64,000 nucleotides of DNA from positions 81,034,001 through 81,098,000 of the forward strand of contig NC_135810.1 of the NCBI RefSeq assembly GCF_964213995.1, in the 5' to 3' direction. A program made the translations under genes and the position numbers. The stretch comes from Mustelus asterias (lineage: Eukaryota). The notes below the pieces were generated by a model. It was given only the letters and a program-made list of their open reading frames with translations, was not told the origin of the DNA and ran no database searches. Position 1 is the first letter of the stretch, and each line of letters starts with the position of its first letter. Of the stretch, positions 1 to 64,000 are shown piece by piece.

Positions 1-495
1 CTCTGCTCCCAGATCCTAGTCTCTCGCACTAATGGAAACACCTTCCCCACGTCCAGGCCTTTCAGTATTCTGTAAGTTTCAATGAGATCCCCCCTCATCT
101 TTCTAAACTCCATCGAGTACAGACCCAGAGTCCTCCAACGCTCCTCATACGTCATGCGGTTAGAAATCTATATTCTTTGTGATTATCACTACCTGATAAA
201 AATTTGGCCTGAGCAACTTCACAACAACTTATTCTGTAGATTTCTGCTGGTGTCAAACGAAGAACAAAGAGCAAAGAAAATTACAGCACAGGAACAGGCC
301 CTTCGGCCCTCCAAGCCTGCACCGACCATGCTGCCCAACTTAACTAAAACTCCCTATCCTTCCGGGGACCATATCACTCTATTCCCATCCTATTCATGTA
401 TTTGTCAAGATGCCCCTTAAAAGTCACCACTGTATCCGCTTCCACTACCTCCCCCGGCAACGAGTTCCAGGCACCCACCCACCGCCCTCTGCATA
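1..495 (-). mobile_element. CR1/HER1-like LINE 3' fragments
   Basis: Reverse strand resembles the CR1 ORF2 C-terminus (LYSMEFRKMRGDLIETYRILKGLD) followed by a typical 3' tail fragment. Confidence 0.7.
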
Positions 496-554
496 AAAAC
501 CTAAATCATTTTGCATTAATACAAATATTGTAGCATAAGTGTACAGAGAAAAAA

Positions 555-850
555 CTGAGGACACAACCTCAGACTAAAGGGACGATCCTTTAAAACAGAG
601 ATGAGGAGGATTTTCTTCAGCCAGAGAGTGGTGAATCTGTGGAACTCTTTGCCGCAGAAGGCTGTGGAGGCCAGGTCATTGAATGTCTTTAAGACAGAGA
701 TAGATAGGTTCTTGATTAAAAAGGGGATCAGGGGTTATGGGAAAAAGGCAGGAGAATAGAGATGAGAAAAATATCAGCCATGATTGAATGGCGGAGCGGA
801 ATTGATGGGCCGAGTGGCCTAAATTCTGCTATGTCTTATGGTCTTATGGA
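555..850 (+). mobile_element. CR1-like LINE 3' end
   Basis: GHNLRLKGRSFKTEMRRIFFSQRVVNLWNSLP motif, then 3' UTR ending in TCTTATGGTCTTATG. Confidence 0.8.
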
Positions 851-1329
851 CTTAACACAAAAATCCCTAGAATTTTCTGTTACTTAATGCTTAAAAAAGA
901 CAAATATAATCAGTCTACTGCTAATTGTCACTGGATACAGAAGCACTTCAGAAATATAAATTGTTTTATGTAAAATGAATAATTTTTGTTGATTATTTTC
1001 TGTTGTAGAACCAAGATTATTTACACTTTATTTTAAAGAAACCCTAAATCGAACATAAACCTGATTAAAGCAGACATTTTGCAATCTGTTTTATGGTTAT
1101 TGGGATTTAACTGCACAGGATCAGCTCAGCCTCATACAGCTAATTGCTAATTGGGTCGTCCCATTGATATCAGTTTGTTAGCTATGAAACTGCTCACCAT
1201 ATATGTTATAATTTTAAAGTAACTGTTCCCATCCAAGGCAAATTCTCTGCGAGTGTACTGGGCACCAAGTTATATAGAATTACATTGAATATACAGAACA
1301 GCAACAAGCCAGTCTGTCAAGTCCATCGA

Positions 1330-2430
1330 CAGTGGTGTTCATACCCCACCAAAGCACCTCCCAGCTTCCTCATCTAACTTTAGTACATAATTCTCATTTC
1401 CCTTTTCCTCCAGATGCTTATCTAGGCTTTCTTTAAATGCACCTATACCATTTGCTTCTGTCACTCTCTGCGGTAGCTGCAGTGTAAGGGTCTGGCACAG
1501 GCAGTACTGCCCACTCATAGAACCATAGAAAATTACAGCTCAGAAACAGGCCTTTTGGCCCTTCTTGTCTGTGCCGAACCATTTTATGCCTAGTCCCACT
1601 GACCTGCACTTGGACCATATCCCTCCACACCCCTCTCATCCATGAACCCGTCCAAGTTTTTCTTAAATGTTAAAAGTATAGAAACTCAGTCGCATAAGAA
1701 GGTACATGACACAGGTCGAGGGTCAATGTGGTGTGGAGCAGAGATGTGTGAAGACCTAGACATGGAGATTGCTCCCTGCCTGTACCATTTACTGTATAAT
1801 GTATACAGTTCCAAGTTGTTAATAAAGACTTGCTGTTAACCTACTGCCTACTGAAGATGGTGATGACTCTTTAACAGCCATTGCTTTGTAACCAGCAGCC
1901 TCCCAACAGTAGCAAGTTCTGCATTCTCACCACTGCCTTAGTAAAGAAGTTTCCTCTGAATTCCGATGTAATTTCTTGGCGGCAGTCTTATATTGCTGGC
2001 CTCGAATTGTGTTCGAGCAAATAGAAATACTTATCTGTTCACTTAAATAAAATGTCTCGAAATGTTACCTCTATTAAGCCGCCACTACCGCAACCGCACA
2101 CCCCTGGTCCCCCGCCAACCCCAACCCCAACTTTCTCTTTTCAGGAAAAAAAGGCAGCCTGCTTATTCTTTCCTGTTAGACGTTACTTTATGGTCCTGCT
2201 GTCACCCTTACAAAGTTTTTTTGCAGCCTCTCCAGCACCCCTGTATCCTTTTACAAGATGGTGACTAGAGCTGTATACAGTACTCCAAGTGTGATTCAAC
2301 TATGGTTCAAAACAAGTTCAGCATAACCTGTCCACTTTTTAACTCCATGCCACTAGAAATGTATAAGTGTTTGGCTTGCTGTTATATGGCCTTATTAACC
2401 TGCATCATAACTTGCAGTGATTTGTGTGGG
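1330..2430 (-). mobile_element. Old CR1-like LINE fragment interrupted by an LTR-like segment (~1482-1876) and a CR1 tail (~1516-1675)
   Basis: Degenerate CR1 ORF2 3' region; the internal segment begins TGTAAG, ends TTAACA and contains AATAAA. Confidence 0.45.
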
Positions 2431-3019
2431 TGCAAGTCACCCGCTTGCACTCTAAGTGCTCCTGCCAGTGGAAAGCAGGAGTGTTTCTCATTAGCATTAG
2501 CAGTGTCTTTCAGGTCAGATTCACCAACCTCAGACATTGAAATTAATGCTTAAGCTGAAACTCGCTGGCCAGCCAGAGGTCAGCGCGCCCTTTTTTAAAG
2601 GGCTGATAGACAGGCACTCCCTCCCCCCACAGTGGAAATGCCACCCCCGCTGGCAAGGGGAGCACACCCAACCCCTCAGCATAGAGGGACATTCCCCCCT
2701 CCCCCCCCACCACTACCACTTTTAGAACAGGTCGTGAGGATGGTTCTGAGGGGAGTCCTGAGAGTGGCCTGATCGGGGGACCTCGGGGGAGGAGGGCAAG
2801 CCTCAAGAAGGCCTCCCTCAGTAGCCTGGCAGCGGCAGAGGGGCACATGAGCACACCACCTACCCCCAGAACCCCCCTCCCTCCCCCGCTTGGAGTATAA
2901 AGCACCTGGTCCATGTTTGTCAGGACCTGCACCAAAGCCCAAAGCATCTACCTGTGGTCAGTTGAGAATTGGAAAAAGAGGGAACCATCCTGCTGCCATC
3001 TTTCTCCTGTCTGTTACAC

Positions 3020-3950
3020 TCCTTATTGAGGCAGGATATACTTACAATGGAGGCAGTTTATAGAGGGTTGATCAGGTTAATTCCTAGGATGAAGGGGTTG
3101 TCATATGAGGAACAATTGAGCAGACATAGTTTATACTCATTGGAATTTAGGAGAATGAGAGGTGATCTTATTGAAACTTTAAGATTCTGAGGGGGTAAAT
3201 GTGAAGAGGACATTCCTCTCCTGGGAGAATCTAGATCTACCAGGCTTTGTTTTAAAATAAGGGGCTGCCCATTTAAGTAAGAAGTCTCACAACACCAGGT
3301 TAAAGTCCAACATGTTTATTTGGTAGCAAATGCCACTAGCTTTTGGAGCGCTGCTCCTTCGTCAGGTGAGTGGGAGACCTGTTCACAAACAGAGCATATA
3401 AAGACACAAACTCAATTTACCGAAAGATGAATAATGGTTGGAATGTGAGTCTTTACAGCTAATCAAGTCTTAAAGGTACAGACAATGTGAGTAGAGAGAG
3501 CATTAAGCACAGGTTAAAGAGATGTGTATTGTCTCCAGACAGGACAGTTAATGAGATTTTGCAAGTCCAGGCAAGTCGTGGGGGTTACAGATAGTGTTAC
3601 AGAAAGCTAGTGGCGTTTGCTACCAAATAAACCTGTTGGACTTTAACCTGGTGTTGTGAGACTTCTTACTGTGTTTACCCCAGTCCAACGCCGGCATCTC
3701 CACATCATGGCTGTCCATTTAGTACAGGGATGAGGGGCATGGATTTTTGGAATTCTTTATATCAGAGAACTGTGGATGCTGAGTCATTGAATGTATTTGA
3801 GGCTGAGATAGATAGATTTTTGAATCAAAGATTTTGGAGAGTATACCAGAAAATGGAGTTAAGGCCAAGATCAGCTCAGCTGTGATCGGAATTGCAGTTA
3901 GCTCAAGGGGCGGTGTGACCTACTCCATTTCCTAATTCCTTATGTTCTTA
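3020..3950 (+). mobile_element. CR1-like LINE 3' part, interrupted by a Penelope insertion
   Basis: ORF 2969-3190 has RLIPRMKGLSYEEQLSRHSLYSLEFRRMRGDLIET; the element resumes after 3709. Confidence 0.8.
3278..3708. mobile_element. Penelope-like element terminal (pLTR) fragments in inverted arrangement
   Basis: 3278-3600 is the reverse complement of the 3' end of the PLE at 31250-31520; 3601-3708 is the same terminus on +; flanked by an imperfect duplication GGCTG(C/T)CCATTTA. Confidence 0.8.
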
Positions 3951-4654
3951 CAGCTTCTAGTTGGAGTCATCAGCATGGTTGCTGTTGCCTCTCAATTGCC
4001 ATAATTTTCTTCAAAGCATCAAATAATGCAAGCACTGTGGACTGCTGCATAATAAAACTATCTTGTGTGCTCCCTGGGTAATGGATATTAACATGCAGGA
4101 TCACATTTCTGTGGTCTGACACCACATATTTAATTTTGAGCAGTATGTGTCTGAACTTCCAATTTACATTGCTGCCAGACGTGCTTCCCTATCAGCAGGG
4201 TGGACTCGGAAAATTACCCGCTCAGTCTGAGACAAATTACTCCCTTTCTGTAGAATTAACTGAGGTTATTTTAAGTTCTAAGTAGAGTATGAAATGTGAA
4301 ACAGCTCCTGAATGTGAATGAAGTTATGAATGATAGAATAGCACCATATATACTCAGCACTTTGTGCCCTGATTTGCATGGTCAAGTAAGATATCACTGT
4401 TGCTTCAGTAGAACAGAGCTCAAGATTACCAAATCTCAGCCAATCGAAATGAGGGCAAATATTTTGGTTGGCCTGAATAGACCCCTGATCATTCCGAATC
4501 ATCTTTTATAAGCTGGACTTCCTCCTCCAATAACATAGCTTTGCTTATCATTGTCCAATGATATTCTGCCCAATTCAGCCAAACTGCACTCCACTCTATT
4601 AAGCTAATGGGCCTATAATAACTCAAGGAAGATTAAACCTCAGACAGAAGAGTG

Positions 4655-5215
4655 ACAATCATAGAATTTGTACAGGTGCAGAAAGAGGCCATTTGGCCCA
4701 TCATGTCTGCACTGTCTCTCCAAATGAGCACTATGGCTTAGTGCCATTCCCCTGCCTTTTCCAGTACCCCGGACACCATTTCTATTCAATAAATCATCTA
4801 ATGCCCTCTTGAATGCCTCAATTGAACCTGCCTCCACTACACTTCCAGGCAGTGCATTTGGGACCTGAACCACTCTTTGTGTGAACAAGTTTTTCTCACA
4901 TCACATTTGCTTCTTTTGCAAATCACCTTAAATCTGTGCCCGCTTGTTCTTGATCTTTTACGAGGGGAACAGTTTCTCCCCATCTACTCTGTGCAGCCCC
5001 CTCATAATTTAGACCATTTCTATCAAGTCTCCTCTTAGCCTTCTTCTCTCCAAGGAGAACAGTCCCAAGCTCTCCAATCTATCCTCATAACTGAAGTTTC
5101 TCATTCTTGGAGTCATTCTTGTGAACCTCTTCTGCACTCTCTGCAATACTTTCCATCCTTCCCATAGTGTGGCACCCAGAACTGTACGCAATATTCCAGC
5201 TGAGTCCCATCAATA
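4655..5215 (-). mobile_element. CR1-like LINE 3' end
   Basis: ORFs 5009-5191 and 4640-4888: VQKRFTRM..LGLFSLERRRLRGDLIE, FTQRVVQVPNALP. Confidence 0.85.
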
Positions 5216-5903
5216 TCTTCATTTCTTTTCTATCTGGATATGTTGACCAATAAGAAGCAATTTTCATTTGATCTTTCTTTGGGTTGGGATAGAAAAAAAT
5301 GTTACAGTTCTTAATTGAACTACTCACAAAAAAAATCATCAATAAATTTGGATGAGTCAATGATGATTTAAATAAATAATTACAAACAGAAATTGCTGAA
5401 AATAGACCAGGATTGGGGAAAATCTTTTCTCAGGACTATGTTAATACTTCAATAGTGTGAGAGAGCATCAACAGATGGTGGTAACTTTGGGATATATAAC
5501 AATAAGAAGCATGATGGCATATGAAAGAATGCATTCAAAGACACCATTCTGCATTTTTTAATTATATAATCAGTTGCAAACCGAGAATATGGCAGGGATG
5601 GGTGCACACTGAAGAGAAACATTCCAACCTGACACAAGACATTATAGGATAATAGAAAGGGCTGAATCTTAACTGAACAGCATACTAAACCACTTTGGTT
5701 AAATCAAGTCTGGATATTTTAGATTTAGACAAGTTTGTAATTTTCTTGTAGTTGGAGACTGATGTTAGGAATTGAATATGTGCTTATGCTGCCACATGGT
5801 GTTCCAATAGACACAAGGTTAAGAATTCCCAGATACTGGGGGGGGGGGCCTAAATCCAATCTCAATGCCAAATTAGCCAAATTGCAAATCCTTTCAAACA
5901 TAT

Positions 5904-6112
5904 GGGGCGGGATTCTCTGGCCTCCCAGCCGTATGTTTTCCGCCGGCGAGAGGTGGCGGGTTGTTGGCTAATGGCAGGATTATCTGGTCCCGCCGCTGTC
6001 AATGGGAATTCCCATTGATGTCACCCCATGCTGGCCGGAAACCCACAGCAAGGGTGCGCTGCCGGCGGCACCGGAGGATTCCGCTGGCATGAACGGCCAG
6101 AGAATTCCAGCC
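5904..6112. mobile_element. MITE (probably non-autonomous Harbinger)
   Basis: Imperfect terminal inverted repeats GGGCGGGATTCTCTGGCC ... GGCCAGAGAATTCCAGCC around a GC-rich, non-coding interior. Confidence 0.6.
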
Positions 6113-6494
6113 ATGCTTTTCCCAGCTGGTTGAAATATATTTCCCTGGATAGGTTGTCTGAGATAAAGTCACTTTGAGCCTTACTATACAAAGGGAGCCG
6201 CAATTACTCCTTTAAAAGTTACTTAGTGAAAGCTGTGATAGAGAGGTCTTTCCAGACTGTCAATGATAATGAGTAACAGAGAAACATCCAAGATCAATCC
6301 TTTCCACAGGACTGTTAGAATCATTTGCCCTTCTAAAAGAAATGCTCTCAAGTAAATCTCTGCTTTCAAATGCTTGAACAACAAGTAAGATTTGTTGGAA
6401 TAGTTATGTGCTGTTTGTCGACTGCTCATTTTAGTCAGATTGTCAAATTAGAAACTGTAATTTCAGGTGATCCTAAAGACAGTTTCTATAGACA

Positions 6495-6645
6495 GTTACA
6501 TGGATAAGATGGCTATAAAGGGATATGGGCCAAACGCGGGCAATTGGGACCAGCTTAGTGGTTTAAAAAAAGGGGTGACATGGACAAGTTGGGCTGAAGG
6601 GCCTGTTTCCACGCTGTAAACCTCCATGATTCTATGACCCTATGA
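6495..6645 (+). mobile_element. CR1-like 3' UTR/tail
   Basis: Ends GGGCTGAAGGGCCTGTTTCC...ATTCTATGACCCTATGA. Confidence 0.65.
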
Positions 6646-7393
6646 TCCACAAGTCTCAGTTAATCTAAACTTGGTACGTTCATATACCAGGACAAAACTC
6701 ATTATTTGCTGGCCTCCCGCTCACACTGTATCAAAACCAAGGGCATCGAGATAAAAGGTTGTTGTTCAAAGCTGCGCTGTGACTCAGTCCGATGATAAAT
6801 ATTATTTTATTTCACACCAGTCTCAGCTGCATTATTCTCAGCCCCCTTAAATCAAGTCGCAGCTGTCTTTTCTGGATCCTTCTCTACCTGCATTGAATGC
6901 ATTTCACAATGATAACCTTTGCAGATGCTACTCACTGATGCAGCAGTTGGGAGGGAGAATAAACCTTACAACCTGAGATTTTCCATTCATCAGCAGATCC
7001 TCTCATGCCAATTAGTGAGTATTAAATAAGATTGGCACAATTTTCCAGTTCATAATTCATGAGAAGATACTCCAGCAATTAGCACAAAATTTAAACATTA
7101 CCCAGAATAGAATGTTACAAGGGCAAACTTAAAACTATAAAAGTAGCCTCTATAGGTAACTACGGTAGACCTCAATGTCACATTTCAAAGTGTCCTTATT
7201 GTTTTTGTCACTTGACTTTCTCTCATTTCAGAGAGGAAGCTGAAAGGAACAGATTGCTATGCATGATTTTAGATCAAATGTCGACTTTGAGAACATTCAT
7301 ACTTTTGATGTCGAACAAATGTATTTTTTCACAGTGACTACATATCTGGATGACAGTAGCGAGAGAAATCTTGCATTATTAAAGACTGCTTAC

Positions 7394-7440
7394 TTCAGAA
7401 GTAGCCTTTCAAAGTCCTCAGTGATCATTAACAGTTCTGG
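7394..7440 (-). CDS. Candidate small internal exon of an unidentified gene (PELLMITEDFERLLL)
   Basis: Minus strand: TTTTGAAATGTAG acceptor, 47-nt open segment, GTAAGC donor; no homology recognised. Confidence 0.25.
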
Positions 7441-7830
7441 CTACATTTCAAAAGACAAGGGCTCTGATATGAAAGCAGATAGGTTTTGCCAGGGTGGTTG
7501 TTGGCGGGGATGTGGTGGCTTTGCATGCGCACCTGCATGACATGCTGTCGAGTCAACTATCGCTGAAATCTTGCTGCTGTTCACACCGAACTTATGGTCC
7601 CGCTAATGGCACATCCCTGCCGTGGGTTCTCAGGTGGCGAGGGTGTGTTCAACAGGAAACCCAGTCCCAATGGCAGGACCGTAAGATTCCATGAGCAGTC
7701 AGTGGCGCGCTGCCTCCTGCCACCGTGAAACACGCTGCAGAGGGGGGGGAAAATCCCACCCTCTTTAAAAGGCCAATGCAAAAATACAATTTGAAGGTGT
7801 TTAGAATGCACTTACAAGAGCAATGTCAGT

Positions 7831-8050
7831 AGCCAGGTTCAGTGATGGCTTCCCTGAATTATTGCTGGGTGCACTCCAGAACATGAGGAACATACTACTC
7901 TCAAGAAACGGGAGGAAGAAATCTGTAGCTCTCATCAAAAAAGTGTGGTTGGAAGTAGTTGAATAAGTGAGCAGCAGGAGCATTGTGTCTTAGTCTTCAC
8001 TGCAGCGCAGGAAACAGTTTAATGATCGAACCCAATCAGTGACAGTGAGT
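7831..8050 (+). pseudogene. Harbinger Myb/SANT-like DNA-binding protein remnant
   Basis: Translates RFSDGFPELLLGALQNMRNILLSRNGRKK..KKVWLEVVE*VSSRSIV..RRKQFND then GTGAGT; resembles the MSANTD/Harbinger ORF2 pattern, with stops. Confidence 0.6.
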
Positions 8051-8249
8051 GTATTTGAATATTCACCTACATCATTTGGCAGCCATTGCCACTTCACTCA
8101 CCCTGTGTTGCCAAGTGTACTCCATCACATCACCCCTAACACAGGTTTCGACAATACCCATCCTTCACTCTCTATGTACTTCAGCATCTTCCCATGTATC
8201 CGTCCATTTCTGTCACTCACTCCAATTCTTATGAACATTAAAACAGAAT

Positions 8250-8950
8250 GAATTAGCTCCGGGATAAACCATACTGTCCCTTGAGCCTGCTCTGCCATTC
8301 AGTGCGATCATGACTGATCTTCAGCCTCAACTCCACTTTTTTGCCTGCTTTTCATATCCCTCGATTCCCTGAGAGAGCAAACATCGATTTGTCTATCTCA
8401 GCCTTAAATATAATCAACCCTCTGGGGGGAGAGAATTCCAAAGATTCACAACTCTTTGTGTGAAGAAATGTATCCTCATCTCAGTCCTAAATGATCAGTC
8501 CCTTATCGTGAGATTGTTCCCCAGCGATCGTGATTCCCTAGCCAGGGGAAACAATCTCGCAATGTCCAGCCCATCAAACTTCTTCAGAATCTTGTCTACT
8601 TCAATGAGATTACTTCTTCTTCTTCTAATTGCGAGAAAATATCATCCCAATTTACTCAACCTCTCATCATAGGACAACTCTCTCACCCTAGTGACCAATC
8701 CAGTGAATTTTCGGTCGACTATTTCCAAGGCAAGTATATCCTTCCTTAGATATGGAGGTCAAAACTGAATCGAATCCCACAGGTGCAGTCTCACCAAAAC
8801 CCAGTACAATTGTGGCAAGATTTCTTTATTCTTGTATTCCAATCCCCTGGCAGTAAAAGACTTTTGCCTTCCTAACTCATTATTGTACCTACATGTAAGT
8901 TTCTCCATTCCTTAAATGAGTTTACCCAAGTCTCTCTGAATATCAACAGC
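8250..8950 (-). mobile_element. CR1-like LINE 3' part
   Basis: Reverse-strand CR1 ORF2 C-terminal motifs and 3' UTR. Confidence 0.75.
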
Positions 8951-9559
8951 AAGTTAGCATCATTTATGCATCATTTACAAGTTTCACAGCTTTTAAAAAG
9001 TAGTCTACTTTTTTATTCAGATTACCAAAGTTACACGCTATTGGTCCCCATCTGGATCTGACCAAAAACTTGGGGGTCTAGCCAAGGATCACAACAAGTC
9101 AAAATATCTTCTTGCACATCCACAAACAAACACACCTCAGAGGTGAGTGTACGAGTCCTGGTGGTCAGACTAGAAATTTTTACATAATTCTCCCACCTGT
9201 CCCCTGACCCACCAGTCCTTGGCATTGAATTTATTTCCAAAAGGCGCCAGCGTTTCAACTAATTTTTATACATTAGCTTTCAGAGTAATACAGAGAAAAG
9301 ATTGATTGCCTTATCAGTTTTCACCTTCAGAAACATCTTGGGACTTTTACAACACCCTGCAATGTTGTGTTCATCACCAGGAGACAGAAAGTGTGAGACC
9401 TGTGACAACCATCAATCTAGTCTCTTTAGGCTTCCAAGTAACACGTTGGCCGATGCATAATCAACACATCATTGATATCTCCATTATAGCTAGCAAAGTG
9501 CCCAAATAGGGTCATATACATCACTCTGTAGTATCCCATCACCTGGCAAGAATTCTGAG

Positions 9560-9860
9560 CCCCGTCCAGCTGATATTTGATTTCTTCAAAAATACGAATG
9601 TATTGTTCAGGACAAATGTTACTTCTCTTGCAACCTTTCACGGACAGCAAAATGGCTACTTTGGCTGTGGCTTGAAGTGATTTGATGGCACACTTAACGT
9701 ACTGGTGACCTTCACTGCTGTGGGAAGAGCTGCCCTATTGCTGGGTGTTATCTACAGGTAAACCTGAAGGAGATGGCGCAAGTCAAGTGACAACCTCGCT
9801 AATGAAGCGAAGGCACATCTCCACTGACCTGCTCAGGTTGGACTGTCTGGCACTATAATT
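9560..9860 (-). pseudogene. Harbinger (HARBI1-like) transposase N-terminal remnant
   Basis: Minus strand gives CLRFISEVVT*.. and ALPTAVKVTSTL, resembling the HARBI1-family N-terminus; convergent with the Myb remnant at 7831. Confidence 0.45.
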
Positions 9861-10757
9861 ACAATCCCTGGGTAACAGAGAGGTTGCAGAGTCCAGGGCT
9901 GAAGCCTTGGTTACTTTCTGTCAGAAGAAGCTCATTAGTCCTGTAGTTTTATTTAGAATTCCAGCAGATTAAAACCTGTTTCAGATAGAATGTCCATTGC
10001 AGTATTGAGTTTCGGTGAACTTGCTGCTTGAGCATCAGTTATTCATGAATTAATGATCACAACAAACTTGATACGTAGGTTAGGTGCAAGAACATTGCAA
10101 GTCATCCTCAACGTTTGCACATGAATTGCAGACCAAGTTGAAACCAGACAGAGATTGTGCAATCCGGTGAATAGTGTTGTTGGTGTGCGTGTGATTGGTT
10201 TGTCATTGCTGTATTGTTTCATGTTGCCATCAATTTCTAATCTACTATCTCCTGACATGCTTTCAAACAATCACTCATTAAGGTGATACCATCATTGTCA
10301 GTGTGTTGAGCTTTCCAGAAAAGTATTTACATGATTTGCCACGTTGTTGAAGCATTAATTTGGCTGGGCTATATTGACGATTGCTAGCAGTCTCTGTAAA
10401 ACAATTATCTCTCCCACGGGTTTTAGGGACAAGCATATCAAAGAAGAGATTTTTCCAAGTCTTGCTGCTAATTTTCCTAGAATTAAAATAATTGAAACTA
10501 TTAGGGTGGCATATTTGATCTTCTCATCCACCTACATAAAAAAAAATCTCACAGGCGAACAAATGCTGATATCTGTAACCTGGTTTGCTGCATATATACC
10601 ATTTGACATCATACATCTGCAGAAACTTATATAGTTGAGTGAGAAATCTCCTTTGGTCATGAGAATAGGATTCCAGTCAGGCGATAGAATGATGTGACAG
10701 TGATCCAATGGAATTCTATGAGCTAATGACACAAAGATGCAGTGTTGCTGATCTTAA

Positions 10758-10890
10758 GCTGGAGGAAACCCACGCAGACATGGGGAGAACGTGCAAACTC
10801 CACACAGGCAGTGACCCAGGCCAGGAATTGAACCCGGGTCCCTGGCACTGTGAGGCAGCAGTGCTAACCACTGTGCCACCGTGCCACCCT
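10758..10890 (-). mobile_element. HE1-type tRNA-derived SINE, 5' part
   Basis: Reverse complement of GGGTGGCACGGTGGCACAGTGGTTAGCACTGCTGCCTCACAG...GGGTTCAATTCC (A/B boxes). Confidence 0.85.
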
Positions 10891-11100
10891 AATGAATTGA
10901 AGGCTGTCATGAATGTGTTGGGACAATCTTTACATCTCTAAGATTTGAATATTCGAACAGCCAAAGGTGCAAATGTATCTAACTCTCTGTTAATGACTAA
11001 AAAGCAAAATTAATTTATCGCTCAGGGAATAGAAAAAGCAATGTAAAAGCTCAAAGTTGGACATTGCAATCAAACATTGCATTTTTTTGCGCGTTAGAAT

Positions 11101-11460
11101 TGTTGGGAAGGTGTCGGTTACAAAATGGTGTCTCTTAGAGAAGTCTCTGTACGTTTTATTAACAAGTAGGATTGCTTACATATATACAGTAAAGAGTACA
11201 GGCGAGGAGCTATCTACACACTCAGGTCTGTGTGTGTCTGAAAAGCATCACACTGACCCCTGCAGCTGGGTCATGTGCTTTTTTACATCACCGTGTGAGC
11301 AGTACTGAACTCAGTCCCATATTAACTCTGCATGTGCTAGACCCTAATACTACACTTCCCCCATGTCTTTGTCCAATGTTACATGAGTTTACTTGACATC
11401 TGGAGCCAAAACAAGTGAACAGGAACGAGATTATAGTAAGATCCACAAATTGTTTTTGAT
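11101..11460 (-). mobile_element. Degenerate Gypsy 3' LTR with polypurine tract
   Basis: On the minus strand, GGGGGAAG immediately precedes TGTAG (~11354); the LTR-like segment has AATAAA and ends CAACA at 11101. Confidence 0.45.
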
Positions 11461-11684
11461 ACCAATTTTTGGCAGTTACAAAAATAGTTGTCAGAAATTC
11501 GAACACTTGTGCTGACCAGTGAAGAACATATCACCAGAACAGTTTGAACCAGTGTAGACTGCATTACCAGAACAATTGAGAGTGAAGTTAATTTAACTTG
11601 TATTGAAAGTTAAAAAGCAGATGATAGCATATCCGCAGTTCATTTTACAATACACTGGATTTTAGAGAATTTTAAGAAAGTAAA

Positions 11685-12122
11685 GAAAGACTTGTATTGA
11701 CATATTGCCTTTCATTATCCCAGACCACCACAAAGCACTAATCAACCATTTAATGACATTCGAAGTAGTCATTGTGGTAACATTGGAAATACTGCAGCCA
11801 ATTTGAACACAGCAAGATCCCACTAACAACAAAGTGGCAATGGCAGGTTAATCTATTTTATTGAGATTAGTTGAGGGATAAATACTGACCAAACCACAGG
11901 GGAAAACTTCCTGGTTCTTTTTTGAAAATAGTGGGTTTTTTTCCTATACCCAGGAAGGCAGATGAGGCCTCAATCTAATATCTCTTCAAAAAAAACACTG
12001 ACATTACAGTAATCCCTCTGTACCACATTGATGCGTCAGCCTAGATTTTGCATTCAATCTCTTAAGAGGCTCTTAAACCTACAACCTTCTGATCCAGAGA
12101 GAAGACTACTACTAACTGAGCA
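11685..12122 (-). mobile_element. DeuSINE/SacSINE1-like SINE
   Basis: Degenerate tRNA-like head near 12120, Deu-like central region and tail; similar to 50870-51260. Confidence 0.5.
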
Positions 12123-12139
12123 ACAGTTTACACTTACTA

Positions 12140-12605
12140 AGAGAAAACACAGAGTGGCTGGTTGTTTGTAAGACTGAAGGAGGAGATATAGTGGAGTTCC
12201 TTGGGGGTTGGTATTAGGATCACTGCTTTTCTTGATGTTATATGAATGATACAGAGATGGGTGCACAGGGTACAATTTCAAAATTTGAAGATGGTATAAT
12301 AGAATTTTGAAGTTTTGTGAACTGTGAAGAGGGCAGTGATAGACCTCAAGAGGGCACAGACAGGCTGGTGAGTGGGCATACAAGTGGTAGATGAAATTAA
12401 TGTAGAGAAATATGAAGTGGTACATTTTGGTAGGAAGAACAAGAAAAGGCAATATGAAATAAAGGATATAGTTCCAAATGAGTGCAGGAGGAGAGGGACC
12501 TTGGTGCATAGCTGGAAAACTATTTATGCAAAACTATAAATAGAAGCATAGAGTATAAAAGCAAGGAGGCTATGTGAACGTTTATTGAACACTGGTTCTG
12601 TAGTA
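12140..12605 (+). mobile_element. Degenerate CR1-like LINE RT fragment (tail resumes ~13258-13370)
   Basis: SGVPWGLVLGSLLFL.. and later CR1 motifs with indels. Confidence 0.65.
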
Positions 12606-12611
12606 TTAGGG

Positions 12612-13255
12612 TGTTCATGGTTGGAAGAGTTAATGTGTGTGACCAGAGAAACAATACCACCCACATGATAATGTAAAAGTCATGTGACCGATAATTGAGA
12701 GGGAGAATGCACAAAGCTTAGACTGAGCAACACCTACGCATGTGTATCTGTAAATAGTAATGGTTATCCAATAAACCAATCATTGTTCAGATACTCATTT
12801 CTCGGCAAATATTCCTTAATCACTCACAAGCATCATACAACATGGTGACAATTGTGAAGGACCCCAGGAATTGCCAGAAATCAACTTTATCAAGTTTTGC
12901 AAATCTGACTTGATAAAAGATACTAAAGCTCAAGACAGTTGAAAGATCTCTAAAGAATCTCATAGAAGACATAAAGGTAAGAGATCGAAAATTCATCTGT
13001 TCAATTTAGTGAGGGCTGTACACCACAGCACATAATGCGTGAAAAACCCGATCCCGCAGCAGAGTCAGAGAACCTAGCAACGATCAAGGAAGCATGAGCA
13101 ATCCTTGCAAAATGGTCAAAATTTTCAATTTAACAGTGCAATTATCAGGCTCCACTGGGCAAATTGAATTTTTAGTATGCCCTGCAAACTGGGTCTAAGG
13201 TCAGTGTCATTACACTGGGTGACTGCAAGGCAACAATCAGGAAACCAAAATCAGT
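12612..13255 (+). mobile_element. Degenerate Gypsy 5' LTR (12612-12842) with PBS and start of the internal region
   Basis: TG...CA segment with AATAAA followed immediately by TGGTGACA; inserted within a CR1. Confidence 0.5.
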
Positions 13256-14955
13256 TCCAGGGCTATGAGGAATATGTGGAGAGTGGGACTAGCTGAGTTC
13301 TTCTTACAGAGAGCATGATGGACATGATGGTCCAAATGGCCTCCTTCTGTGGTGTAACAGTTCTATAATTCACTTCAAAAGAAACTTGTAGTAATGAAGG
13401 TTCTTTATATTTCAAATTAACTCAGTGGATTAAGAATGTGAAGAGTGATTATGTTATACTGGTGTCTTGGGAAGAAGAAGTATTAAAGCAATACAAAAAT
13501 GAAGTCCTGTTTTCTGCCACACCTGAATTCAGAATCAAACCAAAGAAATTGAAAAGAAAGGTTATTTTGATTATATTGTCAATCTTCACCAAACATACAG
13601 AGGGAAAGAAAATGTGAAACCAAAACAAAAATGCACGGAACATTGAATGAATTACTGAACTTTCTGGGGTTACCATAACATAATGGTTATAGTGCTGGAC
13701 TAATAGTCCAGAGGTCAGTCATGAGCGAGGTGGAATACAATCCACTTGCCTGGATGAGTGCAACTGTGCCCAAGAATCTCAACACCATCTCAGACACCAC
13801 CTGTAAATTCCCGACCAACTTACAAACCAACCTGATTTAGAAATATATAGCAAAGTCCTATTTGCCTTGCTACACTCTCTGCACCGTCATTGGTATACAT
13901 TTCCAGCAAACTTGTACCCAAATAATTTTAAAACCAAAGTGTGCAATTGTAATTCTAACCACGTACACTGTGAGATTCGCCACTCCAGTTAAATCTGGCC
14001 CACTCCTTCCACTGCTACAGCTATGCTGCCTCTCCCTGTCGACGTGAAAAGCAAAATCTCTCATTATAACCGTTTTGCGACATGTTTCTCTCTTGTGTTA
14101 TAATATTACAGCACTATAATTCATACTGCGGTCACTAGGTACATGCCTCAGTGGTACTGACAGTGGTGATGACTGCTGTGGGAATATTTATAAGATTAGC
14201 ACTGATACTCCTGGAACTAAGTTAGGCTAAAGTTAAGAGTGAATGACCATGATAATTTTCCTGTGCACAGCAGGAAATAATAACATTCTATTATCTCTCT
14301 CTGTGCTGAAAGTGTAAGCCTGTCATAGAATTATAGAATCTCATAGTGTACGTGGTTAGACTTACAATATAGTGCAGAAGGAGGCCATTCGGCCCATCAA
14401 GTCTACACCGACCACAATCCCACCCAGTGGTTTTAGCCATCTTATTAGAAATTGTGATCAGGAACTAATTTTCACAATGTTGGTCAAGTCTTTAGCAGGT
14501 TAACTCATGAAGCAGCGGAGCTGAATATTTGTGTGTGATTTAATTATTTTTAGACACGGATGCAATTTTTGGTTGGTGCCATTAAGGTGGACTAGGCTCA
14601 TGTTGGGAAATGGAATTTTTTTGAACTTTATTTTGCAGCCACTGCCTTCACTCACAGGTTGGGTAAAGCATGGACCATGCACTCCTTCGACTCTGCCAAA
14701 GCTAGTTAACTTAATCCCATTTTCAGAATTCCCCATTGTGACAGTTCAATTTCCTCTATCATTGTGGCCACACCCTGATGCCAGAGAATATGGGCAATGT
14801 TGTGTTATATCATGTAAAAAATGGCTGAACTCATTTCATTTGGAGCCCTTACAAATGGTGAAGACAGATTTTTATCACATGCTTTTGGGCCAGATTCAAA
14901 TAAGCCCCAGAGTGATACTGTGTTTCCAATTCTCCTTAGTTACTCTTACCTTTAT

Positions 14956-15275
14956 GGGTGGCATGATGGCACAATGGTTAGCACTGCTGCCTCACAGCGC
15001 CAGGGACCCGGGTTCAATTCCAGCCTTGGGTCACTGTCTGTGCGGAGTCTGCACGTTCTCCCATGTCTGTGCGGATTTCCTCTGGGTGTTCCGGTTTCCT
15101 CCCACACTCCAAAGATGTGCGGGTTAGGTGGATTGGCCGTGCTAAATTGCCCCTTAGTGTCAGGAGGTTTAGCAGGGTAAATACATGGGGTTGCAGGGAT
15201 AGAGCCTGGGTGGGATTGTTTCCCAGCGCAGGCTCGATGGGCCAAATGGTCTCCTTCTGCACTGTAAGGATTCTT
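14956..15275 (+). mobile_element. HE1-type SINE, full length
   Basis: tRNA-like head, conserved core GGAGTCTGCACGTTCTCCC...CCAAAGATGTGCGGGTTAGG and CR1-like tail. Confidence 0.9.
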
Positions 15276-16429
15276 TGATATTATCTCTGTTTTCTTCCCA
15301 ATTTCCTACTTGCAATTCAGTTCTAAGAGCCCGGCAGCATCTGGGTCAACATTTGGACTTCATCAAAAAGCATTTAAAATGTAGTTGTCAAAGATTCTAT
15401 TTATTCAGTTCTAACAGAGAGCTGAGTTTCAGTAACGTTCTTCTAAATCCAGCTGAGATCTAAACTGAGATTAGATGGGAATCCAGGTGTTTCTTATGTG
15501 TCGGTGCAGACTCGATGGGCCAAAGGGCCTCTTCCATACTGTATAATCCTATGAACCTATTATAAAAAAGTATCAGATATGAAGTTGTGTCTGTCAATTT
15601 ACTCCTCAGCCAAGGCCATGTGATCAGCGAGGCGCAGCGGGATTAATAAATCAGAATTTGCCGTTGAACCCATTCATTCTTGTAACAAAATTTAAATCCC
15701 AAACAGCAGATGTCAGCTCTCGGATTCTATTACTGCACAACGAGGTATCAACTCTGTCCTGGAAAAACAAATGAGCAAAACCAAATGAAGCTAAAACCAG
15801 TCAACATGTAAAGGGCAATTTTCGACTTCTGCTGCTCATCTGAAAAAAGGCAAGTGCAAACCAGTTGGTAATCTTGGATGCCACTTTGATGCACTTGGCA
15901 GCCTGATTCCATTTTAAAGCAGACCTTTAAATACCACCAAGAACAAATACCCGGGAAGGCTGTTTATGTCGGAAAATCAGGATTCCATATTCATGGTGTA
16001 AGATGAGATGGACGAGCCACAGCTGTGGAAGAGAAAGCGCAGGGCACACCCGCTCCTGTCCCGCCCCATGATCCCACTGCTATTAATCCACCGACCAGTG
16101 ACTCAGAAGTGTGATTGCTGATAAATGAATCAAAGAGCGTGTGATGTCCAGCAGCGATGGGACTGGGCACTCATCGGAAGTAGGTGCCATTGGGTGATTT
16201 AAAGGACCAAACGCAATGCACCTGAGGGCAATGAAGGAGCTGCGTCAGATAATCTGCTGGCATTGGAGGGACAGCCAGTCGATAGCTCCAATGAGAGGCT
16301 GTTGTCATTTTTGCCACTGCCCTGCTCACCCTGACTGTTTATCCAGGTCTCCCTCCCCAGTTCTGAGTGAAAAATACCAACATCACCATCCTCCTAGAAC
16401 AATGGCTGAGCATGATCATGATTGGCCAT

Positions 16430-16640
16430 ACAGGTTTAACGATTACTCCTTGCATGTCTTCCTCCGGGCAATGTCCAAACGCTGGGAGGTTCTCCTCCCA
16501 CGGCATGGGAAGAGGAGACCTCATCACCAGACTACTTAATCCCGGATGGAGGTGGCCGAGGAGGCCGGGGCGGCATCCAGAGATGAGGCTACAACGCTGC
16601 AAGAAGGTGAATGACCTTCCTTGTGATGCGAGAGTGAACT
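16430..16640 (+). pseudogene. Harbinger Myb/SANT-like protein remnant
   Basis: KRWEVLLPRHGKRRP...WMEVAEE...RCKKVNDL across frameshifts. Confidence 0.55.
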
Positions 16641-17134
16641 CTCGGTGAGGTGCACAGACGGGAGGGTATGCACCGGCTGTGAGTGGGAGGTAGTAGCAGT
16701 AGAGTGAATGACTGGAACCTGTGCAACAAGAATGCCAACTCGAGAGGCCTTGACACAATGTCTGGCTTTCAGGGGCTGATAGGTGAGGGTGGGAAAGACT
16801 GGTTGGCACAAGAGGATGAGGCAACGCAGAGAAGAGAGCTTGTGAGAACCATCCTGAGGGATAAATCCTGATCTGGATTCAACATTGTCCCATTGTCTTC
16901 TCAGGAGAACAGGTCTCCCATCCCATCCGAGAGGATGATAGAGGCATGCCAAACACTGCAGTGCTGATTCCAATGGTGGAGGACATCTTGTAACTGGCCA
17001 TTCACTCAGGGATAAATATGGTTGATGTAGAAAGGTAGAATTAGGACCGGGGTGGCGAATATCCGAGGGTCCCCCATCTCAGTAGGGGTGATGGGGGGAG
17101 GTGAAGAAGTGAGGCTGGGACAGAGGAAGGCTAG

Positions 17135-18200
17135 GTATGGGGTCCCGCAGGGATCTGTGCTAGAACCCCAACTGTTCACATTATATGTTAATTATTTGGA
17201 AGTGGGAACTGAACGTATTATCTCCAAATTTGCAGATGATACAAAGTTGGGTGGGAAGGTGAGCTGTGAGGAGGATGCTGAAATGCTTCAGTGTGATTTG
17301 GATAGGCTGAGTGTGTGGGTATATGCATGACAGATGCAGGATAATGTGGATAAATGCGAAGATATCCACTTTGGTAGCAATAATAGGAAGACAGATTATT
17401 ACTTGAATGGGTGTACGTTGAGAGACGTGGATACTCAATGAGACCTTGGAGTCCTCGTGCATCAGTCGCTGCAAGTAAGCACACAAATACAGCTGGCGGT
17501 AAAGAAGGCAAATGGCATGTTGGCCTTCATAGCGAGAGGATTTGTGTATACGAATAGGGATGTTTTGCTGCAATTGTATAGGGTGTTGGTGAAGCCACAC
17601 CTGGAGTATTGTGTGCAGTTTTGGTGTCCTTATCTGAGGAAGGATGTCCTTGCTATGGAGGGTGTACAGCAAAGGTTTACCTGGCTGATTCCTGGGTTGG
17701 CAGGTCTGTCATATGAGGAGCGACTTAGTCAGTTAGGATTATATTAATGGAGTTTAGAAGAGTGAGAGGGGATCTCATAGAAACTTATAAAATTCTTACA
17801 GGGTTAGACGGTAGAGTCAGAAAGAATGTTCCCATTCTAGGGATCATAGTTTGAGGATAAGGGGTAAATCTTTCAGATCTGAAGTGAGGAGAATTGTTTT
17901 CATCCAGAGGGTGGTGAATATATGGAGTTCACTAAGTCATGATGTAGAGATGCCGGCGTTGGACTGGGGTAAACACAGTAAGAAGTGTTCACAGTAAGAA
18001 GTGGAGTTCACTACCACAGAATGTAGTTGAGGACAAAACATTGTCTCATTTCAAGAAGAAATTAGATATAGCTCTTGGGGCTAAAGGGATTATGGGATAT
18101 GGGGGGATCAAGATATTGAATTCAAGGATCAGCCATGATGAAAATGAATGGTGGAGCAGGCTCGAAGGGCCGAGTGGCCTTCTCCTGCTTTAGTTTCTAT
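17135..18200 (+). mobile_element. CR1-like LINE, RT to 3' tail
   Basis: GVPQGSVLEPQLF...SKFADDTKLGG, LVKPHLEYCVQFW; has stops and a 67-bp Penelope insert at 17935-18001. Confidence 0.9.
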
Positions 18201-18769
18201 TTTTCCGTGTGTGTGCATTCGTGATGTGCATGATTGGTTGAAGGTCTCTGTCTGGGATGCAGGGGTTTTGGCTCACTCTTCATCTGCAGCCTTGAGTGTT
18301 ACTCACCTTTGTGCTTTCTTCAACAATTCAGTCAGTGGTCTTCACACCCGAGGGGTAGGCTTTGACCTCTGAGAAAGAGGAGGGGTCCTCAGAGTGTGCA
18401 CTGTCCCATTCTCTCTCTGCAAATTTCAGAAACACAGACAGTCACACCTCAGTGGGTATACGTCCTTTGGCCCATACGGAAGCAGCAATCGGTTTGAGCA
18501 GCAGCAAACGCCAGGCTAGCTGTCAGAAGTTGTGACAGTCCAGGTCTCTGAAACTCTGAGGAATGTGAGAAACCAGGCTAATGACAAGCTCCTGGAGTTG
18601 TCTGTGAGACATCAGATGCTGGACATCCAGTGGGAGTTGTGTGAAAATCTCAAGGACCCTTGAATCTTCGTGGTATCCACGAACTGTTGATCCTTATGTG
18701 CTTGTCTTCATACAAGTACAGAATTGTTAGAGTGCAGAACAAAGCCATTTGGCCCCTTGTGTCTGCACC

Positions 18770-19005
18770 AGCCTGAACGAGTACGCCACTACAATAACTG
18801 ACCTCATTAGTAAGTCTGTAGAAGATTGTGTGCCAAAGAAGCAAATCCGCGTGTTTCCTCACTGGAAACCATGGATAAACAGGGATATCCATTGCTTGCT
18901 GAAGTCTAGGTCTGAGGCTTTCAAGTCAGGCGACCTATACAAGAAAGCCAGATATGATCTAAGGAGATCCATCAAAGATGCCAAAAGACAGTATCGGACC
19001 AAGTT
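18770..19005 (+). mobile_element. Rex1/Babar-like LINE ORF fragment
   Basis: LNEYATTITDLISKSVEDCVPKKQIRVFPHWKPWIN...YKKARYDLRRSIKDAKRQYR. Confidence 0.65.
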
Positions 19006-20048
19006 GTATCTCTCCTTGACCTTAGTTTATGGATGACGGAGTGGGGTCATGAGCCAACTCATGCTTAACAAATCTAGAAAACTAGTACAATCGAAAAGAT
19101 AAAGCCTGTACTTTTGGCATAATTGTACTTTCAGAAAGCTTTTGATAAAGTCCCACATAAGGGCAAAATTAAAGCACATGGGATTGACGGTAATATATAG
19201 ACATGGATCGGGAATTGATTGACAGGCAGGAGAGTGGGAATAAATGGGTCTTTTTCTAATTAGCAAGCAGTGGCGAGTGGAGTAGCACAGAGATCACTAC
19301 TTGGGCCCCAGCTGTTCACAATATATATAAATGACCTGGATGAGGCAGCCAAATGTAACATTTACAAGTTTGCTGATGACACAAAACTGGGTGGAATTTT
19401 GAGTTGTGAGGAGAATGCACAGTGGTTTCAAGGTAATTTAGACAAGTTGAGTGAGTGGGCAAACACATGGCAGGTGCAGTACTATGTGGCTAAATGTGAA
19501 GTTGTACACTTTGGTGTGAAAAACAGAAAGGAAGAGTATTATTTAAATGCTGATATATTGGGAAGTGTGGATGTACAAAGGAATTTGGGTGTCTTTGTAG
19601 ACCAGTCAATGAACGTGGAGAAGCAAGTAGAGCAAGAAATTGGGAAGGCAAATGATATGTTGACCTTCATTGCTGGAGGATTTGAGTTCAGAAGTGGGGA
19701 TGTCTTCCTGCAGTTACAGTAAGAAGTTTAACAACACCAGGTTAAAGTCCAACTGGGTGAGACCACACCTGGCGTACTGCATGGAGTTTTGGGCTCCCTA
19801 TCTAAGAAAGGATATAGTTGCCATAGTGGGAGTGCAGCAGAGGTTCACTTGGCTGATACTGGGGTTGAGGGACTGTCCTATGAGAGATTGGTTCAACTGG
19901 GCCTGTATTCATTAGAATTCAGAGGATGAGAGGAGATCTGATTGAAACGTATAAAATTTGTACAGGACTGAACAGACTAGATGCAGGGAGGATGTTTTCC
20001 CTGGTTGGGGAATCTAAAACCAGGGGACACAATCTCAGGATACGGAAT

Positions 20049-20346
20049 TGTGGTGAACCAAAGATGGTTACCACTATGGGTACTGAACCATAGATGGTTT
20101 GCACTATGGGTACTTGTACATATGTTACTGTTGTCACTGTTGGGGTTAGGGTTGGGGTGTTCTACCTGTTGGTGTTGTTCTGTGGTACACTCCGCCTACC
20201 TGTAGGAGTATAAAGGTCACTGCACTGCCTGGTGACCCTTTAGTCTGGGATTGTATTGTTAAGCAGTATGCTCCATTCTTGTTACTAATAAAAGCCTTTA
20301 TTTCCCGGGTACGATCCAGCCTCCCGAGTGATTTAATCGCGCATCA
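20049..20346 (+). repeat. 5' LTR (298 bp)
   Basis: Matches the 3' LTR except for 4 substitutions and a 10-bp gap; TATAAA at 20209, AATAAA at 20287. Confidence 0.95.
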
Positions 20347-20387
20347 ATTTTATTAGTAACAATTTTGGTTGAAAAGGAAAAAAAAAC

Positions 20388-22735
20388 ATGGAGCAAATGT
20401 TAAAACCCGATCGGCTTACCTTAGATCCGCGTGCAGCTGGAGCGTCGAACACTTTCGACCATTGGTTGAAGTGTTTCCAAGATTATATCAACGCCTCAAC
20501 AGCCATTCAAAACGACGCCGATAGATTGCGGGTCCTCCACGCAAGGGTAAGCGACACTGTGTCTGCAACAATCCGCGATGCCCAAGACTACAAAGGGGCC
20601 ATCGAACTACTTAAGAAACTATACAACAAACCGCCAAACGAGATTCATGCTCGGCACCTATTAGCCACTCGACGGCGGCAGCCCGGCGAAACGACAGGAC
20701 AGTACCTGCGCGAACTTCAGCAGCTAGCCAGAGCCTGCAATTGCAAGCCAGTGTCAGCGACCCAGTATACTAACGATTTGATCGAGATGCGTTCGTGGCG
20801 GGAATTGGCTCATCTTATATTCGCCTGCGGCTGCTAGAGCAAGGTAACTTAGACCTAGGTAAGACGGTGGAATTGGCTGATGCGATGGAAACGGCCTCCA
20901 GAAGTCTTGAAACTTACCCCACCGACCACGTGGGAACATCGTGGCAAGTACAGCCACCGACTCAACTCTACCCAGAGGCTCCTAGGAACTGCGCGATCGT
21001 GCTTTCAACCTCAGACCTGACGGCGGCGGCAGCTCCAGGTGGCCCGCGGTGCTATTTCTGTGGATTGGCAAAGCACCCTCGTCAGCGATGTCCGGCCAGA
21101 ACGGTATTTTGCTCCGCGTGTGGGAAGAAAGGGCACTATGCTAAAGTGTGCCGAGCGAAACCACCTTCGAAGGCAAGCAGTGCGGCGTGTGACTCTCCAG
21201 GATCTGTCTCCTCGTCTCCGGCTTCGTCGAGGTCTTCCACCACGTGCGATTCACGAGCGCCGCCATTCCTGAGGACGACGACGCAAGACACGTGCGACCT
21301 GCGAGTGCCGCCACTTTCAACGCCATCGACCATGTGCGATCCATGGGCGCAGCCATTTTGGTCGACACCGACCGCAGACGACCAGCAGGGGTCATCACCA
21401 TCGACCATCTCAGCTGCCTGCAGTTGCACTCAAGATTCAACGGTGGCATCAATCATCCTGGACCAGGCCAAGCCTCACAGACTCGACAAGTCCGTGATGG
21501 ACATAGTGGTAAACGGACGCCTGATACATTGTCTGTTTGACAGCGGGAGCACGGAGAGTTTCATTCATCCTGACACCGTGAAACGGTGTGGTCTCCGAGT
21601 ACAGACTGTCAGACAGACAATTTCTATGGCGTCGAGGTCCCGATCTGTTACCGTTCTTGGGAGCTGCGTGGTAAACCTAACGGTGCGGGGCACAGTTTAT
21701 GAGAACTTCAGGCTCCTCGTGTTACCGCACCTTTGCGCTCCGATACTCCTGGGACTAGACTTTATGGTCCACCTGAGGAGTGTGACCCTGCAGTACGATG
21801 GGCCACTCCCTCCACTTTCAGTGGGAGAACAGCAGCCTCCAAATTGCCCAGCGCGCTCCACGTGCAGTCTCTCGACACTCAGAATCACCCCGCCATCTTT
21901 ATTTGAGAATCTCGTGCCAGGCTGCAAGCCCATCGCAACTAAGAGCTGGCGTTACAGCGCTGAGGATCAGATCTTTATTCGATCTGAGGTTCAGCGGCTC
22001 CTCAGGGAAGGGATCATTCAACCTAGCACTAGCCCATGGAGAGCACAAGTCGTGGTGGTTAAAACTGGAGCCAAGCCCCGGATGGTCATAGACTATAGTC
22101 AGACTATTAATAGGTACACGCAGCTGGACGTGTACCCTCTCCCGCGCATATCTGACATGGTCAATCAGATTGCGCAGTACCGGGTGTTCTCCACCATCGA
22201 CTTGAAGTCAGCCTATCACCAGCTCCCCATTCGCCCAGAGGACCGAAGATATACGGCCTTTGAGGCAGATGGCCGTCTCTACCACTTCTTAAGGGTCCCC
22301 TTTGGCGTCACGAATGGGGTCTCGGTCTTCCAGCGTGCAATGGACCGAATGGTGGACCAAAACGGGCTACGGGCTACCTTCCCGTACCTGGACAACGTCA
22401 CTATCTGCGGCCATGACCAGCAGGACCACGATGCCAACCTCCTAAAGTTTTTACGCCCTGTGTCTCGCCTGAATCTGACCTATAACAGGGAGAAGTGTGA
22501 ATTCAGCAAGCGCCGCCTAGCAATTCTCGGATACGTGGTGGAAAACGGGGTCCTTGACCCTGATCCAGACCGTATGCGCCCCCTCCTTGAACTTCCCCTA
22601 CCCACTAGCATCAAAGCACTGAGAAGATGCTTAGGCTTCTTTTCGTATTACGCACAGTGGGTTCCCAATTATGCGGACAAAGCCCGTCCGCTCATAAAGT
22701 CTACCTCTTTTCCCCGGCAGCAGAGGCTCGCTTAG
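20388..22735 (+). pseudogene. Gypsy gag-pol, part 1 (gag with two CCHC knuckles, aspartic protease, RT), frameshifted near 20785
   Basis: CYFCGLAKHPRQRC / CSACGKKGHYAKVC, LFDSGS, IDLKSAYHQ, PFGVTNG, YLDN. Confidence 0.92.
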
Positions 22736-24384
22736 CCTTTGAAGGGATAAAAGCTGACATCGCGAAAGCCACGATGCACGCTGTCGATGAGTCCATCCCC
22801 TTCCAGGTGGAGAGTGATGCATCTGATTTCGCCCTGGCCGCCACACTTAACCAGGCGGGCAGGCCCGTCGCCTTTTTCTCTCGCACCCTCCAAGGCCCTG
22901 AAATTCGGCACTCCGCTGTGGAAAAAGAGGCTCAGGCCATTGTGGAGGCCATCCGGCATTGGCGCCATTACTTGGCTAGAAAACGATTCACCCTGCTCAC
23001 GGACCAGCGGTCCGTGGCCTTCATGTTCAACAACACGTTAAGGGGTAAGATCAAAAATGATAAAATCTTGAGGTGGAGAATCGAACTCTCCACCTCCAAC
23101 TATGATATCATGTACCGTCCGGGGAAGATCAATGAGCCCTCAGATGCCCTGTCGCGTGGAACATGTGCCAGTGTGCAGGAGGACCGGCTACAGGCCCTCC
23201 ACAATGATCTCTGCCATCTGGGGATCACTCGGCTCTTCCATTTTGTAAAGGCCCGGAATCTACCCTACTCCGTAGAGGATGTCAGGTCGATAACTCGAAG
23301 CTGCCAGGTATGTGCTGAATGCAAGCCGCACTTCTTCCGACCTGACAGGGCACACCTCATTAAAGCCACTCACCCTTTTGAAAGACTGAGTGTTGATTTC
23401 AAGGGCCCCCTTCCTTCAACAGATCGGAACGTGTACTTCCTCAACGTGGTTGACGAGTACTCACGTTTCCCTTTTGCCATTCCCTGTTCAGACATGACCG
23501 CTGCCACGGTTATCAAAGCATTGCGGGATCTTTTCACCCTGTTTGGTTACCCCAGTTATATCCACAGTGATAGGGGTTCGTCGTTTATGAGTGACGACTT
23601 GAGGCAATACCTGCTCTCAAAAGGGATTGCCTCAATTAGGACTACGAGTTACAACCCCAGGGGTAACGGGCAGGTCGAAAGAGAAAACACTACAGTCTGG
23701 AAGGCTGTCTTACTGGCGTTGAGGTCTAAGGGTCTTCCAGTCTCCCATTGGCAAGAGGTACTTTCTGATGTGCTCCATTCAATCCGATCCCTCCTGTGTA
23801 CGGCAACGAATGCTACCCCACATGAGCGGATGTTTACCTTCCCTAGGAAGTCTTCCTCTGGGACCACACTGCCGCCTTGGTTGATGTACTCAGGACCTGT
23901 CCTCCTGCGGCAGCATGTTAGGACCCGCAAGTCCGACCCTTTCGTTGAACAGGTCCATCTCCTCCACGCCAACCCTCAATATGCCTATGTAGCATATCCT
24001 GACGGGCGAGAGGACACGGTCTCTATTCGAGATCTGGTGCCTGCAGGGGACCTGGAAACCCCCGTCGCTCCCGCACCCCTGGTTAGGGACCCCTTGCCCT
24101 TTATCTCCCCTCCTGACACGGCGCGGGCAGTATCGGGACCACCACTTAATCCTCTTACTCCCATGTACAGCTTGCCTGAGTCCAGGAGATTGTCGCCACC
24201 TTGGGGCGTTCCTGAGTCTAGGAGATTGTCGCCACCTCGTGGTCCACCCGTCCGTGAGGAACTGGAGGAGTCACTGGACACCGCCTTGGAGAGAGGGTCA
24301 TCACGGTCACCAGAACCGGCGCTACCGCCAGTGTTGAGGAGGTCGCAGAGACGGTGCGGCCCTCCGATACGACTGAACTTGTGA
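22627..24384 (+). pseudogene. Gypsy pol, part 2 (RNase H, integrase), after a frameshift near 22715
   Basis: ESDASD, EKEAQA, LTDQ (RNase H); H..H..C..C, SVDFKGP, HSDRG, GQVER (integrase DDE). Confidence 0.92.
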
Positions 24385-24447
24385 ATATATGGACAGTTCG
24401 TACTGTTTTTTTTGCCCCACCGGCCTTTGTTTTAAAGGAGGGGTGAA

Positions 24448-24755
24448 TGTGGTGAACCATAGATGGTTACCACTATGGGTACTGAACCATAGATGGTTAG
24501 CACTATGGGTACTTGTACATATGTTACTGTTGTCACTGTTGGGGTTAGGGTTGGGGTGGTCTACCTGTTGGTATTGTTCTGTGGTACACTCCGGTTGGCT
24601 CCGCCTACCTGTAGGAGTATAAAGGTCACTGCACTGCCTGGTGACCCTTTAGTCTGGGATTGTATTGTTAAGCAGTATGCTCCATTCTTGTTACTAATAA
24701 AAGCCTTTATTTCCCGGGTACGATCCAGCCTCCCGAGTGATTTAATCGCGCATCA
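24448..24755 (+). repeat. 3' LTR (308 bp)
   Basis: Direct repeat of 20049-20346, preceded by the PPT. Confidence 0.95.
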
Positions 24756-25039
24756 GGAATAGACCATTTAGGACTAAGATGAGGCAACATTTCTTCACTC
24801 AAAGGGTGGTGAACCTATGGAATTCTCTACCACAGAAGGGTGTGGAGGCCAAGTCACTGAATGTATTCAAGAAAGAGATAGATCATTTTTGAGATTTTAA
24901 TGGCAACAAGGGGTATGGTGAGAAAAGGGGAATATGGCATTGGGATTGAGGATCAGCAGTGATCATATTGAATTGTGGGGTAGGCTTGAAGGGCTGAATG
25001 GCTGATTCCTGCTCCTGGTTTCTATGTTTCAAGGGGAAT

Positions 25040-25450
25040 CCCTTGTCTACGTCAGCCTTGATTATATTCAGTGAGCCAGCCTCCACTGCTCGCTGTGGAA
25101 GAGAATTCCAAAGACTAACAACCTTCTGAGAGAAGAAATTCCTCCTTATCTTTGTATTAAATAAAAGACCTCTTATTTTTAAACTGTGTCCTCTAGTTAT
25201 AGATTCCCCCACAGGTGGAAGCATCCCTTCAGCATCTATCCTGACGAGCCTCCACAGAATCTTATATAATTTCACTCAGGTCAACTCACATTCTTTCCAA
25301 ACTCCAGTAAGGCCCAACCTGCTCAATCTTTCTTCATAAGTCAACCTCTTCATCCCAGGAATTAGTCGAACACAGTATTCCAGGTGTGGTCTGACCAATG
25401 CACTGGACAGTTGTAGCAAGACTTCCCTACTTTTATACTTCATTCCTCTA
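25040..25450 (-). mobile_element. CR1-like LINE fragment
   Basis: ORF 24883-25275: TRGHSLKIRG..RRNFFSQKVVSLWNSLP. Confidence 0.8.
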
Positions 25451-25522
25451 GTAAAATGAATATATTCTAGCCCCTCCGAACATGGTTCTGTATGTTTTAC
25501 AATTCAGTTAAACATTCACGTC

Positions 25523-25842
25523 ACGGCGGCACAGTGGTTAGCACTGCTGTCTCACAGTGCCAGGGGTCTGGGTTCGATTCCTGGCTTGGGTCACTGTCTG
25601 TGTGGAGTTTGTACGTTCTCCCCGTGTCTGTGTGGGTTTCCTCTGGGTGATCTGGTTTCCTCCCAACAGTCCAAAGATGTGATTGTTCGGTAGATTGGCC
25701 ATGCAAAATTGCCCCTTAGTGTCAGGGAGATTAGCAGGGTAAAATATGTGGGCATACACGGATAGGGCCTGGCTGGGACAATTGTCGGTGTAGACTCGAT
25801 GGGCCAAGTGGCCTATTTCTTCACTGTAAGGATTCTATGATT
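25523..25842 (+). mobile_element. HE1-type SINE
   Basis: Head, core and tail match the other copies. Confidence 0.9.
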
Positions 25843-25851
25843 CATCTTTAC

Positions 25852-26103
25852 AAATAGTCTCCCAAGAGTTGCAGTACATAATTCAATGCCTTCACATTGA
25901 ACTGACTGATGTGCTGGATCTCAGCGGAGAGTTCAAGAATGTTTGTGGAGCTGCCATTTTCTCCAGGAAACACAGAGGCGGTGAGGAACCCTTTCAGATG
26001 TTTGTACACAGCGGAATCCACGGCTCTTCCAGCCAGGTGCTGCACGCCTTGGAAAAAGGTGGTGCAGAATCTCCATATGGGTCTGACGCTCTGCTGGTGA
26101 TTT
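25852..26103 (-). CDS. Candidate exon or pseudogene fragment, unidentified protein
   Basis: 252-nt open frame (NHQQSVRPIWRFCTTFFQGVQHLAGRAVDSAVYKHLKGFLTASVFPGENGSSTNILELSAEIQHISQFNVKALNYVLQLLGDY) with C/G-rich third positions, bounded by AG and GTAAAG; weak polypyrimidine tract. Confidence 0.3.
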
Positions 26104-27254
26104 CTGTTTCATGGCAGAATCATCAGTCTGGATAGTCAGGGCTGACACATCTTGTGTTTCCACTCAGCTTCATCAGGTTTGACTTCTACATCTGTATCTT
26201 TTGATTTCCTTCTGTCCTGTGCCTCACCATGTGTCAATTCTTCATCTGCACAATCTGTAACTCCTCAAACAAATGTTTCTGGGCTGCACAGTGCATGGCT
26301 AATTACTACGATCGTTGAGTTGGTGCCAACGTTACCAGATGTACTGGGAACTGCAATTTCTTGGCCATTGTTGCCCTTTTATTCTCCTTCTTGGCTTGAC
26401 GCCTCCAAAATTAAAAAAAAGAGAGCTTTGTTCTGTGTGATTAGCATATTACCAGAACCAGCGACATAGTGGACTTCTACTAAGGAAGCTGATGACAGGT
26501 GAAAAAATTTACATATCCATAGCAACATTGGCCTGGGTTTGAGGGTCAGAGGGAATTTCCATAAAGGAATATGGAAACTGTTCTGAGGTCAGAAACCCCA
26601 GAGGAGCGGATATTGTTCTGTGTTTTTAAACTGCAAGGTTCCTGCAATTTTTATCTAATTGTGATTGACAGCATCAAGTTCTGACAGGCAGGGAACCTTG
26701 CACAGAGGCCTGCGACCAATGAAAATAGGGGGCTGAGGGATGGGGGGGGTGGGAATGGCAGGAAAATGGGGTTGTTGCTTCTGATCACAGGGGTGGGGCG
26801 TCCCTATCACAATGAAGGATGATCGGGGTCACAATAGAATGGATCACAGGGGGGTCTCAATCAGAGTGGGAGTTGCAGTCCAGATCAAGTGGAGAGGTGA
26901 GTCCAGATCACAAATCCTGATTCCCAAATTGGTGTTGGGGGTTTGGTGATCTCGATTGTGCTTGGGGAATGCCAGTTGCAGCGAGCAGTGCCAGTTGTGG
27001 GCAGATGTGAGACTCACTGCTAGCCAGTGGGTTTGATACTTGTCATGGCTTCCGATGCTGCCTGAAGGGGGTCAAGTGGTGGAGCAGGGAACAGATAGAA
27101 CACGGGAAATTGGGTGATTTACTCGGTAGTTTCCTGGGCCGCAAGGAAACACTCCTGCTCTTCCTGGCCTAGAGCTAGTACAGTACATGCAGTCACCTCA
27201 AAGGCTTCTTGTCTCCTCTTCAATTGACGTGAGTTAAATGTCGATTGACTGTTA

Positions 27255-27365
27255 AAGAAGGAGCGACACTCCGAAAGCTTGTGCTACCAAATAAACCTGT
27301 TGGAGTTTAATCTGGTGTTGTGAGACTCCTTACTGCGCTTACCCCAGTCCAGCATCTCCACACCA
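27255..27365 (+). mobile_element. Penelope terminal fragment
   Basis: CTCCGAAAGCTTGTGCTACCAAATAAACCTGTTGG...CCCCAGTCC. Confidence 0.7.
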
Positions 27366-27690
27366 CAAAATGAAGGAGGGCAGCTTTAATTTAATATTTT
27401 AATGACCCACCCACTGCCAAAAAGCTGATTGTCGACAGCCCCTTGATTCCCCCCAGTAAACTGCAAATGGATGGGTTCCCTGATGAACAAAGCTGGGTGG
27501 GAATGTAAACTGTGAGGTGGGTTCAAAGAAGCTGCAAAGCGATATGGGCAGGTTAAGTGAGAAACAAGATGGCGGATGGAATATAATGTGGGGAAGTGTG
27601 AGGTTAGTCACTTTGGTAGTCAGAATAGAAAAGCAGAATTGTTTTCAAAAGGTATGAAACTTGTAAATGTTGATGTATTTTGGGTGCACT

Positions 27691-28707
27691 CATAGAACAT
27701 AGAACATAGAAAGCCACAGCACAAACAGGCCCTTCGGCCCACAAGTTGCGCCGATCACATCCCCACCTCTAGGCCTATCTATAGCCCTCAATCCCATTAA
27801 ATCCCATGTACTCATCCAGAAGTCTCTTAAAAGACCCCAACGAGTTTGCCTCCACCACCACCGACATCAGCCGATTCCACTCACCCACCACCCTCTGAGT
27901 GAAAAACTTACCCCTGACATCTCCTCTGTACCTACCCCCCAGCACCTTAAACCTGTGTCCTCTCGTAGCAACCATTTCAGCCCTTGGAAATAGCCTCTGA
28001 GAGTCTACCCTATCCAGACCTCTCAACATCTTGTAAACCTCTATCAGGTCACCTCTCATCCTTCGTCTCTCCAGGGAGAAGAGACCAAGCTCCCTCAACC
28101 TATCCTCATAAGGCATGCCCCCCAATCCAGGCAACATCCTTGTAAATCTCCTCTGCACCCTTTCAATGGCTTCAACATCTTTCCTGTAATGAGGTGACCA
28201 GAACTGCGCGCAGTACTCCAAGTGGGGTCTAACCAGGGTCCTATAAAGCTGCAGCATTATCTCCCGACTCCTAAACTCAATCCCTCGATTAATGAAGGCC
28301 AGTACGCCGTACGCCTTCTTGACCGCATCCTCCACCTGCGAGGCCGATTTAAGAGTCCTATGGACCCGGACCCCAAGGTCCTTCTGATCCTCTACACTGC
28401 TAAGAATGGTACCCTTCATATTATACTGCTGCTTCATCCCATTGGATCTGCCAAAATGGATCACCACACACTTATCCGGGTTGAAGTCCATCTGCCACTT
28501 CTCCGCCCAGTCTTGCATTCTATCTATGTCTCGCTGCAACTTCTGACATCCCTCCAAACTATCCACAACACCACCTACCTTGGTGTCGTCAGCAAACTTA
28601 CCAACCCATCCCTCCACTTCCTCATCCAGGTCATTTATGAAAATGACAAACAGCAAGGGTCCCAGAACAGATCCCTGGGGCACTCCACTGGTCACTGACC
28701 TCCATGC
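27691..28707 (-). mobile_element. Young 5'-truncated CR1/HER1 LINE with uninterrupted RT C-terminal ORF, nested in an older + strand CR1 (27440-27690, 28715-28845)
   Basis: ORF 27775-28734: SGVPQGSVLGPLLF, KFADDTK, RPHLEYCAQFW, no stops; (CTATGTT)n tail at 27691-27711. Confidence 0.93.
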
Positions 28708-29377
28708 AGAGAAAGTATCACAGGGAGTTAACATGCAGGTACAGCAAGCAATTCGGAAGGTTGACCTTTGTTACAAGGAGATCGGAATACAAGAACAAGG
28801 GGATCTTGCTACACTTGTCCAGGGCTTTGGTGAGACCACACCTGTGCACAGACTTTGTTACCATCGGCACAGTGGTTCACACTGCTGCCTCTCAGTGCCA
28901 GGGACCCAGGTTTTTTTGTCCTCCTCTTTTGCTTTTCTTTCTTTAGCTTTACTTAAGGAAGATAAGTCAGGCCCAGTGTATCTGGCCCTGCCATGGTCTT
29001 ATCAGTGTCACTAACCCTTTCTGTCCTAAACATCAGCTGATTCATATGTGTTTATCTTGGGGCTTGATCTGTACCTCAGCCTACAGATGTGAACCTTACA
29101 GGTGCTGATTTTAAAAGAAGGTTGAAGGTAGCAGCTCTGGTAATGGATCATGCTGCTCACACATAAACCAGCATGCTAGATTACTTTGCACCATTACAGT
29201 CCTGAAACTCATAGGAATTGTATGTGACAGGTCCTAAGGGAAGTTGAGACTTCTGTCATGGGATGCTTAGACTCATCAGGATGTATAGGTTTTTTTATTC
29301 TTTCATGGAAGGTGAGCATCGCTGGCAAGGCCAGAATTTGTTGTTCATCCCTATTTGGCCTTGAGAAGATGATAATG

Positions 29378-31558
29378 TGATAACGTGGGATGAGAGTACG
29401 TGGGATGAGAGCACGGAGGGTGCTCTGAAGGTCTGGATCAAAGATCTTTATCAGAGTGTTGAGTTGACGGGTTGTGTTCTTTGGTCGGATCTGCAGGTAA
29501 CTGTCTGTAGTGTTCCTTGTTGTTTAGTTGTTGGTACACTTCTTTGCAGTAATCCGTCCTGTTCAGTATGACGATGGCCCCTCCTTTGTCTGCTGGTTTG
29601 ATGACAATGTTGCGGTTGGTCTTGAGAGCGCGGATGGCATGGCGTTGTGCTTGGGTGATGTTCAGGGCTGTCTTGTGAGTGCGGCTGATGAATTTGGTGT
29701 TGACGCACCTCCTGATGGCTTGGGCATACATGTCAAGTCGAGGGCAGCGGCCTGCCGGAGGAGTCCAATTCGACTCTTTCCTCTTCGGATGCACTGCGGT
29801 TCTCTCTGTCGGCTGTTCCAGTTCATTGGCTGTCTCATTGTGTTCGCTGTTGGCCTCTTGGGGTTTGTGGAAGAACTCCCGCAGCCTCATTCACCTGATG
29901 AATTCCTCTGTGTCTGCTGCGAGACTGATGGGGTCTATTTTGGTGGTGGGGCAAAACTTAAGCCCTGAGCTGAGAACTTCGATTTCATCTGGTTGAAGTG
30001 TGTAGTCGGACAAGTTGGCAATGGACTTCCCTGCAGTGGTACTGGGGACCAAACTCGCACCTCAATATGCCAACATCTTCATGCACAGGTTCGAACAAGA
30101 CTTCTTCACCGCACAGGACCTTCAACCGATGATACATCAATGACATTTTCTTCCTTTGGACTCATGGTGAACAATCACTGAAACAACTATATGATGACAT
30201 CAACAAGTTCCATCCCACCATCAGACTCACCATGGACTACTCTCCGGAATCGGTTGCATTCTTGGACACATGCATCTCCATTAAGGACGGTCACCTCAGC
30301 ACCTCACTATACCGCAAGCCCATGGATAACCTCACGATGCTCCACTTCTCCAGCTTCCACCCTAAACACGTTAAAGAAGCCATTCCCTACGGACAAGCCC
30401 TCCGAATACACAGGATCTGCTCGGATGAGGAGGATCGCAACAGACACCTCCAGACGCTGAAAGATGCCCTCATAAGAACAGGATATGGCGCTCGACTCAT
30501 TGATCGACAGTTCCGACGTGCCACAGCGAAAAACCACACTGACCTCCTCAGAAGACAAACATGGGACACAGTGGACAGAGTACTCTTCGTCGTCCAGTAC
30601 TTCCCCAGAGCGGAGAAGCTACGGCATCTCCTCTGGAGCCTTCAACATGTCATTGATGAAGACAAACATCTCGCCAAGGCCATCCCCACACCCCCACTTC
30701 TTGCCTTCAAACAACCGCACAACCTCAAACAGACCATTGTCCGCAGCAAACTACCCAGCCTTCAGGAGAACAGTGACCACGACACCACACAAACCCTGCC
30801 ACAGCAACCTCTGCAAGACATGCCGGATCATCGACACGGATGCCATCATCTCACATGAGAACATCATCCACCAGGTACATGGTACATACTCTTGCAACTC
30901 GGCCAACGTTGTCTACCTGATACGCTGCAGGAAAGGATGTCCCGAGGCATGGTACATTGGGGAAACCATGCAGACGCTGTGACAACGGATGAATGAACAC
31001 CGCTCGACAATCACCAGGCAAGACTGTTCTCTTCCTGTTGGGGAGCACTTCAGCGGTCACGGGCATTCGGCCTCTGATATTCGGGTAAGCGTTCTCCAAG
31101 GCGGCCTTCACGACACGCGATGGCGCAGAGTCACTGAGCAGAAACTGATAGCCAAGTTCTGCACACATGAGGATGGCCTCAACAGGGATCTTGGGTTCAT
31201 GTCACACTATCTGTAATCCCCACAGCTTGCCTGGACCTGCAGAGTCTCACTGGCTGTCCTGTCTGGAGACAATACACATCTCTTTAACCTGTCTTAATGC
31301 TCTCTCCACTCACATTGTTTGTACCTTAAAGACTTGATTAGCTGTAAGTATTCGCATTCCAACCATTATTCTGTAAATTGAGCTTGTGTCTTTATATGCC
31401 CTGTTTGTGAACAGAATTCCCACTCACCTGAAGAAGGGGCTTAAGGCTCCGAAAGCTTGTAGTTTTTGCTACCAAATAAACCTGTTGGACTTTAACCTGG
31501 TGTTGTTAAACTTCTTACTGTGTTTACCCCAGTCCAACACCGGCACCTCCGCATCATG
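29378..31558 (+). mobile_element. Penelope-like retroelement with inverted 5' segment (29378-~30020 on -, RT-GIY-YIG on +)
   Basis: Minus: KPADKGGAIVILN; plus: APQYANIFM, FLDTCI, LYRKP, IPYGQALRIHRICS, VVYLIRC...WYIGET; the 3' terminus is shared with many short copies. Confidence 0.92.
31424..31462 (+). ncRNA. Minimal hammerhead ribozyme-like motif of the Penelope element
   Basis: CAC-CTGAAGA-A-GGGGC(TTAAG)GCTCC-GAAA-GCTT-GT. Confidence 0.55.
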
Positions 31559-31689
31559 ACTTTTCCTTTGTCCAGGTCCCTCATTCCCCACATTCCGCCA
31601 CTTAACCCTCCCCCTCAATCACACATGATATTTTTCCCCCTTTCAAGATTTACCAATCACAGAAATGTACTCGTAAAATAATAACATCC

Positions 31690-32690
31690 ATCAATGGTAA
31701 CACCCACGCACCCCGGACATGCTCTCTTCCATGTTCTTCCGTTGGGCAAAAGATACAAAAGTCTGATATCACATAACAACTGATTCAACAACAGTTTCTT
31801 CCCTGCTGCCATCAGACTTTTGAATGGACCTACCTAATATTAAGATCTCGGGCTGAAATTTCCCATTTCCCTACATCCCCTACAGCTCCTACTCTACCCC
31901 ACCAGAACCCCTTTGTTTTCATTTCATTTCATTTTTAACTGTTCTCTACTTTTTATTCTTTTATTGTCTTTCTTTATTTTTCTCTGCCCACCCCCACTCT
32001 TTCCCCCATTTTATCCCCCTTTCCTTACCTTTTCTCCCCCTTTCTTTCCCCTTTCCCCCTTTTTCTCAATTTTACCTCTCTCCCACCCATCTCCCCCCAC
32101 ATCTTCATCCGTCACAGCTTACCTCTGATTTCAGCTTCTCTGCCATTTGGCCATTCACACCTTCTATTCTCTCTATGGACTGCCATTAGCAGCCTTTCCC
32201 CTGGTTTCTGTAGCTATGACTCATCTTTCATTCCTTCAGCCTACAGTACAAACATCTCCCACTTTCTATGCCTTTTAGCATTGACAAAGGGTCATCTGGA
32301 TTCGAAACATCAGTTCTTTTTTCTCCTCACAGACGCTGCCTGTTCTGCTGAGATTTTCCAGCATTTTCTCTTTTGGCTACCTAATATTAAATTGGGGCAT
32401 GATTTTCTGTCCGCTTTCACCTCAAAACTGGAATATCCGGGCTGAGGTCAATGGACCTTTCCATGGTCAGCCCCCCACCCGCTACGATTCTCGCGGCAAT
32501 ATTCCCATATCGCCGCGGTGATATGTGAAATTTCAGCCCTAGATCTTTCTCTAAACCCTAGCTATGACTGTAACACTATATCCTGCACTCTATCCTTTCC
32601 TTCTCCCCATGTACTCTATGAATGGTATGTTTTGTCCGTATAGCGCACAAAAAACAATACTTCTCACTATATACCAATACATGTCCAAAG
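31690..32690 (+). mobile_element. Rex1-like LINE 3' end, interrupted by other repeats including a MITE at ~32394-32540
   Basis: LPLGKRYKSL...NNSFFPAAIRLLN motif, tail resumes ~32540; homologous to 43680-43930. Confidence 0.55.
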
Positions 32691-32862
32691 ATGTGCGGGT
32701 TAGGTTGATTGGCCAGGTTAAAAATTGCCCCTTAGAGTCCTGAGATGCGTAGGTTAGAGGGATTAGTGGGTAAATATGTGGGGGTAGGGCCTGGGTGGGA
32801 TTGTGGTCGGTGCGGACTCGATGGGCCGAATGGCCTCCTTCCGCATTGTAGGGTTTCTATGA
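32686..32862 (+). mobile_element. HE1-type SINE, 3' part
   Basis: CCAAAGATGTGCGGGTTAGG...GGGTTTCTATG. Confidence 0.8.
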
Positions 32863-32883
32863 TGTGACAATAATAAATTGTGA

Positions 32884-33008
32884 CTCACCTGATGAAGGAG
32901 CAGTGCTCCAAAAGCTCGTGATACCAAATAAACCTGTTGGACTTTAACCTGGTGTTGTGAGACTTCTTACTGTGTCTACCCCAGTCCAACGCCGGCGTCT
33001 CCACATCA
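32884..33008 (+). mobile_element. Penelope terminal fragment with hammerhead-like motif
   Basis: TCAC-CTGATGA-A-GGAGC(AGT)GCTCC-AAAA-GCTC-GTGA followed by the conserved PLE terminus. Confidence 0.8.
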
Positions 33009-33430
33009 CTGATATTAAGAGCAGTAGCAATATAACACAGTGTTGTTTGTATGCACCCTATAGGTGATCTCACCAGGACTATTAAACAAACCATGGATAA
33101 ATTATTATACTTTGCAATAATGTGAATTGAACAGGAAAAAAAACATATTAGTTATTTATAACACTGGACAGACGACAACACTGATTTTGATGATTGCCTC
33201 AGTCCTCATTAAGATATTCTACACACTGCATCATATGAATGCAGTGACAGTAGCATGGGGGAAAGATTCAATACTTACAACCCAGATAAACTGCAGAAGA
33301 TCGTTTCCATTCTGTAGAAGAATTAGAAGACTTTCTCCTGCCTGGGTGCATGTTATTATTCAATATAACTATTTCATTCAAGAGGTGTAATTGGATTCAA
33401 TTTTATCAGTAATCTCACAAGGTAGAAAGA

Positions 33431-33539
33431 TCAAATGACTGCTGAGCAGCTGTGTGGACTGGTTGAACAATATACTTCTTCACTGTTTGTGGGTAACAGA
33501 GGAGTCCTTAGGCGTCTCTGTGAGACATCTTTCCGACGC
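33431..33539 (-). CDS. Candidate terminal coding exon (RRKDVSQRRLRTPLLPTNSEEVYCSTSPHSCSAVI*)
   Basis: Pyrimidine-rich acceptor TCTTTGTTCTCAG then an open frame to TGA; no homology recognised. Confidence 0.25.
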
Positions 33540-33957
33540 CTGAGAACAAAGACTGAACAGTTAACTATTGTACCTGTGCTTTCTGGATCAGCAATTCTGA
33601 AGCCTGCTGATTGCTGCCTCTCGCTGCCATATTTTTTCAATGTCTGCCATGCCATACAGCTTTATCGCGATACAGCAATATTCATTCCACAAAAAGCTCA
33701 CAAAAGTACCAAGATAGAGGGGATAGGGGGTAAGTGGACAAAGAACAAAATTGAAGTCAATGGAAAAGATACTTGAGAATCAGATGCTCGGAGCCGGATG
33801 CCCAGCGCAAATCGCACTGATCCGGTCCGACTGAAATCTGCTGGATGGGAGAATCGCCCCCCAATATATCTGTGTCGATGGCACTCTGGGATACTCGGCA
33901 GATTTCATGAACCAGGGTTTCCCAGGAAACATTCTGAAGTTAGTTTTTCTGTGCCAT

Positions 33958-34222
33958 GGGGTGGCACGGTGGCACAGTGGTTAGCACTACTGCCTCACAG
34001 CACCAGGGACCCAGGTTCAATTCTGGCCTTTGGTGACTGTCTGTGTGGAGTTTGCACGTCCTCCCCGTGTCTGCCTAGGTTTCCTCTGTGCGCTCCGGTT
34101 TCCTCCCACACTCCAAAGATGTGCGGGTTAGGTTAATTGGCCATGTTCAATTGCCCCTCAATGTCAGGGAGATTAGCAAGGTTCATACCTGGGATTACGG
34201 GGATAGAGCCAGGGTGGGATTG
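33958..34222 (+). mobile_element. HE1-type SINE
   Basis: Head and core; 3' end truncated. Confidence 0.85.
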
Positions 34223-34460
34223 CTCTTTTTCACTGTCCTCATCACTACTCTCAACCTGTACTTTTCCCTTTACCTCTGCCAATTTAAACAGACGTTCACT
34301 TTTTGTTGCCAGTTTCCGAAGTTCAAATTCTCTCCCTTTCCCCTCTGCTAGGGCTATCCCTTCCCTTTCTTTTTCCCATATCTGTAATTCAACCCGTTTC
34401 ATTTCTTGTGGTTTTTGTTCCTCCCTTTCTCTGGCTTTCCCTGCAGCAATGGTCTCCCGT

Positions 34461-34798
34461 GGGTGGCACAGTAGCACAGTGGTTAGCACTGCTGCTTCAC
34501 AGCTCCAGGAACCTGGGTTCGATTCCTGGCTTGGGTCACTGTCTGTGTGGAGTTTGCACTTTCTCCTCGTGTCTGCGTGGGTTTCCTCCGGGTGCTCCGG
34601 TTTCCTCCCACAGTCCAAAAATGTGCGGGTTGGGTTGATTGGCCGTGCTAAAATTGCCCCTTAGTGTCCTGAGATGCGTAGGTTAGAGGGATTAGCGGAT
34701 AAATGTGTAGGGATATGGGGGTAGGGCCTGGGTGGGATTGTGGTTGGTGCAGACTCGATGGGCCAAATGGCCTCTTTCTGCACTGTAGGGTTTCTATT
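34461..34798 (+). mobile_element. HE1-type SINE
   Basis: Full-length copy inside the gag remnant. Confidence 0.9.
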
Positions 34799-35284
34799 AT
34801 TCTTCCGTTTATTTTGAATTCAAGCTGCTTTAATTCCTTTGCATGTTCCAACTGTTTCATTTGTAATTGAATTCTAGCCATTTCCAATGATCCTGACTGT
34901 GTTTCTGGCAATTTTAAATGCTGAGCTATCGCCACAATTATCTCCCCTTTCCTTACGGCGCCGGGTAATGTCAGCTGCAATGATTTTGCCAATTCCAAAA
35001 GCTTTGTTTTAGTCACCTTTTGTAAACCAACTTGCGTGACTTCTTCCACCCCCAGGAACATCTTAGCCTCTGAAAGAGCCATTATTCCACAAGGCACTCT
35101 CTGTTTAAACCTGAATACAGCATCTGAAAATAAAACACAAATATGGTCACCACTCACTGTCTTTAAATTCAATAATCCCAAATCAATCAAGAAATATAGA
35201 TTTTAATCCCACAAGAGAGCCCCCAATTATTATAATTCAGGTCAGAAACTCCAAAGTGTTTTCTGGAACCCGCCTGGATCATAT

Positions 35285-35622
35285 GGGTGGCACGGTAGCA
35301 CAGTGGTTAGCACTGCTGCTTCACAGCTCCAGGGACCTGGGTTCGATTCCCGGCTCGGGTCACTGTCTGTGTGGAGTTTGCACATTCTCCTCGTGTTGGC
35401 GTGGGTTTCCTCCAGGTGCTCCGGTTTCCTACCACAGTCTAAAGATGTGCAGGTTAGGTTGATTGGCCATGCTAAAATTGCCCCTTAGTGTCCTGGGGTG
35501 CGTAGATTCGAGGGATTAGTGGGTAAAATATGTAGGGATATGGGGGTAGGGCCTGGGTGGGATAGTGGTCGGTGCAGATTCGATGGGCCAAATGGCCTCT
35601 TTCTGTACTGTAGGGTTTCTAT
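35285..35622 (+). mobile_element. HE1-type SINE
   Basis: Full-length copy inside the LTR. Confidence 0.9.
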
Positions 35623-36730
35623 AAGCTTTGCACCTTGAATTTGGCTAGGATAAGCATGATATGTTTCACCTCAGGTATGATTCAAATGACCCACTCGGGA
35701 ACTTTTATCAACCAAAGTTTATTTAAGAATATAGTTAACATGTATGGTAAGAAAAATAGCTATATCGTTTATCAATTACAAACAAAAGCAAAACAACCAC
35801 AATAATGTTTAACCCTTAACAAATATATCTGAGATGTTCCAATCAAACAAAACTTCATTCAGACAAAAAAAAACCCTTTAAACAGGCTTAACACAGCAAA
35901 GGCTAATGCTCACGTGACACTGGAACTGAATCCTTTGGTTGGAGAATTGAAAATCTTGACTTCTCAGCCTTGTAACTGCTAATCGCCCTCAGAACAGTTT
36001 GAAATCAGGACAGCTTCCCAGAATACCGGGTCAAGTCACCAACAGCAGATGTTCTACTCTAGGAAGGCAAGAAGCCTTGCTTTCACTAACCAGCAAAATT
36101 TCCAAAACCTGGGAGAGGGACAGAGACACTGCTTTCAGTCTGAAGTCCACTCCTTTCTAAAACTCAAAACTGCTGCCAACCAAAAACAGAAAATGAAACC
36201 TTAAATTCACTAGGAAGAAAACAAAACTGTTCAGAACCCATGATCTTCCTCCTAACAATGTAGAGTTATAAAACAACCCAGAGTAAAAATAAACAATCCC
36301 CATTTGGGGCAATAAAAGGGCTTCTATAGACAATTTGGCCACACAGAGAGCCGAGAGCTGCAGAGAACATGATTTTTTTTTTTTTAAATCTCTTAAAGGT
36401 ACAGTAATGCCACAAGCCAATGGTGGGTGTCACCTGATAAGCCTACTATCTCTCTTCCAGATGAGATATTAAACAAAAACTCTGCTGGTGAATGTAAAAC
36501 ATCTCATGCCACAGTTGAAAGGAGGGCAGGGAAGTTTTCCACCAATATTTATCACTCAACCAATATTTCTAAAACAGATTACTACAGATTACAGTGTGTA
36601 AATCAATCTGGTGTTTATGACAGTCCCATTCCCTCAGCCCCAAAAACTATGTTTTTGTATATACTCAGTGTATAAGTTGACCTTTTTCAGCCACAATATG
36701 CTACACACCCTTGGTAGTCAACTTTTCACC

Positions 36731-37068
36731 GCATAGTGGCACAATGGTTAGCACTGTTGCTTCACAGTGCCAGAAACCCGGGTTCGATTCCAGACACAGG
36801 TCTGTGTGGAGTTTGCACGTTCTCCCTGTGTCTGGTGGGTTTTCCTCTGGGTGCTCCAGTTTCCTACCACAGTCTAAAGGTGTGCAGGTTAGGTGGATTG
36901 GCCAGGCTAAATTGCCTTTTAGTGTCCAAAGATAGGTTAAGTGGATTAGACATGGTAAATACATGGGTTTACGGGCATATGGCCTGGGTAAGATGCTCTT
37001 TTGGAGAGTTGGTGCAGACTTGCTGAGCCAAATGGTCTCCTTCTGCAATGTAGGTATTCTATTCTATG
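36731..37068 (+). mobile_element. HE1-type SINE
   Basis: Head, core and tail. Confidence 0.85.
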
Positions 37069-38196
37069 GATGTTTTACTTTCCGGTATCTTATAACTGGG
37101 CACAGGGGATCAACCAAGCAACGTGGGCTGCATTCTGAAGATGTCCAGGAATGTAACATATGTCCATATAAATCAAATCCCATGTGATGAATAGCAAAGC
37201 TGTTGGCTACCCACACCCATGCCAGCAGTTCACATTTATACTTGGCGTATAAACCGTGTCCAAGTTTGAAAGGATTTTTTGAGGCTTCATTGGTCGACCT
37301 TTGCAATGACAGCTCCATTATCTGGTCATTATCACATTGTTATTTGAGAGAGCTGTCTGTACGCATTCTCCACATTGCAACAGAGACTATTCAAAATTTA
37401 CTGATTTGGCTGTAGATTACTCTGAATCTTCCTGAGATCATAAAAGGCAATATATAAATACAATTCTTTCTTATCTTTCTGTTATTCAACTCTAAGCACC
37501 CTTCTGCACAACATTCATTGTATGATGTTCCAGAAGTTTAACTTGGGAGCAGTTCTGGCTTTAAGTTAGTTACAGAAGAGTTGTGTGCAAGCATCTGAAA
37601 TTGGGATGACCACATGGTGAATGCAGCTCTCTATTCCTGGTGAGTACCAGTTGTATATCCGAACTTGTGGTCTGATATTAAGAAGAGACCAGTTCCAGTT
37701 GGTTTTGAGGTGGATATATCTGAATTCTCGATGGTTTTTAAATTGATAAGCAATCTGGGTTGGTAATGATCGAGTGAAAACCAAGCTCACCAACTGATGT
37801 GTGAAATACAGTATTCAAATCTGGAACAAGACAGTATGATGGAGCACAAATTCACCCACATGTTCATCCCTCTGATTTATTGCACTTAGTAGTTGCAGTT
37901 ACAGTTTCAAGGATGCTGACAACCTTTCATTACATGAAGCTTTCAGCCTGCAGAGTATCTGTTGACAGTTTATTTAACGTGGGGGACACTGCCACTGATG
38001 CTGATCCTGTCCACACACAATCTCCGGCAGAAATCATTGGTAGAGATAATCAGAAAGGAGCAATTTTAACACCCCATCATCACACCAGGTGCGATTAGCT
38101 AGCTCCACAGAGATGTGAAGCCTTTCTGCTTTAGAACCATAGAATCCCTACAGTGCAAAAAGAGGCTATTTAGACCAACACGCCTGCACCCACAAA

Positions 38197-38299
38197 TTTT
38201 TTACACTGTTTATGACTTTTGGATCTGTAATTTTGCAATGTTTTATTGGAGAGTTTTTTTTTGTGTGAATAAAGTATATTTTTGAAATAAATAAAAAAA
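38197..38299 (+). mobile_element. Short LINE 3' tail (T-rich, AATAAA, poly-A), probably Tx1-type
   Basis: ...GTGAATAAAGTATATTTTTGAAATAAATAAAAAAA. Confidence 0.5.
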
Positions 38300-38322
38300 T
38301 ACCAGGTCCGCTTCTCGGCCTT

Positions 38323-39109
38323 GCAAGTCAAAGCCTCCCTCTACATGGATGACGTGGCTGTTTTCTGCTCGGACCCCTCGTCTGTTCGCAGGCTTCTTCG
38401 AGTCTGTGAGCAGTTCGAGCTGGCCTCGGGGGCCAAAGTCAACCAGGGTAAGAGTGAGGCCATGTTCTTTGGGTACTGGCCTGACACATCCTTTGTCCCC
38501 TTCACCATTAGGGTAGGCTACCTCAAGGTGCTGGGGATATGGTTCGGAGCGGCAGGGGCATGCGCCAAAAACTGGGAAGAGCGCATCGCCAAAGCCAGAC
38601 AAAAATTGGGATTGTGGGAGCAACGCTCCCTCTCCATCACTGGGAAGAACCTTGTGATCCGATGCGAGGTCCTGTCCGTGTTGTTGTACGTGGCGCAGGT
38701 GTGGCCTCTCCCCAAGTCCTGCGCAGCAGCAGTGACCCGGGCCATCTTCAAGCTCATCTGGAGATCAAAGATGGATCGTGTCCGGAGGGAGGCGATGCAC
38801 AAATCTCCAGAGAACGGAGGGAAAAACGTTCCCAACGCCGCCCTCATCCTGATGGCCACCTTTGTGTGCGGCTGCATCAAGCTGCGTGTAGATCCTCGGT
38901 ACACTAACAGCAAGTGCCACTATTTTTTGAGGTTCTACCTGTCCCAAGTGTTGCGGAGGATGCGTCTGGCCACATTGCCGCGGAACGCTCCAAGTAGTTG
39001 GACCGTACCGCAGCACCTGTCCTTCGTGGAGAAATTCTTCCGGAAACACACCTTTGACCACATGGCTATCAAGCAGTGGTCAGCACGTAATGTCCCAAAA
39101 AACTACATC
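38323..39109 (+). mobile_element. Tx1-clade (Keno-like) non-LTR retrotransposon RT fragment
   Basis: QVKASLYMDDVAVF..FELASGAKVNQGKS..YLKVLGIWF..LSITGKNLVI..GGKNVPN, uninterrupted for ~260 aa; flanked by U2 sequence. Confidence 0.85.
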
Positions 39110-39428
39110 GGCTAAGATCAAGTGTAGTATGGATTGGATGCTGCACTTGGTTGAGGTCATTGGGTTACATTGAAGCTTCATATGTTTCATATGAAGCAAT
39201 TGTTAAAAGCGGCATCTCGGCCTTTTGGCTAAGATGCAAATGAGCTCAAGCCTTGGTGGAGGAACCTCCCCCTTCTCCAATCAGCTTGGCTCATGTAGAT
39301 CAGGCCCAGGACAGGGTGATTTGGTCGCTCGCCCTGTCTTGTCAGCCTGGATCTGAAATGTCTCAACTTGTTGAGACTTTGAATTGGATTTGATTTGATT
39401 GAATTGGAAAAGTAACAAAAAAAAAAAA
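39110..39428 (+). mobile_element. U2 snRNA-headed SINE-like unit A
   Basis: GGCTAAGATCAAGTGTAGTAT (U2 nt 19-39), second U2 fragment at 39215, hairpin-rich body, A tail. Confidence 0.75.
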
Positions 39429-39759
39429 TCTCGGCCTTTTGGCTAAGATCAAGTGTAGTATGGATTGGATGCTGCACTTGGTTGAGGTCATTAGGTTACA
39501 CTGAAGCTTCATATGTTTCATATGAAGCAATTGTTAAAAGCGGCATCTCGGCCTTTTGGCTAAGATGCAAATGAGCTCAAGTCTTGGAGGAGGTATTGCT
39601 TTCCCTCCTCCAATCAGCTTGGCTCATGTAGATCAGGCCCAGGACAGGGTAATTTGGTCGCTTGCCCTGTCTTGCCAGCCTGGATCGGAAATGTCTCAAC
39701 TTGTTGAGACTCTGACTTGGACTTGATTTTATTGAATTGGAAAAGTATTTTAAAAAAAA
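39429..39759 (+). mobile_element. U2 snRNA-headed SINE-like unit B
   Basis: TCTCGGCCTTTTGGCTAAGATCAAGTGTAGTAT (U2 nt 7-39), second U2 fragment at 39546, same body as unit A, A tail. Confidence 0.8.
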
Positions 39760-40154
39760 TACCAGGTCCTATCCCTATAACCCCACATATTTACCCTCCC
39801 AATCCCCCTGAAACTAAGGGTCAATTTACCATGGTCAATCACCTAACCCGCACATCTTTTGAATGTGGGGGGAAACTGGAGCACCCGAAGGAAACCCATG
39901 CAGACACGGGGGGAAAATGCAAACTTCACTCAGACAATCACCCGAGGCCAAAATTGAGCCCGGGTCCCTGTGCCACGATGCTGCCATTTTAGTTCCACAT
40001 TGCTGACCCATTTATTATCTGAGCCTCTGGAGGATGTGGCATCTTCAGAAATACTTTAATATAAAAGGAAAATTAACTTAATAGGTCCCGTTAACAGATG
40101 TATAGTACCAGAAAAGGGCAAACATCCAACTGCAACTGTCAAGTTCAGTCATTT

Positions 40155-40525
40155 TTTAAAAATTCATTCGTGGGCTATGGATGTTACTGGCTGGCCAGCC
40201 TTTATTACCCATTCCCAGTTGCCCTTGAACAGAGTGGTTTTCTAGGCCATTTCAGAGGGCAGTTGAGAGTCAACCACATTGCTGTGGCTCTGGAGTCACA
40301 TGAAGGCCAGATTTCCTTCCCTCAAGGACATTATTGAACCAGATGGGTTTTTCTGATAATCAACAATGGTTTCATGATAATCAGTAGATTCCTACTTCCA
40401 GATTTTTTTTATTGAATTCAAATTCCACCATCTGATATGGCAGGATTCGAACCTGGGTCCCCAGAACATTAGCTGAGTTTCTGGATTAATAGTCCAGCGA
40501 TAATACCATGAGGCCATCGCCTCCC
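40155..40525 (-). mobile_element. Second tRNA-headed SINE family
   Basis: Reverse complement of the element at 55466-56138 (head GGCGATGGCCTCATGGTATTATCGC, GGTTCGAATCC box). Confidence 0.75.
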
Positions 40526-41536
40526 TTGAACTTTTATTTATTTATTAGTCACAAGTAGGCTTATATTAACACTGCAATTAAGTTACTGTGAGAATCATCA
40601 GAGGATGAACAATTTTGCTCTCCATGAGCTGGTGGCTGTACTCAGAGAAGCCCGGTACGAAAAATAGTCAACAAAAAACAAATTGGCAGATATTTGGCAT
40701 CTCAACCTCCTCTGGGAATGATTTTCGGATGAGACGCATGCTTCTGATTAACAACTGGTTATAAAATACCATTGGAACAAGGCCCATGATCATCTAACTA
40801 GTCCAAATGCACTGGAGTCTGTTGAGCTAATAAACTTGAAAGGTAGCACAGCTGAAACAAACTGAAAGTCAGCCAAGAGAAGAAAAACAAAAGATCAGAC
40901 AATTAGAAGTAAAACTAATTGATAAAAAAGAGGGATTGAAACCAGAGCACTGCATCGAAGTGCTGACTGAGCTTCTATTTCGAAGTTGAAAGAATGAGTT
41001 TTGGAAAGTTAGCAATTGAACAGAAAGATTGTGAATAATTGAAAATTCACGTCGGATCGGGGTGAAATTTCATTTTCAGCATGCAGGTGACAAATCTGGT
41101 GGAGCAGATCACTCAGCCACTATGGAGCCAGCCTCCATTCCACTGATGTTTGAAGAATCCTATATAGAAACACAATTAGGCCTTCATGAAGATTGTCTTT
41201 AAAAACCTTTGTTGGTTTCTCAGCATTCAGCATTCAGGTCCTTGGAACAATTCTTGCAAGACCACTCTCAAACTCAGAGTAATATTTATTTCCTGATTTA
41301 TCCACAGGGTGTGGGAGACATTTGTCTCATTTGTTGTCTTGCTCTAGCTGTTCTGAGAGGGTGATAGGACATTCTTCTCGAACAGATTGTTGATACATTG
41401 GGACTGTTTTTTACATTGGAGTGGTTTGCTAGAACAGTTCAGAGAGTCACCAATAGAGAAGGGGAGTGGAGTCACACTTAGGTTGAAGCAGGAATAGTTG
41501 GCAGGTTCGCCTCTTTGAGAGGCATGAGTTAACCAG

Positions 41537-41825
41537 CATGGTGGCACAGTGGTTAGCACCACTGCCTCACAGCGCCAGATACCTGGGTTCGATTCACGGC
41601 TTGGGTTACGGCAGAGACTACACATTCTCCCCGTGTCTGTATGGGTTTCCTCCGGGTACTCCGGTTTCCTCCCACAGTCCAAAGACGTGCTGGTTAGGTA
41701 CATTGGCCATGCTAAATTCTCCCTCAGTGTACCTGAACAGGCACCGGAGAGTGGCGACTTGGAGATTTTCACAGTAACTTCATTGCAGCGTTAACGTACA
41801 CCTCCTTGTGACACTAATAAATAAA
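41537..41825 (+). mobile_element. HE1-related SINE with a different 3' tail
   Basis: HE1-like head and core, then tail ...TTTTCACAGTAACTTCATTGCAG...TTGTGACACTAATAAATAAA; the same tail is seen in reverse at ~40530-40595. Confidence 0.75.
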
Positions 41826-42447
41826 ATGTTAAACTTTATGAGAATCCAGCGGCCTTTGTGATCATGTTTTTTCTTGCTAAGAGTCTACAAATAGGGAGGT
41901 CTTTTGAATTCAATCTTTGTTATTTTCCCATTCCTATTGCTGTTATATTACCATGGTGCGATTAGCTTCCACAGAATTGTCTAACATACAGATGGCATCA
42001 TTCGAAACCTAGGCGGCTATGAACTACTGGAGCTGAAGATGGCCTCAGTGGCGATGTTCCCGACATTAAATAATCTGTCAACACATATTCTGCAGGCTGA
42101 AACTCTATGTGCGGTCTGGAATTTGATTTGGTTGAGGCTGTTGTTTCTGAAGGAGCCAAGAGGGCTGCTGGACATTATGTAGGGCTGGATTTTCTCCACG
42201 GATTTTAGGACCACAAAGTTAGGGTGAAATGGGGGTCCCAAGCCTGTAGGCTGTAAGAAAGGTAGCACAATCTTCCAAAAGGCAGCCTCCTATTTGGTTA
42301 CCTCCACATTTGCCATCCTATTGAGTACAGCAGGAAGGGCAATCCTTAATGCCGGAACAATCAGAAGGTCAATTGCTCCGAAGCCTTGGGCAGCCCCACG
42401 AGGGGCAGGTTGGGAATTGCGAGTTTGCCTCCACAAGGAGGTGCTCT

Positions 42448-43084
42448 TGCTGACCTGCACAGCAGTGAGTAAATAAATTACCCTCTAAATCCTCACTTCT
42501 GTTGATTAAGTTCCCCAGATTCTAACAATGGGTGTATTTTAACCCACATTTTAACCTAATAGTTAACTGTTAGTTTACACTGCCTCTGATGATTCAAAGT
42601 CCATGTTCTAACCAACCTTGAGAGCTCTGGTAAAAATCTTGAAAAGACCTGACTGTAGATTTTCTCTCAGTTCTTGCTTCAAAATGTTGGACTTCACTGG
42701 ATATTTAGATTAAGGAATGTTTGACTCAGTTCCTGTCCAGAATCTGTTAATTTTTAAAACGATCTGTGACCAGTGAGGCTTCAAATTTCTGGATTCTTCT
42801 TGACATCAATGAAGACACTGTGGGTTACACTGGTTACACCATGAAAGCCAGCTTCTCTCACTGTTTGGCTGCTCTTCTGTGCTATTTAAAGTAGCCTTGA
42901 TCAGTCTACTGCCCTTCCCCCACCATGGCTATGACTGAGAGACTTCAGCCTCCTTCTGGGCCTGTGTCTGGCGAGTGGTTTGACTTTTTTCAGCGTCAGG
43001 TGATGTGATGCTGGCCTGCACAGCAGTGAGTAAATAAATTTCCCTCTAAATCCTCACTTCTGTTGATTAAGTTCCCCAGATTCT
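42448..43084 (+). repeat. 76-bp direct repeat pair (42448-42523 and 43009-43084)
   Basis: Identical except for 2 substitutions. Confidence 0.9.
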
Positions 43085-43679
43085 GGGCGCATGTGTGGGG
43101 AACGGGGCCAGACCAGATGTTTCACAACAGCCTGGCTACCAATGGTCTTGGAGCCCTGACCACCAAGGACAGCATTGCCTATTAGACACTTTTGTCTTTG
43201 CAGTAGAAATGGGCACATAATGAGGATCCACGATGAATGGAAACACTCCCTAACTTCACACCATCACACCCATGCAGGAGGGAGCAATGGAAATAGCCAG
43301 GAGCGCAGACCACAAGGAAGTAGGTTATGTTAAGATGGACACTGCGCTCAAGTAAGAGATGCTGATTACAGACAGCAAAGCATTCGTTAAGTGAGAGGCT
43401 CCACCACATAGAAGGTGAGCCAAAAAGACCACCTCCTTCACCACCATCTAGCAAAGAGCAACAGCTGCAGAGTGGCAAAAGTGCACCGTCAAGAGTACTG
43501 TTCACCGGTTTCCATTGAAGATGAAACCTGGAAAGACGTAAAGGCTTACTGTCAATGAAGACATTAAAATGGCCGCTTCACCATCACCGCCAAGTGAGTT
43601 TGACACACACTCAGCTGCCCCAACACAAAGCTTTCCCCTCCCAGGTTAGAACGTATCTAGGCTAATCTGCTGACAGATC

Positions 43680-43930
43680 ATAGAAACAAGATACAAAACT
43701 CTAAGGTCACGTACCAGCCGACTCAAGAACAGCTTCTTCCCTGCCACTGTCAGATTTTTGAATGGACTTACGTTGCATCAAGTTAATCTTTCTCCACACT
43801 GTAACACTATATTCTGCACTCTCTCCTTTCCTTCTCGATGAACGGTATTCTTTTTCTGTAGAGCACACAAGAATTAATACTTTTCACTCTATGCAAATAC
43901 ATGTGACGATAATCAATCAAATCAAATCAA
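43680..43930 (+). mobile_element. Rex1-like LINE 3' end
   Basis: RYKTLRSRTSRLKNSFFPATVRFLN then tail ending (AATCA)n. Confidence 0.65.
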
Positions 43931-44154
43931 ATAGAACTTACAAAAGGCAGGCTCACGTGACTTTTGAGGAAATCAGCAGACAGTATAGCTGAGATGAAAG
44001 GAATTAGGAATGTGTCTTCAGAAAGTGCCGAATAATGAGAGAGTTGTAAAAATTAAGACCAATGATGTTTAAGGAAATGTAGGGCTAGATATTATGCAAA
44101 TGGTTGGGGGGGGGGGGCGGCGATGGTGGTCTGGCCCTCTGGTGTAAAGGTTGG

Positions 44155-44790
44155 GATGTGGAGATGCCGGCGTTGGACTGGGGTAAACACAGTAAGGAGT
44201 CTAACAACACCAGGTTAAAGTCCAACAGGTTTATTTGGTAGCAAACGCCACTAGCTTTCGGAGCACTGCTCCTTCGTCAGATGGAGTGGAAATCTGCTCT
44301 CAAACAGGGCACAGAGACACAAAATCAAGTTACAGAATACTGATTAGAATGCGAATTTCTACAGCCAACCAGGTCTTAAAGATACAGACAATGTGAGTGG
44401 AGGGAGCATTAAGCACAGGTTAAAGAGATGTGTATTGTCTCCAGACAGGACAGCCAGTGAGATTCTGCAAGTCCAGGAGGCAAGCTGTGGGGGTTACTGA
44501 TAGTGTGACATAAACCCAACATCCTGGTTTAGGCTGTCCTCATGTGTGCAGAACTTGGCTATCAGTTTCTGCTCAGCGACTCTGCGCTGTCGTGTGTCGT
44601 GAAGGCCGCCTTGGAGAACGCTTACCCGAAGATCAGAGGCTGAATGCCTGTGACCGCTGAAGTGCTCCCCCACAGGAAGAGAACAGTCTTGCCTGGTGAT
44701 TGTCTCACATTGTCTGTATCTTTAAGACCTGGTTGGCTGTAGAAATTCGCATTCTAATCAGTATTCTGTGACTTGATTTTGTGTCTCTGT
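44155..44790 (-). mobile_element. Penelope-like element 3' end (GIY-YIG C-terminus plus terminal repeat), with a short inverted piece at 44705-44790
   Basis: Reverse complement of 31010-31555; 44705-44790 is an inverted copy of ~44305-44396. Confidence 0.9.
44247..44290 (-). ncRNA. Minimal hammerhead ribozyme motif with intact core
   Basis: CCAT-CTGACGA-A-GGAGC(AGT)GCTCC-GAAA-GCTA-GTGG. Confidence 0.65.
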
Positions 44791-45989
44791 GGGCCTTTAA
44801 CTTGAAGCAGGGCTTCCACCCCCATCCGAGGGGAAATCCTGCCTCTAGGAGCTGCCAGCCAAATGGCAAACTGCAGCAGATCTTGACCCAGCAGCACCAC
44901 CGGAAACTGTGGCACTGTTTGGGCTGCAGCTGTCACCCACCTGGCAAGCCTGGGTGAGGGGAAGGAGGTGGGCTGGGGTTGACAGGGCAGGGGAGGGGAG
45001 GAAAGGTGGGGAAACTGTGGTGAGGGTGAGGAGGGGGGAGGGCACACTGAGTAGCTTTTACTCTGCATCCTGGATATTAGGTGTGTGTCAGCGGCAGGAG
45101 GTGGTGCTCAATTGGTCATTAACTGGCCAGATAAGGGCTACAATTGACCCACATCCTGCCACTCTGCTTCAGGAGTCTGTAAAATTCAGCCTGTAGTTTT
45201 GTTGCTGGAATGATAGTTAGGAGACAGACAGCAGAGAACAGGAACAAATGGGTACGTATATTGTTTCGGGATTGATGGGCTGAGGATAGTGATGCATCTC
45301 TTGGATCTGTGTTGATATTCCTGTTTTCTATTTCTATGACATGAGTGGAATGATATGAAATTCCATGGATATAAAATGAAAGGGGATTGCAAACTGGGAG
45401 GAAGAATATCAGAGATTGCCAGAGGACATGGAAAGATGTGAAAAGTTGACAAATATATGCAGGTACATTTGGCAAGCGTACATTTTGGGAAATGAACACT
45501 GAAATGAATTCTACCCTAAATGGGAACATTTTAAATGTTGTGGAGGAACAGGGAAAGGAAGATACAACACTTAAATATATCTCTTTAAAGTATGAGACTC
45601 AGAGAAAAAGACAATTGGGCTTTGTGAAGTAGATTCTTTGATGGTTGTAAAATAAATAGGCTAAACCACAATTTGAAGTAAAGGATATATAACTGTAATG
45701 ATTCAACATATAAGAAATTATAGTTATGAAGAAAGTCTGACTAAATTGGTGCAATATGTTACAACAGTGTCCACTCTTCTAAAGTATGGCATTGTCTGTG
45801 AAGCGCACTGAGACAGGCCGGATTGTGAAAGGTGGTGTATAAACGCAAGACTTTCTTTTTTCAAGAGGGAAAACAAGTGCTGAGTTTTCAGGCTTTTGGA
45901 AGTTTGTGAAATGGAAACGGCCTACAACATCTGAGCATCGGGGCTCCCCGTGCCACTCTCAAACCCCCACGGATCACTCCTGACCACCT

Positions 45990-48900
45990 GACACCCCCCT
46001 CACTGAGCACCCCCATAACTGATCACCCCCTAATCACCTGATCCACCTACAGGCCACCCAACCCTCACTGACCACCCAACCAACCCCACTGAGCACCCAA
46101 CCCCGAACCACAAACTGAGCATCCTCCACTGACCACCCGGCACCCAAAACCCCACTGACCAACTGGCCGCCGAACTCACACTGACTACCGGACCCCCCCA
46201 CTCTCACACTGACCAGCCGACCCCCCACTCTCATACTCACCCCTGACCCCCCCACTCTCACACTGACCCTCCCACTCTCACACTGACCCCCCCACTCTCA
46301 CACTGACCCCCGATCCCCCACTCTCATACTGACCCCTGACCCCCCCACTCTCACACTGACCGCCGACCCCCCACTCTCATACTGACCCCTGACCCCCCCA
46401 CTCTCACACTGACCCTCCCACTGACACCCGACCCCCCACTCTCACACTGACTCCCGACCCCCCACTCTCACACTGACCCCCAACCCCCCACTCTCACACT
46501 GACCCCCGACCCCCCACTCTCACACTGACCCCCGACCCCCCACTCTCACACTGACCCCTGACCCCCCACTCTCACACTGACCCCCGACCCCCCACTCTCA
46601 TACTGACCCCTAACCCTCCCCCACTCTCACTATGACCCTCCCACTCTCATATTGACCCCCGACCCCCCCTCTCACACTGACCCCCCCACTCTCACAAAGA
46701 CCCCCGACTGCCCCCACTCTCACACAGACCCCCCCACTCTCACACTGATCACCTGACACCCCCACTCTCACACTGACCACCCGATCCCCTCATTCTCATC
46801 CTGACCACCCAACCCCCTCACTCTCACACTGACCAGCTGACAACCCCAATCTCACACTGACCCCCGACCCCCTCCCCACTCTCACACTGACCCCCCACTC
46901 TCACACTGACCCCCAACCCTCCCACTCTCACACTGACCCCCGACACCCCGAATCTCACACTGACCCCCGACATCCCCACTCTCACACTGACCCCCGACCC
47001 CCCCACTCTCATACTGACCCCCACCCTCCCACTCACACTGACCCCGACCCCCCACTCTCACACTGACCCCCACCCTCCCACTCTCACACTGACCCCCGAC
47101 ACCCCCACTCTCACACTGACCCCCGACACCCCCACTCTCATACTGACCCCCACCCTCCCACTCACACTGACCCTGACCCCCCACTCTCACACTGACCCCC
47201 ACCCTCCCACTCTCACACTGACCCCCGACTCCCCCACTCTCACACTGACCCCCGACTCCACCACTCTCACACTGACCTCCCGAACCCCACTCTCACACTG
47301 ACCCCCCCACTCTCACACTGACCCCCGACCCCCCACTCTCACACTGACCCCCGACCCCCCACTCTCACACTGACCCCCCCCACTCTCACACTGACCCCCG
47401 ACCCCCCACTCTCACACTGACCCCCGACCCCCCCACTCTCACACTGACCACCGACCCCCACTCTCACACTGACCCCCGACCCCCCACTCTCACACTGACC
47501 CCTGACCCCCCCTACTCTCACACTGACCCCTGACCCCCCCACTCTCACACTGACCCCTGACCCCCCACTCTCACACTGACCCCCGACCCCCCACTCTCAT
47601 ACTGACCCCTAACCCTCCCCCACTCTCACTATGACCCTCCCACTCTCATATTGACCCCCGACCCCCCCTCTCACACTGACCCCCCCACTCTCACAAAGAC
47701 CCCCGACTACCCCCACTCTCACACAGACCCCCCCACTCTCACACTGATCACCTGACACCCCCACTCTCACACTGACCACCCGATCCCCTCATTCTCATCC
47801 TGACCACCCAACCCCCTCACTCTCACACTGACCAGCTGACAACCCCAATCTCACACTGACCCCCGACCCCCTCCCCACTCTCACACTGACCCCCCACTCT
47901 CACACTGACCCCCAACCCTCCCACTCTCACACTGACCCCCGACACCCCGAATCTCACACTGACCCCCGACATCCCCACTCTCACACTGACCCCCGACCCC
48001 CCCACTCTCATACTGACCCCCACCCTCCCACTCACACTGACCCCGACCCCCCACTCTCACACTGACCCCCACCCTCCCACTCTCACACTGACCCCTGACA
48101 CCCCCACTCTCACACTGACCCCCGACACCCCCACTCTCAAACTGACCCCCACCCTTCCACTCACACTGACCCTGACCCCCCACTCTCACACTGACCCCCA
48201 CCCTCCCACTCTCACACTGACCCCCGACTCCCCCACTCTCACACTGACCCCCGACACCACCACTCTCACACTGACCTCCCGAACCCCACTCTCACTGACC
48301 CCCGACCCCCCACTCTCACACTGACCCCCCCCACTCTCACACTGACCCCCGACCCCCCACTCTCACACTGACCCCCGACCCCCCCACTCTCACACTGACC
48401 ACCGACCCCCCACTCTCACACTGACCCCCGACCCCCCACTCTCACACTGACCCCTGACCCCCCTACTCTCACACTGACCCCTGACCCCCCCACTCTCACA
48501 CTGACCCCTGACCCCCCACTCTCACACTGACCCCCGACCCCCCCCTCTCACACTGACCCCTAACCCTCCCCCACTCTCACTATGACCCTCCCACTCTCAT
48601 ATTGACCCCCGACCCCCCCTCTCACACTGACCCCCCCACTCTCACAAAGACCCCCGACTACCCCCACTCTCACACAGACCCCCCCACTCTCACACTGATC
48701 ACCTGACACCCCCACTCTCACACTGACCACCCGATCCCCTCATTCTCATCCTGACCACCCAACCCCCTCACTCTCACACTGACCAGCTGACAACCCCAAT
48801 CTCACACTGACCCCCGACCCCCTCCCCACTCTCACACTGACCCCCCACTCTCACACTGACCCCCAACCCTCCCACTCTCACACTGACCCCCGACACCCCG

Positions 48901-50580
48901 AATCTCACACTGACCCCCGACATCCCCACTCTCACACTGACCCCCGACCCCCCCACTCTCATACTGACCCCCACCCTCCCACTCACACTGACCCCGACCC
49001 CCCACTCTCACACTGACCCCCACCCTCCCACTCTCACACTGACCCCTGACACCCCCACTCTCACACTGACCCCCGACACCCCCACTCTCAAACTGACCCC
49101 CACCCTCCCACTCACACTGACCCCCCACTCTCACACTGACCCCCACCCTCCCACTCTCACACTGACCCCCGACTCCCCCACTCTCACACTGACCCCCGAC
49201 ACCACCACTCTCACACTGACCTCCCGAACCCCACTCTCACTGACCCCCGACCCCCCACTCTCACACTGACCCCCCCCACTCTCACACTGACCCCCGACCC
49301 CCCACTCTCACACTGACCCCCGACCCCCCCACTCTCACACTGACCACCGACCCCCCACTCTCACACTGACCCCTGACCCCCCACTCTCACACTGACCCCT
49401 GACCCCCCTACTCTCACACTGACCCCTGACCCCCCCACTCTCACACTGACCCCTGACCCCCCACTCTCACACTGACCCCCGACCCCCCACTCTCACACTG
49501 ACCCCTAACCCTCCCCCACTCTCACTATGACCCTCCCACTCTCATATTGACCCCCGACCCCCCCTCTCACACTGACCCCCCCACTCTCACAAAGACCCCC
49601 GACTACCCCCACTCTCACACAGACCCCCCCACTCTCACACTGATCACCTGACACCCCCACTCTCACACTGACCACCCGATCCCCTCATTCTCATCCTGAC
49701 CACCCAACCCCCTCACTCTCACACTGACCAGCTGACAACCCCAATCTCACACTGACCCCCGACCCCCTCCCCACTCTCACACTGACCCCCCACTCTCACA
49801 CTGACCCCCAACCCTCCCACTCTCACACTGACCCCCGACACCCCGAATCTCACACTGACCCCCGACATCCCCACTCTCACACTGACCCCCGACCCCCCCA
49901 CTCTCATACTGACCCCCACCCTCCCACTCACACTGACCCCGACCCCCCACTCTCACACTGACCCCCACCCTCCCACTCTCACACTGACCCCTGACACCCC
50001 CACTCTCACACTGACCCCCGACACCCCCACTCTCATACTGACCCCCACCCTCCCACTCACACTGACCCTGACCCCCCACTCTCACACTGACCCCCACCCT
50101 CCCACTCTCACACTGACCCCCGACTCCCCCACTCTCACACTGACCCCCGACTCCACCACTCTCACACTGACCTCCCGAACCCCACTCTCACTGACCCCCG
50201 ACCCCCCACTCTCACACTGACCCCCCCCACTCTCACACTGACCCCCGACCCCCCACTCTCACACTGACCCCCGACCCCCCACTCTCACACTGACCCCCCC
50301 CCCACTCTCACACTGACCCCCCCCCTCTCACACTGACCCCCGACCCCCCACTCTCACACTGACCCCCCCACTCTCACACTGACCCCCGACCCCCCACTCT
50401 CACACTGACCCCCGACCCCCCCACTCTCACACTGACCACCGACCCCCCACTCTCACACTGACCCCCGACCCCCCACTCTCACACTGACCCCTGACCCCCC
50501 TACTCTCACACTGACCCCTGACCCCCCCACTCTCACACTGACCCCCGACCCCCCCACTCTCACATTGACCACCCCCAACC
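45990..50580. repeat. C-rich minisatellite (~18-27 bp unit ACTCTCACACTGACCCCCGACCCCCC) with ~950-1000 bp higher-order repeats
   Basis: Tandem array; diagnostic variants recur at 46824, 47823, 48774 and 49719 (spacing 999, 951, 945). Confidence 0.97.
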
Positions 50581-50869
50581 CCCAAACACTTTCCTACCCA
50601 ATTATCTTACACACTTGCCTTTTTCCTGGCCTCTCATAGTGATTGGATGTTTAAACTTACCTGCTTTACAGCAGCTAGTGAATGTGACTTCCTTACCTGT
50701 GACTCAGCTATCCTTGACACAAGGCCTCGGGCACGCACTGTGTTACACTGTTCTCACCCGGCCGAGTCGGGAGGGTTGATGCGAAAGGAGCAGCTTCATC
50801 TTATGGTGAGAATCGAGGAGCAGAGTGGCAATCTGGCTCTGATGGCCACTTCACTGAAGTTACAGGTCA

Positions 50870-51260
50870 ATATCTTTCATGACCTCAGTACGTCCCAAAA
50901 TTCTTTACAGTCAATGAAGTATTTTTTGAAGTGTCATCAGTGTAGGGGAATGCAGTGCCCAATTCACACAAGCAACGTTACAAACAGCAGTGATATAGCA
51001 ATCAGATATCTTGCTATCATGGTGATGGTTAAGGATAAATATTAGCCATGCCTCTTGGAAAACTCCCCTATTTGTCTTTTGTGTCCACTTCAATGGGAAG
51101 ATGGGGCTTTGGTTTAATATTGCATCCTCAAGAAGAATCCTTCAAAAGTGCAACAATCTCACAGTTTTGCCCTGGAAAGTATGAACTTAGATTATGTGCT
51201 CAAGAGTCTGGAGTGGGAAATGATTCAGATGATTCAGAATGTTGCCCATTGAGTGACAAC
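50870..51260 (-). mobile_element. DeuSINE/SacSINE1-like SINE
   Basis: Similar to 11685-12122. Confidence 0.5.
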
Positions 51261-52092
51261 TATAAATAGAAAATGATTGTTTTGTCGCATTGTTGAATTG
51301 ATGATAATAGGGTGTAGCCTCAGGATTATCACTGGGGGAATAGGCCGCGTACATAGTCAAGATGTTTTCACATTGGACAATCAGAATCTGGAATACGATA
51401 CCATAAATTACTATGAAGATGGTGATTATAATATTAGGAATTGGATACATTTATAAAATAAAGAATGATGAAGCATTTGGTGAAAGGGCCAGGATGAAGA
51501 GAAGAAAGGAAGGAGCTCAGTCGATGAGTTTGCACAGACACAGCCATGATGGGCTGAATGATCTTTTATCACTTTAACATTTCTATAAGCTTCCATTCTG
51601 TTCAAGTAACCAAGAATATAGTTGAAACCAAACACTGTTATTTCACTTTAATTCACAAACAGATGACATTGGACTGTCTCTGTGCTATTTTGAATGTCCG
51701 GCTTTTAATGTATTACTGTTAGATTCCTGTCCTTTATTTAAATGCAGTCACAGAGTTATTCATTTTAAATCAGTTGAAAAATGTGTCAAGATAAAATGAA
51801 CGGTCATTTAGCCACTTTTCTTTATTGCATAGAGAGAATTAGTCACCACAAAGTCTACAGGTATCAGTGAACTTCCTGCCGGCTACAAGTTCCAACAGAC
51901 AGTGAACATTATTCAGTTTCAAACAAAGAGAGTACCATCACCCTTCGAGATCATTGCCATCAAACTTGGTTTACTCCTTTAAGTCCGCCTCTTGATTTTG
52001 TGAGTTTTAAAAAAAATCAAATCCAACATTCATTGAATGATGACTTCCTTTGGCTCCTGTAGTCATTTTGCAGATATCCTGGAAATAATGGG

Positions 52093-52245
52093 AAACATAG
52101 TAAGGAGTCTAACAACACCAGGTTAAAGTCCAACAGGTTTATTTGGTAGCAAACACCATTATTTGGCCGCAAACTGCCGGCTGCAAGTGGAGAGGATCTC
52201 CAAGAAGATCGCGCATATCGACACACCAACGCCGGCATCTCCACA
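52093..52245. mobile_element. Penelope mosaic micro-insertion
   Basis: Minus-strand terminus AACACCAGGTTAAAGTCCAACAGG plus plus-strand CCAACGCCGGCATCTCCACA; flanked by repeated AATAATGGGAAA. Confidence 0.7.
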
Positions 52246-52415
52246 ATAATGGGAAAGCCAGGATTCAGTGAGAATGAGGAACTCAAAGGAATGGGATAAT
52301 GAAGAAACAGTACTGGAGAAATCAATGGGATTAAGTGATGACAAATGTCCTGGAACTGACAGCCTGCACCCCAGACAATGAAAATAATTCCCTGCAGACA
52401 TATTGGAAACTATGA

Positions 52416-52610
52416 ACGGGATTTTATGGCTCCCCCACAGTGGCGGAGGAGACTCAGCATTGGCTGGTGGCGAGATCTTCTGGTCCTGCCAATGTCTACG
52501 GGGCTTTGCATGTCTCTCACCTTCCACCACCAGGGAACGTGCTGCGAGGGGTCCCCATTGGCAGGATCGCAAGATCCCATCGGTGGGAAGGGCCAGAAAA
52601 TTTTGGCCAT
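52416..52610. mobile_element. MITE (Harbinger-like) inserted in a CR1 fragment
   Basis: Imperfect TIRs GGGATTTTATGGC / GGCCAGAAAATTT; interior similar to 5904-6112. Confidence 0.55.
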
Positions 52611-55465
52611 TAACTTTGATATTCCAGAATTTGTTAGATGCTTGAACAGTTTCCAAGGATTGGAAGCCAGTAAACACAACCCTATAATTTAAGGAAGGAG
52701 GAAGAGAGAAAAAGGGGGAACTATGGGCGAGATTCTCCAATCTCATCCACGATGCAACTTGTGAGCGAAAACGGAAAATTTGGCGTCTAGCCAAAACTCT
52801 ATTCCCTCACAGTGGCACCGAGATTCTCAGCCACGAATGAGAGCAGAAGGTTTTGGCCTATGAGGGTGATTCGCTGGGGCTGCTCGCTGCAGGCAGGATT
52901 CCCGATGGCCCATTGAATCAGACATGATGCCCAAAATGGAAATCTCACTGGGCTTCAAACCCGTTACAAGTGTGGTGGCTGCTGTGCCGCCCCGATCAGC
53001 TTCTCGGCTAGAGCGGGTGGGACACATTATTAATATTCATGTCCATGTAATTATCAGGCTGGAAGCCCGATTCACCGCCCTCCTGTGATGCTCCTGCCCC
53101 TGCAACTGGAAACCATGTGGGCACCAATTAGTGCAGGTCTTGAAAAGTGGGCACCACTTTTCAAGACCTGCTCTAATTGGTCCCCCTTGGACCTCAAGGT
53201 GGAGCTAGGAGGTAAGTACCCTGATTTAATTTCTACTGAGGTGCAGATGGGGAGTAACTTGTGACCTGGGGATAGGGAAAGGGTGGTCCTCGGGGGGGGG
53301 AGGACTTGACCTCAGAGGAAGTCTTGCCCGGGATGAAGGTCTTTTGGCTGGATTTTCTCATGTTAAAGAGAAGAAAATCACTCTATCGAAGTTACTGGAA
53401 GGCACCTTACCAGTAAGTGTTGATGCCTGTGTTTCATCTAAGACCTTTGAGGTCTCCTGTTCACTCAGAAATCCTTGTCCTTTGCAAACCTGGAAAACCT
53501 CCTGGTAGTTTCAGCACTCCAATCCACATTTGGGCTGCTCCTGGTTTGATTTCAGGGGCCCTGGGTGTCCCCTGATCTCTTTGAACTCCTTTGAATGACA
53601 CCTTCAGAGCAGATCAATGAAGGGGTTCGAAGAATCTTGTTAACACAAGGAGCAGATAGCTCAATAGCAGCTGAAAGTGTCTATTCCAGGCAGCCCAGGT
53701 CAGAACAAACACCTCAGTGTTGAAACAATCAGTCTGTGCTTCAAATACATAGAAATGTAGAAACTAGAAGCTGGAGTAGGAAATTCGGTCTTCAATCCTG
53801 CTCCGCCATTCATTTTGACCATGGCTGATCATCAAATTCCTGATATGTTTCTATATCCTGATCCTGTCTTCCCCCTCTATCCCTTGATCCCTTTACCCCA
53901 AGAGCTATATCTTATTTCTTCTTGAAATCACACAAGCCTGAAGTGCTCTCTCTCTTCGCCACAGTTGGTCAGCCTAACCCACTTTTTTTTGAGGAAACCA
54001 TTTATTCTTGCACTCTGACCCTTCCCAGAGAGCAGAACTGCTTTCTAATACTACTTTTAATTTAAACAGTGACAACTCTTTTCTTGGCCGCTGAGATTCC
54101 AGTAGACCTGGAGACCATTTGTCCATTGCATCTCTCTCCACATGGTGGTCAAGGGGAGGGGATATAGTGGTCTGCCATTCAGGTTCTCCAGTGGCTGCTC
54201 TGCTGTATGGAGTGAGGCAGCTTGCCAGGGAGTAGGTGCTGTGATGTTCATTCCTGATCATTCTCTGGGCATCCGTCTTCATCTCTGAGAGCACCTGTGC
54301 CCTCTCACATGCCTGTTAACCTTGAGCCTCCTATCAACTGTCCATCATGATTGATAATTCAACAATCTCACCAGCCTTAATATCCAGGTAAGGCTCAGAG
54401 GAAGAGGCAGTCATAGGCAGGGCCTGAGGCTCGCAGTCCAGGCATAGCGAAGGCTCACCTGTTGCCTTGCACTATTGCACACATTGATGCATGGCTGCAT
54501 ACAAGAGGCATGGGGCCACAGGGGGGCATCCACTTCCACCAGGAAATGAGGCGAACCATGACTGATGATGTGAAGGGAGGGTCCCCAGATGGAAGGCCAT
54601 GGACAACAATGAGGGGCCATGAAGTAGTCTCCATGACCATACAGGCTAGCTGTTATGGGCAGCAGCTCCTCAAGGTTGCTCTGGGTGGTGGGAATGATGA
54701 GGGTTAGTCAGCCTTCAGACCAGGGTGACCACAGGAGTTGGGACGACCTGAGGGTCCAGAAATGGATGACCGAGCTAAATGTCTATCTCTCCTTCTCCAC
54801 CTCCTCACAGAGAGAAGATGAATTTTGGCTTGCAGCTAGGCCAGCTAGCTGCATTCCTGGTGACTGCCACCCGAGGCAGAGAGCACCAGGGCCAGCCCAG
54901 GCCTTACCCAGCACCACTTGAGCCAGCACCCGAACAACAGGGGACTATCGCTGAGGCTCAAAAGCTACTGCCCATTAGGTCGAGAAGGAGGTAAGAAGAC
55001 AGTGCTTATTGTAGGCCATGTGTCTGTAGGAGGCACTGGAGTTTTAATGGGCTGTCAGCAAACCTGTGCCACCGCATACTCTGACTTCACAAGGACACAG
55101 TGCGCCACTTATGCCAGGTACTCGCACAGTCCCACCCAGCCCCAAGAGGAGGGGGACACCCCTCCTGGTAACTGGGAGAGTCATGGCTGCTCTGAATTTC
55201 TTCACCTCTGGATCTTTGCAGGTTTCGAGCTGGGCCTGTGAGGTATTTCCCAGGCATCAGCCCACACATGTATCCACAAGGTGCCGGATGCTCTGTATGC
55301 CCAGGCATCGGATACATCACCTTCCATCTGACCAGGTCCACCAGGGTGCCCAAGCTGAAGATTGTCTGCCGTCACCAGGATGCCCCAGATCCAGAGGGCA
55401 ATCATTGGCACCCATATCAACCTGGGAGTGCCCTTCATAAACAGGAAGGGGTTCCATTCCCTTAA

Positions 55466-56138
55466 GGTGATGGCCTAGTTGTATTATCGCTAGTCTATTA
55501 ATCCAGAAACTCAACTAATGTTCTGAGGACCTGGGTTCGAAACCCGCCAAGGCAGATTGTAGAATTTGAATTCAATAAAAAAAATCTGGAATTAAGAATC
55601 TACTGATGACCATGAAAAGAAACCCTACAGTGCAGAAAGAGGCCATTTGGCCCATCGAGTCTGTACCGACCACAATCCCACCCAGGCCCTACCGCCATAT
55701 TCCTACATATTTACCCGCTAATCTCTCTAACCTGCGCATCTCAGGACACTAACGGGAATTTTAGCACGGCCAATCAACCTAACCCGCACATCTTTGGACT
55801 GTGGGAGGAAACCGGAGCACCCGGAGGAAACCCACGCAGACACGAGGAGAACGTGCAAACTCCACACAGACAGTAACCCAAGCCAGGAATTGAACCCAAG
55901 TCTCTGGAGCTGTGAAGCAGCTGTGCTAACCACTGTGCTACCGTGCCGTCCATCTTGTTCACTAATGTCCTTGAGGGAAGGAAATCTGCAGTCCTTACCC
56001 GGTCTGGCCTACATATGACTCTAGAGCCACAGTAATGTGGTTGACTCTCAACTGCCCTCTGAACAAGGACAACTAGGGATGGGCAATAAATGCTGGCCAG
56101 CCAGTGACACCCATGTCCCACAAATGAATAAAAATAAA
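55466..56138 (+). mobile_element. tRNA-headed SINE containing a nested HE1 SINE
   Basis: Head at 55466-55616, body resumes at 55949, A-rich end. Confidence 0.75.
55617..55948 (-). mobile_element. HE1-type SINE
   Basis: Full-length reverse copy. Confidence 0.9.
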
Positions 56139-56504
56139 TATCCAGATTATGTGTGACAACCAGCTAAACGTCATGCAGGTCTGTGTACGGTATCCAGGGA
56201 GCATGCATAATGGCTCATCCTTGGGCACTCGGAGGTACCTGGCATCTTTAAGGGTCACCCTTGGCAGTAGGGTTGGCTAGTAGGGGATTGGGGCTACCCA
56301 CTAAGATCTTGGCTAATGACGCCAGTGTGGAGGCCTGAGGCTGAGGGGGAAATCTGATACAGTGAGGCCCACTCTGCATCATCGAGCAAGATGCGATTCC
56401 CCTGTCTGGACTGCTCTGGCTCCAACACATCTTGAAGGTTTGACCAGGTAGATGCTGGGAAAATACGTCCTCTGGCTGGGGAATCTGGAACATGGGGTCA
56501 CAAT

Positions 56505-56755
56505 AAGGATCAGCCATTTAGGACCCGATGTTGTAAATCTTTGGAATTCTACACCCAGAGAGCTGTGGTTGTTCAGTTGTTGAGTATATTCAACATAGAG
56601 ATCAATAGAGTCTGGGGACTAAGGGAATTAAGGGATAAAGAGAGTGTGCAGGAAAATGGATTGAAGGAAAAGTTCAGTTATGACCTTGTTGAATGGCACA
56701 ACAGGCTCAAAGGGCTAAATGGCCTATCCCAACTTTGATTTCTCCTGTTTTTATG
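56505..56755 (+). mobile_element. CR1-like LINE 3' end
   Basis: VVNLWNS/QRAVVVQLLSIF..EINR and 3' UTR. Confidence 0.65.
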
Positions 56756-57499
56756 GTTCTCAAAAGCACTAGCAGGTTATTTATGGCCGGGTTCATAGTT
56801 TTCATCCAATATCAAGACAGACACACTTCTCAGCAGTTTCAATCTCACCACTAAGAAAATGAATCAATTTTACCTGGTATTTTTGTGGTGAGTCACCTTT
56901 TACAGTTTTTTTACATTAAATAAAGTCTTCAAAGAGAATAATAATTGCATTGAGCCTCATATTTCACACAGCAATAAGTTCAGGTCCAAAAGTGAAATTT
57001 CAAAAGACATCTCCTGTTGTAAGTTTATCTGTGAACTCCCAGTGGGCTGCAATACATTTATGATTTGGCTCTTCTGATGTTTGATGAAACTGCAAAGATT
57101 CATCATTTCATCCCTTTGTAGTTGACAGGACAGTTTAGATGGACCTTGTTCTCCATTGTACTGAACTGGGAAACGCTGAGCAGGAATCGCTGCCAAATTT
57201 TCGACATGGAGCGAGGATCCGGACACACGGATGAATTCTGGGTCCCGACTCTGTGCTTCAGCTCCATCGCTCTCCCGCAACGCAATCTGTGATGACCTCC
57301 GAACTGACAATTCTGAAGTCCTGCCCGCAACGAGTCCCAGCCCCTCTTCCCTTTGAAAATCTGACCCCAAGTGTTTCAGCAGACAGAACTATCCCTCAAG
57401 AAATTTGGACAGGTTAAATAGAATCTACTGTCACGATCAAGAGACATGAAGGAAACTAAATAAATACGTGATTCTACCATCCTGCTGTGCTAATTTTTT

Positions 57500-60060
57500 G
57501 TAACACTAACTAGAAATATACAAACAGATAGCAAGAGTTTCTACTGGTATTTAAAAAGGAAAAGAGTAAATAAAGTGAAAGTTGGTCTTCTGGAGAGTGA
57601 GAATGGGGAAGTCATAATGGAAAATAAGGAAGTGGCGTGTGAAATGAACAAATATTTCACTTCTATCTTCAAATAACATCTCAGAAATAATCACAAATGA
57701 GAAAGTGAAAGGGAGGAAGGAACTTAAAATAATTACAATCACCAGGGAACGAATGCTAAGAAAATGATTTGAACTAAAAGCTGACAAGTCCCCAGGTCTT
57801 GATGGACTTCACCCTAGAGTCTTAAAGAAATGGCTGCTGAGATAATGGCCAGAACTCTACCACCTCACCCGCCCAGAATCGGAGCGGGCGAGGGTCCGAC
57901 AACGGAAATCTCCGTTGACCTCGGGCGGGAATTTCTAGTCTCGCCTGAGCAAGGCCGTAAAATCTCGCCCAATAGATGCATTGGTTTTAATTTTCCAAAG
58001 TTCCTTAGATTCTGGAAAGGTCCCATCAGTTGAAAATAGCAATGTGACTCCGATATTGAAGGAAGGAGGGAAACAGGAAGTAGGAAACTATAACGTGCTT
58101 AGTTTAACATTTGTTCACAGAACCACAGAATCTCATAGTGCAGAAGGGGCCCTTCAGCCCATCGAGTCTGCACCAACACAAGAGAAATGCCTGACCTTCC
58201 ACCTAATTCCATTTACCAGCGCTTGGCCCATAGCTTTGAAAGTTATGACGTGCCAAGTACTCATCCAAGTACTTTTTAAAGGATGGGATGCAACCCGCCT
58301 CTACCACCCTCCCAGGGCAGTGCATTCCAGACCGTCACCACCCTCTGTGTAAAAAGGTTTTTCCTCACATCCCCCCTAAACCTCCTGGCCCTCACCTTGA
58401 ACCTGTGTCCCCTCGTAACTGACCCTTCAACTAAGGGGAACAGCTGCTCCCCATCCACTCTGTCCATGTCCCTCATAATCTTGTACACCTCAATCAGGTT
58501 GCCCCTCAGTTTTCCCTCAACGAAAACAACACACGCCTATCCAACCTCTCTTCATCACTTAAATGTTCCATCCCAGGCAGCATCCTAGAGAATCTCCTCT
58601 GCAACCCTTCTAGTGCAATCATATCTTCTGATAATGTGGTGACTAGAACTGCACACAGAACTGCACACAGTATTCTAGCTGTGGCCTCACCAAAGTTCTA
58701 TACAACTCCAACACAACCTCCCTGCTTTTGAAATCTATGCTTTGACTGATAAAAGCAAGTGTCCCATATGCCTTTTTCACCAACCTACGAACATGCCCTT
58801 CCGCCTTCAAAGATCAATGGACAAACACGCCAAGATCACTTTGTTCCTCAGAACTTCCTAATGACATGTGATTCATTGAATACTTCCTTGTCAAATTACT
58901 CCTTCCGAAGTGTATCGCCTCACACTGGGTATGACACACAGGAGATGAGTGACGACAAGAAAGTATGCTTCAGACAGATGTCAGGTAGAAAATACAATTG
59001 AAAACCAAGCTGAATAAAGAAAGTTCAGAGGGAAGGTGAATAAGTGAATAAGAGAAGGAATGAGGCAGGTAGCCAACATAAAAGGGAATCCCAAAGTCTT
59101 TTCCAGGTAAGTAAATAAGAAAAGGGGAATAAAAGAGGAGCAGGGTTGATTAGGGACCAAAGAGGGTCACATGGAGGTAGAAAGGATAGATCATCTATTA
59201 AATGCATATTTTGCACCTGTGTTTGCCAAGGAAGAAGGTGCTGCCCAGACCATGGTGAAAGAAGAGGAAACTCTATGTCACTAGAAATGTTTAAAATCAG
59301 TGGAGGTATTAGGAAGGCTGTCTGCACTTAAAGTCGACAAGGCACCAGGACTGGATGAGATGCTTCCAAGGATACTGAGGGAAGTGAGTGAAAATGGCAG
59401 AGACACTAGCCAGAACTTTTCAATCTTCCTTGGACTCAGGGCTGGTGCCAGAAGTCTGGAGAATTACAAACTTTACGCCTTTCTTCAAAAAAGGATGCAA
59501 AAATAAGCCCAGCATCTCCAGGCCAGTCAGTTTATCTTTGATGGTGGCAAAACTTCTAGAAACAATCATTTAGGACAACATTAATGAATTAATTAAACAC
59601 TCAAATGTCTGAACCAACAGCTCCATGGGGGTTTCCTGTTTAGAGTCATAGAGGTTTACTTGTCCATGCCGCCCTTTTTTTTAAACCCTGAAGCTAGTCC
59701 CAATTGTCCACATTTGGCCCATATCCCTCTATAACCACCTTACCCATGTAACTGTCTAAACGCTTTTTAAAAGACAAAATTGTACCCACTTCTACTACTA
59801 CCTCTGGCAGCTTGTTCTAGACACTCACCACCCTCTGCGTGAAAATAATGCCCCTCTGGACCCTTTTGTATCTCTCCCCTCTCACCTTAAATCTATGCCC
59901 TCTAGTTTTAGACTCCCCTACCTTTGGGAAAAGATATTGACTATCTAGCTGATCTATGCCCCTCGTTATTTTATAGACCTCTATAAGATCACCCCTCAGC
60001 CTTCTACGCTCCAGAGAAAAAAGTCCCAGTCTTTTCAGCCTCTACCTATAACTCAAACTC
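57500..60060. mobile_element. Cluster of CR1-like fragments (57500-58110 +, 58115-58920 -, 58960-59580 +, 59640-60060 -) with a MITE at 57847-57970
   Basis: DKSPGLDGLHPRVLKE, DKAPGLDEMLPRILRE, TRGHRFKVR..FTQRVV motifs. Confidence 0.8.
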
Positions 60061-60124
60061 GATGTTTGTCTTCAAATATGTCTCAGTATAGCCCGAAAAG
60101 GAGCGGGATCATTTAAAAAAATTA

Positions 60125-61350
60125 TTCTTTCACGCATCAGCAACCCTTGTCTTTCTAGCTTGGAAAGGTTGTGGATTTGGAAGGTGCTGTCGAAGGAACA
60201 TTGGTGAGTCACTGCAATGCATCTTGTAGATAGTGCACACTGCTGCTACTATGCACCGGTGGTGGAGGGAGTGAATATTGAAGGTGGTAGAAGGGGTGTC
60301 AACCAAGTGAGCTGCTTTATTGTCCTGGATGATATTGAGCTTTTTTAGTGTTCTTGGAGCTGCACCCATTCAAGCAAGTGGGGAGTATTCCGTTACACTC
60401 CTATCTTGTGCCTTGAGAATGGTTGACAGGCTTTGGGAACATCAGGATGTGAGTTACTCGCCGGAGGATTCCTAGCCTCTGACCAATTTTTGTAGTCAAA
60501 ATATTTATGTGGCTGATCCAATGTAGCTTCTGGTCAATGGTAACCGCCAGGATGTTGATAGTGGGGATTCAGCAATGGTAATGCTATTCAATGTCATGGG
60601 GCAATGGTTAGATTCTCTCTTGTTGGAGATGGTTACTGCCTGACAATAGTGTGACACAAATGTTACTTGCCACTTGTCAGCCCAAGGCTGAATGTTGTCC
60701 AGGTCTTGTTGCATTTGGACATGGGCTGTTTCAGTATCTGAGGAGTCACAAATAGTGCTGAACATTGTGCAAACATCAGTGAACATCCCCACTTCTGACT
60801 TTATGATGGAAGAAAGGTCATTGATGAAAGAGTTGAAGATGGTTGGGCCTAAGACACTACCCTCAGGATCTCCTGCAGAGATGTCCTGGAGCTGAGACAA
60901 CCAACAACAACAACCATCTTCCTTTGTGCAAGGTAGGAAACCAACTAGTGGAGAGTTTTCTCTGATTTCCATTCGTCCTAGATTTGTGAGGGCTCTTTGA
61001 TGCCACATTCAGTTAAATGCTGCCCTGATGTCAAGGACAGTCACTCTCGCTTCATCTCTGGAGATCAGCTCTTTTGTCCATGTTTGGACCAAGGCTGTAA
61101 TGATTTCAGGAGCTGAACGGCCCTGGCAGGACCCAAGCAGTGTTATTGTGCAGGTTATTATTGATTAAGGGCCACTTGGTAGCACCGTTCTGATGATTGA
61201 GGGTAGACTGATGCGGCCTAATTCACCCAGCTGCATTTCTCATGTTTTTTGTGGACAGGCCTTACCTGGGCAATTTTCCACATTGTTGCATAGGTGCCAG
61301 TGTTGTAGCTGTACTGGAACAGCTTGACTAGGGATGTGGCAAATTCTGGA
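60125..61350 (-). mobile_element. Degenerate CR1-group LINE (different subfamily), RT to 3' end
   Basis: GDPEGSVLGPTIFNSFINDL..MFTDVC..QQDLDNIQPWADKWQVTF. Confidence 0.8.
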
Positions 61351-61631
61351 GCACAGGTCTCCAGTGATCTGTTTCTTGAATTCTCATGGTGTGAATGAAA
61401 TTATCGAATTCCTAACCCACACCTTTTCCAGGGTTTTAAATCCCCTCCCTGCACTCCAACCTGCCCCCTTTGATAGTTAATAATCTGTCCATCAACTTAA
61501 CTGACAAGGTAAAAGATGGTGCAAAAAAAAATCCACATAGCTAACAATCTTTGCAGCACAGGCCTCTCTAGTTCTCCTTAAAAGAGTGGCCCTACAAATT
61601 TAGCATACACAATGACACTTTCTTGCTTCAG

Positions 61632-61801
61632 TGCAGCTCTCTGAGAAATTATGTCTTTCGAAACTGCAAAGCATCCTGGACAGACATTTAGCTCTGGGCA
61701 ATGTAAACTTGAGTGAGGCTGCCAGGAACTCGACAGTCATCGCTTTGTTAAACTTCGACAGTGAGCAGTGCTGCTGCTTAGAAGTGGAAACAATATCCCA
61801 A
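61632..61801 (+). CDS. Candidate exon, unidentified
   Basis: TTTCTTGCTTCAG acceptor, open frame QLSEKLCLSKLQSILDRHLALG..., GTGAGA donor. Confidence 0.2.
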
Positions 61802-61959
61802 GTGAGAACCTTTATTTGCTGAAAAGTATGTGTTTAGTATGTGACTCAAAGACCCATGTTTTCAATGACCACGGTGTAAACTTTAATCAGCAATTGAATG
61901 AATAGCGAACAAAAAGAAACAAAAGCCTAATAACAGTGACTACACTTCAAAATTATTTA

Positions 61960-62465
61960 TAGTCATAGAGTCATAGAGGTTTATAGCATGGAAACAGGCC
62001 CTTCGGCCCAACTTGTCCATGCCATCCCTTTTGTTAACCACTTAACTAGTCCCAATTGCCCGCGTTTGGCCCATATCCCTCTACGGCCATCTTACCCATG
62101 TAACTGTCTAAATGCTTTTTAAAAGACAAAATTGTACCCGCCTCTACTACTGCCTCTGGCAGCTCGTTCCAGACACAAAAAATTGTCCCTGTGGGCCATT
62201 TTGCATCTCTCCCCTCTCATCTTAAATCTATGCCCTCTGGTTTTAGACTCCCCTACCTTTGTGAAAAGATGTTGAATATCTAGCTGATCTATGCCCCTCA
62301 TTATTTTATAGACCTCTATAAGATCACCCCTAAACCTCCTACGCTCCAGGAAAAAAAGTCCCAGGTTATCCAGCCTCTCCTTATAACTCAAACCATCGAG
62401 TCCCAATAGCATCCTAGTAAATCTTTTCTGCACTCTTTTTAGTTTAACAATATGTTTTCTATAAT
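61960..62465 (-). mobile_element. CR1-like LINE 3' end
   Basis: QKRFTRMLLGLDGLSYKERLDNLGLFFLERRRFRGDLIEVYKIM; (CTATGACT)n tail. Confidence 0.88.
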
Positions 62466-64000
62466 CTAATACTTAACGGGCTCTAAAGCACTTGGGGACA
62501 TCCTAAGTTCATGAGAGGCTCTGTATAAATGTAAGTCTTGTCCTTTCTCATGGCTGTTTTAAAAAAGTGAGATCCTGCCCTTCGAAGATGCTTTAATTTG
62601 AGTAGATGATGAAAAGTGGATCGACTGAAAGTGGACTGCACAGTTGTCTTGTGGAAAAGTTTACTTTCCTGGCTGAAAGGCTTTATGAGGTAGGACATCC
62701 TTTGGGAAAGTTCCCTGGAATTCATTGTCCACAATGGGGGTTTCTCAAGCTTTTTGCTTGTGCTGCCGCCTCTCTCCATGTTTCAAAACTGTCCAGTGAT
62801 ACTGCAGTTAGCTTTTTTTCCTGACAATCCTGATTGAAACGGCTTAAAATAAAACTGTTGGACAAGCAGTTGGAGTAATTTACCATAGGTTTATTAAGTG
62901 TTGGGATTCCATAGGAAGGGTGCGTTGCTACTTTAACATGCTGTCTTGGTGAGACATGTGTAACTTTGCCTCACTTGTCAATAAGGTCACCAGTTGCCAT
63001 TGGTTGTAATGCATCATTTCTATAACAGAGTGGGTTCAATAGATAAAAATAATTGCTTTCTATAGTCCTTTTTTGAACTTACTTTCTTGAGATCTTGGCA
63101 ACCTGCAGCAGGCTGACAAGTGATATAAAACGCCAGAGACCTTGGTAAGACTGGAAGATCTCATCAGCAGCCAACAGGGGGTCGGAAAATCCCAGCCCCG
63201 GATTTTATTTCTCCTTTTCACTTTGTCTCTTTTGTTCTGTCGAGTCTCCCTTTTTTTTTACCTTTCTTTGTTTTATTTGCTACAGTCTTGTTGGTTTTAA
63301 TCAGCTCCTTTACTCTTGAAAACTTCTGAGTATTTGGTGGGGTAACTCTCTAGAATCTCACTCCAGGAACCATTGTTCTCATTGAGCCTTTTGCCATTTA
63401 TTTATTTGACAACAGCTGGCACCTGAGGCCCTGTTTTCACCTGACAGTCACAACTTCAAATGTCCAGCCCAGTTAGATGGATAGTGAGGAGGAGTAGGAA
63501 ACTTAGTCAATCCATAGCCGTGCCAGGCCTGGAGTCAATCATAATATTTCTACCACCAGGCTAACTGAGATCAGCTCTGGGAACTTTCCATTTGTACACC
63601 TCAGTTACTCAGTAGGTAACCTCACTGAGCCACCAGAAAACATATTTGTCTTTGTAATAAACCCCTGGACTTCCATGGGGTACACCTTTTGACCTCCCAG
63701 TAGGATTTGTAGAATACAAGTTCCTGGGTGATTGGTAATTACCTTACCAGTCGGAACTCATATCCTGAGCCCTTTATAAAGCAGGCCCCTGAGCGGGTCC
63801 ATTATTATAATGACCCGTTTGGGACCTGTATGCCTTCACCACTTTTACTTTGCACAATAAAGCACCGTTCCTTTACAGTTGACTCCTGAGTTATAACAAT
63901 CTCCATTGCATGAAATTAACCCAGCCCAACCACCCAGCTGTTTTGTTCCTCACCACAGAATCACAGAGTTATTACTATGCAGGAGACCATTCAGCCCATC

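Follow-up and report, generated by a model that had tools for sequence, protein, structure and literature searches.

An inverted repeat at the primer-binding position points to Tf1-type self-priming in animal Gypsy elements without a chromodomain

Self-priming of reverse transcription counts as a hallmark of the Tf1/sushi group of retrotransposons, and to our knowledge it has been tested experimentally only in fission-yeast elements. According to the accessible text of the cited sources, Tf1 RNA pairs through its first 11 bases with a site that follows the LTR, and a cut by RNase H between bases 11 and 12 releases the primer (PMC7175516), while about half of the Tf1 cDNA keeps the copied primer-binding site (PBS) (PMC11042837). 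Accounts of self-priming in the Tf1/sushi group, as far as those sources are available, cover fungi and vertebrates (PMC4600332, PMC5341516, bioRxiv 2022.12.06.519325, PMC2864245, PMC5006619, PMC5443660, PMC3601003). In the accessible part of a further paper, self-priming is predicted from LTR/PBS complementarity for the Tcn1 chromoviruses of mosses and for the plant copia elements TAR, Houba and Osr-1, and priming by half a tRNA-Ile is given for the Bianca copia elements (PMC6317226). The prediction for TAR implies that self-priming is not confined to elements with a chromodomain (PMC6317226, accessible part).

The mechanism that we propose here for a clade of animal Gypsy elements is a variant of this one, known from Tf1/sushi and predicted for Tcn1 and some copia elements. 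We found no report of self-priming in this clade in the literature, which was covered mostly through papers outside subscription.

The window element and its 15-nt complementarity

The window, by which we mean the whole 64-kb stretch of DNA that was analysed, contains a young Gypsy element with its nearest kin in sharks and rays (Table 1). A pair of LTRs opening with TG and closing with CA, a target duplication, a polypurine tract and the order gag-PR-RT-RH-IN place it in Ty3/Gypsy. The end of the 5' LTR was set by alignment of the two LTRs together with the 5-bp target duplication; in this alignment 4 substitutions and one 10-nt indel separate the LTRs. The coding region is interrupted by two frameshifts.

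Table 1. Features of the window element (positions in the window)
Feature	Position	Strand	Basis
Target-site duplication, left copy, GGAAT	20044..20048	.	sequence
5' LTR, 298 bp, TG...CA	20049..20346	+	
30-bp tandem duplication opening U3, found in both LTRs	20054..20114	+	
TATAAA, candidate TATA box	20209..20214	+	sequence; function putative
Initiator-like TTAGTC, A at 20242, 33 nt past the TATA start; candidate start site A	20240..20245	+	
8 nt that could form a helix with the start of gag (20388-20395), provided that the RNA starts upstream of the arm	20269..20276	+	
Left arm, candidate self-primer; AATAAA at 20287-20292; candidate start site B at about 20281-20284	20279..20293	+	
Conserved RCCT right after the putative cut; weak 4-bp stem (20294-20297 with 20307-20310)	20294..20310	+	
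Primer-binding position (right arm), 1 nt 3' of the LTR; perfect complement of 20279-20293	20348..20362	+	
Gag N-terminal frame; a frameshift near 20783 breaks the frame	20388..20837	+	
Remaining Gag (two CCHC knuckles), protease, reverse transcriptase (YLDN); second frameshift near 22710-22735	20774..22735	+	
RNase H and integrase, without chromodomain	22609..24384	+	Pfam
Polypurine tract touching the 3' LTR	24434..24447	+	
3' LTR, 308 bp; second copy of the arm at 24688-24702, partner absent downstream	24448..24755	+	
Target-site duplication, right copy, GGAAT	24756..24760	.	sequence

A preliminary description of this locus claimed that the position usually occupied by a tRNA primer-binding site is instead a 15-nt complement of the element's own LTR. 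This is borne out: the right arm, which begins 1 nt past the CA closing the 5' LTR, is the exact reverse complement of the left arm, and no outward extension of the match is possible. AATAAA, TATAAA and TTAGTC likewise lie where that description had placed them, and TGG is absent 3' of the 5' LTR, in keeping with its claim that there is no PBS beginning with TGG. When shuffled versions of the LTR were compared with the 25 nt that follow it, none of 10,000 dinucleotide shuffles reached a match of 15 nt (the best, 14, was found twice), and the 25 nt after the 3' LTR, serving as a control, match the LTR over only 7 nt at best. The window contains copies of the left arm in the two LTRs and nowhere else, and a single copy of the right arm. 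Since the right arm is unique and lies outside the LTR, an intramolecular hairpin can form at the 5' end only, as had also been claimed. The 64-kb window contains no tRNA genes, and a search of the LTR against Rfam gave no family at threshold, with weak matches at chance level only.

As regards the surroundings, the DNA 3' of the Gypsy element matches repeats elsewhere in the window. Weak reverse transcriptase (RT) matches at 19264-19722, 27775-28770, 38291-39115 and 60505-61008, one of which the Gypsy element adjoins, are probably LINE remnants. A C-rich satellite lies at 46175-50570, with a unit of 26-27 nt, a higher-order period of about 945-1000 bp and 99-100% identity.

Conservation of the layout among related elements

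Among named proteins the nearest come from sharks and rays (79-82% in RT), and the next nearest, at 55-65%, from corals, molluscs, a sea cucumber, a tunicate, insects, a crustacean and Trichinella; by larger groups, the hosts of homologues are sharks, corals, molluscs, echinoderms, tunicates, arthropods and nematodes. An unrooted RT tree of 39 rows (L088, a short RT piece, was dropped, and the label of L059 stems from a spurious repeat) groups the window element with shark and ray proteins (100/100) among animal elements; having no named chromovirus or Mag reference, the tree is silent on the relation to either. The claim that the element lacks a chromodomain is upheld by Pfam, which detects none in its three frames, none in 14 of 14 relatives scanned (E up to 1; some sequences end early) and none among the lists of 120 hits. 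The RT catalytic motif, which is YLDD in Ty3, reads YLDN in the window element. YxDN is carried by 85 of 120 homologues and by 56 of 88 loci, which makes it a trait of the clade and not a product of decay; literature searches on YLDN turned up no relevant paper.

Two CCHC knuckles and 5-bp target duplications are typical of Mag elements, which use tRNA primers, and the window element has both features. It also resembles the Mag lineage and the short metazoan Gypsy clades (A/B/C, CsRN1, MolGy, PolGy) in being a short element (about 4-4.7 kb) with short LTRs, as reported for Mag and CsRN1 in the accessible text of PMC11117352. The accessible portions of surveys of metazoan Gypsy, MolGy, PolGy and Tetraodontiform elements (PMC6238403, PMC8556966, PMC8220671, PMC11117352) gave nothing on primer sites, and those of the Troyka paper (PMC12440569) contain none of the relevant terms.

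To follow the inverted repeat through the clade, 88 related loci were fetched, of which 47 were evaluable, having a detectable gag start and upstream DNA; the rest dropped out for want of a gag hit (20), insufficient length (17) or missing upstream DNA (4). Scans of viral contigs were negative. In a test anchored on gag, an inverted repeat scoring at least 10 was present in the same layout in 42 of the 47 evaluable loci. Of the five below the cut-off, two seem to be mis-anchored, and in a third the repeat, 9 nt long, lies at the usual site. RT identity between the query and the loci sharing the layout is 40-68%. A second, independent scan, with RT as its anchor, retained 42 of 62 sequences, the window included; three of the 42 later turned out to be spurious or misplaced, and in 38 the right arm starts 1 nt past a CA. 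Controls placed inside pol gave matches of 7-10 nt, except at two loci, where they were 12 and 13 nt long. Eight of the loci (L081-L088) are animal-type retrotransposons in contigs labelled as bacterial metagenome-assembled genomes, most likely through host contamination.

The pairing also covaries. Self-pairing spans 11-19 nt (mean 14.2) in 25 LTR types, which were hand-picked among loci preselected for a repeat of at least 10 nt, so that pairing at positions -1 to -10 is partly by construction; pairing across families averages 5.8 nt and reaches at least 11 nt in 2 of 600 pairs. For this analysis L076, with a repeat that is not at gag, was omitted, and L013 was used for L010 and L086 for L083. 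The shortest duplexes, in L024 and L061, are exactly 11 nt, the length of the Tf1 primer (PMC7175516, accessible text). None of the 25 LTR types listed has TGG directly after the LTR. Between near relatives, compensatory swaps are seen on both arms in L007/L008, L005/L009 and L054/L070. In contigs close to the window family, C20285>G is accompanied by its partner G20356>C in three of four runs, unphased (268/358 and 41/51 of the depth in X1; 34% and 12% in X3; 33% and 15% in X5). A20284>G is also common in these contigs, and its partner change is not among the rows listed. Close relatives of the window family thus apparently carry one compensatory change. The complementarity is a real, conserved, clade-wide feature, in which the layout is kept while the letters change, and its conservation and covariation across related families lend support to the self-priming interpretation put forward in the preliminary description.

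The proposed priming reaction and its alternatives

We regard Tf1-type self-priming in a Gypsy clade without a chromodomain as the best reading of this locus, and as a probable one. Its observed part consists of the pairing, with its position, conservation and covariation; the cut, the enzyme and the priming itself we infer. Under such a model, minus-strand DNA synthesis would be primed by the element's own RNA: the LTR-derived arm would fold onto the site immediately past U5, the RT/RNase H of the element would, by analogy with Tf1, cleave the RNA where the duplex ends on its 3' side, at the junction of ...TAAA with a conserved RCC, and the freed 3' end would, as in Tf1, be extended through U5 and R. 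With less certainty, transcription in most of the clade may begin on an initiator-like AG located 11 nt from the cut or a few bases upstream of it, which would make the RNA's own 5' end, some 11-16 nt, the primer. This primer may then be copied back into the binding site in each cycle; such copying would preserve the match between the arms, and might account for the covariation with no need of pairwise selection.

The sequence around the putative cut is itself conserved. The arm is followed by RCCT, with C at +2 in 21 of the 25 LTR types and C at +3 in 23, and this motif opens a short RCC...GGY stem. The stem averages 4.2 bp against 2.8 bp in shuffles (0 of 2000 as good); in a comparison of self with cross-family pairing, 366 of 20,000 permutations did as well, and the stem is weak in the window copy and better in relatives. 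A crude cross-family energy test did not reveal flanking duplexes like the two of the Tf1 'pretzel': 14234 and 8563 of 20,000 permutations scored as well.

Tf1 and Tf2 of Schizosaccharomyces pombe, Tj1, Tosmo and Tf1/sushi elements likewise have no tRNA site, and pair the position after the LTR with the LTR over a core of 11 nt (accessible text of PMC7175516, PMC4600332 and bioRxiv 2022.12.06.519325). Unlike Tf1/sushi elements, the window clade has no chromodomain, its duplex is usually longer (mean 14 nt), its arm mostly ends in a poly(A) hexamer and its homologues mostly carry YxDN; in place of the pretzel side duplexes, unseen in our crude test, it has the small RCC...GGY stem. Judged by its signature, the window element appears to work like Tf1, but it departs from that group in the chromodomain and pretzel features. 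Tcn1, TAR, Houba and Osr-1 belong to other lineages and hosts, and TAR has the copia gene order.

In HIV-1 and other retroviruses, a poly(A) hairpin represses the signal of the 5' LTR by holding the hexamer in a stem. In the window element the hexamer is likewise held in a predicted stem at the 5' end, but it pairs with a strand beyond the LTR, in the primer position, which makes the stem impossible at the 3' end. The preliminary description suggested that, besides or instead of serving in self-priming, the hairpin masks the poly(A) signal in the 5' LTR. For the window copy this fits the folding predictions, where AATAAA is paired with a probability of 0.89-1.0 at the 5' end and is mostly open in the 3' LTR (0.2-0.4); it does not hold throughout the clade, since the arm ends in AATAAA or ATTAAA in only 15 of 25 LTR types. 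In the other 10 the arms pair with no canonical hexamer involved; 3 of these types carry one farther downstream, outside the duplex. Masking is therefore better described as a plausible side function than as a constant feature: in about 60% of LTR types the duplex used for priming would also cover the hexamer of the 5' LTR, likely as a side benefit.

A stronger form of this idea, in which the hairpin serves solely to hide the poly(A) signal and something else primes, could account for the hexamer at the arm's end in those 15 types and for the predicted difference between the two LTRs. It leaves unexplained the 10 types that pair without a hexamer, including the 3 with a hexamer beyond the duplex, and the fixed place of the right arm 1 nt past the LTR (38/42), where a primer must end and which masking does not need. 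With no other primer site visible, we consider masking as the sole function quite unlikely. Somewhat less likely again is a host primer, a tRNA half or other small RNA, to which the LTR match would be secondary. The seven arm bases 20285-20291 fit what we take to be the general anticodon-loop pattern of tRNA-Ile(AAU). Priming by half a tRNA-Ile is moreover on record for Bianca (PMC6317226, accessible part). Against a host primer, the arm varies from family to family yet always matches its own LTR, and the common variant at 20285 alters the first of these seven bases together with its partner. Finally, the two arms might form an inverted repeat that acts at the DNA level, or an accidental one, without any part in priming, produced by a chance match of A+T-rich sequence or left as the scar of a strand switch; that both arms are A+T-rich speaks for it. 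Such an origin is very improbable and is largely refuted by the shuffles (0/10,000) and by the recurrence of the arrangement (42 of 47 loci, with RT identities of 40-68%), while matches inside pol stay at 7-10 nt in all but two loci.

Should Tf1-type self-priming hold for a widespread animal clade that shares the signature and lacks a chromodomain, the trait would be older or would have arisen repeatedly. Many animal elements would then presumably escape control by tRNA supply and tRNA fragments, and annotation tools that rely on a tRNA site would miss or mislabel them. The fixed position of the putative cut, the initiator-like motif and the natural compensatory variants make the mechanism directly testable.

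The start of the RNA

The preliminary description placed the paired segment about 40 nt inside the RNA. The spacing of the TATA box and initiator in the window LTR agrees with this, but in about half of the relatives an initiator-like motif lies 11 nt from the arm's end, and TATA boxes are rare among them. Specifically, the initiator consensus YHAGYH, a pattern picked post hoc after the alignment had been viewed, occurs with its A at -11 in 13 of 24 LTR types and in no more than 3 at any other position (L058, which has no upstream DNA, was left out), and a TATA box is found within 120 nt upstream in 3 of the 24. The window copy has T at -11, and its sole initiator match is the one at 20242, behind the TATA box. 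Taken together, the -11 motif and the rarity of TATA boxes suggest a Tf1-like primer at the 5' end of the RNA. Pairing nevertheless continues past -11 beyond chance (mean extension 3.24 against 0.54; 0 of 20,000 permutations): at -12 to -16 it stands at 92, 76, 75, 67 and 46%, compared with 30-45% across families, and falls to background from -17. A fixed start at -11 would therefore require scatter of the start site, or slightly earlier starts. In the window copy a 10-nt primer from 20284 would pair with a predicted energy of only -6.6 kcal/mol, compared with -14.1 kcal/mol for 15 nt, which, like the T at -11, counts against such a start in this copy.

In the shark branch an upstream start at about 20242 is possible, given the TATA box 33 nt before TTAGTC and a possible 8-bp helix. 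Self-priming would then involve a primer other than the 5' end of the RNA: either the RNA starts at 20242, leaving the primer with some 37 unpaired nt at its 5' end, or the 3' LTR of the partner RNA supplies the arm. This is a sub-case of Tf1-type self-priming, and its weight is counted within that reading; we hold it to be unlikely. The spacing just mentioned is consistent with it, as are the pairing of relatives as far as -15/-16 and the extra helix between 20269-20276 and the start of gag, although the latter is matched in stability by 147 of 5000 shuffles and is not general in relatives. Arguing against an internal primer are the presence of an upstream TATA box in only 3/24 types, the lack of significant pairing farther out across families (-50 to -21 with +21 to +60; 1759/20,000) and the fall of pairing to background from -17, as expected if the RNA begins there. 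A related copy, seen at the loose end of a single contig, has a TATA-like stretch about 25 nt before 20284, a single observation to which we give no weight.

The account might be carried further, to a YxDN animal Gypsy clade of non-chromoviruses with independent self-priming and a cut after the poly(A) hexamer, in whose shark branch the primer would be internal RNA with a 5' tail or the partner's 3' LTR, and the duplex would both silence 5' polyadenylation and prime. We put this combination forward as a tentative one, and doubt it on balance.

A 3' splice site at the AG at -11 was rejected, by the reasoning that pairing crosses the AG and splicing would destroy the duplex. Pyrimidine tracts ending in CAG, resembling 3' splice sites, are present 15-30 nt before the arm in L030, L053, L054, L071 and L088, and in these families the RNA could come from farther upstream. 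The words TTACC and CTACC, which resemble 5' splice sites in antisense, recur in U3 of L007, L004, L013, L030 and L088 and at 20163-20203 of the window; across the several LTRs with a TACC motif in U3 it has no fixed position. The U3 regions of the window element and L007 have TACCTGTTGGT in common.

Follow-up and report, generated by a model that had tools for sequence, protein, structure and literature searches.

Keno is a U2-targeting retrotransposon of the Tx1 clade, credited to Kojima and Fujiwara 2004 in PMC4494074, PMC4640811 and PMC6136364. For the crocodilian SINEU families, PMC4494074 describes recurrent head additions, tandem copies around a duplication and Tx1 partners that cluster with Keno; it also reports that no SINEU was found outside crocodilians and leaves SINEU transcription open. 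Tripartite chimeras of snRNA and LINE pieces have also been described and are attributed, in PMC4476161, to double switching or to two events. Our literature search, covering titles and abstract openings outside Repbase and most subscription papers, found no report of a U2-headed SINE or of Keno in sharks.

The shark locus described here resembles each of these systems in part. Its SINE has in common with SINEU-1/2/3 a U2-derived head, an internal second U2 piece, a poly(A) tail and recurrent head additions. As for SINEU-1/2/3 and Tx1-Mar, tandem copies sandwich a duplication, and the target is common with a Keno-related Tx1 bearing 5' snRNA sequence. The shared target is the U2 gene here, whereas it is Mariner there; the comparison with SINEU is by its published description. 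Like the chimeras of PMC4476161, the locus joins snRNA, LINE and retroposon pieces in one orientation between duplications; in most of those chimeras U6 is fused to the 3' end of a LINE, whereas the LINE piece here is internal, tailless and 5' of the SINE.

Organization of the locus

The window, i.e. the whole 64,000-nt stretch that was analysed (G000:C10:81034001-81098000 in the 3.68-Gb assembly), holds a ~1.5-kb insert made of two U2-headed SINE copies and a piece of a Keno-type retrotransposon (Table 1). An earlier note had described an identical 10-mer at the two ends (38300-38309 and 39760-39769), enclosing U2 nt 3-16 (38309-38322), Tx1 sequence, U2 nt 19-39 and then two SINE units. The repeat is exact, and our alignments confirm this order, with a 14-nt filler between the Tx1 piece (773 nt) and unit 1, which runs from U2 nt 19-39 on, while unit 2 runs from U2 nt 7-39 on. 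The match between the outer 10-mers continues 7 nt into the A-runs, and the window contains no copies of the 10-mer besides these two. The C at 38309 can be assigned either to the outer duplication or to U2 nt 3.

Two features were absent from the earlier note: a Keno tail at 38197-38299 and an inner repeat of U2 nt 7-16, exact at 38313-38322 and 39429-39438, which brackets the RT piece and unit 1. The right copy of this inner repeat forms the first 10 nt of unit 2. The two junctions of the RT piece, with U2 and with the filler, each gave one match in the genome, so that both are single-copy.

Table 1. Features of the stack and its host element (positions in the window, known from the assembly)
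Feature	Position	Strand	Evidence
3' part of older host SINE (presumably HE1-like), interrupted by the stack	38135..38196	-	105 host copies with both flanks in line
5'-truncated 3' tail of Keno-type Tx1 family and A-run	38197..38299	+	family positions 5225-5324, 98%
Outer target duplication, left copy; host sequence, with 7 A's further upstream	38300..38309	+	exact repeat
U2 nt 3-16; last 10 nt (38313-38322) the likely left copy of the inner duplication	38309..38322	+	U2 match
Internal Keno-type Tx1 ORF2 fragment, YMDD motif into post-RT region	38323..39095	+	family nt 3684-4456; P0001 residues 615-871
14-nt filler	39096..39109	+	no source found
SINE unit 1: head of U2 nt 19-39, then a body enclosing U2 nt 4-27 (39212-39235) and an A tail	39110..39428	+	nearest copy 98.2%
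SINE unit 2: head of U2 nt 7-39, then a body enclosing U2 nt 4-27 (39543-39566) and an A tail	39429..39759	+	nearest copy 97.9%
Outer target duplication, right copy	39760..39769	+	exact repeat
5' part of host SINE	39760..39983	-	alignment with other host copies; inverted-repeat matches

The interrupted host element is a SINE that we take to be HE1-like. Since 105 host copies (fetched loci and the window) keep both stack flanks in line, the outer 10-mer is host sequence; the modal projected gap between the flanks is 6 nt, found in 37 of the 105. Further copies of this host SINE flank the locus on the + strand (window 36731-36990 and 41536-41790). Elsewhere (L228/L078, G000:C2:79.09 Mb), another Keno copy stops at the same position of the HE1-like SINE as the stack, possibly a weak secondary target. 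The Keno tail on the left of the stack is 100% identical to a U2-array copy, and no duplication was seen on its left; it is a separate insertion at the same nick as the outer duplication.

Near-palindromic hairpin arms can be read from the letters of both SINE units (39175-39197, 39360-39380, 39506-39528 and 39690-39710). The Rfam scan gave one U2 match, under the gathering score, and its SNORD94 and BTH_s39 matches are due to chance.

A Keno-type Tx1 family in U2 genes

The Tx1 family from which the piece derives has a 5.3-kb body and 286 exact tail matches in the genome, and it is young, its copies being 97-99% alike. The ORF2 protein of the family, P0001, carries Exo_endo_phos (an APE-type endonuclease), RVT_1 and zf-RVT domains, and the family's ORF1 is ZCCHC3-like/CCHC. 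This combination of APE-type endonuclease, RT and zinc-binding domains in ORF2 with a CCHC ORF1 resembles Keno, as does the site of insertion: family copies stop at U2 nt 38/39, and behind them comes the 3' target sequence that PMC6136364 gives for Keno, a site also given in PMC4640811. The full-length element that the earlier note had proposed to look for was found, seated in U2 genes at the Keno site. Full-length copies open with U2 nt 1-35 or part of it. They differ from Keno in keeping this head even outside U2 genes (L049, L124, L226 and L277); one such copy (L124:2433-7768, - strand) has stop-to-stop frames of 467 and 1063 codons and is followed by three SINE units.

An A-run followed by U2 nt 39 onward occurs at 33 junctions in the genome. 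Among the 20 that were viewed, the tail before U2 is Keno-type at 8, that of the SINE at 7, and related or other at 5. The 8 Keno-type tails represent 5 separate loci and 3 units of one 8-kb array (15 matches), and insertion at U2 nt 38/39 with the U2 3' flank was seen at L095, L096, L098, L099, L100 and in the 8-kb array. Another locus (L121) reads as U2 5' part, full Keno body and U2 3' part, and one unit of a 1,833-bp U2 array holds SINE-Keno-SINE between the U2 halves. Filled and empty U2 units have 300 of 300 upstream bases in common, and the insertions at the U2 site lie in real U2 genes. With 108 intact U2 sites in 3.7 Gb, the number of random insertions expected there is far below 1 by an arithmetic estimate. 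Related Tx1 and SINE-like tails also end at U2 nt 38/39 (L086, L087, L088, L090 and L094), so more than one family uses this site.

At G000:C24:44.815-44.94 Mb (L115-L118), an 8,035-bp unit is repeated 15 times. Each repeat combines one U2 gene that is intact, a fragment of U2, and a U2 gene filled by a full-length Keno-type element; in some units this element has a 350-bp insert. The main U2 array, of 1,833-bp units, lies at G000:C24:42.985-43.065 Mb (L044), where irregular spacings suggest several filled units. A second cluster at G000:C21:28.04-28.08 Mb (L120-L123) carries a variant U2 that is 84-89% identical to the array gene and is preceded by a flank unlike that of the array; the cluster is heavily occupied by Keno and SINE and adjoins a satellite resembling the SINE tail.

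Most family copies are dispersed, with ~6 independent U2-site loci against 286 exact tails. U2 nt 39 onward followed none of 30 profiled tails and none of 79 sampled loci (12 common to both sets). The partner family is thus Keno-type with relaxed targeting and differs in this from a strictly U2-specific element. Outside U2, the target consensus amounts to a weak pyrimidine bias at +1 only (25 of 30 Keno and 73 of 93 SINE tails), which was partly forced by A-stripping in the script. Target duplications at other Keno copies measure 7-25 nt, and internally deleted copies exist (L228, L239 and L248). Evidence from outside the window supports the description of the piece as Keno-like, in that the family ends at U2 nt 38/39 in U2 genes.

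A U2-headed SINE with the same target

The SINE is ~335 nt long, with 366 exact head-junction matches and 2,354 body-word matches in the genome. With a U2-derived head, a length below 500 nt, a poly(A) tail, target duplications and many copies, it has the characters of a SINEU-type element. Ninety SINE loci, taken from the first 100 listed and lying on contigs C1-C6, were examined: 19 are multi-unit and 4 contain Keno sequence, but none has Keno between two head pieces. Five of the 90 begin at U2 nt 19 without a LINE piece, so this is an ordinary truncation point. In the stacked arrays L019, L024, L026 and L185, most members are set apart by the site's duplication, and where a tail meets a head, at least 3 nt of spacer intervene in 41 of 48 junctions. 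An antisense Keno tail lies inside a SINE at L069, near the U2 nt 39 boundary.

Both the SINE and the Keno-type family insert at U2 nt 38/39, and mixed arrays of the two were seen. The earlier note had taken the window locus as a physical link between the SINE and a candidate mobilising enzyme. A partnership in which the Keno-type family would move the SINE is indeed backed strongly by the common U2 target and the mixed arrays elsewhere in the genome, but the window locus is not the strong evidence for it.

The Tx1 fragment and its junctions

The fragment begins just ahead of YMDD. What had been described as ~790 bp of uninterrupted Tx1 RT consists of 773 nt of Tx1, open over 257 codons with no stop, plus the 14-nt filler. 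The designation as RT holds for the ~67 residues that match the end of Pfam RVT_1 (profile 145-194 of 205), whereas the remainder lies past the RT core. As an internal fragment, unlike Keno itself, covering the end of RVT_1 only, the piece cannot encode an enzyme, and the feature in the window is a dead one-off chimera.

A first genome search with the RT piece listed 374 candidates, and the 40 that were scored were 99-100% identical to it; over the whole fragment, nucleotide identity to 9 copies is 97.4-98.6%. The piece carries 6 alleles absent from 21 other copies. Its translation is 96% identical to P0001, which comes from family copy L041, and the two group with support of 100/100 in an RT tree of 30 rows, 28 of them hand-picked from 120 homologues listed. 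In this tree the fragment falls among proteins from amphibians and others without a name (99/96), with teleost and lancelet sequences nearby, and no row is tied to a named Keno, Kibi, Koshi or Tx1L. A reference look-up for Keno proteins returned BAD04856.1 and BAC82621.1, which bear no element names, and a literature search with these accessions gave unrelated matches.

No source was found for the filler: its longest exact matches are 8 nt in the Keno body, 6 nt in the SINE or U2 and 10 nt across the window. An origin from reverse U2 was rejected, the 6-nt match being at chance level, and splicing was rejected as the source of the U2/RT join since the flanks are not GT/AG. Nor is the insert a member of a multi-copy composite family, given that each junction is single-copy and that 291 other loci, some of them overlapping, contain no second case. 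Among these 291 loci, the join of Keno nt 4456, filler and U2 nt 19 has no parallel, and Keno is joined to a following SINE only at L185, by an ordinary insertion beyond which the Keno sequence continues.

Origin of the insert

The insert is probably the product of stacking: judged from the sequence, four retroposed pieces would have accumulated in the older SINE through at least three insertions by the Keno-type enzyme, with unit 2 arriving first. Entry of unit 2 into the host SINE would have produced the outer duplication. A second insertion would then have entered through a nick at U2 nt 6/7 in the head of unit 2, which left U2 nt 7-16 in two copies, and the U2 piece ahead of the RT would belong to the head of unit 2, not to that of unit 1. 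The inner insert would comprise the RT fragment, the filler and the 5'-truncated unit 1. We tentatively suppose, at somewhat less than an even chance and as the simplest account of the join, that the reverse transcriptase copied SINE RNA as far as U2 nt 19 and then, after an untemplated stretch of 14 bases, continued on Keno mRNA; a rather unlikely variant is that a 5'-truncated Keno inserted first and lost its last 868 nt as unit 1 inserted. The 100-nt Keno tail at the left nick may have come before or after the other steps. The order could not be read from divergence, with nearest-copy identities (tail 100%, RT 98.6%, units 98.2% and 97.9%) too close to one another.

Several observations bear on such nesting. 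Units 1 and 2 are not separated by the outer duplication, unlike most members of the stacked arrays L019, L024, L026 and L185, which have theirs in between. Stacking is common, as the multi-unit SINE loci (19 of 90) show, and so do the Keno tails with a U2 head behind them (21 of 102). The inner 10-nt duplication falls within the size range of the duplications at other Keno copies, although an exact repeat of this kind could also be the overlap of two U2 heads. Poly(A) directly precedes U2 nt 7 at 8 places in the genome, including the window locus; the search pattern fixed nt 7 and cannot show a preference over neighbouring positions. Among the 7 other places, L145 and L146 are clear insertions into the internal U2 repeat of the SINE, L148 has a 16-nt duplication of U2 nt 7-22, L144 and L150 fit insertion at U2 nt 6/7, L149 is without an upstream U2 piece, and L143 is no tandem case. 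In an unbiased sample, 7 junctions had a short spacer, and not one of them starts at nt 7. At four loci (L056, L249, L283 and L286) where U2 sequence precedes a truncated Keno, this sequence is a duplication that extends into the downstream head. True 5' additions of U2 were found at L232 (1 of 77 truncated Keno copies) and L190 (1 of 90 SINE loci); the other flagged upstream U2 matches at Keno copies are 8-9 nt long and chance-like, or lie at the nt 38-49 site. Because insertions at U2 nt 6/7 and duplications running into downstream heads occur elsewhere, nesting is better precedented than a return switch.

Nesting has its own costs. The loss of U2 nt 17-18 only would be a coincidence, and no intermediate allele supporting nesting was seen. 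Units 1 and 2 differ at 19 positions, 17 of them beyond offset 120, and have in common an allele, at 39202 and 39533, that is present at 8 places genome-wide, against 2,354 for the usual allele. Independent insertions would therefore need an additional gene conversion. Among adjacent pairs elsewhere, 33 in all, only 2 have a rare allele in common, and these belong to a single tandem-duplicated array; for non-adjacent pairs the figure is 154 of 15,665. The six other carriers of the allele of units 1 and 2 are single and of mixed types, and no dimer source was found in the assembly. Conversion, a common source or polishing may account for the shared allele. A reciprocal swap of the 5' halves of the units, suggested by the haplotypes, gave no gain (11 vs 11 mismatches).

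The earlier note proposed a single event that placed the RT inside one U2 head. We regard this as unlikely; U2 nt 3-16 is accounted for at least as well by the head of unit 2 with a 10-nt inner target duplication. Under the single event, a SINE dimer or two SINE RNAs would be copied in one insertion, with an exit in the stem-loop I loop (U2 nt 19), taking up 773 nt of Keno mRNA and returning to the head at nt 16. Such an origin would agree with the one outer duplication, with the near-continuity from nt 16 to 19, in which U2 nt 17-18 alone are missing, and with the rare allele of both units; 5' U2 additions exist at L190 and L232, PMC4494074 describes 26 such 5' extensions on SINEU-2, and tripartite chimeras from double switching or two events are reported in PMC4476161. 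Against this, two or three switches are required, the assembly has no dimer with the allele in both units, the 291 other loci offer no second case, and with 19 differences between the units the shared allele would still need conversion or a common source.

The remaining readings are improbable even when taken jointly. It is very unlikely that a source Keno with a SINE at family position 4456 gave a read-through RNA that was retroposed and 5'-truncated: insertion of a SINE into a Keno body, accompanied by a duplication, is seen at L185, but a SINE tail before Keno position 4456 has no match in the assembly, which is possibly incomplete, and the filler junction is single-copy. Slightly less probable still is break repair, in which a piece of Keno cDNA or RNA would have filled a DNA break within the head of a SINE dimer already in place, with no priming by an endonuclease. 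Such a repair would suit the lack of poly(A) on the fragment, the loss of 2 nt, the 14-nt filler and, provided that U2 nt 7-16 is left out of account, the lack of a duplication belonging to the fragment. But a random break would have to strike just 2 nt of the head, and it would not explain why the outer duplication is missing between the units. An assembly chimera is just as improbable, as two exact duplications flank the pieces, the host element reads through across the stack, 6 alleles of the RT piece occur in none of 21 other copies and the locus sits on a 128-Mb contig, even if both single-copy junctions are known from assembly sequence alone and polishing could have carried the shared allele from one repeat to its neighbour.

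Implications

Nested or switched retrocopies are already known, and the underlying SINE/Keno system matters more than the window locus. In PMC4494074, the transcription of promoterless U2-headed SINEs is left open, and the partner is inferred only from a shared transposon target. In this shark, a young family and a SINE sit in real U2 genes with intact upstream flanks, so promoter borrowing and trans-mobilisation become directly testable. If the insert did arise in a single event, it would record that SINE RNA and Keno mRNA had been together in one particle, and would depict shark parasites that are both transcribed from U2 gene promoters and whose own U2 heads serve as new targets. Under the stacking of separate insertions that we prefer, a second nick site at U2 nt 6/7, which every SINE copy would carry twice, is likely; if real, it would help to account for the repeated head additions and for the stacked arrays with no need of template switching.
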